DNA of 38,080 nucleotides from a virus. Its lineage: Duplodnaviria; Caudoviricetes. The position numbers and the translations under genes were made by a program. The DNA lies in the IMG/VR virus record IMGVR_UViG_3300035180_000540, positions 1 through 38,080 of that record; one strand, written 5' to 3'. A model generated the notes under the pieces. That model was given only the letters and a program-made list of their open reading frames with translations. It was not told the origin of the DNA and made no database searches. Shown here one piece after another: positions 1-38,080 of this stretch. Every line of letters begins with the position of its first letter. Within the stretch, counting starts at the first letter, position 1.

Positions 1-127
1 ATGGACAAACTATCCTACGTACTGCTGAAACTTCTCCATTTAGTAATGGGGTTGATTACTTTACATTAAACAAATTTGAAATCGATATGGAGACTGGGAA
101 ATCACTTCCAAGTATTGAGGATACAAT
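1..127. repeat. Terminal direct repeat, copy 1 (circular assembly overlap)
   Basis: 1-127 is identical to 37954-38080, and one reading frame runs through the junction. Confidence 0.97.
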
Positions 128-320
128 TACACTATCGTTTTCAGATGATGGCGGTTTTACATTTAATAACGACCATACAATCTCATTAGGTGCGCAAGGT
201 GAGCGCAAGAAGCGTATTATATGGCGCAGACTTGGACGGCATAGGAATCTTACATTAAGAGTTACTACACGTTGTCAGTCGCAAGTTAATATCATTGCTG
301 CTCACGCACTTATGAGTTAA
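1..320 (+). CDS. 3' part of the P22 gp10-like tail hub (DNA stabilization) protein; gene starts at 36915 and wraps, 452 aa in total
   Basis: Track ORF 87..320 is in frame with the open frame from ATG 36915 once the 127-bp overlap is collapsed. Confidence 0.9.
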   Translation, partial: GQTILRTAETSPFSNGVDYFTLNKFEIDMETGKSLPSIEDTITLSFSDDGGFTFNNDHTISLGAQGERKKRIIWRRLGRHRNLTLRVTTRCQSQVNIIAAHALMS

Positions 321-321
321 T

Positions 322-573
322 ATGAATTTTCCTATATATACTCTTGATCCTCCACCTATTAACACACAAATTGCAGATGAAAATGGTATTCCTTCTCAAT
401 CGTTTGGATTCTTTTTACAAAAGATTTTTAAGAAATTTAAGATTTTTGATACTAATTTTAATACTATCCAAACAACACTTAATGCTGGAATCACAATCAA
501 TGTAGCTGTAACTACTCCAACTGGGACATCTACACTACATTTTACCGATGGAATTTTAACAAGTATTACATAA
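322..573 (+). CDS. Short tail protein at the P22 gp26 (needle/plug) position
   Basis: Directly follows the gp10-like gene; short helix plus C-terminal beta motif TLHFTDGILT. Call is mostly positional. Confidence 0.4.
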   Translation: MNFPIYTLDPPPINTQIADENGIPSQSFGFFLQKIFKKFKIFDTNFNTIQTTLNAGITINVAVTTPTGTSTLHFTDGILTSIT

Positions 574-589
574 TTAATGTTTCATATTG

Positions 590-598
590 TGATATAAT
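590..598 (+). promoter_or_regulatory. Extended -10 promoter (TGaTATAAT), probably giving a leaderless mRNA
   Basis: TGATATAAT ends at 598, the ATG is at 605, and there is no SD between them. Confidence 0.6.
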
Positions 599-604
599 AT
601 TTGC

Positions 605-1429
605 ATGAAAAACCTTGAACTACTATTATCATCAGGTAAAGATATTATCCAAAATATTAGCACTATGTCAGATGATGACTTAGGTGTTTTAGCTGAATAT
701 ATAAATGATACTTTCGATAAAGCAGATATACAAACAAACCACTATTTTCATGCAGGTATCTATATTCGTGAAATGGTAGTTCCAGCTAATTGTTTTGTAA
801 TAGGACAAGCTCATACTAGCGGAGACTTCACTAATATTCTTACACAAGGATCAGCACTTCTACGCAATGAAGAGGGGGAGATTATGGAAGTTACTGCCCC
901 ATATATATCCAATGCTAAAAACGGAAATAGAAAGACCGCATATTTTACAAGTGATTCAAAGTGGATCAATATTCATAATACAGATAAAACTACTGTTAAA
1001 GAAGTAGAAAAGGATATTCTAGTACCTGAAAGTCCACTATTTAAAACACGATATGAGTATATAAAAGCTATAAAAGATATTGGCTTTACCCATGAACAAG
1101 TACAATCAATTACTCAACAGCACCAAGACTTAATATGTATTGATATGTCTTTATTTGGAGTAGAAGTACAATCTTCTCCGATAGATGGGATGGGGCTATT
1201 TACTACAAAAGATTTTAAGCAAGGCGATGTTATATGTCCTACTCGTATTTGTGACTTTAGAACAGAGGCGGGAAGATATACAAATCATAGTGACTTTCCA
1301 AACGTAGAGAGTAAGCTATTAGACGGTCAGAGTGTTCACTATATAGCACTTAAAGATTTACTTGTTGGTGATGAAATTTTAGTCGATTATAGAGAAGCTT
1401 ACAAATTATTACGAGAAATGGAGAAATAA
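605..1429 (+). CDS. Cupin-like domain fused to a SET-domain (protein lysine methyltransferase) domain
   Basis: N-terminal HYFHAGIYIREM..GQAH..WINIH cupin-like pattern; C-terminal SET motifs SPIDGMGLF, RYTNHSDFPN and GDEILVDY. Confidence 0.85.
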   Translation: MKNLELLLSSGKDIIQNISTMSDDDLGVLAEYINDTFDKADIQTNHYFHAGIYIREMVVPANCFVIGQAHTSGDFTNILTQGSALLRNEEGEIMEVTAPYISNAKNGNRKTAYFTSDSKWINIHNTDKTTVKEVEKDILVPESPLFKTRYEYIKAIKDIGFTHEQVQSITQQHQDLICIDMSLFGVEVQSSPIDGMGLFTTKDFKQGDVICPTRICDFRTEAGRYTNHSDFPNVESKLLDGQSVHYIALKDLLVGDEILVDYREAYKLLREMEK

Positions 1430-1430
1430 G

Positions 1431-2111
1431 ATGGCAGGATGGGTAGCAGGGGCAGTAGCAATAAGCGCAGGATTAGGCGCATATTCAGCAAGTAGCGCAG
1501 CAGATAAACAAGCAAAAGCTGCTAAAGATGCAGCAGATAAACAAGCACAGAGCGCACAAGCTTCAATAGATTCTCAAAACGCGGCACTAGATAAACAAAT
1601 TGCACTAAACCAACCTTGGCAAGATGCAGGGCTTAAGGCATTAGGAAAATATGCAGATAACCCAGCGTTTAAATTTGGAGCAGAAGATTTTACAGCGTCA
1701 CCATCATATCAGTTCAGACAACAAGAAGGTGTTAATTCCCTTGATATGTCGGCATCATCAAGAGGTAAACTACTATCTGGTGCGCAAGATAAGGCTATAA
1801 CAAACTATGGGCAAAATTTAGCAAGTGAAGAGTATGGAAACGCATATAATCAAGCACTTCAAAACTATAATACAAATCAAAACACTCAACTAAATATAGC
1901 TAATATTGGACGTGGTGCAGCAGGGCAAACGCAATCTGCTATACAAAGTAACTCACAAGGTGTATCAAACGCATTGCTACAAAATGGAAATAATCAAGCA
2001 CAGGCACAATACGCAATGGGTAACGCATATGCTACTGGGGCGCAGGGTATGACTACAGCATTAAACCAAGGTGTTGGAAATGCTTTATATATGTACAATA
2101 AGGGGAAATAG
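1431..2111 (+). CDS. DNA ejection/transfer protein (P22 gp7-like)
   Basis: Gly/Ala hydrophobic N-terminus, Q/N/A-rich, PSYQFRQQEG motif, first of three ejection-position genes. Confidence 0.7.
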   Translation: MAGWVAGAVAISAGLGAYSASSAADKQAKAAKDAADKQAQSAQASIDSQNAALDKQIALNQPWQDAGLKALGKYADNPAFKFGAEDFTASPSYQFRQQEGVNSLDMSASSRGKLLSGAQDKAITNYGQNLASEEYGNAYNQALQNYNTNQNTQLNIANIGRGAAGQTQSAIQSNSQGVSNALLQNGNNQAQAQYAMGNAYATGAQGMTTALNQGVGNALYMYNKGK

Positions 2112-3124
2112 TGAGCGAGTTTGCAAACCAATATGGAATTAATTTAGGTGCTATCGATGAAGCAGTATCCGCACAAAAAACAGCACAGCAAAATCAAGAG
2201 TTAAATGCTTTACAGATTAATAAAATTAAAGATGATAAAGTAAAAGAAGATGCGTCTGAAAAAGCAGACAAGGATTATATGAACAATCCTCAAGCAGCCG
2301 TAGCAACAAGTATTAAACAAAAGATGAACTGGGCTACTCTCGATGAGGTACAGCGCAAAAATGCAGCAGATCAACTAAAAGAAACTATTAATAAGCATGG
2401 TCTTGCAATCCACAACATCATGCAGATACAAGACCCTACTCAACAAAAACAAGCATTAGAACAAAACTTTCAACAGCTTTCACCAGCTGAACAACAAGAA
2501 TATTCTAATAAGTATGGAACAACTTCGGAACAGTGGCAACAAAATTTACCGAATACTATGAATGATTTACTAGTGGCAAATGGTGGAGTTGATCTGCTAC
2601 AAAGACAAGAAGATGCTAAAGTAGCTAATCAGTATAAACTCAATGAAGATGCGTTGAAACAAAAAAATTCTATTGATATTGAAAACTTAAAAGGTGGCTA
2701 TACCCTATCAGCAGCAGATAAAAAAATTGAAGCTGATAAACTAACTCTTAAAGAAAAAGAAAAATTTACGTCTGGTGAAAATGAACTTAATCGTCAAAAC
2801 CGTACAAAGAACGCGCAGATAAAGAGTAAGGGGAGCGATAGACTAACAGAGGGTGATAAGAACGTACTAGCACTTATGGATGCTAATCCGGGTATAACTC
2901 AAAACCAAGCAAGAATATATCTTTTGAACGCACCAAAAACTACAAATGTAAATGACCCTATCTATGGTGATAAAACAATTACATCAAGTAAGACACTTCC
3001 AAATGGAGGGAATAAGCCAGTACAACCAAGTGCATATAATCCTGCTAATGTGGTTAGGTATGGTACAAAAGGTGGACAAAAGGTGGCGCAAATGAAAGAT
3101 GGAAGTATCGTCTATGTCAAATGA
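2111..3124 (+). CDS. Putative DNA ejection protein (P22 gp20 position)
   Basis: Helical Q/K-rich protein between the gp7-like gene and the giant internal protein gene. Confidence 0.55.
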   Translation: MSEFANQYGINLGAIDEAVSAQKTAQQNQELNALQINKIKDDKVKEDASEKADKDYMNNPQAAVATSIKQKMNWATLDEVQRKNAADQLKETINKHGLAIHNIMQIQDPTQQKQALEQNFQQLSPAEQQEYSNKYGTTSEQWQQNLPNTMNDLLVANGGVDLLQRQEDAKVANQYKLNEDALKQKNSIDIENLKGGYTLSAADKKIEADKLTLKEKEKFTSGENELNRQNRTKNAQIKSKGSDRLTEGDKNVLALMDANPGITQNQARIYLLNAPKTTNVNDPIYGDKTITSSKTLPNGGNKPVQPSAYNPANVVRYGTKGGQKVAQMKDGSIVYVK

Positions 3125-6100
3125 TGGAGTTGTTTGGGATAAACCATCAGCAGATAATGGAATAGTTTGGGATAAACAAAAAGATGATGGAGTTGTTTGG
3201 GATAAACCAAAAGATAATAGTGCTAAATCAGTACCCCCTGCAAAACAAAATCCTTCATTATTAGATAAGATAAAAAATGAAGCAATAGGAGCAGGAGAGG
3301 CTGGGCTATCACTAGCAACAGCACTAACAACTGGAGCAGCTGGAGCAATAGGTGGAACAATTAGAGGTATATATGAAGCCTCAAAAGAACCCGATAAAGA
3401 TAAACGTCAAAGCATTGTACAAGGTTATCAAGATAGGGGTGGTGCTGAATATACATATCAACCAAGAACTAAAGAAGGTCAGAGAGATATAAATAAAGTT
3501 AATGATACTTTAGAACCTCTAATGGCTTTCGGTCCAGCAGCAACAGAACTTAATGAATTGCATAGTGCTATTGGTTTTACTAAGCCATTGATAAGAAATA
3601 CTGTTTCTAAAATAGGGAATACTGTTAATGCTCCTCTAGTAAAACGTCATGCTCCACTTATTGAAGCTGTAGAGAATGGAGAAGTACCACCACACGTTGC
3701 AGAGAAGATTATAAAATCAGACCCATCAGTAGTATCAGCAGTTAAAAAAAATACATCCTTTACAGATATTGTTGCAGATAATATAAATAAACAACCTACT
3801 GATGAAGCTATAACACCACCTAAAACAATTGAGCAAAGAATAGACGAACACTTAGTTAATAATGGTGAAGAGCCACATTTTGATACTACTATGAAGCCTT
3901 TATCACCACAAGAACAAGTAGACCATGTTACGGATAATATAAATAACGAGCAACCATTACAACATGATGAAGTAAAAGATAGTGCAACATTAGATGATTC
4001 TGGACAGCCAATGTTTAGTAAGGTAGGGGAAGTTAAAACTATAAAACAATTAGAGCAAGAAAATAAAACTACTATTCCAAAAGTTCCAACTGAAAATATA
4101 TTTAAAAATAAACTTGGAACAATACCTACTGAAGAGAAAGTGGCATTAGATAAACATATAGAAAATAATGGGATTGAAAGTCTACCAATAAAAGAAGTAA
4201 ATGTAGAAGATATTGTTCCTACACAAAAAAATGTTACTATTAAAAATCTACAATCAGTTAAGGGTAAGGATATCCCTATTGAAGATTCTGTAACTGCGAT
4301 TGAAAAAGATGGAAAATATTATATTACAGATGGTCATCATAGAGTAGCTAATGATATTTTAGATGGTAAAAAATCTGTATCTGTTAAGGTGTTTAAGCAA
4401 AATGGAATAACTGAAGAGCAAAGAATAGCTAACCGTGACGAATGGCACAAAGATAGTCACCCACTAACTAAGAATGAAGACGGTACTCCTAAGGTTTTTT
4501 ATCATGGTACTAAGGGTGATTTTAACACATTTAAAAAATCAGAGATAGGATCATCTAATGATAGCGGTATATGGGGTAAAGGATTTTATTTTGGTGATAC
4601 CCCTGAGATAGCAAACGCCTATGCTAAGGGATGGAAAGGTATATATGATAAATCTAATGTTATGCCCATTCATCTTAATATTAAAAATCCTCTAATACTA
4701 ACACAAGATACAAAAAAATCTATAATAGAAAAAATAAGTAAAGAGGTTGATAATCCATTTGAGAGTACAGCAGCATATTCCGATAGACTAACAAAAGGAC
4801 TTATAGCTAGAGGATATGATGGAGTAATAGATAAAATAGGTGGGCATAATGTAGCTTTTGACCCTAAACAAATTAAATCAATCCATAATCGTGGTACATT
4901 CGATGAAACAAACCATAACATACTGCACAGTAAGGGAACTAAAGGCTCAACCACTACCGAAGCTATCCACCAACAAGCTAAAAAACTCCTAGGTAAACAA
5001 TATGACAAACTAAAAGTCGATATAAACATTGTACAATCATATAAAGACCTCCCAAAAGATTTACGTGACCGTGGGGAAAAGTTCTCATCAGGTGGTGAAG
5101 TACGTGGAGTATTTGACCCTAAAGATGGTAAGGTACATTTAGTAGCTGATACTATTGGTACAAAAGAAGTTAATGGGGTGCTTATTCATGAGCTATTGCA
5201 CAAAGCAAAAGCAAGTTGCGTAAAAGTATTAGGAGAATCTCACGATACCTTTGTCCTAAGACTCAAACAACTCAAAGAGGAACCATTAGTCAAACAAGCT
5301 TTTCAATCGGCTAAAGATGCAGGAACAAGTGCAAAACATATGGACGAAGAAATGATGTCATATCTAGTTGAGAAGTTCCAATTAGGTAAAGAAATGTCGC
5401 CTAAGCTAAAACGTTTCGTATCTGATATCATCGACGCTGTAAAAGTATTTGCATCAAAGACTGCTGTAAAACTTGGAGTTGATCCTAAGTGGCTAATATC
5501 TAAGATGAATGAGAAGGATATAGCGGCACTTTTAAAATCATCTGCTATTAAGCAAGGTGAAAATGTAGTATCGAAAGGAGATAGTATGTTTTCAAAAGCT
5601 TGGGGAGATTTAATAAAATCAGGAGTAAGCAATAAAGGAAATAAGATAGAAATATATGAACCATATAAAAACTCTTTCACTGCTATTATAAAAAACAAAA
5701 AAGGCGTAACTGTATCAAAGTTAAATTATGAAATAAAAGATAACAAGATAGTTCCACAAATGGCATTTACTGAGCCATCATTTAGAAGAAAAGGATTTGC
5801 TTCTGAGTTATATAAGTCACTGTCAGATATTGAAAAAAAATCAATTAGTAAAACTGTCTTAGAAAGAACAGAAGATGGGGAGTTATTTAGAAAAACATTC
5901 GATGAAACAAACCCTAACATACTATTCTCAAAAGCAAGTACAAAAGAAATGGTTACTGATGCAGTAGATAAAGCAACTGAAACTCTACAAGACTATTGGA
6001 AACCAGTTGAAAAATACCTAACTTCAAGTGATTTAGGTAAAAAAGTAAATGACGCAAGAAAAGCTATTTATGGGCGTACTGGAGCACGAATAGCAAAAGT

Positions 6101-8390
6101 ACGTGATACTCAAATGGAAATAGTTAATAATATTGTCAAGCACTCTAAGCATATTTATGAATCGGTAGAGTCACTACGTAAAGACCTTAACGCATTTTTA
6201 ATTGCACAACACGCTCCAGAAAGAAATGCTGCCTTATATGATGGTTCAGCAGGAGTTACAATACAACAGGCTAACGACTCACTAAAAGCTATGCAACAAG
6301 CAGACCCTACTAAGTATAAACTCCTTCAAGTATGGGCAGATAAAGTACGCTCATTAAATAACCAAACACTTGATATTTTAAAAGAAGGGCAAATTATTAC
6401 TCCAGAGCTGTATGATACATTACGAGCTAAATATAAAAATCACGTACCATTACAGCGTATCATGCCAGAAGATGTTGAGACATCAGGAAGTATTACAGGT
6501 GGTAAAGGCTTTAGCGTAAAATCAACTGGTGTTAAAACTGCAAAAGGTAGTGACCTTGAAGTGTCTGATATTCTTGGAAACGTATCTGCAAACGTACAAG
6601 AAGCAATTATCCGTGCAGAGAAAAATAGAGTAGGTCTTTCAATGTGGGATATGTTCAAATCTGATCCTTTATTGGGAGAAGCTAGAGGGCTTAAAATGGT
6701 GGGTAAAGACCTTAAAGGTAAACCAATAATGGAAACTCCAACAGATAATATGATCGTGCTTTTTAAAGATGGAAAGAAAAAAGTAATTATCCCGAATGAT
6801 CCAATAATAGCTAAAGTATATAATCAACTTAATGTAGAAGAGAGAGGATTAATAGCAAGAGTAGTAGCACCAACAACACGAACTCTTGCAATGATGTATA
6901 CTCGTCTTAATCCTGAATTTGCGTTCTCTAACGTAGTGCGTGATATACAAGAAGCTTTTGTTTACAATGCAGCAGAGATGAGTGGTAAAGATGCAATAGG
7001 GGCTTTAGGTAATCAGCCATGGGGGATGAACGCTGTACGAAAATATATGATGGGTGATAGAACATCAGCAGAAGCAAAACTATATGAGCAGATGAAAATG
7101 GATGGTGGAACTACTGGAGGAATTACACTTGCTAATCGTAGTAGGATTACAGAGGATATTGATACTATGTTTAAAATCGCACAGTCAAACCCACGTAAAG
7201 TAGTTGAAAAAGTATTTGAGACTATTGATAACTTTAATAGTGTTTTTGAAGATGGAACAAGACTCGCTGCATATAAACAAGCATTAGATAAAGGACTCAC
7301 AAGAGAACGTGCCGCTATTATTGCTAAAGAAACAACTATCGACTTTAACCGAAAAGGTACTGCTACCCCTTGGGTAAATTCATTATGGATGTTTTCTAAT
7401 GCTTCAATACAGGGTTCATATAAAATGATAAAAGCATTTAAAAATCCTAAAGTATTAGCAGGAACAGTAGGAGTAGTATCAGGAATTTCAATGGCTGTTG
7501 ATTCTTATAATGATGCTATAGACCCAGAGTGGAGAGATAAAGTAAACGACTTCGAGAGATCAAGCAATTATGTGATTTTACTTGATAATAAAGATGGTAA
7601 TTTACGCCGTATTAATATACCTATTGGATGGGGATTTAAGCCAATAAAAGCAATGGTAGAATCTATCCGTGATGTCGCAGTAGGTAAGGCAATAGGAAAT
7701 CCAGTAACCCGTGTACTAAAAGCAATATCATCTGGATATAACCCTATTGGTGGAAATGATTGGGTATCTACTATATCGCCTACTATCACTGATGTAGCTG
7801 TAGATATCAACCGTAATATAAGTTGGAAAGGTTCAGCTATTAGTCCTAAAGGAATGGACTTAGCAAACCCATCTGATAAATATTACCCTGAGACTCCGAA
7901 TACATTAGGCGGTCGTATGGCTATAAAGCTTGTACAAGGTACTGAGAAGATAGGGCTTGATTTAACACCAGAAGATATAAAGTATATTACAAACTCTTAC
8001 GGTGGTGGTCCATTAAACTTCTCAACAGGTATGCTTAATATGCTTACAAATGCTACAAATGGGAAAGATATTGACCCTAAAGATATGGTAATGGCAAGAC
8101 GTTTCTATAAAGTTACTGACCCTAACAGACTTGAAGGATATCAAGGGAAACAATCTATTAACAAGATGATTGAAAAAGTACAAGATGCTAAAACTCAACA
8201 AGAAAGAATTGAAGTGATTAAAACAGAACTTCCAAAAATACCAGAAGCCGATCGAGCAAAAGCTATAAGTACTTTAAAGCATGGTGGGCTACTACCAAGC
8301 AAGCAGGGAATAGTAAAGTCAAGTGAAAAAGCACAGTGGGAAAATAATATTTTAAATCCTTTTGAAAGTTCATTGACTAAAAACAAATAA
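3099..8390 (+). CDS. Large polyvalent internal virion/ejection protein (ParB-like, ADP-ribosyltransferase-like, HExxH metallopeptidase-like, GNAT-like, LPD38-like); start may be ATG 3114
   Basis: Motifs YYITDGHHRV; VFYHGT..GFYF..ANAYA..LNIKNPL; VRGVFD..LIHELLH; FRRKGFASELY; long helical C-terminus (NPEFAFSNVVRD, EDGTRLAAY, TIDFNRKG). P22 gp16 position. Confidence 0.8.
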   Translation: MEVSSMSNDGVVWDKPSADNGIVWDKQKDDGVVWDKPKDNSAKSVPPAKQNPSLLDKIKNEAIGAGEAGLSLATALTTGAAGAIGGTIRGIYEASKEPDKDKRQSIVQGYQDRGGAEYTYQPRTKEGQRDINKVNDTLEPLMAFGPAATELNELHSAIGFTKPLIRNTVSKIGNTVNAPLVKRHAPLIEAVENGEVPPHVAEKIIKSDPSVVSAVKKNTSFTDIVADNINKQPTDEAITPPKTIEQRIDEHLVNNGEEPHFDTTMKPLSPQEQVDHVTDNINNEQPLQHDEVKDSATLDDSGQPMFSKVGEVKTIKQLEQENKTTIPKVPTENIFKNKLGTIPTEEKVALDKHIENNGIESLPIKEVNVEDIVPTQKNVTIKNLQSVKGKDIPIEDSVTAIEKDGKYYITDGHHRVANDILDGKKSVSVKVFKQNGITEEQRIANRDEWHKDSHPLTKNEDGTPKVFYHGTKGDFNTFKKSEIGSSNDSGIWGKGFYFGDTPEIANAYAKGWKGIYDKSNVMPIHLNIKNPLILTQDTKKSIIEKISKEVDNPFESTAAYSDRLTKGLIARGYDGVIDKIGGHNVAFDPKQIKSIHNRGTFDETNHNILHSKGTKGSTTTEAIHQQAKKLLGKQYDKLKVDINIVQSYKDLPKDLRDRGEKFSSGGEVRGVFDPKDGKVHLVADTIGTKEVNGVLIHELLHKAKASCVKVLGESHDTFVLRLKQLKEEPLVKQAFQSAKDAGTSAKHMDEEMMSYLVEKFQLGKEMSPKLKRFVSDIIDAVKVFASKTAVKLGVDPKWLISKMNEKDIAALLKSSAIKQGENVVSKGDSMFSKAWGDLIKSGVSNKGNKIEIYEPYKNSFTAIIKNKKGVTVSKLNYEIKDNKIVPQMAFTEPSFRRKGFASELYKSLSDIEKKSISKTVLERTEDGELFRKTFDETNPNILFSKASTKEMVTDAVDKATETLQDYWKPVEKYLTSSDLGKKVNDARKAIYGRTGARIAKVRDTQMEIVNNIVKHSKHIYESVESLRKDLNAFLIAQHAPERNAALYDGSAGVTIQQANDSLKAMQQADPTKYKLLQVWADKVRSLNNQTLDILKEGQIITPELYDTLRAKYKNHVPLQRIMPEDVETSGSITGGKGFSVKSTGVKTAKGSDLEVSDILGNVSANVQEAIIRAEKNRVGLSMWDMFKSDPLLGEARGLKMVGKDLKGKPIMETPTDNMIVLFKDGKKKVIIPNDPIIAKVYNQLNVEERGLIARVVAPTTRTLAMMYTRLNPEFAFSNVVRDIQEAFVYNAAEMSGKDAIGALGNQPWGMNAVRKYMMGDRTSAEAKLYEQMKMDGGTTGGITLANRSRITEDIDTMFKIAQSNPRKVVEKVFETIDNFNSVFEDGTRLAAYKQALDKGLTRERAAIIAKETTIDFNRKGTATPWVNSLWMFSNASIQGSYKMIKAFKNPKVLAGTVGVVSGISMAVDSYNDAIDPEWRDKVNDFERSSNYVILLDNKDGNLRRINIPIGWGFKPIKAMVESIRDVAVGKAIGNPVTRVLKAISSGYNPIGGNDWVSTISPTITDVAVDINRNISWKGSAISPKGMDLANPSDKYYPETPNTLGGRMAIKLVQGTEKIGLDLTPEDIKYITNSYGGGPLNFSTGMLNMLTNATNGKDIDPKDMVMARRFYKVTDPNRLEGYQGKQSINKMIEKVQDAKTQQERIEVIKTELPKIPEADRAKAISTLKHGGLLPSKQGIVKSSEKAQWENNILNPFESSLTKNK
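3123..3210 (+). repeat. Three in-frame (D/N)G(V/I)VWDK peptide repeats
   Basis: gatggagttgtttgggataaacca occurs twice, with aatggaatagtttgggataaacaa between the copies. Confidence 0.9.
4896..5923 (+). repeat. 29-nt direct repeat pair (4896-4924 and 5895-5923), 999 bp apart, in frame
   Basis: acattcgatgaaacaaacc(a/c)taacatact, one mismatch; encodes TFDETN(H/P)NIL. Confidence 0.92.
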
Positions 8391-8414
8391 ACATAAACAT
8401 AATTAAACAAAACG

Positions 8415-8423
8415 TGTTATAAT
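8415..8423 (+). promoter_or_regulatory. Extended -10 promoter for the tail-fibre/lysis genes
   Basis: TAAACAAA-N3-TGTTATAAT, the same context as 33430; SD AAGGA follows. Confidence 0.6.
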
Positions 8424-8449
8424 TTAGCTAATATAAAAGGAATAGATTA

Positions 8450-8995
8450 ATGGCAGGACAAATATTAACCGATTGTAATTTTCAAGGTATCAGTAATGAT
8501 GGACTTGTAACTGCGTATGGTAAGCTATATATTGTTTCCACTATTACTGGACTACCAGTTAGTACCTTTCAAGATACATCATTATCGATTGTAAATACAA
8601 ACCCAGTTATCCTTTCATCATCAGGAAGAGCAAGAGTATTTCTATCTTATGGACAATATAATATCACGCTCAAAGATCAGTTTGATACAGTAGTTTGGAC
8701 ACTAAATGGCTATGTGTCATCTGTACTTGATAATCAGTCTATCATTGATGCAGCAGCATCTACAGCAGTAAACGCATCTTCCGCACAATCAGCTGCAACT
8801 ATCGCAACTACACAAGCAAATATCGCTATTCAAGCTGGGAGTAGTTCAGCTTCATATGCACTAACTTGCTCTTCATTAGCAAATATGATATGGGCTTCAT
8901 TTAATGTTGTTGATGGAGAGCTAAATGTTTCCTATGTTGATGGCGCAACCTCTACCCCGTCTCTCGTTGATGGTGAATTTATAATTACATACTAG
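8450..8995 (+). CDS. Tailspike head-binding/anchor-type adaptor with no receptor-binding domain
   Basis: GKLYI..TFQD..NTNPVILSSSGRA..GQYNITLKD anchor-like N-terminus, Ala-rich coil, short VDGEL/VDGEF C-terminus. Confidence 0.7.
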   Translation: MAGQILTDCNFQGISNDGLVTAYGKLYIVSTITGLPVSTFQDTSLSIVNTNPVILSSSGRARVFLSYGQYNITLKDQFDTVVWTLNGYVSSVLDNQSIIDAAASTAVNASSAQSAATIATTQANIAIQAGSSSASYALTCSSLANMIWASFNVVDGELNVSYVDGATSTPSLVDGEFIITY

Positions 8996-9003
8996 GAGTA
9001 TAA

Positions 9004-10401
9004 GTGGCAACTTTAAATTTCGGGCGTGTAGGTTTTGTTAATAAAGGAGCTTATGTAGATGCAACAGAATTATTACCACATAAGGTAAATGATATTGTTC
9101 AATATAATAATGGAACATACGCATGTATTCAAGCGCATAGCTCTACACAATTACCTACTAACATATCATATTGGCAAAAGTGGGCAGATTATGGTATACA
9201 CACAGTATCAGATATTTCATCAACTGTTAATGGTTCGGCAGACTCTCAGTATATTAATTATTTTCCTGGTACATCAGGATTAAGTACAGGATACTTATCG
9301 ATAAAAATTACTGGATTAGTTAGTGCTACATATTCATCAGTAGACCTTGGATATATGGAAATAACTGTAGTACAAGACGACAGAGATAGAACACTTGGAA
9401 CAAACCCACCATCATATAAGTTTATGATTAAAGGGAACATGGATTCTGGTGTTTGGTATAACACACAAGCTATTTACTTAGGTTCTAGTATTAATATTCC
9501 AATTAATGTAAGATTTACTCGTACGGCTACTGATGCCTATATTGAGATTGGTGAAACTACAAGCCAATGGTACTATCCAATCGTAGAAGTATCCCACGTA
9601 GTCGGATATGCAGTTAGTGGATATACTCCAATATTCTTAGCTACTATTCAAGCTTCTTTAATGGGTACTACAATAGATAGTATTATCTTAGCATCATTTT
9701 ATAAAGAGGACTCATTAGGCACCCCTATTGCTTCTGCATCAACTACAACTATTGGAACGCTTGGAGGAGGAGATAGCTTACATATTACGGGAACTACTAC
9801 TATCAATAGCTTTGGGGTATCTACTACTGGTGCTTTGCGTATTATAACATTTGATGATTCATTAACACTTACTCATAATAATACAAGCCTAATTTTACCA
9901 ACAAGTGCAAATATTGTTACTGCCGTAGGAGATGTAGCGGAATTTATATGCGAAAACGGAACAAGTGGTTATTGGAGATGTATTGGATATCAGAGAAAAG
10001 ATGGTACCGCATTAAAAATTATTTCTATTCCATCTTCAGCTGTTGGAATAACACAAGCAGCAGGAACTAATACTACTCAGTTAGCTACTACTGCTTTTAC
10101 TAAAGCAGAAATAATAGCAACAGTATCTGGTGCTAACATATCTGCTAGTACAAATGGCTATCAAAAGCTTCCAAGTGGACTTATTATTCAGTGGGGGAGC
10201 TTTAATCAAACTGCACAAAGTACAAGCTTTAATTTCCCTATTTCGTTTCCAAATAACTGTTTCGTTGTAACGGCTACACTTCAGGGGAATGCGTCTCAAT
10301 CAGCAAGTGCCATTATCAATGTATCAGTATCTGGTGCTGCTTCAATGAGAGATTCAGTTGTTACTAATTTAGGGATAAGCTACATTGCAATTGGAAATTA
10401 A
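9004..10401 (+). CDS. Tail fibre / receptor-binding protein 1
   Basis: GTG start with AGGAG SD; S/T-rich beta protein; TQLATTAF motif; C-terminal [27 protein letters not shown] fibre-tip domain. Confidence 0.85.
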
Positions 10402-10410
10402 GGATAAATA

Positions 10411-10935
10411 ATGAAATACACAACACTAGATGCAAACGGACTTCCAACAGCTTTTTATTCAGATGATATTCACGAGAATATTCCAGTAGATGCAATTCAG
10501 ATTACAGATGAACAATGGCAAGAATGTATAAATAACCAAGGAACAAGACAGTTTATTGATGGTGTTTTAGTTACTTATGTAGCACCAGTTACACTAGCGC
10601 AGGCAAAGGATATAAAATTAGCAGAAGTAAAAGTAGCATATAACACTACTGTGTCTGCTTTAGTTGGAAATACTGATGAGTTCGAGCTAACCTCTTGGAG
10701 TATACAAGAATCCGAAGCAAGAGCTTATGTAGCAAGTAATACAGCCATAACTCCTTTACTATCAGGTATAATTATAGCTCGTGGACTTGGGGAAACAGTA
10801 GAGCAGTTTGCTAATTTAATTATTGCTAATGCAGATGCTTATCGAGTTGCTTATGCAAATATCTTAGGGACTTATCAAGCTAAACAAAAAGCTATCAATG
10901 TGGCTCTAACAGTTTCAGAAGTTCAATCTATTTAA
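10411..10935 (+). CDS. Tail fibre assembly/chaperone protein 1
   Basis: FYSDDIH..IPVDAIQITDEQW Tfa-like N-terminus, SWSIQESEARAY motif, directly after the fibre gene. Confidence 0.75.
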   Translation: MKYTTLDANGLPTAFYSDDIHENIPVDAIQITDEQWQECINNQGTRQFIDGVLVTYVAPVTLAQAKDIKLAEVKVAYNTTVSALVGNTDEFELTSWSIQESEARAYVASNTAITPLLSGIIIARGLGETVEQFANLIIANADAYRVAYANILGTYQAKQKAINVALTVSEVQSI

Positions 10936-11027
10936 TTATAGATAAGCAAGAACTATTAGTAAATTACTTTAGTTCATTTACATCAACTCTATCATTTATT
11001 GATGGAGAATTTATACTAATATATTAA
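10931..11027 (+). pseudogene. Start-less diverged copy of the 3' end of the anchor gene (8900-8995)
   Basis: Frame ending in TAA at 11025-11027 reads ELLVNYFSSFTSTLSFIDGEFILIY*; the anchor ends ELNVSYVDGATSTPSLVDGEFIITY*. Confidence 0.8.
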
Positions 11028-11036
11028 GGGGAATGT

Positions 11037-12320
11037 ATGCAAACATTAAATCTAGGTAGAATAGGTATCGTAAACAAAGGTGCATATATAGGCGGAACTA
11101 CAATATACAAAGTGAATGATATATGTATGTATAATAATTCAGTATATATCTGTATTCAAGCACATAGCACTAATCATCTACCTACTGATGTACTATACTG
11201 GACTGCGTGGATTGATCTTACTCAGATTGCACTGTTAGCATCTCCAGCACTAACTGGAACTCCAACAGCTCCTACGCCTACTGCTGGAACAAATAATACT
11301 CAGTTAGCTACAACTGGATTTGTTATAGGAGAAAAAGGCGGAAGAAGAAACTACTTAATTAATGGTAACTTTGATAAGTGGGATTATGCTACAAGTCAGA
11401 CAACAGCAGGATATGGTTCTGATAATAGATGGTATAATGGCAATGTAGGTTCAACTAAAACACATTCACAGGTAGCTTGTACAGATACAGAAAGAGCATT
11501 ATTCAATGCTATGTATTTTAGTAGAACAGTTGTATCAAGCGTAGCTGGTGCTGGGAATTATGCTATAAAGCAACAATCAATAGAGAATGTAAATATACTT
11601 GCAGGTAAAACTATTACTTTATCATTTTGGGCTAAAGCAGACTCTCCTAAGAATATAGCTATTGAGTTTTTACAAGTTTTTGGCACAGGTGGAACTCCTA
11701 GTGCGTCTACTATTAGTATTAGTTCACAACTAGTTTCTTTAACAACAACTTGGCAGAAGAAAACTATTACTGTAACTATTCCTTCTATCGTTGGTAAAAC
11801 ACTAGGAACAGATGGAGTACAAACTACTGCTACAGCATTAGATTTTTGGTTTGATTCTGGTAGCAATACTGCTTCACGTTCAGCTAACTTAGGTCAACAG
11901 TCAGGTACATTCGATATTGCTCAAGTTAAGATTGAAGATGGTTTAGTAGCTACTAATGCTTGGTATCCTTATGATGGTGAGTTTGGTGGAGAGGTTGCTG
12001 CTTGCCAGAGATACTTTAGTAAAATACAAGTAGCGTATGCTACTAGGGGCGGAGTAACGACTGGCGTCAATAGAATTTCCGCAAATATAGGAGTTCCGAT
12101 GAGAATTAACCCATCATTATCTATAGTTGGCTCAATAACTATTTACAGTGCTACTACTAGTGTTTCTGCAGCATTAAGCACATTAGGTACTAGTTATTCT
12201 ACAACAACAAGTATGCAATGTGACGGTACTACTTCGGCAAGTCTTGGAGGGTCACAGGGAGATATGCTTATTATTCTTACTGACCCTAGTGGGTATATTT
12301 CTCTATCAGCAGAACTATAA
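11037..12320 (+). CDS. Tail fibre / receptor-binding protein 2
   Basis: First ~60 aa are paralogous to fibre 1; LASPALTGTPTAPT..TQLATT, RNYLINGNFDKW and EVAACQRYF fibre motifs. Confidence 0.85.
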   Translation: MQTLNLGRIGIVNKGAYIGGTTIYKVNDICMYNNSVYICIQAHSTNHLPTDVLYWTAWIDLTQIALLASPALTGTPTAPTPTAGTNNTQLATTGFVIGEKGGRRNYLINGNFDKWDYATSQTTAGYGSDNRWYNGNVGSTKTHSQVACTDTERALFNAMYFSRTVVSSVAGAGNYAIKQQSIENVNILAGKTITLSFWAKADSPKNIAIEFLQVFGTGGTPSASTISISSQLVSLTTTWQKKTITVTIPSIVGKTLGTDGVQTTATALDFWFDSGSNTASRSANLGQQSGTFDIAQVKIEDGLVATNAWYPYDGEFGGEVAACQRYFSKIQVAYATRGGVTTGVNRISANIGVPMRINPSLSIVGSITIYSATTSVSAALSTLGTSYSTTTSMQCDGTTSASLGGSQGDMLIILTDPSGYISLSAEL

Positions 12321-12336
12321 AAAAAAGGATTAAACA

Positions 12337-12780
12337 ATGGTAAATATAATGGAAATTATATCAGTTAAAATACAAGGTAATGGTTGGTTACTAAATGGAA
12401 AAATGTCAGTACCTAACGCTTCAGGAAATAGAGAAAGAGAAGCTATTATGTCTTGGATTGCAGAGGGTAATACCCCTGAACCAGAGTTTACAGATGCAGA
12501 AATTTTATCTAAATCAATCACACGCTTAGAAAGCACAACAGACGCTTACATCCAAAGTAAAATAGATGTGTATAATTTAGCAAACGGTGTGAAGTTTAAA
12601 AATATTGACTCTTTTTCTAAGTACGCAGTAAACACAGCAAGCCAACATAACGCTATTGCAAACCAATTTATAGCATATGCAGATAATATTTGGAAAACTG
12701 TTCGTGCATATCAGTCTGTTGCTATCACTATTCCAACAGATGAAGAATTTAAAGTAATACTAGATGGAGTTGCTTTCTAA
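12337..12780 (+). CDS. Putative tail fibre assembly protein 2
   Basis: VPNASGNRE..WIAEGNTPEP motif typical of genes that follow fibres. Confidence 0.65.
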   Translation: MVNIMEIISVKIQGNGWLLNGKMSVPNASGNREREAIMSWIAEGNTPEPEFTDAEILSKSITRLESTTDAYIQSKIDVYNLANGVKFKNIDSFSKYAVNTASQHNAIANQFIAYADNIWKTVRAYQSVAITIPTDEEFKVILDGVAF

Positions 12781-13187
12781 TGAAATCATTTAACGGAGAT
12801 GTAATACTAGAAGAGATGAAAAATGGATATTGGAAACTACAAGATAATTTTAGTTATGAAAATGACTCTATTCAAGTAACTATTAAGTCTAATTTTATTA
12901 CAGATGGTGCTTCGATTCCAAAAATGTTTTGGAGTATTGTCGGTAATCCTTTAGAGAATTATTTATTAAAACCTGCAATCATCCATGATGGGCTTTATAC
13001 TATTATGCAACTACCAAGAGCAAAATGTGATAAGTTATTAAAAGAGATGCTATTATTTAACGACACCTATAAACTAAAAGCAAATCTAATATATTATACT
13101 GTTAGATTATTTGGTGGTTCTCACTGGAAAAAAGATACAACTGATAAGATGAAATTTGTAGAAATAAAGGAAAAGATGTGCCATTAA
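12780..13187 (+). CDS. DUF1353 family protein
   Basis: FITDGASIP..AIIHDGLY..YYTVRLFG signature. Confidence 0.85.
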   Translation: MKSFNGDVILEEMKNGYWKLQDNFSYENDSIQVTIKSNFITDGASIPKMFWSIVGNPLENYLLKPAIIHDGLYTIMQLPRAKCDKLLKEMLLFNDTYKLKANLIYYTVRLFGGSHWKKDTTDKMKFVEIKEKMCH

Positions 13188-13495
13188 ATAATAATCCTAA
13201 TGATTTAACCCAGTGGTTTACAGCATTTTGGGTACTAGGATTGTCTGTATGGGGCGGCACTGTACATACAATAAAAAAAGTACGAGATGGAGTAATTGCA
13301 CGTTTTACATTTCGTGAATGGTTTTATGATATTATTACGTCAGGATTTATTGGTGTAGTTACGTATTTTTTATGTAAGTCAGCAGGGTTTGATGAGTATA
13401 TTAGTGCAGGTATGATTGGTATAGCATCGCATCAAGGTACTAGAGCTTTACTCGTTATTGAACAATTAATCACAAAACGATTGGAGAATAAATAA
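13178..13495 (+). CDS. Holin (LydA-like)
   Basis: Three hydrophobic segments, WGG and IASHQGTRAL motifs, directly before the endolysin. Confidence 0.8.
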   Translation: MPLNNNPNDLTQWFTAFWVLGLSVWGGTVHTIKKVRDGVIARFTFREWFYDIITSGFIGVVTYFLCKSAGFDEYISAGMIGIASHQGTRALLVIEQLITKRLENK

Positions 13496-13956
13496 TGGAA
13501 TTAAAATATTCACCGTACTTTACATTTATGGAACTAACAGATAGTACATCGCATCCAGAACTTGTTGAAAAAAATAGAGAAGATGCAATTAAGTATCAAA
13601 ATTCAGGAATGAAACTATCTATACTTTTAGAGTCAATTCGTCACGTTCTAGGAGATAAACCATTAAAAGTTGATAGTGGTTTTCGTAATGAAGCTCTTAA
13701 CTTAGCAGTTGGTTCAAAGGCTATAAATTCGAAGCATACTCTATTTGAAGCTTGTGATATTGTACCAAGTGGAATGAGTATTAAAGAAGCTTTTGCAGCA
13801 CTTATGGTAGCTCATAAAGATGGGTTATTACCTGATTTACGTAAAGTATTACAAGAAGGTTCGTGGCTTCATTGTGAAGTTAGTACAAGTGTTGGAGACT
13901 ATCGTGGTTTCTTTGTATCTAAAGATGGAAACATCACATTTGAAAAGGTTGCATAA
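13495..13956 (+). CDS. Endolysin, peptidase M15 family
   Basis: YFTFMEL, SGFRN..N.AVG, SKH....ACD and WLH zinc-binding motifs. Confidence 0.88.
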   Translation: MELKYSPYFTFMELTDSTSHPELVEKNREDAIKYQNSGMKLSILLESIRHVLGDKPLKVDSGFRNEALNLAVGSKAINSKHTLFEACDIVPSGMSIKEAFAALMVAHKDGLLPDLRKVLQEGSWLHCEVSTSVGDYRGFFVSKDGNITFEKVA

Positions 13957-16008
13957 ATGGGCTTAGATAGAACAAAAATAATTCAAGATGTATATAGTTC
14001 TCCTATTACTAGATCAGTATTGGGTAACTATAATACAGTTATTAATGGTAGTGACTTTGCAGTACAACGTACAACAAACAACGGTCAGTTATTAGTAGAG
14101 TTAAGTGCTGATCCACTTGCAGAAGATACGCTATCATATTTGGAGTATCTAGGAACAGTAACTCCACCATTCAATCTTGATGTACCACTAAGTATCTCAC
14201 AGCGTTCAAGAGGACAGTTCTTTGAATTAAGTATGATTCAGAAGCTATCCAATGCAACAGATATGTTTACTGTATCACCTGCTATTGCTATGACAAGTAT
14301 TTCACAGTCTAGTACTACAATTACTATTATATTAGCTACTCCTACAAATATACAAGTAGGTGAGTGGTTTAATACATATGGTGTAGATGATAGTAGATTG
14401 AATATCTGTAATGCAGTAGTTTCAAGTGTATCAGCTGATAAGCTAACTATTACTTGTGGATATACTGGAGATGTAGTTAATACGTCTCTTACTATTTCAG
14501 CTATTACAAGTCTAGGATATTTTAAACCACAAGATAAGCCATCATCTTCTCTCAATGGAGCATCGTATGTATTTAGTGGAACAAGTGCTACATCAGCATC
14601 ATTACTACTTCAGGCATCAGGTAGTAATGTAAGAACTAGCGGAACTAATGCAACTAGCCATTTACTTACAAATGCCTCAACTACACCAGTTTTTGTTAAT
14701 GCCGGTAATAGTCAATTTGAGATTAAACCTACATCATCTTTTGAACTTGAAATAGATAAGACATCAGTAGGATTCCTTGACTATGGTGTAGATAGTGCAG
14801 CTGCTCAATCAGCTGTAAGATTACTACAAGAAACTGGAATACCTGAATACTATGCAGGCTATACACCATTACTACGTGCTCTTACTTCTAAGTCTACAAC
14901 AAGACCAGTAGCTAAGATTGTATCAGCTGTAAAAAGTGGTACAACTACAGCAACGATTACTACTGATGTGGTACATGGATTAATAGCAAATAAAAGTGTA
15001 GTAGATATTATTGGATGTAGAGATCAAACTAACTTTATCACAACTACTGGGATTACTATTGCTACAGTACCAACATCTAATACATTCACAATAGTTTTTG
15101 GAACAGCAGTAACAGCAAATACTTATGGGGGGTCTGTAAGTCTACGAAATGGTAGCAACTCTACAGTAGGTAATGCTGCCCAAGCTATCCAGTCACTATC
15201 AATTGATGCCAATGGAATAATGTCAGTAGTTGGTTCTTCTACATGGAGCGGCATTACAGTAGGAGAATATGTAAACCTACATGGTGTGCGTGCTGATCTA
15301 ACTGGAGTAGACTTAGGTTTCGATGGTGCCTATGTGCTTATTGACTTAAATGGCACTACTATGAAGCTAAAAGCTGTACTTAATCCTGATGGAACTAATA
15401 CAAAAAATGGACTAGGAATAAATGTAACTCCGGCTATGCCAGTTACTTCTAGTGTAAACTGTGGTGGTTCTGTAATTATGAGAACTACTGGACGTATTCA
15501 TGATTTAAGATTAGAAGAACGTAACTATAAAGCTGTTAAGATTTGGGGACAAGGTGAGAGCAGAACAGATATAGCTTTACCAGTTACCGTGCAGAATACA
15601 TCTACAGTTGCTATAAGTGGTACACCAACAGTAGTTTCTACTTTGAATCCAGCAACTTCTGGTGCAACTTCTGGTGCAACTATGGCATCATATATTCTAG
15701 CAGCTACAACTAACTCACAATTGGTTATTACTGGTGCTAAGAACTTATTTACTATTGATGTATCTAATGACTCAGCTACAAAGTTTTGGCTAAAAATATA
15801 TAATAAAGCTACTGCTCCAACTGTTGGTACTGATGTTCCAGTATTACGTTACTTAGTTCCTGCTAATACAATGCTAGAACTTCAAATCCCACAATACTAT
15901 GGAGCTTACTTCTCATTAGGTATTGGGTTTGCTACTACTGGGCTAGTTGCTGACTCAGATACAACTGCTATCACTGCTGGTTCAGTAGTTACTATAAACT
16001 ATAAATAA
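13957..16008 (+). CDS. Large S/T/V-rich beta-sheet protein, probably a virion appendage or decoration protein
   Basis: Three similar small beta modules (TNIQVGEWFNTYGV, HGLIANKSVVDIIG, SGITVGEYVNLHGV); C-terminal LKIYNKATAPTVGTDVP domain; no signal peptide or TM segment visible. Confidence 0.5.
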   Translation: MGLDRTKIIQDVYSSPITRSVLGNYNTVINGSDFAVQRTTNNGQLLVELSADPLAEDTLSYLEYLGTVTPPFNLDVPLSISQRSRGQFFELSMIQKLSNATDMFTVSPAIAMTSISQSSTTITIILATPTNIQVGEWFNTYGVDDSRLNICNAVVSSVSADKLTITCGYTGDVVNTSLTISAITSLGYFKPQDKPSSSLNGASYVFSGTSATSASLLLQASGSNVRTSGTNATSHLLTNASTTPVFVNAGNSQFEIKPTSSFELEIDKTSVGFLDYGVDSAAAQSAVRLLQETGIPEYYAGYTPLLRALTSKSTTRPVAKIVSAVKSGTTTATITTDVVHGLIANKSVVDIIGCRDQTNFITTTGITIATVPTSNTFTIVFGTAVTANTYGGSVSLRNGSNSTVGNAAQAIQSLSIDANGIMSVVGSSTWSGITVGEYVNLHGVRADLTGVDLGFDGAYVLIDLNGTTMKLKAVLNPDGTNTKNGLGINVTPAMPVTSSVNCGGSVIMRTTGRIHDLRLEERNYKAVKIWGQGESRTDIALPVTVQNTSTVAISGTPTVVSTLNPATSGATSGATMASYILAATTNSQLVITGAKNLFTIDVSNDSATKFWLKIYNKATAPTVGTDVPVLRYLVPANTMLELQIPQYYGAYFSLGIGFATTGLVADSDTTAITAGSVVTINYK

Positions 16009-16098
16009 TGATATCTAAAAATAAAAAAATATCAACTCACCCTCTATATAATACTATTTGGAGTGAGATTGGTACAGCAATTAACCAAAGGGACTAGC

Positions 16099-16308
16099 AT
16101 GAAAAATATATCAGATAGTGTTCGTCCTATCCTTACATACCTTTTTGCAGTATTATATATCGGTGTTAGTACATGGGGAGTTATGATTGGTAAGATTGAG
16201 TTCTCTATGTATTTTGCCCAGATAGGTACTATGGTTGGAATGATGGTGTCATTCTGGTTTGGGGAAAAATCGGCTCTTAAAAACCCAAATGCTGGAACTG
16301 AACAATGA
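16099..16308 (+). CDS. Second holin-like two-TM membrane protein (start revised from 16063)
   Basis: AAGGGA SD before ATG 16099; VRPILTY..two TM helices..FWFG pattern. Confidence 0.6.
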   Translation: MKNISDSVRPILTYLFAVLYIGVSTWGVMIGKIEFSMYFAQIGTMVGMMVSFWFGEKSALKNPNAGTEQ

Positions 16309-16661
16309 TTTTATTCCTAGTTAAAAAATACTGGTTTAATGTAGTTATTATTTCTGTAATATCATTGACATATTTATATATAATTGGATTAAAGAGAGAG
16401 TTATCATCTCTTAATAAAGATAATTCAGTCCTACAAAGTAAATTAAATGAAAGCAATGCTTATTTACACGTTCAAAATTCCACTATACTTGCAAACCAAG
16501 CTGATTACAATGCTTCTATCGAAAAATTGCCAACAGTACTACATAAGATAGATACAAAGTATGTAACTAAAACAATAGAAATTGAAAAATGGAGGGATAA
16601 TAATGCTTCACAAAACGATTGTAACGACTCCATTAGCTATATTAATAATTATAAGTTTTAA
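16305..16661 (+). CDS. Inner-membrane spanin (Rz-like)
   Basis: N-terminal TM helix, coiled coil, C-terminal Cys; overlaps a lipoprotein gene. Confidence 0.7.
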   Translation: MILFLVKKYWFNVVIISVISLTYLYIIGLKRELSSLNKDNSVLQSKLNESNAYLHVQNSTILANQADYNASIEKLPTVLHKIDTKYVTKTIEIEKWRDNNASQNDCNDSISYINNYKF

Positions 16662-16866
16662 TCTAGCAGGATGTAGTAAACCACAACCAGAACCTAAAAT
16701 TATATATATACCTCAAAAGTGTATTATTCCTACCGTTGAAGAGCCAACTATTGATAATACTAGCTATACAAGAAGTAAAGATATAATCGCTAAAGCTATA
16801 TTAAACTATGAGGCTATGAAAAAATATGCTGAGAAGTTACTATCATCTCAAGAGGTTTGTAAGTAG
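16603..16866 (+). CDS. Outer-membrane spanin lipoprotein (Rz1-like; start revised from 16582)
   Basis: GGAGG SD, signal peptide with lipobox LAGC, Pro-rich mature part. Confidence 0.75.
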   Translation: MLHKTIVTTPLAILIIISFNLAGCSKPQPEPKIIYIPQKCIIPTVEEPTIDNTSYTRSKDIIAKAILNYEAMKKYAEKLLSSQEVCK

Positions 16867-16872
16867 ATAATT

Positions 16873-17175
16873 TTACTTATCTTGGTATGCTGTTCTAATT
16901 ATAAGCTTATCCATCAATCTTTGCATTTCAAAATAGTCATAATACCACTCTATTTTTTGAAAGTCTCTTGGTGTTAGCTCATCAGTACCAAAGTATTTTT
17001 TAAATTTTGCTTTATAATATTTTAGTGCATCATTTCTGTTCATACGTTTTGGAAGATTATTAATACGATTTAGAATATTTTTTAAATCTTGTCTAAAGTC
17101 CATATCTTCACGACCAAGGACAAATGCCTCGCCGTGTGTTAATCCTTTATATTTACTTAAAACTGCCATTATCAA
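16873..17175 (-). CDS. Hypothetical protein
   Basis: Last ORF of the tightly packed leftward arm. Confidence 0.6.
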   Translation of the reverse strand: MIMAVLSKYKGLTHGEAFVLGREDMDFRQDLKNILNRINNLPKRMNRNDALKYYKAKFKKYFGTDELTPRDFQKIEWYYDYFEMQRLMDKLIIRTAYQDK

Positions 17176-17362
17176 AACTTTCTGTTAAGTATACATCAAA
17201 ATCTTTTTCAATATAGAAATGATTTGGAACTTCTCCGTTTATAACCCATATACTATGTAACGCATCAATCTCATTTAAAAAACCTTTGCTTACTACTTTC
17301 TCATGTTCTATTACTGTAAATCGTTCTCGATCTTTTTTAATTTTGTAATTTGTTAATTTCAT
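17153..17362 (-). CDS. Hypothetical protein
   Basis: Overlap-coupled to its neighbours; GAGGA SD. Confidence 0.65.
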   Translation of the reverse strand: MKLTNYKIKKDRERFTVIEHEKVVSKGFLNEIDALHSIWVINGEVPNHFYIEKDFDVYLTESFDNGSFK

Positions 17363-17577
17363 AATTTAAAATCCTCAAAATCATTAACTTCACTATCAAT
17401 CGCCAAAGCATCGCCAAAAGTCTCTATATAATCAATTCTATGCTCTATCTCTTGATAAATAGCTATCTTTAACTCTCTATCTAATTCACTCATAGATGTA
17501 ATTATTCCATATTCAGTTAGTTTATCTTTATCCATCTTACTTATCTTACTTTTTACTTCATCCATATCAATTAACAT
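17359..17577 (-). CDS. Hypothetical acidic protein
   Basis: Coupled ORF with GAGGA SD. Confidence 0.65.
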   Translation of the reverse strand: MLIDMDEVKSKISKMDKDKLTEYGIITSMSELDRELKIAIYQEIEHRIDYIETFGDALAIDSEVNDFEDFKL

Positions 17578-18086
17578 TTAGTTTCCTCTATTTGTTTTTT
17601 CATTTTATCAAGCTTAACATAATAATGTGCTATCTCAAAGTTAAGCATTTCCAATAGTGTTGATGCTACTTTCATTGATGCGAATGTATGTTGTGATTTA
17701 AATACACTACTATCATAATATTCCTTTAGCTTCTTATCTGTAAAGCCATAAAATTTCTGAGTTTCTGGACTCTTCTTTATTATTGCAAATATTAATGATG
17801 TTACAGTTATATAATTCTTATCATTAAATTTTGCACAAGCATTATTCCAAGCGTTGTCGCTTATATGTGCGTGCATTTCCCATATCGCTCTATGTTTTCG
17901 TATCTTTAAAATATCTCTAATTAATCGATCTTTTGCGCTTCCGTTTTTAATATCGAAGTGACGTTTACGAAGTGTTTTTGCTATGTATTGTAAGTGCTTA
18001 TCTTTAATCATTTCCTCATTTGAATAGTAACCAAGTGCGCCTAAAATTATCATACCGACGCATAGTCTTTTATCAATATTTATCAT
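17571..18086 (-). CDS. Hypothetical basic helical protein
   Basis: 171-aa ORF with ATGA coupling to the upstream small ORF. Confidence 0.7.
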   Translation of the reverse strand: MINIDKRLCVGMIILGALGYYSNEEMIKDKHLQYIAKTLRKRHFDIKNGSAKDRLIRDILKIRKHRAIWEMHAHISDNAWNNACAKFNDKNYITVTSLIFAIIKKSPETQKFYGFTDKKLKEYYDSSVFKSQHTFASMKVASTLLEMLNFEIAHYYVKLDKMKKQIEETKC

Positions 18087-18235
18087 CTCAAGATCACTTT
18101 AACTATATCAACACTGCCACCTTTAGTTCTTATTTTTCTATATAGGCGTTCCGCTTGTTCTTTTGGCAATATAGTAATTTGCGTAGTGCCATCAATTCTC
18201 TCTATCACTTGATAGTGTTTACTATTGTCTTTCAT
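18083..18235 (-). CDS. Small hypothetical protein, 50 aa (not in ORF track)
   Basis: MKDNSKHYQVIERIDG..VKVILR*; AAGGA SD; ATGA overlaps at both ends. Confidence 0.7.
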   Translation of the reverse strand: MKDNSKHYQVIERIDGTTQITILPKEQAERLYRKIRTKGGSVDIVKVILR

Positions 18236-18393
18236 ATTTTTATCCTTATTATTTTACAATCCGTGTTCTCTTCCATACTCTTGAGAGTAGCAATTGTCTT
18301 ATCCGCATCTGCTTTTACTACAAATACTTGATTAAAAATTTGAGGGTTTGGCACTTCTATCGTGTAGATGAAGCATATAAGTAAGTAGCCCAT
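18232..18393 (-). CDS. Small hypothetical protein, 53 aa (not in ORF track)
   Basis: MGYLLICFIYTIEVPNP..IIRIKI*; fills the gap after YopX exactly. Confidence 0.6.
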   Translation of the reverse strand: MGYLLICFIYTIEVPNPQIFNQVFVVKADADKTIATLKSMEENTDCKIIRIKI

Positions 18394-18394
18394 T

Positions 18395-18745
18395 TTATTT
18401 ATCTTCATTTAAAAGTTCTGTATTTTTATAAATATTTCCGATTACTTCCATACATAAATCAAATATAATATGGATATCTGGTTCTAATCTTATATGTGAT
18501 TTTTCATAGCTTACTGCCATTTCAAAACGGCATCTATCTTCATTCCATATAACCTCAAAAATAGTATCAAATAAGTCTTTAATAATATCCCCCTCATAAA
18601 TCTCTACACCGTTTTTATCTTTTAATCCCGTATATTGCATAAGCACTGTACCTTTAGATATGTTTTCTCCATTTATTTTTAATATGTTTCTACCTGAATA
18701 CATTATTGAATCTGTCGTCCACGCTCTAAATTTAATCTCTCTCAT
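18395..18745 (-). CDS. YopX family protein
   Basis: MREIKFRAW..LMQYTGLKDKNGVEIYEGDI..EVIGNIY signature. Confidence 0.95.
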   Translation of the reverse strand: MREIKFRAWTTDSIMYSGRNILKINGENISKGTVLMQYTGLKDKNGVEIYEGDIIKDLFDTIFEVIWNEDRCRFEMAVSYEKSHIRLEPDIHIIFDLCMEVIGNIYKNTELLNEDK

Positions 18746-19200
18746 AATATCCCTTTCAATCTTTTATAAAAATCCCAACACTGATTAGTGCTTTTAAGAT
18801 TTGTTTTAGCACCTTTGTAAAACAATATTGTTTCGTAAGGAGACTTTCCTTTTTCCTCAAGCTTTGTAATAATCTCATCTATAGCCATTAAACTATTTAC
18901 ATTGCTCCTTAAGCACCATTGAGTAGGCTTTATGCCACCTATTCCAATTGTATCGCTTGTGGGGTGTTTTACTGCGTAATTACAATTGCTTTCCGTCATT
19001 GCTATCGCTACAACCAAAGCCCTGTGGTTCTTAGGTACTTGTTCTAGTTCTCCAAAAGAAGATTTAGGCAGTATTATGTTTATTGTCTGGTTTTCAGCTT
19101 TAGGTTTATTGCTAATCTCTTTTAGTTCGTTTACTTCTTTGTTTTGATAGAAACTAACTATTATTAAAGCGATAATTACTACTTTATATATTGGCTTCAT
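18742..19200 (-). CDS. Signal/TM-anchored lysozyme-fold (lytic transglycosylase-like) protein
   Basis: Hydrophobic N-terminus; LVVAIAMTESN catalytic-Glu motif; GIGGI; late FYKG motif. Confidence 0.55.
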   Translation of the reverse strand: MKPIYKVVIIALIIVSFYQNKEVNELKEISNKPKAENQTINIILPKSSFGELEQVPKNHRALVVAIAMTESNCNYAVKHPTSDTIGIGGIKPTQWCLRSNVNSLMAIDEIITKLEEKGKSPYETILFYKGAKTNLKSTNQCWDFYKRLKGIL

Positions 19201-19457
19201 TATTTATCCTTAAACTTAAAATCATCACAATATAATATACCCATGTCATATTCATCCATACGCTTATATATAGTACAAAATCCACTTTCATTACACATCG
19301 AGCAAGATTTCCTACGTATTGATTTCTTATGACTTACATCAAGTTTATTTAATAAATCATCAATGAAAAGTTTTATTTCTTTAGCGATAATAGTTCTATC
19401 TTCTAAGTCTCCACTTATAATTATATTTTCCAAATCTATGTATCTTTCGTACTTCAT
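19200..19457 (-). CDS. Hypothetical protein with a Cys cluster (possible Zn binding)
   Basis: CSMC..C..YC pattern; AAGGA SD. Confidence 0.65.
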   Translation of the reverse strand: MKYERYIDLENIIISGDLEDRTIIAKEIKLFIDDLLNKLDVSHKKSIRRKSCSMCNESGFCTIYKRMDEYDMGILYCDDFKFKDK

Positions 19458-19460
19458 TTA

Positions 19461-19547
19461 TTATCCTTTAATTGCAAACATAAAATATGAAAGTGATAAT
19501 GTAACAAATAATATCGCAATAAGTATTTTGTCTTCCTCATTCATCAT
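19461..19547 (-). CDS. 28-aa single-TM peptide (not in ORF track)
   Basis: MMNEEDKILIAILFVTLSLSYFMFAIKG*, coupled to the upstream stop. Confidence 0.5.
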   Translation of the reverse strand: MMNEEDKILIAILFVTLSLSYFMFAIKG

Positions 19548-19765
19548 CAAGCCTTTAGGTCAATTGTTCTGTAAAATTCACATTCTCTTAATGACTTAAT
19601 AGTTTCTAAAATATCAATTCGATTAAGTAGCCTGTTAATTTGATTTTTCATATGCTCGTTTTGAATAATCATATCGCAAACGTCAAGAGCATTAATTAAA
19701 ATTTTCTCATCCTTACGAAATGCGAACTTATTATCTAGTATTTCTCTTCTTGTTATAGCGTCCAT
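19547..19765 (-). CDS. Hypothetical protein
   Basis: AAGG SD; sits in the operon chain. Confidence 0.6.
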   Translation of the reverse strand: MDAITRREILDNKFAFRKDEKILINALDVCDMIIQNEHMKNQINRLLNRIDILETIKSLRECEFYRTIDLKA

Positions 19766-19835
19766 TATAAAACCTTTTGTGATAATTTGTAAATCGTGAT
19801 ATCGACTCTTGCTATTATTTTTAACAATTTTCTTT

Positions 19836-20042
19836 TCATCTCATCTCCAATGCTTCTGCAAATATTTCTTTAATACTATTTTCGTTAAATTCAAATCCAT
19901 AAATAGAATACAAATCTGCAATTTCATTAATTGCGTTTGCTATTTCTTGCTTCCAAGTACTTACAAATAACAACAGCTCTTCATGTTCCTTTTCATTTTT
20001 TTCTCTATTTAAGAGATCATGATCGTAGTGTTCTAGTTTCAT
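19836..20042 (-). CDS. Hypothetical acidic protein, first gene after an early promoter
   Basis: AAGGA SD; directly downstream of the conserved promoter box. Confidence 0.7.
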   Translation of the reverse strand: MKLEHYDHDLLNREKNEKEHEELLLFVSTWKQEIANAINEIADLYSIYGFEFNENSIKEIFAEALEMR

Positions 20043-20053
20043 ATTGTTCCTTC

Positions 20054-20106
20054 TTTTAGAATAAGTAACTATACAACAGGTTACCTTTTAGTAAACTTAA
20101 AAGGTA
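20054..20106 (-). promoter_or_regulatory. Early promoter/operator box 1
   Basis: ttttagaataagtaactatacaacaggttacctttt; -10 TATAGT on the minus strand; inverted repeat tacctttta-N7-taaaaggta. Confidence 0.75.
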
Positions 20107-20146
20107 TACATTTTATACAGTAAAGTTTTTGCATGATCTAGCATAA

Positions 20147-20464
20147 TCAAGTTTCAATAAATAATATTTCTTGATATTTAAACAGTAACATTTTCCTTTT
20201 TATTTTATAAATATCAGTTTTAAACCCTTTTACGTCCTCAACTATATATTTACCATTTTGTTTGTAAGTAAAATCTGCTATATATTTTATTGCACGCTCT
20301 ATTTTTCCATTGATCTTAAATGATGGTTGTAACTCAAATGTTACTTGCTCACATAACTCAGTAATATAGCCATTTTTCTCTAATAATTTTAATTCTTTTG
20401 CTCGGCTAGATTCCTTTTTAGAATCATAACCGTTCATTTTTTTATTAAAATACTTACTAGCCAT
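20147..20464 (-). CDS. DUF1064 family PD-(D/E)xK endonuclease
   Basis: SKY.NKK..YDSKKE..QVTFEL..YIADFTY..VEDVKGFKT..Y.IKRK signature. Confidence 0.92.
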   Translation of the reverse strand: MASKYFNKKMNGYDSKKESSRAKELKLLEKNGYITELCEQVTFELQPSFKINGKIERAIKYIADFTYKQNGKYIVEDVKGFKTDIYKIKRKMLLFKYQEILFIET

Positions 20465-20624
20465 TCTTTAACTTATTGATAGCGTTATCAATTGCATATT
20501 CTAGTGCATCAGTTTGTCTTATTTTACCGATCACAATAGTTGTATTTAATAGTGCTGTTAATTTTCTTAACTTATCACGAGTATCAACTGTTGATTTAAT
20601 TAATATCATTTTTTGGTTCATCAT
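20457..20624 (-). CDS. Putative ribbon-helix-helix DNA-binding protein, 55 aa (not in ORF track)
   Basis: MMNQKMILIKSTVDTRDKLRKLTALLNTTIVIGKIRQTDALEYAIDNAINKLKNG*; fills the helicase-DUF1064 gap; strand-helix-helix pattern. Confidence 0.55.
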   Translation of the reverse strand: MMNQKMILIKSTVDTRDKLRKLTALLNTTIVIGKIRQTDALEYAIDNAINKLKNG

Positions 20625-22194
20625 CTTCCCCCTTTGCTATGTTTGGCACGTTATCAATTAAAATAATACCATGCTTACCTCTTGTTATTGCTACGTATTC
20701 AGCAGCACGACTAGCACCATAAAAGCTATTATTTGTGATAACAACGCATGGTATACTTATTCCTTGTGCCTTGTGTACAGTTCTACTTGTCGTATATCGT
20801 GCAGTAACAACACTCTTTGCGCTCATAAAATTAGCCCATGCACGTTTTCTATCTGCACTTATATCGCTTTGGTCGTATACTTGTTTAAAGGTCTCTATAT
20901 CATTACATTGCGAAGCTAAATACAATATATTACCGCTTAATGATTCAATACCCATACTACCTGATATATACTTTTTAAATTGGTTGTGTATCTTCAATGA
21001 TGGAGATAACTTAGCAAATAAATCATCTAGCATCTTCTTATATTCATCTTCTGTATTATCCCATAAGAGAATAAAATATTTATCCTCAATTATTGCGAGT
21101 GTACAGTATTCCAAAACTTCATCAACTGGAAATTGAATATAGAAAGTATCATCCATTGGTGATGCTTTTGTATCAGTAATACTAATCCCAGAACCACTTT
21201 TAGATATTGATAATTTAAAGCTTTTATACATACAATAACCATTCTTTTGCAATGCCGTTGTTTCATTATTTAGCAAGTCAATTTTTACATCTTCACCGTT
21301 ATAAAAAACAATATCACTTTTGAAGTCACGCTTTGGATAACCATTACGATCTGTTTCCCCATTAGCTACCATTTTAGTAACTTGCACGGAAGAATTAAGA
21401 TTATATTTATTATGCCCCTTACAAGTAATTTTATTAGCCATAAACTCAACTAATTTATTCCTATACTGTACGCAGCAAGATTCAGAATTTTTAGGGATAA
21501 AGTCACAGTCATTATAATCAATCTTAATAATATTTCTATCGTTTATGTAATCATCGAGATTTAGCGACTCAATTCGTCCTTCTTTATATTCTTTGAAGTC
21601 ATCGAATAACTTAATCATATGAGGGTCTTGCGCTCTTAATGTTTTGTATAGATAGTGTTTTGATTGAGTGATATTATCCCATTCAACTTTTACCGATTTA
21701 ACTGGTGGCAATTGCTGTGAGTCTAAAACAAATAAAACATAATTGAATTTGTGTTTATTAATTTCACGGAATAGATCAGCTCCAATCATTGAGCTTTCAT
21801 CAATAATTAAAATATCAGGAGATTCAATTAAAGTATTACTACCTTTTAACAGCAATGCTTCATCTGCACTAATAGCATCATCATTGTTTGTCATCTTCAT
21901 ACCTAGAAAAGAATGAATAGTTTGTCCACCCAATGCACTTGCAGCCTTACCAGTCGTAGCAGTAACAATAACATTTAAGTTCATTTGTTCAGCTGTTTTA
22001 ATTATAGCTCTTATTGTCGTTGTTTTGCCACTACCAGATTTTGCATCACAAACGGAGTAACGTATTGATCTATCATTAAATTCATTCAATACTGCGTCAT
22101 GTATCTTCTGCTGATCTTGCGTCAATACAGGATATAAATTTATACCATCTGCATCTTTCGCATCAAACATTGATACTAATTGGCTTAGTTTCAT
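20596..22194 (-). CDS. Dda/RecD-like SF1B DNA helicase
   Basis: SGSGKTT, ATTGKAA, TIHSFLG, LIIDESSMI, QQLPPV, TVHKAQG and YVAITR motifs. Confidence 0.93.
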   Translation of the reverse strand: MKLSQLVSMFDAKDADGINLYPVLTQDQQKIHDAVLNEFNDRSIRYSVCDAKSGSGKTTTIRAIIKTAEQMNLNVIVTATTGKAASALGGQTIHSFLGMKMTNNDDAISADEALLLKGSNTLIESPDILIIDESSMIGADLFREINKHKFNYVLFVLDSQQLPPVKSVKVEWDNITQSKHYLYKTLRAQDPHMIKLFDDFKEYKEGRIESLNLDDYINDRNIIKIDYNDCDFIPKNSESCCVQYRNKLVEFMANKITCKGHNKYNLNSSVQVTKMVANGETDRNGYPKRDFKSDIVFYNGEDVKIDLLNNETTALQKNGYCMYKSFKLSISKSGSGISITDTKASPMDDTFYIQFPVDEVLEYCTLAIIEDKYFILLWDNTEDEYKKMLDDLFAKLSPSLKIHNQFKKYISGSMGIESLSGNILYLASQCNDIETFKQVYDQSDISADRKRAWANFMSAKSVVTARYTTSRTVHKAQGISIPCVVITNNSFYGASRAAEYVAITRGKHGIILIDNVPNIAKGEDDEPKNDIN

Positions 22195-22206
22195 TATTTC
22201 ACCTTT

Positions 22207-22452
22207 TTAAAATAACAATGAAGCTTCTAACTGCTCCATTAGTTTTTTATCATTCATCATATCAGCCATAAAGTCATAAACGAATCTAAAATCATCGCTC
22301 TCACTTAAATGACAAATATCCTCTGTCCAATTACCTTCAATGGATTCAGTGTCACAGAAATATAACTTAACACCGTTTGTACCAATAACCCAGATATGAT
22401 ACTTATTACGTCTTTGAGTTATACCCATTGAAGCAATAGTAGCTGTCATCAT
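22207..22452 (-). CDS. Hypothetical protein
   Basis: Coupled ORF in the recombination operon. Confidence 0.65.
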   Translation of the reverse strand: MMTATIASMGITQRRNKYHIWVIGTNGVKLYFCDTESIEGNWTEDICHLSESDDFRFVYDFMADMMNDKKLMEQLEASLLF

Positions 22453-23150
22453 TTTCTACCCCAACCCTTTTTTACAGGTTGCTCACCATCTTCTTTTGGT
22501 GATTCTTTTTTAGCACCAAATGATGACTTTGGAGTTTCCTTTACAGTTTCTTTAAACTCTTTAGCACTTGATAACCATTTATCTAACTTAGTAGGCTTAC
22601 CTTCGATAGCTTCCTCTCCGTAAAATAAACCACTTTCAATATCAAAGAAATGTTCAATGCTTGCATATTCACGAGATTTTACACCATCAATTTCTCTATT
22701 CATCTGTGCAGTAATTCCAACAACTTTACCAACTAAATCAGGGAAACCATCACCTTTTTCAATCTTACGTTCTTTTGCTTCTTTATCATAAACCTCAAAA
22801 CTTGTTTCCGATGGATTAACATCAAATATTTCTTTACCAAGTGCAATACCAAAAAGAGTGTTTGCGATAGATAGTCCAATATGCTGTTTTTTAACTGTTT
22901 TTCCATTATAATATTGAGTAAAATATGTATTACCATCTTTTCCAGCAACAGTAAAATATGTGCGTATTGTTTCATCTGCATCTGTTTTTGCACTGATAAC
23001 TAAACTAATTGACTTTGAGCCATCTGCTTTACTATTTTGTAAATATGCCTCTGTAATTTCTACTTCATACGCATCTGTTTTGATAATACTATTATTTGAG
23101 TATTCTAACTCACTTGTTACTTCAACGTCTGCTTCTTTTTTTAACCACAT
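22449..23150 (-). CDS. Putative single-stranded DNA-binding protein, N4-like
   Basis: Follows ERF; Y.V.I..AY..S..G, G...AN.L...LGKEI and DLVGK patterns resemble N4-type SSBs as I recall them. Confidence 0.55.
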   Translation of the reverse strand: MWLKKEADVEVTSELEYSNNSIIKTDAYEVEITEAYLQNSKADGSKSISLVISAKTDADETIRTYFTVAGKDGNTYFTQYYNGKTVKKQHIGLSIANTLFGIALGKEIFDVNPSETSFEVYDKEAKERKIEKGDGFPDLVGKVVGITAQMNREIDGVKSREYASIEHFFDIESGLFYGEEAIEGKPTKLDKWLSSAKEFKETVKETPKSSFGAKKESPKEDGEQPVKKGWGRK

Positions 23151-23161
23151 AATAATTCCTT

Positions 23162-23587
23162 TTAGTTTGTTTGTTCTTCGTTAAGTGATTCAATTTCTGG
23201 ATCACCACCTGCTATACCTAGCATACTTAATAATGAATAACGTCTTAAGTATGATGCTACACTACCACACTGCATAATTTCCGTGCTACCTTTTACAGGA
23301 TCACCTAGTGGAAACATCAATGTATGTTCTACCCATTCATCGCCATGATGTAGACGAGAAATAACTAATACAAATGGCATATCATCAACTAATGTCATTC
23401 TATGCTCTTGCACTAGCGCAATTCCGTTACCACCTAAAATTGGTAACAACTTTGTTACGATTCCATTCAAAGTTAAATATGAGTATCGTTTTTCATATCC
23501 AAACGCATCATCTTTTAACTCTGGAAATTCAGCTTGCGATTTTGCAAGTGCTGTCATTAACTGACCAACACTTTTACTTGTTTTCAC
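23162..23587 (-). CDS. erf: ERF family ssDNA-annealing protein
   Basis: ALAKSQAEF..YSYLTL..L..NGI..Q..GSVASYLRRYSLLSMLGI signature. Confidence 0.9.
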   Translation of the reverse strand: MKTSKSVGQLMTALAKSQAEFPELKDDAFGYEKRYSYLTLNGIVTKLLPILGGNGIALVQEHRMTLVDDMPFVLVISRLHHGDEWVEHTLMFPLGDPVKGSTEIMQCGSVASYLRRYSLLSMLGIAGGDPEIESLNEEQTN

Positions 23588-23602
23588 CTTTTACCACCTT
23601 CT

Positions 23603-23645
23603 TTTTGGAATATGTAACTATACAATAGGTTACCTTAAAGGTAAC
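23603..23645 (-). promoter_or_regulatory. Early promoter/operator box 2
   Basis: ttttggaatatgtaactatacaataggttaccttaaaggtaac; perfect palindrome GTTACCTT-A-AAGGTAAC at 23629-23645. Confidence 0.8.
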
Positions 23646-23659
23646 TTTATATATTAACA

Positions 23660-24508
23660 TTATTTCAAACGTTTAACGATCTGAACTATATCTTTTATTG
23701 ACACTGGTATTCTTCTATTGCACTCATCAAACAACCAATTAACTATGTAGTCATCATCAAAGTTATCATCTCTCATCATGTATATACAGCTAACTAAGCA
23801 GTGATGTTTGTTCCCATCCCAATAATTACTGTCCATAAATATTCTAATCCCTTTGAGCTTAGCTTCATAGTTCACCCCATCCTCTGAATATCCACTTTCT
23901 AATTCATTGCCATGCTTGTCTATCCATACGTTTCTAAGCTCACATAAGCGATAAATATTGTCAGATGGTATAATCATTGCTTTTTGTACTATCGGCGTTA
24001 TTTGGTGCGTTTCTGTTACGATTACGGGGAATAATTTTCCTTCTGTATAAAATACTTCTGCATTATCAGGTGAAGAGAAAAAAAATCTTCCTCTGTCCTT
24101 CGTACTGCTGTCCACGAAAAAATATAAAGCCATAACTCTTTTCATAAGCTTATCAATTATTTCTGCTTCATTTACAGTTTGATTTAAATGTAAAAATATC
24201 CTAAACCTATCACAAACTATTCCATTTTTTTCTTTTTTGTGAGATCGTGTTGTGATAATATAATGCTCATAAGATTTAAAAATATACTGCGCTTGTATAA
24301 TAGAACATCCATCATCAATATCTAGAATTAAAACATCCACACCCCCATTCCAATTCGCATTACTTCTTTTATTATTTTTGAATCTGCCAGCAGAATAGGC
24401 ATACCCGCTCATAACCATTTTAGTAATGTCGCTAAATTCTACATCGTTATAATTAATGAACCCATTTGGATTTTTAGCCTCATTATGATTTGCTACTGTG
24501 AAGAACAT
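23660..24508 (-). CDS. AEP-superfamily primase (primase-polymerase-like)
   Basis: LILDIDD (DxD), ITTRSH and RFRIF motifs; helical C-terminal domain; adjacent to the helicase. Confidence 0.7.
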   Translation of the reverse strand: MFFTVANHNEAKNPNGFINYNDVEFSDITKMVMSGYAYSAGRFKNNKRSNANWNGGVDVLILDIDDGCSIIQAQYIFKSYEHYIITTRSHKKEKNGIVCDRFRIFLHLNQTVNEAEIIDKLMKRVMALYFFVDSSTKDRGRFFFSSPDNAEVFYTEGKLFPVIVTETHQITPIVQKAMIIPSDNIYRLCELRNVWIDKHGNELESGYSEDGVNYEAKLKGIRIFMDSNYWDGNKHHCLVSCIYMMRDDNFDDDYIVNWLFDECNRRIPVSIKDIVQIVKRLK

Positions 24509-25575
24509 TTCTCATTCCATCTATCTTTTTTTGCTTGTTCTTCTGCTATTTTTATTTCTTCTACACTTTTTCTTATTCCATCACTTGCTCTAACATAATC
24601 TAAATTATGATTGATTTCTTCGTACTTTGTTATCATTCCTTTCTTTTTATAATCTCTATGTTTTTCCATCCATATCAATCTCTCAGTAGTACCCCTATTT
24701 TTAGGATTCTCAAAGTCCATAAAAATTGCAGTGTCAAGATGATGCTGAACCATTACGCTTCCAAAAATTACATAGTTATTATTATCATTGTCATACTTTG
24801 ATCTTTGCCCTATAATAATTAAAATTATATTTAGGTTATGCGCCATTTTTAGTAATCTATCTGATACTGTTTCATAATCACCTAATTGCCTACCTATTGT
24901 AACCTTAGTAAGCGAGTCAATGATAAAGATTCTACACCCATCTAAATATCGAATATTAATCATACGTTCTAAGTCCGCCCATTCACTGCTTTTAGTATCA
25001 ACTGAAAACATTTTTTTCTTGCTATCATTATTTTCAATTAATCCTCTAAGCTTATTAGAATGATCCTGTGATAGTGATTTATAAAGACGTGATGTTCCAA
25101 CCTCAAAACTATGAAAGTGCAATTTTTCGTTATTCTCTAAAAAGCCTCTAATCATCATATAAACAACATCAGACTTTCCAATATTACTCTCTCCTATTAC
25201 TGCCATATAAGTTCCAAACGGTATTCCGTTACTTTCCTTTAGTAAGTATTCATCAAATGCTGTTATGTTTGTCAAAACAGTTTCTATAATAGGATTTCCA
25301 TCAATGTCAATGTCAAGTTTAGCACGCTCTCTTGCAAAAATATCCTCTATAAACTCCCATCCATCTTTTACACCATCATTTAGCTCATCAAAAATATTAT
25401 CAATAGCTTTTAATACAGCATTTTTTTGTGCTTGTAAGTCCCTAAATTTAGATATATAATCCTTTGGTGTTTTAACACCTGATTGTATTACTGATGACAT
25501 AATTAGGATATCATTAATTAGTACATCTTTAAATTCAATTAGATCACTAAGTTCCATTTCTTTTAAATTCTTCAT
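24493..25575 (-). CDS. RecA-fold ATPase, probably a DnaB-like replicative helicase
   Basis: Walker A GESNIGKS, SFE, Walker B IFIIDS, IIGQ and EKHR motifs. Confidence 0.8.
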   Translation of the reverse strand: MKNLKEMELSDLIEFKDVLINDILIMSSVIQSGVKTPKDYISKFRDLQAQKNAVLKAIDNIFDELNDGVKDGWEFIEDIFARERAKLDIDIDGNPIIETVLTNITAFDEYLLKESNGIPFGTYMAVIGESNIGKSDVVYMMIRGFLENNEKLHFHSFEVGTSRLYKSLSQDHSNKLRGLIENNDSKKKMFSVDTKSSEWADLERMINIRYLDGCRIFIIDSLTKVTIGRQLGDYETVSDRLLKMAHNLNIILIIIGQRSKYDNDNNNYVIFGSVMVQHHLDTAIFMDFENPKNRGTTERLIWMEKHRDYKKKGMITKYEEINHNLDYVRASDGIRKSVEEIKIAEEQAKKDRWNEKCSSQ

Positions 25576-25577
25576 TA

Positions 25578-26297
25578 TTATTGTCCTGTATTTTGATCTA
25601 TTAACTCTTGTAATTGATCTATTTTTAAAATGTTACATAACGCTTTTGGTATCTTTTTACTTTCGTTATATGCAGTAATCTCATCATCAATGGCAAAATT
25701 TATTATTTTATAATTTGTCAATGATGAATTAGCAGGAAGATTAAACTTATGCTTCATTATGTTTAAGAAGTTTTTGAATGTATCTATTTTTCTAACATCA
25801 TTACGTCCTGATGCTTTATTATAAAACTCTCGTGTGTAGTTCTTCCAAACATTATTAAACTCTTCTGTATACTCCATATTAGGTTTAGTCTTACTTGTTT
25901 TCTTATCTTTGTTGCTTGGTGTTACTTTAGCGGAATGTAGTGGAGCGTGTTCTACCTCTCTACCTTCTACCTTTTTACCTTCTACCTTACCTAACGCGAT
26001 GTCGCCCGTATTCGCTGAGAGTTCGCGCGAACATTCAAAATCAAGGCTTAAAACATCATTTTCGTATGATAATTCATTAACTTTTCTATCTATTTCGGAA
26101 AGCAATATAGAAATATCATCCTGTCTAATAGGTATAGTTGCAGTTATTGGGTGTCGTGTTGATTTGTTATACCCGAAAAAAAGTAGCAGTTTATAATTAA
26201 TTATCCTGCCTTCATAAGCTGTTGATATTTGGATAGACCCACCAGTAAATCTATCAATATCATATTCAGTGTATTTTTCTATAATTTTATCAATCAT
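25578..26297 (-). CDS. Putative replication initiator protein
   Basis: Upstream of the helicase; low-complexity linker with DNA repeats, then YTEEFNNVWKNY typical of phage initiator C-terminal domains. Confidence 0.6.
   Translation of the reverse strand: MIDKIIEKYTEYDIDRFTGGSIQISTAYEGRIINYKLLLFFGYNKSTRHPITATIPIRQDDISILLSEIDRKVNELSYENDVLSLDFECSRELSANTGDIALGKVEGKKVEGREVEHAPLHSAKVTPSNKDKKTSKTKPNMEYTEEFNNVWKNYTREFYNKASGRNDVRKIDTFKNFLNIMKHKFNLPANSSLTNYKIINFAIDDEITAYNESKKIPKALCNILKIDQLQELIDQNTGQ
25951..26032. repeat. Probable replication origin: TACCT repeat cluster plus GC-rich palindrome
   Basis: Six TACCT in 25953-25992; taccttctacctt twice; GTTCGCGCGAAC at 26021-26032. Confidence 0.5.
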
Positions 26298-26304
26298 ATT
26301 AAGC

Positions 26305-26559
26305 CTATATATTAGTAATAGTGTTAATAATATAGTCTATATGCTTAGAATAATTATTATATCCATTCTGAGTGTCATATTTTTCCTCTCTTATTTTATA
26401 ATCATCACTTTTATATATGATTATGTTATCTTGATCTTTAACTAATACTTGTAGATAGAATGATGAATTAATTTCTTTTTCTATAGTACCAACTTTTAGC
26501 GTTTTAAACGCATCTTTATTATGGAAAGTAGTTCCATCAAACGTAAAATATTGTGACAT
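26305..26559 (-). CDS. Hypothetical protein, first main gene of the replication operon
   Basis: AGGA SD; downstream of the structured leader. Confidence 0.65.
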   Translation of the reverse strand: MSQYFTFDGTTFHNKDAFKTLKVGTIEKEINSSFYLQVLVKDQDNIIIYKSDDYKIREEKYDTQNGYNNYSKHIDYIINTITNI

Positions 26560-26588
26560 TATAAGTCCTATTTTTGATTGCTAGTCAG

Positions 26589-26711
26589 TTAATGTAAGTT
26601 GAGGATTTTGTAAATGAAGATTAGCCGTCTCATTTATCAACAACTCCAAGAATAGGGAGAGACGGCTAGGTGTTGCCCTATTCTTGCAATTGTTCTATAC
26701 GTATTATAACA
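26589..26711 (-). promoter_or_regulatory. Extended -10 promoter plus structured leader (pseudoknot/kissing) with a 14-aa uORF
   Basis: TGtTATAAT at 26711-26703; stem 26647-57/26676-86; loop 26659-68 complementary to 26622-31; uORF MRRLIFIYKILNLH from 26633. Confidence 0.7.
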
Positions 26712-26738
26712 AAATAATTATAAATAAGGCATAAAGCC

Positions 26739-27251
26739 CTATTTAATCATAAGCGTTGTATTAGTAACTAACTCTGCACCGATTACACACTCACCAGACT
26801 TAATGGCTGTCTTAATTGCTGTCTTATCCGCTTCGTATGTAGTCTTAACTCTGGAGTATTTACCTTGCATATTAAAGCCTTCTACAATATTTACCAATTC
26901 ACTTTTACGTGTTGAGAATGAAAACTTTTGTGTTTTTAGTTTTGCATCAGGTAGCTCAATCAATGCAGATAACATTAAACTTTTTAGGCTTGTGTGATTA
27001 TTTTCTAATCGTTTAGCACGTTCATTTAATCGTTTTGTTTCACGCTTTAAAGCATCTGATTGTAATTCAAGTTCATTAAGTATGTAGGCACAACCCTCTA
27101 GCTTGTCAGATAGTGTTACGCATAGGCTATTAAATAGCTCATTGATTGTTTGGCTATCATCTACAATCTCACCAGTCTCACTATCGTACTGTTCATTTTC
27201 TGCTAAGTCACGAAGAGTTCTAAATTCTTCTGCGATATTATATATTTTCAT
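26739..27251 (-). CDS. Siphovirus Gp157 family protein (start revised from 27281)
   Basis: MKIYNIAEEF..D.ETGE..K.E..RL..R.K..DKTAIKTAIKSG..V.GAEL; AAGGTG SD before ATG 27251. Confidence 0.9.
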   Translation of the reverse strand: MKIYNIAEEFRTLRDLAENEQYDSETGEIVDDSQTINELFNSLCVTLSDKLEGCAYILNELELQSDALKRETKRLNERAKRLENNHTSLKSLMLSALIELPDAKLKTQKFSFSTRKSELVNIVEGFNMQGKYSRVKTTYEADKTAIKTAIKSGECVIGAELVTNTTLMIK

Positions 27252-27262
27252 GTTACACCTTT

Positions 27263-27303
27263 TTTTGGAATAAGCAATCATATAATAGGTTACCTTTAAG
27301 GTA
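27263..27303 (-). promoter_or_regulatory. Early promoter/operator box 3
   Basis: ttttggaataagcaatcatataataggttacctttaaggta; -10 TATGAT; palindrome TACCTT-T-AAGGTA. Confidence 0.75.
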
Positions 27304-27313
27304 TATTAATATA

Positions 27314-27467
27314 TTGTAATTCGAGATCAATTAAGATATAATAAAAAATCAGTTTAGCGTTATTCGTTACTGTTGCAGTGGTTAGCTTTTCGCCTTCTCT
27401 GACTACTGCATAAATCTCCAATCAAAATACAAAACATTTTAACTGCGTTCAACTTTTGGAGATTTTT
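27314..27467 (+). ncRNA. Candidate small RNA with its own promoter
   Basis: TTGTAA-17-TATAAT (27314-27342); 12-bp stem 27374-85/27399-410 with two G-U pairs; 10-bp inverted repeat 27412-21/27456-65; no convincing ORF. Confidence 0.45.
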
Positions 27468-27560
27468 GATATAATACACTTTGAAAGTTTTGTTAGGCGG
27501 TATTCACTACCTCCATAGCATTACCGCCTAGTAAAATTTATAAGTCTATGGAGGACTTCA
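27467..27560 (+). promoter_or_regulatory. Extended -10 promoter plus SD-pairing pseudoknot leader of the methyltransferase
   Basis: TGaTATAAT 27467-75; stem 27494-502/27522-30, extendable with G-U pairs; loop cctccatag 27510-18 complementary to ctatggagg 27546-54. Confidence 0.75.
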
Positions 27561-28889
27561 ATGCGTATAGCAACTCTCTTCTCAGGCATCGGCGCACCAG
27601 AACAAGCAATGCACCGAATTAATCCAAACTTTAAAACTATATTTGCGTGTGAATGGGATAAATTTGCACGAAAGAGTTATTCAGCGATCTATAATATAGA
27701 CGAGGCACATTTTCATAAAGATGTTCACGATATGGATGGCACACAGTATCAAGGTAAGGTAGATATCTTAGTAGGTGGATCACCATGCCAAGCTTTTAGT
27801 ATTGCAGGCCTTAGAAGTGGAACTAATGATGAAAGAGGACAATTAATCTATCAGTATATCCGTATAGTTGATGAAGTAAAAGCACCGATTATTGTCTATG
27901 AAAACGTTAAAGGTATGTTATCGATAGATGGTGGAAGGACTATAAAAGAATTTGTACAGGCGTTGCGTGATATTGGATATCATTGCCACTATGAAGTAGT
28001 AAATACTAAAGACTATGGAGTTCCACAAAATCGTGAACGTATCTTTTTAGTCGGATTTTTAGATCACGAGGCATATCTTCGTTTTAGTTTTGCACCGAAG
28101 CAAAAATTAGAGAAGCGATTAAAAGACGTTTTGGAAGATAGTGTGGATGAGAAGTATTATTTAAAAGATAGTACGATAGCTCAATTTACTGAAAAAACAG
28201 AACGTGCAAAAAGAGAAGGAAACGGATTTGCTTTTAAGCCATCAGTTGGAGATAATATAGCCTACTCAATCACTACAAAAGCAGGAGGAAGAGTAGACGA
28301 TAATTTTATTGATGTTATCGGGTTACTAGACTGCAAAGGCACAGATCAAATACGTAGAGTTTATGGTATTGATGGAGTTGCAGCGACGCTAACTACTATG
28401 CAGGGTGGTAATCAAGAGCCGAAGATATTGCAATTAGGTCGTGGTTTTAATAATGGTGGAGAACATAACATTTGTCCTACATTAACGAGATGTAGTTTTG
28501 AAAATAATAATTTTGTAAAAACTTGCTTACAAGAAATAACTCCAAAAATAGGAGCTATGAGAGGGCGTAATCATGAAAATCCTAAAAGTCGGTTAGTAGG
28601 TTTAGAAACTGTACAAATGATAGAAATGAACGAAAATGGAACGTCAAATTGTTTAACAACGGTACAAAAAGATAATTTAGTTGTTGAGCCTCAGCGTATC
28701 AGAAAACTTACTCCTCTTGAATGTTGGAGGTTACAAGATTTCCCTGACGAAGCACATAATAAAGCAAAAGCAGTGGGGGTATCTGATAGTCAGCTTTATA
28801 AACAAGCTGGAAATTCAATGTCAGTAAACGTGTTAGAAATGATATTTAGACAAATTATAAGCGGAGAAAATAGTGACTCGCTTTTTTAA
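27561..28889 (+). CDS. DNA (cytosine-5)-methyltransferase, orphan, with a long variable region
   Basis: LFSGIG, GGSPCQ, YENVKG, PQNRERIF, RKLTPLECWRLQDF and YKQAGNS motifs. Confidence 0.96.
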   Translation: MRIATLFSGIGAPEQAMHRINPNFKTIFACEWDKFARKSYSAIYNIDEAHFHKDVHDMDGTQYQGKVDILVGGSPCQAFSIAGLRSGTNDERGQLIYQYIRIVDEVKAPIIVYENVKGMLSIDGGRTIKEFVQALRDIGYHCHYEVVNTKDYGVPQNRERIFLVGFLDHEAYLRFSFAPKQKLEKRLKDVLEDSVDEKYYLKDSTIAQFTEKTERAKREGNGFAFKPSVGDNIAYSITTKAGGRVDDNFIDVIGLLDCKGTDQIRRVYGIDGVAATLTTMQGGNQEPKILQLGRGFNNGGEHNICPTLTRCSFENNNFVKTCLQEITPKIGAMRGRNHENPKSRLVGLETVQMIEMNENGTSNCLTTVQKDNLVVEPQRIRKLTPLECWRLQDFPDEAHNKAKAVGVSDSQLYKQAGNSMSVNVLEMIFRQIISGENSDSLF

Positions 28890-28920
28890 TAACAAAAAAA
28901 TATAAACAAAGGAAATAACA

Positions 28921-29136
28921 ATGAATGATAATATTAACCCGAATCATTATACGAGCATGAGTATTCCACCTAATGTTTACATAACAGCTAATGATTTATG
29001 CTGGGAAGTTGGTAACGTCGTGAAGTACATCTCTAGGTACGAGGGAAAGAATGGTTTAGAAGATTTGTTAAAAGCAAAGAAGTATATTGATTTATTAATT
29101 GAAAGAAAGTATCCAGATTTTAATAATGCGCTGTAA
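28921..29136 (+). CDS. DUF3310 family protein
   Basis: INPNHY..GNVVKYISR..GKNGLEDLLKAKKYI signature. Confidence 0.92.
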   Translation: MNDNINPNHYTSMSIPPNVYITANDLCWEVGNVVKYISRYEGKNGLEDLLKAKKYIDLLIERKYPDFNNAL

Positions 29137-29155
29137 CTACTTTATTTTGACAAAA

Positions 29156-29164
29156 TGTTATAAT
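29156..29164 (+). promoter_or_regulatory. Extended -10 promoter ahead of the packaging genes
   Basis: TGTTATAAT upstream of the HTH and terminase genes. Confidence 0.55.
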
Positions 29165-29186
29165 ACAACAACAAAAGGGATGAACA

Positions 29187-29390
29187 ATGAATACACCTGA
29201 AGCATCAAAGTATCTAAGGATATCTAGGGCGGAGCTAATCAAACTCACAAACACTGGACGAATCAAAGCAAAACATGGGATTACTGTTACTTGGGATAAA
29301 GAGGCACTCGATAAATATTTAGCGAATAAGCAAGGTAAGAATGTATTACCTAGTATGAGTTCGTGCGATGTCGTAGCTGTGGGAGCTTAA
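29187..29390 (+). CDS. Excisionase-type helix-turn-helix DNA-binding protein
   Basis: MNTPEASKYLRISRAELIKL...G.I.A..W...ALDKYL pattern. Confidence 0.75.
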   Translation: MNTPEASKYLRISRAELIKLTNTGRIKAKHGITVTWDKEALDKYLANKQGKNVLPSMSSCDVVAVGA

Positions 29391-29392
29391 AC

Positions 29393-29785
29393 GTGGCTGA
29401 AAAGAAGCCTCTTACTCAAAAACAAGAAAATTTTTGTTTATCATACATACAAAATGGTAATGCAGCTGAGTCATATAGGAAATGCTACAATACTGAAAAT
29501 ATGAAAACAGAGAGTGTTTATCGTAAAGCTACTGAATTAATGGCAACCGTCACTATTACGTCACGCATTAAAGAGCTACGAGATAAAGCCGAATCTAAAG
29601 CTATTATCACACTAGAACAGCGTAAGGAATTACTATCAAAGTTTGCATGGGAAGAAGAATCAGATAAGGCTATGAAAGCTATCGACCTACTTAATAAGAT
29701 GGACTCAGTGTATGTTCAAAAGCAGGACATAACAACAAGTGGCACAGTGAGTATATTTTTACCAACTCCTGATAAAGATAAGTAA
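29393..29785 (+). CDS. terS: Terminase small subunit (start revised from 29363 to GTG 29393)
   Basis: LTQKQENFCLSY..GNAAESYRKCY..I..RIKELR; GGGAG SD; directly before terL. Confidence 0.9.
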   Translation: MAEKKPLTQKQENFCLSYIQNGNAAESYRKCYNTENMKTESVYRKATELMATVTITSRIKELRDKAESKAIITLEQRKELLSKFAWEEESDKAMKAIDLLNKMDSVYVQKQDITTSGTVSIFLPTPDKDK

Positions 29786-31116
29786 TGGCAGATTTAGAGT
29801 GGAGACCTACACCGAAGCAAAAGTTAGCATTAGAAACAACAGCTAAGTATATTTTGTTCGCAGGTTCTCGTGGTGGTGGTAAGACTGATGCTTCATTAAT
29901 GCAGGTATTTATAAACAATAATCATATGAACCCACACTTTAGAGTATTAGTATTAAGAAAAAATACACAAGATTTATCGGACTACATTGCTAGAGCATGG
30001 CGTGTATATGAAAAGTTTGGTGCTAAGAAAGCAGGAGTATTGCCGGTATTTAAATTCCCTAGTGGTGCTACTATCATCACAGGGCATCTTGCATCAATGG
30101 ACGCTTATGAGCACTACCAAGGACAAGAGTTTCAGCTTATCCTAATTGAAGAGCTTACACACATAGCATCACAGTTACTATTTGAAAAGATACTTGGCTC
30201 ATTACGATCTACTATTGATGGTATCGATACAAGGTTATTCGCCACTACCAATCCGGGAGGACAAGGACATGAGTGGGTTAAAGAGTATTGGAATATTGGC
30301 AGTGGAATAGTAGATAAAAAGTTTGATGATAATGGACTAAGTAAAATCTACATTCATGCTAACATTGACGATAACCCACACCTATTCGATGCTGACCCTG
30401 AATATGTTAGTTACTTAGATAACCTACCAGAAGATTTAAGACAGAAGTGGAGGTTTGGAAGCTTTGAGGACTTCGATACTCCTGCACAGTTCTACGCACT
30501 ATCACTTACTAAGGCAAAGGCACAAGGTCGAATTATGTCTATACCAATAGTTAGCTCATTGCGTACATTCGCCGCTTTTGACTTAGGTATGAGAGATCAG
30601 ATGGTAGTATGGGTAGCACAGATATTTGGTAAAGAAGTACGTGTAGTGAAGTGTTATGCTAATCGTGGGGTAAACATCGAGCATTATGCAAATTGGTTAA
30701 ATGATCTAAAAGATGCACATGATCTACGCTTTGAAAAGGTATTCGTGCCACATGATGCTAACGTGAGAGAACTTACAAGTGATGGTACACGATTTGATAA
30801 GATGAAACAGCTAGGCATGAAGCCTGACCTATTACAACGTGCGGATGTACTTAGTGGGATTGAAACAGCAAGGGATTTACTAACTCATTGCTACTTTGAT
30901 GAAGAGGGATGCAAGGATGGGTTACGTGCGCTTAGGGCATATGGTAGAGAATTTGATAGTAAAAATAATAGATATAAAGATAATCCACTACATGACTGGT
31001 CGAGCGACTATGCAGATTCATTTAGATACTTAGCACAAGGGTTATTAAAATCATCTGCAATACGTACTGTTCAACCCTCCGCACCAGTACCTATTCAATC
31101 ATGGATGGGGAATTAA
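29785..31116 (+). CDS. terL: Terminase large subunit
   Basis: GSRGGGKT, LIEELT, TTNPGG, FDLG, PHD and HDWSSDYADSFRY motifs. Confidence 0.95.
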   Translation: MADLEWRPTPKQKLALETTAKYILFAGSRGGGKTDASLMQVFINNNHMNPHFRVLVLRKNTQDLSDYIARAWRVYEKFGAKKAGVLPVFKFPSGATIITGHLASMDAYEHYQGQEFQLILIEELTHIASQLLFEKILGSLRSTIDGIDTRLFATTNPGGQGHEWVKEYWNIGSGIVDKKFDDNGLSKIYIHANIDDNPHLFDADPEYVSYLDNLPEDLRQKWRFGSFEDFDTPAQFYALSLTKAKAQGRIMSIPIVSSLRTFAAFDLGMRDQMVVWVAQIFGKEVRVVKCYANRGVNIEHYANWLNDLKDAHDLRFEKVFVPHDANVRELTSDGTRFDKMKQLGMKPDLLQRADVLSGIETARDLLTHCYFDEEGCKDGLRALRAYGREFDSKNNRYKDNPLHDWSSDYADSFRYLAQGLLKSSAIRTVQPSAPVPIQSWMGN

Positions 31117-31166
31117 CTTTATACGCTATAATTGTACAACTGAATTAAATATAAATAAACGGGGAT

Positions 31167-33365
31167 ATGATGGATATTATCAAAACACTACCTATTGATA
31201 TGCAAGAAGAGGGAAAAGATGGACTATTAAAGCTTGCAAGAAGCAGGGCAGTATTAGCATCATCATATTGGCGTAACACCTATACTATGTCAAAAGAGGA
31301 TACGTCTTTCGCATATGGAGACCAATGGGATTCTAAAGCAATGGAGTCACGATCTGGTAGACCTACATTAACTCTTAATAAGCTAGGGCAATTTGTATAC
31401 CGATTAGTAGGAGATCAAAGACAAAACGTTCAGTCTATTAAACTTATGCCTTCTGGTAATTTCGATGGCAAGTTAAAAAACACTGATGCTACAAAAGACT
31501 ACAAGATGAGCGAAGTGTTAGAAGGTCTTGTGCGCAATATAGAGCTAATCTCTAATGCACCATACCAATATAAGACATCATTTCAACACGCAGTAGAGGG
31601 TGGCTTTGGGTGGCTTCGTGTCCTTACCGACTATGCAGAGAATGATAGCTTTGACCTTGACTTAAAAATTCAAGCTGTACGTCATAGATATTCTGTAACT
31701 ATTGACCCTGATGCTAATGAACCAGATAGTAGTGATATGAATTATGCGTTTATCACTGAGCGTATGAGTAGTGACGAGTTTTATAAACGATATCCCGGAA
31801 AGTCTAGAGGAGAACTACAAAACATAGAATCATCCGCAGTGTCTTTTTGGGGAGATGATAAAACCGTAGTAGTATCTGAGTATTTTGTAAGACAGCCAGT
31901 TGTAAGAGAATTACTACTTATGAATGACGGCTCTACCTATTGGATGGATGAAGTTAAAGACATAGTAGATGAAATGGCAAGAATGGGTGTAAAAGTAGCT
32001 CGTACTCGTAAAGTTAATACTCACAAAGTTCTATGGTATAAAATTACAGCAGGTGATATTTTAGAAGGACCTAAAGAGTGGGTAGGTTCTACAATTCCAA
32101 TCGTTCCAGTATTCGGTAAAGAGATTGCACTAAATGGTAAGAGAGAGTTTAGAGGTTTAATCCACGATGCTAAAGATGCACAACGTATGCACAACTATTG
32201 GATGAGTGCAGCAACAGAACGTGTAGCACTTGCCCCTAAATCTCCATGGGTTGCTCCTGCTGAGGCGATTGAAGGTTTTGAAGATCAATGGAATACAGCG
32301 AATATAACAAACTGGTCCGTACTGAAATATAATGAGCTACCAAGTGGAGCAAGACCAATACGAACAGACCCACCACCGATGCCGAGCCAAGAGCTACAAA
32401 TCGCCGCACTTAGTGAGCAAGGTATTAAGTCATCAATAGGACTATATGATGCAACACTCGGAAAGAATAGTAATGAAACAAGTGGTATCGCTATTCAAAC
32501 ACGACAACAACAAGGAGATACAGCTACATTCGTATTTACTGATAATCTAAATCTTGCTATCCAACGTATTGGAAAGATATTAGTTGAGGCTATACCAGCA
32601 GTATATGATGGTAATCGTGTTATTCGTATGCACTTCGCGGATGGTCAAGGTGATTTTGTAGAGATAAATAAGTCAATAAAAGATGAACAAACAGGCGAAA
32701 CGGTAATAGTCCACGACTTAGGTATGGGTAAATATGATGTAGCAGTTACGACTGGTCCACAATATCTTACACAACGACAAGAAGCAGCAAGTACAATGCT
32801 TGAATTTGCAAAAATTGTACCACAAGCAGGTCAAGTAGGTGCAGACCTTATCGCTTCAAACATGGATGCACCAAACATGGATATCATGGCAGACCGTCTT
32901 AAAAAGCTATTACCACCTAATATGCTATCACCTGAAGAACAAAAAAGTGTGCAAGAAGGACAACAGCCTCCACCGCCAAGTCCTGAACAACAACAAGCAC
33001 AAGCACAGCTCCAAGCAGAACAACAAAAGATGCAGGGCGACCAACAGATGATGCAGATCAAATTAGAGATTGAGAAAGTTAAATTACAACAAGCCGAAGT
33101 ATCTGCGCAACAAGCACAAGTATCAGGACAGCAAGAGATAGCTAAGAATAGTGCAAGTGGAGATCAGTCACAAGATGTACAAATGATTCAAAGTATGGTA
33201 CATGATGCAGTAGCTCAAGCAATGGCGTCTATGATTTCACATTCAAGACAACAACAAGCTCAAGCAGCACAACAAGCACAAGCACAAACAGAACCTCAAT
33301 CACCGCAAGAAGAAGCTACAGAACCTACACAAGAAGCACCGCAGCAAGAACAAATAGAGCAATAA
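31167..33365 (+). CDS. Portal protein, P22-like, with a Gln-rich C-terminal barrel
   Basis: GDQW..RPTLTLNK, IPIVPVFG, KDAQRMHNY, ETSGIAI and KYDVAV..GP...TQRQE motifs. Confidence 0.93.
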   Translation: MMDIIKTLPIDMQEEGKDGLLKLARSRAVLASSYWRNTYTMSKEDTSFAYGDQWDSKAMESRSGRPTLTLNKLGQFVYRLVGDQRQNVQSIKLMPSGNFDGKLKNTDATKDYKMSEVLEGLVRNIELISNAPYQYKTSFQHAVEGGFGWLRVLTDYAENDSFDLDLKIQAVRHRYSVTIDPDANEPDSSDMNYAFITERMSSDEFYKRYPGKSRGELQNIESSAVSFWGDDKTVVVSEYFVRQPVVRELLLMNDGSTYWMDEVKDIVDEMARMGVKVARTRKVNTHKVLWYKITAGDILEGPKEWVGSTIPIVPVFGKEIALNGKREFRGLIHDAKDAQRMHNYWMSAATERVALAPKSPWVAPAEAIEGFEDQWNTANITNWSVLKYNELPSGARPIRTDPPPMPSQELQIAALSEQGIKSSIGLYDATLGKNSNETSGIAIQTRQQQGDTATFVFTDNLNLAIQRIGKILVEAIPAVYDGNRVIRMHFADGQGDFVEINKSIKDEQTGETVIVHDLGMGKYDVAVTTGPQYLTQRQEAASTMLEFAKIVPQAGQVGADLIASNMDAPNMDIMADRLKKLLPPNMLSPEEQKSVQEGQQPPPPSPEQQQAQAQLQAEQQKMQGDQQMMQIKLEIEKVKLQQAEVSAQQAQVSGQQEIAKNSASGDQSQDVQMIQSMVHDAVAQAMASMISHSRQQQAQAAQQAQAQTEPQSPQEEATEPTQEAPQQEQIEQ

Positions 33366-33375
33366 CGCTCTATTT
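33352..33375. terminator. Hairpin at the end of the portal gene, possible intrinsic terminator
   Basis: aaatagagc-N6-gctctattt perfect 9-bp stem. Confidence 0.5.
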
Positions 33376-33429
33376 CCCACTCATTTAAGAATAACTTAAT
33401 AACTAATTACAACAAAAATAAACAAATAG

Positions 33430-33438
33430 TGTTATAAT
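33430..33438 (+). promoter_or_regulatory. Extended -10 promoter for scaffold and coat
   Basis: TAAACAAA-N3-TGTTATAAT, matching the 8415 context. Confidence 0.6.
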
Positions 33439-33482
33439 ATTATTGTAACAAAAAACCAACGACCTATAAAAGGGGAACGAAT

Positions 33483-34262
33483 ATGGAAAAAGATACCAGT
33501 GGTTTTACCATTGAGAGTAACAAACCAATCATTGAAGAAGTTATAGAACCCGTTATTGAAGCGGATGAAGTAGCTGCTCCATCGAGTGAAGAAGAAGTGG
33601 AAGCGGTGAATGAAGCACCAAAGCCACAAAGTAAATCACGCGCACAAAAACGGATTGAAACACTCATTCAGGAGAAACACGACTTAGCAAGAAGGTTGCA
33701 AGATGCAGAGGCAAAAGCAGCTACTCCAAAAGCTAAAGAATTGGACCCAGATTCTTTCGAGGATTATGACGATTACTTAGCAGCAGTAGCAGAAGAGAAG
33801 CCTTCAGAAGTAAAAATAACTCAACCTATCATAGATGATATGGCAGTTGTTATGGAACAAATCAATGAGAAGTTTGAAGATAGCAGAGAGCTACATGATG
33901 ACTTTGATGATAAGGTAACAAACCCATCTTTAGCATTTACTAATGACCTTTTAAAGATGATTAACGAGAGCGATGAAGCAGGTGAAGTCGCATATTACCT
34001 CGCAAATAACCTGAAAGAAACTAAGCGTATTTCACAACTTTCACAAGGGAAGATGGCTATTGAAATTGGAAAGATTGAATTAAAACTTAATCATCCTAAA
34101 GAAGTAGAGAAACCTTTACCTAAAAAGATTACGCAAGCACAAGACCCAATCAATCCAGTAGGTGGTGCCAATGGAGCACCTAGAACAATCTATGAGGCTA
34201 CAACTCAACATGAGTATGAAGCAATGCGTAGAGCTACGTCCAAGTCTAACGGCTGGGCATAA
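33483..34262 (+). CDS. Capsid scaffolding protein
   Basis: Acidic and helical; QKRIETL, EVAYYLANN and PINPVGG motifs; between portal and coat. Confidence 0.85.
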   Translation: MEKDTSGFTIESNKPIIEEVIEPVIEADEVAAPSSEEEVEAVNEAPKPQSKSRAQKRIETLIQEKHDLARRLQDAEAKAATPKAKELDPDSFEDYDDYLAAVAEEKPSEVKITQPIIDDMAVVMEQINEKFEDSRELHDDFDDKVTNPSLAFTNDLLKMINESDEAGEVAYYLANNLKETKRISQLSQGKMAIEIGKIELKLNHPKEVEKPLPKKITQAQDPINPVGGANGAPRTIYEATTQHEYEAMRRATSKSNGWA

Positions 34263-34272
34263 AGGAAATTAA

Positions 34273-35553
34273 ATGCCACAAACAACTGGTGTCGGTGGAG
34301 TATTACTCACAAGTGACCTAATTCTAAAAGAAATGATGTTTCAATTCAAAAATAATCTTGTTGCGTGTAAACGCGTATATCGTGACCTTGAAAAACGTAT
34401 GGTTGCAGGTGTTGGTAATGCTGTAACTATTAAAAAACCATTTAAGGTTACATCAACAGAAGGTCGTACTATCGGTATTCAACCATTAGTAGATCAGTCA
34501 ATTACATTAACAATTAATCGTCAGCGTAATATTGGTTTGACTTTTACTATTCAAGACCTTTCATTATCAATCGATGAATTTTCAAACCGTTATATTATGC
34601 CAGCAGTTGGAGAAATTGCTACACAAATGGAGCTATCAGTATTGACTGCTGCTAAAGAAGCATACTTTATGACTGGAACTGTTGGTGCTGATTTATCTTA
34701 CTCTGGTTTTGCATTAACTAAAGCACAAATGAATGGTGTTGCTATACCTGATGAGGGTACTGGTATGCGTTCTGCACTTATCAATGACATGGATGCAGCA
34801 AATATCTCTAACTCATTAGCTACATTGTTCGCTGGTGGTGGTAGTCTTGCAAAAGATTCAATTCAAAAAGGTTACATGGGACCACTAAGCGGTATGGAGT
34901 TCTACTCTAGTTCATTAGTACCTACGCATACAGTTGGAAATTACAGTGGTACTCCATTATCAAATAATGCAACAGCTCAAACTGGTAGCTCTATTCTTAC
35001 TAAGGGGTGGACGGCTTCTGTTACAGGAATTTTACGCAAGTATGATACTATTACTTTTGCAGGTGTTTATGAAGTAAACCCAATCACAAAGGTTTCAACT
35101 GGACGCTTACAAACATTTACAATAATGGCAGATGCAAATAGTGATGCGAGTGGTTTAGCTACATTAAGTGTAAGTCCTTCTATTAATGATGGTACATTAA
35201 CAACTGTTGATACAGAGGGTACAACTATTTCTTTGGCTGCATATAAAAATGTATCGGCTGCAATTGCAAATAATGCATCAATTACTGTAATGGGACTTGC
35301 AAACGGTGTTTATCGTATGAACTTCTATATGCACAAAAATGCAATTGCACTATGTGTACCATCTATGGAGCTTCCAAGTTCAGCAGTAGTAGCAGAGCGT
35401 ATCACAGACAGCGAAAGTGGATTAACTCTTTCACTTACTAAAGGTTATGATATTAATGCTCATAAAGAGATCACACGTATTGATGCAATTTGGGGAACTA
35501 AACTTATGAACCCTGAACTAATCTTCAAACAATATACAGCGAAAATCGCTTAA
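34273..35553 (+). CDS. Major capsid protein, P22 coat family
   Basis: G..VTIKKP, FSNRYIMPA, D.ITFAGVY.VNP and RIDAIWG motifs; 426 aa. Confidence 0.92.
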   Translation: MPQTTGVGGVLLTSDLILKEMMFQFKNNLVACKRVYRDLEKRMVAGVGNAVTIKKPFKVTSTEGRTIGIQPLVDQSITLTINRQRNIGLTFTIQDLSLSIDEFSNRYIMPAVGEIATQMELSVLTAAKEAYFMTGTVGADLSYSGFALTKAQMNGVAIPDEGTGMRSALINDMDAANISNSLATLFAGGGSLAKDSIQKGYMGPLSGMEFYSSSLVPTHTVGNYSGTPLSNNATAQTGSSILTKGWTASVTGILRKYDTITFAGVYEVNPITKVSTGRLQTFTIMADANSDASGLATLSVSPSINDGTLTTVDTEGTTISLAAYKNVSAAIANNASITVMGLANGVYRMNFYMHKNAIALCVPSMELPSSAVVAERITDSESGLTLSLTKGYDINAHKEITRIDAIWGTKLMNPELIFKQYTAKIA

Positions 35554-35554
35554 T

Positions 35555-35586
35555 TGATCGTCCTCTCTTTGGAGGGGATTATTCAA
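35555..35586 (+). terminator. Hairpin after the coat gene
   Basis: tcctctc-tttg-gagggga stem with a weak T tail. Confidence 0.5.
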
Positions 35587-35608
35587 CTAAACAAAACAAA
35601 GGATAAAC

Positions 35609-35887
35609 ATGAACCCATTAGCTTATTGGATGTATAACATTAAAACCGCAGAGGCAAAACTATTTAATAGTGCAGATGAATATGTAGAGGAAGAATGGGC
35701 TGATACACCTGCATTATGTGACGAGCAAATTACTCCACAAGAAGAAGAAGCACAAGCAAATCGTATCGTACTTAAAGAGGAAGCTACTGCATTGGGGCTT
35801 GAATTTTCAAGTAATATCAAAACTGCAAAACTTATCGATATGATTGTAGTTGCTAAAAGTAGCAGTATCGCACCAGAAGTCGAGTAA
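35609..35887 (+). CDS. Small protein with a C-terminal HeH/LEM-like motif
   Basis: W.DTP motif, then LKEEATALGLEFSSNIKTAKLIDMI. Confidence 0.65.
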   Translation: MNPLAYWMYNIKTAEAKLFNSADEYVEEEWADTPALCDEQITPQEEEAQANRIVLKEEATALGLEFSSNIKTAKLIDMIVVAKSSSIAPEVE

Positions 35888-35898
35888 GGGTAATCAAC

Positions 35899-36201
35899 AT
35901 GGAAAAGACAACCGAACAGATGATACAAGACAAGGGGCTTAACGCTCCAAGACTCACTCCAACATTGATTGATGAAACCATCGTAAGTGAACAATACTAT
36001 GTTTTTCCAAATACAACTTTGACAGTTTGTAGATTGGAATTAAAAAATGGTTTTAGTGTAACAGGTGAATCTGCCGCTGTATCGATGGCTAATTTTGATG
36101 AAGAGATTGGGCGTAAAGTTGCACGAGAAAATGCACGAGACAAGATTTGGACTTTAGAGGGATACCTACTTAAGCAAAAACTATTCGATACAGGAAACTA
36201 A
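35899..36201 (+). CDS. Gp49 family phage protein (N4 gp49 / Sf6 gp66-like)
   Basis: APRLTP..LTVC..LKNGFSVTGESA.VS..NFDEEIG..KIWTLEGYLL signature. Confidence 0.93.
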   Translation: MEKTTEQMIQDKGLNAPRLTPTLIDETIVSEQYYVFPNTTLTVCRLELKNGFSVTGESAAVSMANFDEEIGRKVARENARDKIWTLEGYLLKQKLFDTGN

Positions 36202-36918
36202 ATGCTAATCACAAGCACCATCAATGGAGCATTACGCCTTATTGGTGTACTTGCAGCAGGAGAAGAAGCATCTCCAGAAGAGCATAAGGATGCACTAGAA
36301 AGATTAAATGGAATGATCGAGGGTTTTAATATCCAAAATCTAACCGTATCATATTTACAAGAAAAGACCTATGTTGCACCATCGACTGGGTGGGCTTCTC
36401 ATATTACTATCGGAAATGTAGCTGGTAACACCTATGTAGAGACTGCACCAATCTCTATTACATCAGCATTTTTTAGAGATGTATCTGGTACAGATTTTCC
36501 ATTACTTCCTATGGGTGAAAATCAATGGTCGGCAATTAATTATAAGAATGTAGTTGCAATACCTACACGATATTTTGAAGTCTATCACGGGGTTACACTT
36601 GATTTACAGTTTGATACTATACCTATGGATGGTTACGTACTTCATCTTATGGTAAAATTACCTTATACAGGAAACTATCTACCTACTGATAATATCACAT
36701 GGGATTATGGTTTTGAGGAAATGCTACGTTATCAACTAGCAGTACGTCTAGCTCCTGAGTATGGTGCTCAATTACGTCCAGAAGTAGTAGGTACTGCAAT
36801 AGAATTAATGAGAAATATTAAAAACAGAAATGCAACAAATATTTTTTTAAATGTAGATAATGGATTACAAAATAAGACTCATGGCTATTATAATATTAAT
36901 AGCGGTACCAATAGATGA
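36202..36918 (+). CDS. Head-tail adaptor, P22 gp4-like
   Basis: I.GALRLIGV..GE.....E..DAL..LN.M and LAVRLAPEYG motifs. Confidence 0.85.
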   Translation: MLITSTINGALRLIGVLAAGEEASPEEHKDALERLNGMIEGFNIQNLTVSYLQEKTYVAPSTGWASHITIGNVAGNTYVETAPISITSAFFRDVSGTDFPLLPMGENQWSAINYKNVVAIPTRYFEVYHGVTLDLQFDTIPMDGYVLHLMVKLPYTGNYLPTDNITWDYGFEEMLRYQLAVRLAPEYGAQLRPEVVGTAIELMRNIKNRNATNIFLNVDNGLQNKTHGYYNINSGTNR

Positions 36919-38080
36919 CTGTACCTTTTGCTATTGCTACCTCACAAGCACGTAATAATAAAGGTAACAATGAAACCTTGATAAATATGTTTGCAGATAT
37001 AATGCCACCTAATGCAAAAAGTGGGGTTACTCTACTTGGAACTCCGGGGTGGATACTAAAGAATACAATTGAAACTCCACCAATTATTGGTATGCACTAT
37101 TTCAAGAATGAGCTTTATATAGTAACAAAAACATTTATTTATAAGATTGATTCATTTAATCATATAACTACTATTGGAGCAGTAGATTTTAGTACAAGAG
37201 ATAGTGTATCTATAGCAGATAATGGTATTGCAATGGTAGTAGTTGGAGGTAATGGGTATTCATATGATGGGCTATTTCTCACACAAATAACAGATGTTGC
37301 TTATTACCCATCTGATACAGTTACATTTCAGGATGGATATTTTATTTTCAATAGATCAGGTACGGGGCAGTTCTTTATAAGTCGCCTATATTCTGTAACG
37401 TTTGACCCATTAATGTATGCAACCGCTGAGGGTTCACCAGATAATATCGTAGGACTAATCTCTATCCACCAGCAACTATGGCTATTTGGAACTAAGTCAA
37501 TAGAAGTATGGTATAACAGCGGAGATTCACTATTCCCTTTTGACAGAGTACAAGGCTCATTCTCATTACGTGGATGTATCAATTATAAAACAATAGCTAC
37601 AACTAATAATGCAGTATTTTGGGTAGGAGATGATAATGTAGTTTATGTATCAAACGGATATACTCCTAATCCTATCAGCACACCTGCAATTGAATATCGA
37701 CTTGCTACAAGAGGTACTAAAGATTTTAGAGCATTTACTTATACAGAAGAGGGACATTACTTTTATGTGCTTACTATTGATGGATTAACAACCCTAGTAT
37801 ATGATATGAAAACAGCACTTTGGCATACGAGAGAGTCTTTAGCTTCAACATGGGGGCTTAGAAATATGGTAATGGATGAACAAGGTACACTATATGGAGC
37901 GGATATATCAAGTGGTAATATCTATAACGTAGGGCTAGATTATCATACAGAGAATGGACAAACTATCCTACGTACTGCTGAAACTTCTCCATTTAGTAAT
38001 GGGGTTGATTACTTTACATTAAACAAATTTGAAATCGATATGGAGACTGGGAAATCACTTCCAAGTATTGAGGATACAAT
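36915..38080 (+). CDS. P22 gp10-like tail hub (DNA stabilization) protein, 5' part (missing from ORF track; continues to 320)
   Basis: Open frame from ATG 36915 (ATGA overlap): TPG, DGYFIF, YATAEGSPDNI, LFGTKSIEVW, ISTPAIE, EGHYFYVL and WHTR motifs. Confidence 0.92.
   Translation, partial: MTVPFAIATSQARNNKGNNETLINMFADIMPPNAKSGVTLLGTPGWILKNTIETPPIIGMHYFKNELYIVTKTFIYKIDSFNHITTIGAVDFSTRDSVSIADNGIAMVVVGGNGYSYDGLFLTQITDVAYYPSDTVTFQDGYFIFNRSGTGQFFISRLYSVTFDPLMYATAEGSPDNIVGLISIHQQLWLFGTKSIEVWYNSGDSLFPFDRVQGSFSLRGCINYKTIATTNNAVFWVGDDNVVYVSNGYTPNPISTPAIEYRLATRGTKDFRAFTYTEEGHYFYVLTIDGLTTLVYDMKTALWHTRESLASTWGLRNMVMDEQGTLYGADISSGNIYNVGLDYHTENGQTILRTAETSPFSNGVDYFTLNKFEIDMETGKSLPSIEDT
37954..38080. repeat. 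Terminal direct repeat, copy 2
   Basis: Identical to 1-127. Confidence 0.97.

Follow-up and report, generated by a model that had tools for sequence, protein, structure and literature searches.

A predicted pseudoknot leader RNA likely restrains translation of a phage cytosine methyltransferase and precedes homing endonuclease genes in related phages

The leader of a C5 cytosine DNA methyltransferase gene in a phage likely acts in cis as a pseudoknot, in which the loop of a long hairpin pairs with the Shine-Dalgarno (SD) sequence and locks out the ribosome after a short translatable phase, keeping the methyltransferase scarce. The DNA analyzed (the window) is a complete virus record of 38,080 bases with 34% G+C. 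Covariation among homologues shows that the hairpin stem (P1) and the loop:SD helix (P2) exist as pairings. Because the fold covaries and lies mostly upstream of selfish DNA-cutting enzymes, these swappable genes are likely kept poorly translated, and SAM sensing is likely not involved. An uncatalogued, covarying leader RNA is thereby added to the ways in which mobile phage genes restrain themselves.

In the window copy (Table 1), the 80 bases ahead of the gene are predicted to form the fold; an extended -10 box is followed by P1, a stem of 18 bp with 3 G-U pairs. Transcription is predicted to start near 27482, a position placed by spacing from the -10 box. Nine loop residues, CCUCCAUAG (27510-27518), exactly complement CUAUGGAGG (27546-27554), and the SD within the latter ends 6 nt before the ATG at 27561. 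These features bear out the preliminary description, which had reported a promoter followed by a stem of up to about 18 bp with G-U pairs, and a loop perfectly complementary to an SD-bearing strand in a small hairpin; the sequence and the predicted folds agree with it. The small hairpin (P3) and P2 are mutually exclusive. There is no second -10 box within the window's leader, the sole TATAAT within 200 nt of the methyltransferase start being the one upstream of the fold, and TATAAT occupies the equivalent place in all nine SD-pairing (type-A) leaders examined. The 5′ end of the transcript could form a further helix, P0, which is 5 to 7 bp long in four HNH homologues. We treat P0 as tentative because it is mostly invariant among homologues of this leader (subfamily A1) and reaches only 4 bp in the window.

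Table 1. Positions of the leader elements, the methyltransferase gene, the second leader and the exchanged segment in the window
Feature	Position	Strand	Basis or remark
Extended -10 box, TGn-TATAAT	27467..27475	+	Sequence
5′ transcript end; tentative helix P0, 4 bp	27482..27485	+	Complementary to 27503-27506
P1, 5′ strand	27485..27502	+	Folding; lower half AU/GU-rich, upper half GC-rich
P1 loop, 19 nt	27503..27521	+	Sequence, crossing-helix scan, homologues
P2, anti-SD strand	27510..27518	+	Inside P1 loop
P1, 3′ strand	27522..27539	+	Folding; inverted repeat I5
P3, mini-hairpin around SD, 5-6 bp	27542..27558	+	Folding; AAGUC/GACUU, 27542-27546/27554-27558
P2, 3′ strand, including SD	27546..27554	+	Sequence, crossing-helix scan; GGAGG at 27550-27554
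C5 cytosine DNA methyltransferase, 442 aa	27561..28889	+	PF00145, E 3e-76; phrog_116
Swapped cassette: promoter, leader, methyltransferase	27453..28901	+	blastn vs L241
Type-B leader	26560..26708	-	-10 box 26708-26703; heads replication operon, ATG 26559
Type-B P1	26694-26676/26657-26639	-	
Type-B P2	26668-26659/26631-26622	-	Distal strand 26631-26622, 62 nt upstream of ATG 26559

The predicted fold has a z score of -3.2, with 2 of 200 shuffles equally good; folding from the presumed +1 gives -3.6, a result equaled by none of 200 shuffles. Watson-Crick runs of at least 9 arose in 32 of 20,000 shuffled loops. A window-wide scan for crossing helices, each of at least 8 pairs, returned two sites only, this leader and 26622-26686. 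Since shuffled windows yield 0 to 6 such layouts, the raw count of two does not exceed chance. When each helix had to contain at least 4 G/C, a filter that suits the two observed sites and was counted by the same script as the unfiltered layouts, 40 shuffle runs gave 1 match against the 2 observed. Homologue covariation is stronger evidence than the window-wide layout count. The leader stem is absent from the terminator-like sites of the window.

Relatives were fetched via the methyltransferase, Gp157, the helicase and an HNH protein, complete phage records were added, and the DNA was scanned for a -10 box followed by a hairpin whose loop pairs downstream. Related phage DNA (625 kb) carried the layout at 14 loci, compared with 0 to 2 in 8 shuffles, while 316 kb of cellular-genome stretches held one weak match. 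The structure-based scan upstream of other phage genes that had been proposed earlier thus finds the layout recurring, and these counts, with the loop:SD covariation, support the accompanying view of a recurring phage translational control element. The five full A1 homologues (L241, L257, L344, L373 and L476) all lie upstream of AP2-HNH endonuclease genes; a sixth, L011/L273, is cut by a contig end and has a methyltransferase downstream. The phages that carry A1 homologues are probably Campylobacterota phages.

Six full A1 sequences, which are the whole A1 sample and whose registers were anchored on the helices, were compared. The 8-pair core of P2 is paired in 48/48 cells with two-sided changes at 6/8 positions, and the upper 9 pairs of P1 are intact in 54/54 cells with two-sided changes at 7/9 positions. 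All six retain P3, which shows a single two-sided change and a single G-U change. The best partner of the loop was its own SD strand in 5/6 A1 rows; for the L344 loop, the SD of L476, which belongs to the same phage, is as good a partner as its own SD (-13.9 versus -13.7). In a 10-row model alignment, which was fitted to the structure and includes one chance row (L258), 93.6% was paired, compared with 67.9% after shuffling and 40 to 60% in slid controls, and two-sided cells numbered 22, compared with 6.7 after shuffling. For the most part the members come from a scan in which pairing is a requirement. A sequence pattern led to L344, and their proteins led to L283 and L011; both L344 and L283 pair as predicted. 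Along the promoter strand of 12 leaders, G-U combinations outnumber A-C by 23 to 2, an excess that points to an RNA read from the promoter. P1 spans 18 to 22 bp in all 12 leaders measured, the hairpin begins 1 to 6 nt from the predicted +1, and in the 9 type-A leaders measured P2 stops 2 to 8 nt short of the start codon.

Scanning viral contigs with a pattern returned 29 matches: 3 homologues (1 of them new) and 26 sequences without the fold. Among 103 further loci, 80 of which were the best viral HNH matches, a clear leader was seen in L373 only; three weak scan matches in this set were put aside as chance. A match of the RNA model R1 to L258 fell inside a coding gene and was rejected, and a search with R1 of 151 host-family genomes, which shows little because it had no positive control, found nothing. 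When annotated-phage DNA was searched with 26500-27700, it returned only short methyltransferase coding-sequence matches and one chance match. No paper on this leader motif was found in open-access full text, and no HNH motif appears in the main text of a paper describing 224 motifs (PMC5737381).

Thirteen type-A leaders were collected, 7 before HNH genes, 4 before C5 methyltransferase genes and 2 before unknown genes. Subfamily A2 consists of L004 and L034, which precede methyltransferases, and L283, which precedes an HNH gene; subfamily A3 consists of L257, before an HNH gene; and two longer SD-pairing forms (L247 and L249) precede genes of unknown family. The other subfamilies have the same design and unrelated sequence. 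A related leader also stands ahead of gene NRS1_27 in the cultured phage NrS-1. Leaders are absent from 5 of 9 related HNH genes in phage records, and the full leader is present at 4 of 39 close methyltransferase homologues. Among the 35 homologues without it, 29 start within 60 nt of the upstream gene, and the nearest relatives of the window enzyme (91-96%) lie inside operons and have no leader.

The window contains a second leader, of type B, at 26.6 kb on the opposite strand. It had been described as unrelated in sequence, and a blastn-short comparison agrees. The further statement that the two leaders share one architecture holds for the topology, which is common to both, but not for SD pairing, since the distal strand of the type-B leader is not the SD. 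Six leaders pair upstream of the SD: this one, L241 (HNH), L038 (methyltransferase), L242 (primase-helicase), L243 (antirepressor) and L249. At the 26.6-kb position, L241 has another sequence with the same fold, upstream of an HNH gene. Formation of P2 in that leader frees a 6-base anti-SD able to pair with the SD; such a freed anti-SD is clear in this one of four type-B leaders and weak or absent in the other three.

The window's promoter, leader and gene are exchanged as a unit. Blastn homology with the closest phage, L241, stops at 27452 and restarts at 28902, so that promoter, leader and methyltransferase replace the ParB-like and PAPS-reductase-like genes occupying this slot in L241. On the left side, window positions 26300-26687 stand where L241 has another leader and an HNH gene, and the homology breaks at 27452 and 26688 each adjoin one leader. 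No nuclease gene adjoins the window methyltransferase. On a tree of 30 of the 39 methyltransferase homologues (two were dropped for stop codons in the slice and the others were not entered), leader presence needs 4 changes and leader-bearing enzymes are scattered. L034 (methyltransferase) and L476 (HNH), which have different leaders, adjoin what appears by eye to be the same structural gene, and in G006 an HNH gene sits within the 5′ end of this methyltransferase family, with a remnant left upstream. On the strength of these slot swaps, scattered leaders, shared neighbor and insertion, the promoter-leader unit is best read as an expression cassette that belongs chiefly to AP2-HNH homing endonucleases and that stand-alone methyltransferases have likely acquired more than once. 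The unit of exchange is thereby seen to be the promoter and leader together, reused by homing endonucleases and orphan methyltransferases.

We infer that the P1 and P2 pairings, established by covariation, repress translation and do so with a delay. P1 would be completed first, before the SD is transcribed. Next, the SD would appear within P3, a weak local hairpin that still lets ribosomes load; P3 would open, the SD would dock onto the P1 loop as a pseudoknot, and docking would end translation of that mRNA. Nested folding alone favors P1 plus P3 in 11/12 leaders, which leaves the SD in a weak hairpin only. In a crude reach test, P2 can form with 0 to 7 basal P1 pairs opened, and the locked form lies 2 to 13 kcal/mol below P1 plus P3 in 12/12 leaders, with pseudoknot penalty terms that are crude and not tool-derived. 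This test overturned the notion that full P1 and P2 are incompatible in cis. A post-transcriptional cis lock was adopted because the nested fold is P1 plus P3, yet the reach test allows and favors the knot. The knot would be strained, because P1 has 18 to 22 bp and the type-A linker from P1 to the SD strand is 1 to 7 nt, requiring near-full stretch across the stem. If only the top 9 P1 pairs survive, the lock is favored in 1/12 leaders and 10/12 are within 5 kcal/mol. Heating from 10 to 50°C narrowed the gap between nested states but left its sign unchanged in 11/12 leaders, so no RNA thermometer is indicated. A precedent for the purpose of such a lock is found in the structures that sequester the ribosome binding site (RBS) of T-even homing endonuclease genes (PMC2988022).

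Several other explanations were weighed against this cis lock. SAM had been put forward as an obvious ligand to test, and an H-type pseudoknot at the RBS with a SAM-using enzyme downstream does recall SAM-II and SAM-V (PMC6061858). A SAM- or SAH-sensing riboswitch is nevertheless very improbable, because the helices vary freely, with 6/8 core P2 pairs swapping, and leave no conserved pocket; SAM-V needs a triplex whose nucleotides are mostly >97% conserved (PMC6061858), whereas the leader has no conserved triplex and a much longer P1. A consistent partnership with SAM or methionine genes fails as well, with nucleases downstream of 7/13 type-A leaders. The Infernal/Rfam check that had been suggested gave no family match: SAM-II, SAM-V and SAM-SAH had 0 hits at the gathering score in the window and 0 in 11 homologous loci, and int-alpA and other Rfam leader motifs had no match in the window, in 26400-27700 or in those loci. 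At low stringency, the best E value over 26400-27700 (1.3 kb) was 1.3, and four weak matches (E 1.3-6.4) were generic hairpins. The element might instead act as DNA, its inverted repeat serving as an autoregulatory operator of the methyltransferase or as a recombination signal. Some C5 methyltransferases act at inverted repeats as repressors of their own promoters, and cassette boundaries coincide with leaders. The excess of G-U over A-C on the transcribed strand argues against an operator, as do an enzyme that starts at motif I without an N-terminal DNA-binding extension and an element that also precedes nucleases and is unconserved in sequence; we regard this explanation, too, as highly unlikely. 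Protection of the 5′ end from decay, or modification of the transcribing polymerase, could be the main role of the knot, with SD cover secondary. Such a role would suit a hairpin so close to +1, and type-B and type-C leaders, in which the loop pairs a strand other than the SD and replication or antirepressor genes lie downstream. It is made improbable by the 13 type-A members, in which the covarying strand is the SD itself, by the fact that P2 is not needed for 5′-end protection, which a plain hairpin would provide, and, for the polymerase, by the lack of a conserved binding surface common to the subfamilies.

The remaining explanations accept the RNA fold and differ from the cis lock in how it is used. 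A stem of two helical turns is of a length that suits RNase III, and P1 comes to about that in every leader measured. Host RNase III could bind or cut P1, remove or refold the anti-SD loop, and turn translation on; the inhibitory structure of lambda cIII mRNA is relieved by RNase III binding (PMC2777011), and the enzyme is active in this phylum, in Helicobacter pylori (PMC5416894). We hold such a switch to be rather unlikely, as stems differ among subfamilies and a plain stabilizer or scaffold would likewise require a long 5′-end stem. RNase III opening would be compatible with a cis lock. The leader could also be an inert relic that came with a since-lost homing endonuclease gene and has no selected role for the methyltransferase. 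HNH genes follow all five full A1 homologues, the G006 insertion interrupts the 5′ end of a related methyltransferase, few close methyltransferase homologues carry the full leader, and most HNH leaders have a longer P0. We think this unlikely even so: P1, P2 and P3 are intact here despite sequence divergence, and the A2 methyltransferase leaders L004 and L034 differ by compensatory changes in both helices. Because the SD stands at normal spacing from the methyltransferase ATG, the lock would act whatever its origin. Finally, docking in cis might be hampered by the stiff stem, and a transcript's loop might instead clamp the SD hairpin and 5′ tail of a second transcript. The leader would then count its own mRNA, translation dropping as cassette mRNA accumulates, and selfish nucleases and borrowed methyltransferases would be made only while the gene is rare in the cell; neither a protein nor a small RNA would be required. 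In support, P0 and full P1 exclude each other in cis, linkers are short relative to the stem, the estimated gain of a trans duplex after opening P3 is -6.7 to -16.9 kcal/mol, and two leaders in one phage have different P2 sequences. Against this, cis docking passes the reach test, a partner in cis is at far higher effective concentration, P0 is weakly supported, and the loop of L344 binds its own SD and that of L476, present in the same phage, about equally well; intermolecular pairing is therefore improbable, and a lock in cis is preferred. For an antisense RNA, another regulator named earlier, no partner was found in the window, where complements to either leader elsewhere did not exceed chance-length words, and no antisense promoter is conserved, opposite-strand -10-like boxes being at scattered positions in 7/9 leaders and absent in 2.

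The leader is of a known kind, an RBS-covering RNA at phage homing endonuclease genes; the long-stem pseudoknot form, the reuse on methyltransferases and the host group are new. At the T-even genes for I-TevI, I-TevII, I-TevIII, segB and Aeh1 mobE, leader RNA structure likewise covers a homing endonuclease RBS and restrains translation of a mobile gene (PMC2988022). Those T-even structures consist of a simple hairpin, and a late promoter whose transcript lacks the 5′ arm relieves it (PMC2988022), whereas here the anti-SD lies in the loop of a separate 18- to 22-bp stem, the promoter is upstream of the entire fold, and the leader also serves methyltransferases. SD pairing by RNA structure at homing endonuclease genes is found, by covariation, for the HNH homologues; the window copy precedes a methyltransferase. 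A lock that is timed by folding, that RNase III opens or that forms between molecules would explain how these genes are expressed without late-promoter relief of the T4 type.

Other known systems share parts of the design. The IncI-alpha repZ leader, too, has a hairpin loop paired to a distal stretch close to where a mobile-element gene begins, but its pseudoknot forms upstream of the RBS and activates translation, and the Inc antisense RNA blocks it (PMC8383071); P2 here includes the GGAGG and ends 6 nt before the ATG, so that the SD is not left free. In lambda cIII, too, a phage 5′ leader can take an inhibitory or a permissive fold (PMC2777011), and the two-turn double-stranded stem of that type is present here. 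The T4-type PeSL is a unit of promoter, stem-loop and SD at gene-swap points (PMC2839356), and the leaders here form such units at the breaks 27452 and 26688. Most PeSL stems lie inside the promoter or overlap it, and they serve as terminators; the word pseudoknot does not occur in the main text of that paper (PMC2839356). In all members of the present family, by contrast, the stem starts downstream of the -10 box; in this leader it is transcribed and its loop pairs with the SD. AapA1/IsoA1 of H. pylori, in the same phylum, also has an SD masked by folding during transcription, but depends on an antisense RNA, on pairing of the 5′ and 3′ ends and on 3′ processing, and its product is a 30-aa toxin (PMC5416894), none of which was found for this leader. 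Because the loop:SD helix is freely rewritable, the leader would make a compact, tunable and easily tested translation lock.

The window genome encodes a P22-like portal, terminase genes, ERF and Gp157, and no tRNA genes were found in its 38,080 bases. The host is likely a member of the Campylobacterota. In the 19 of 64 genome-collection parts scanned, the nearest named relative of the methyltransferase comes from a Sulfuricurvum assembly (78% identity). The methyltransferase motifs are intact, at residues 7, 73, 114, 156, 381 and 417. The leader and the methyltransferase gene sit within a divergent region of the genome.

An RNA separate from the methyltransferase leader is predicted just upstream of it. 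This small-RNA-like fold has its own promoter, ends 3′ in a hairpin and U run, carries a 13-nt pyrimidine loop, and is conserved in L241, the phage closest to the window. In both phages the loop is complementary to a 10-nt stretch where the ERF gene begins; in L241 it also complements two further start regions and 8 nt of the downstream SD. Equally strong 10-nt matches are present elsewhere in the window. The RNA may possibly act in trans as an anti-SD RNA.

Coordinates of the features described here
Feature	Record	Position	Strand	Remark
Small-RNA-like fold, separate from leader	window	27349-27467	+	fold z -4.9
Promoter of this fold, its own	window	27314-27342
Palindrome module, three copies	window	27245-27315, 23581-23655, 20034-20091	-
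TGAC...ATCAAA word	window	26560-26600	-	by eye
TGAC...ATCAAA word	L241	7800-7830		by eye
TGAC...ATCAAA word	L242	6700-6730	-	by eye
Related leader design	L492 (Nitratiruptor phage NrS-1, AB746912)	14333-14430
HNH leader of different design	L371	about 1400-1480		by eye
HNH leader of different design	L382	about 1930-2020		by eye
Leader variant, downstream pairing by loop's 5′ half, not 3′ half	L243	9864	+
Same variant	L249	14582	-
HNH gene within 5′ end of methyltransferase	L246 (G006)	about 2440-1850	-
274-aa ORF, structural region	window	605-1429	+

In each module copy a palindrome, GTTACCTT-N-AAGGTA, is followed about 30 nt downstream by a purine-rich RBS and then by leftward genes, and L241 has similar copies. 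The copies likely represent a shared cassette, either operator or promoter.

Further leader designs were found in other phages. Cultured phage NrS-1 has a -10 box and a 23-bp hairpin whose loop is complementary to the SD of a gene annotated as CII-like (7 pairs, 2 of them G-U) and also to codons near the start of that gene (9 pairs), a related design. The 5′ arm of the HNH leaders in L371 and L382 can, by eye, take either of two partners, a near strand or an SD-containing repeat. The L243 variant precedes an AntA antirepressor gene. Type-B leaders, whose loop pairs upstream of the SD, share by eye a short TGAC...ATCAAA word immediately upstream of the RBS.

The methyltransferase slot (window 27453-28901) holds ParB-like and PAPS-reductase-like genes in L030/L241, and related genes apparently lie upstream of the phages' own methyltransferases in records L001 and L002. 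These may be exchangeable DNA-modification modules. The HNH gene of L246 has its own promoter (TTGACA/TATAAT); a broken start remnant of the methyltransferase lies upstream of it, and the downstream methyltransferase copy contains an in-frame stop. Finally, the C-terminal part of the 274-aa ORF matches the SET domain (PF00856, E 2e-9), which is unusual in a phage.
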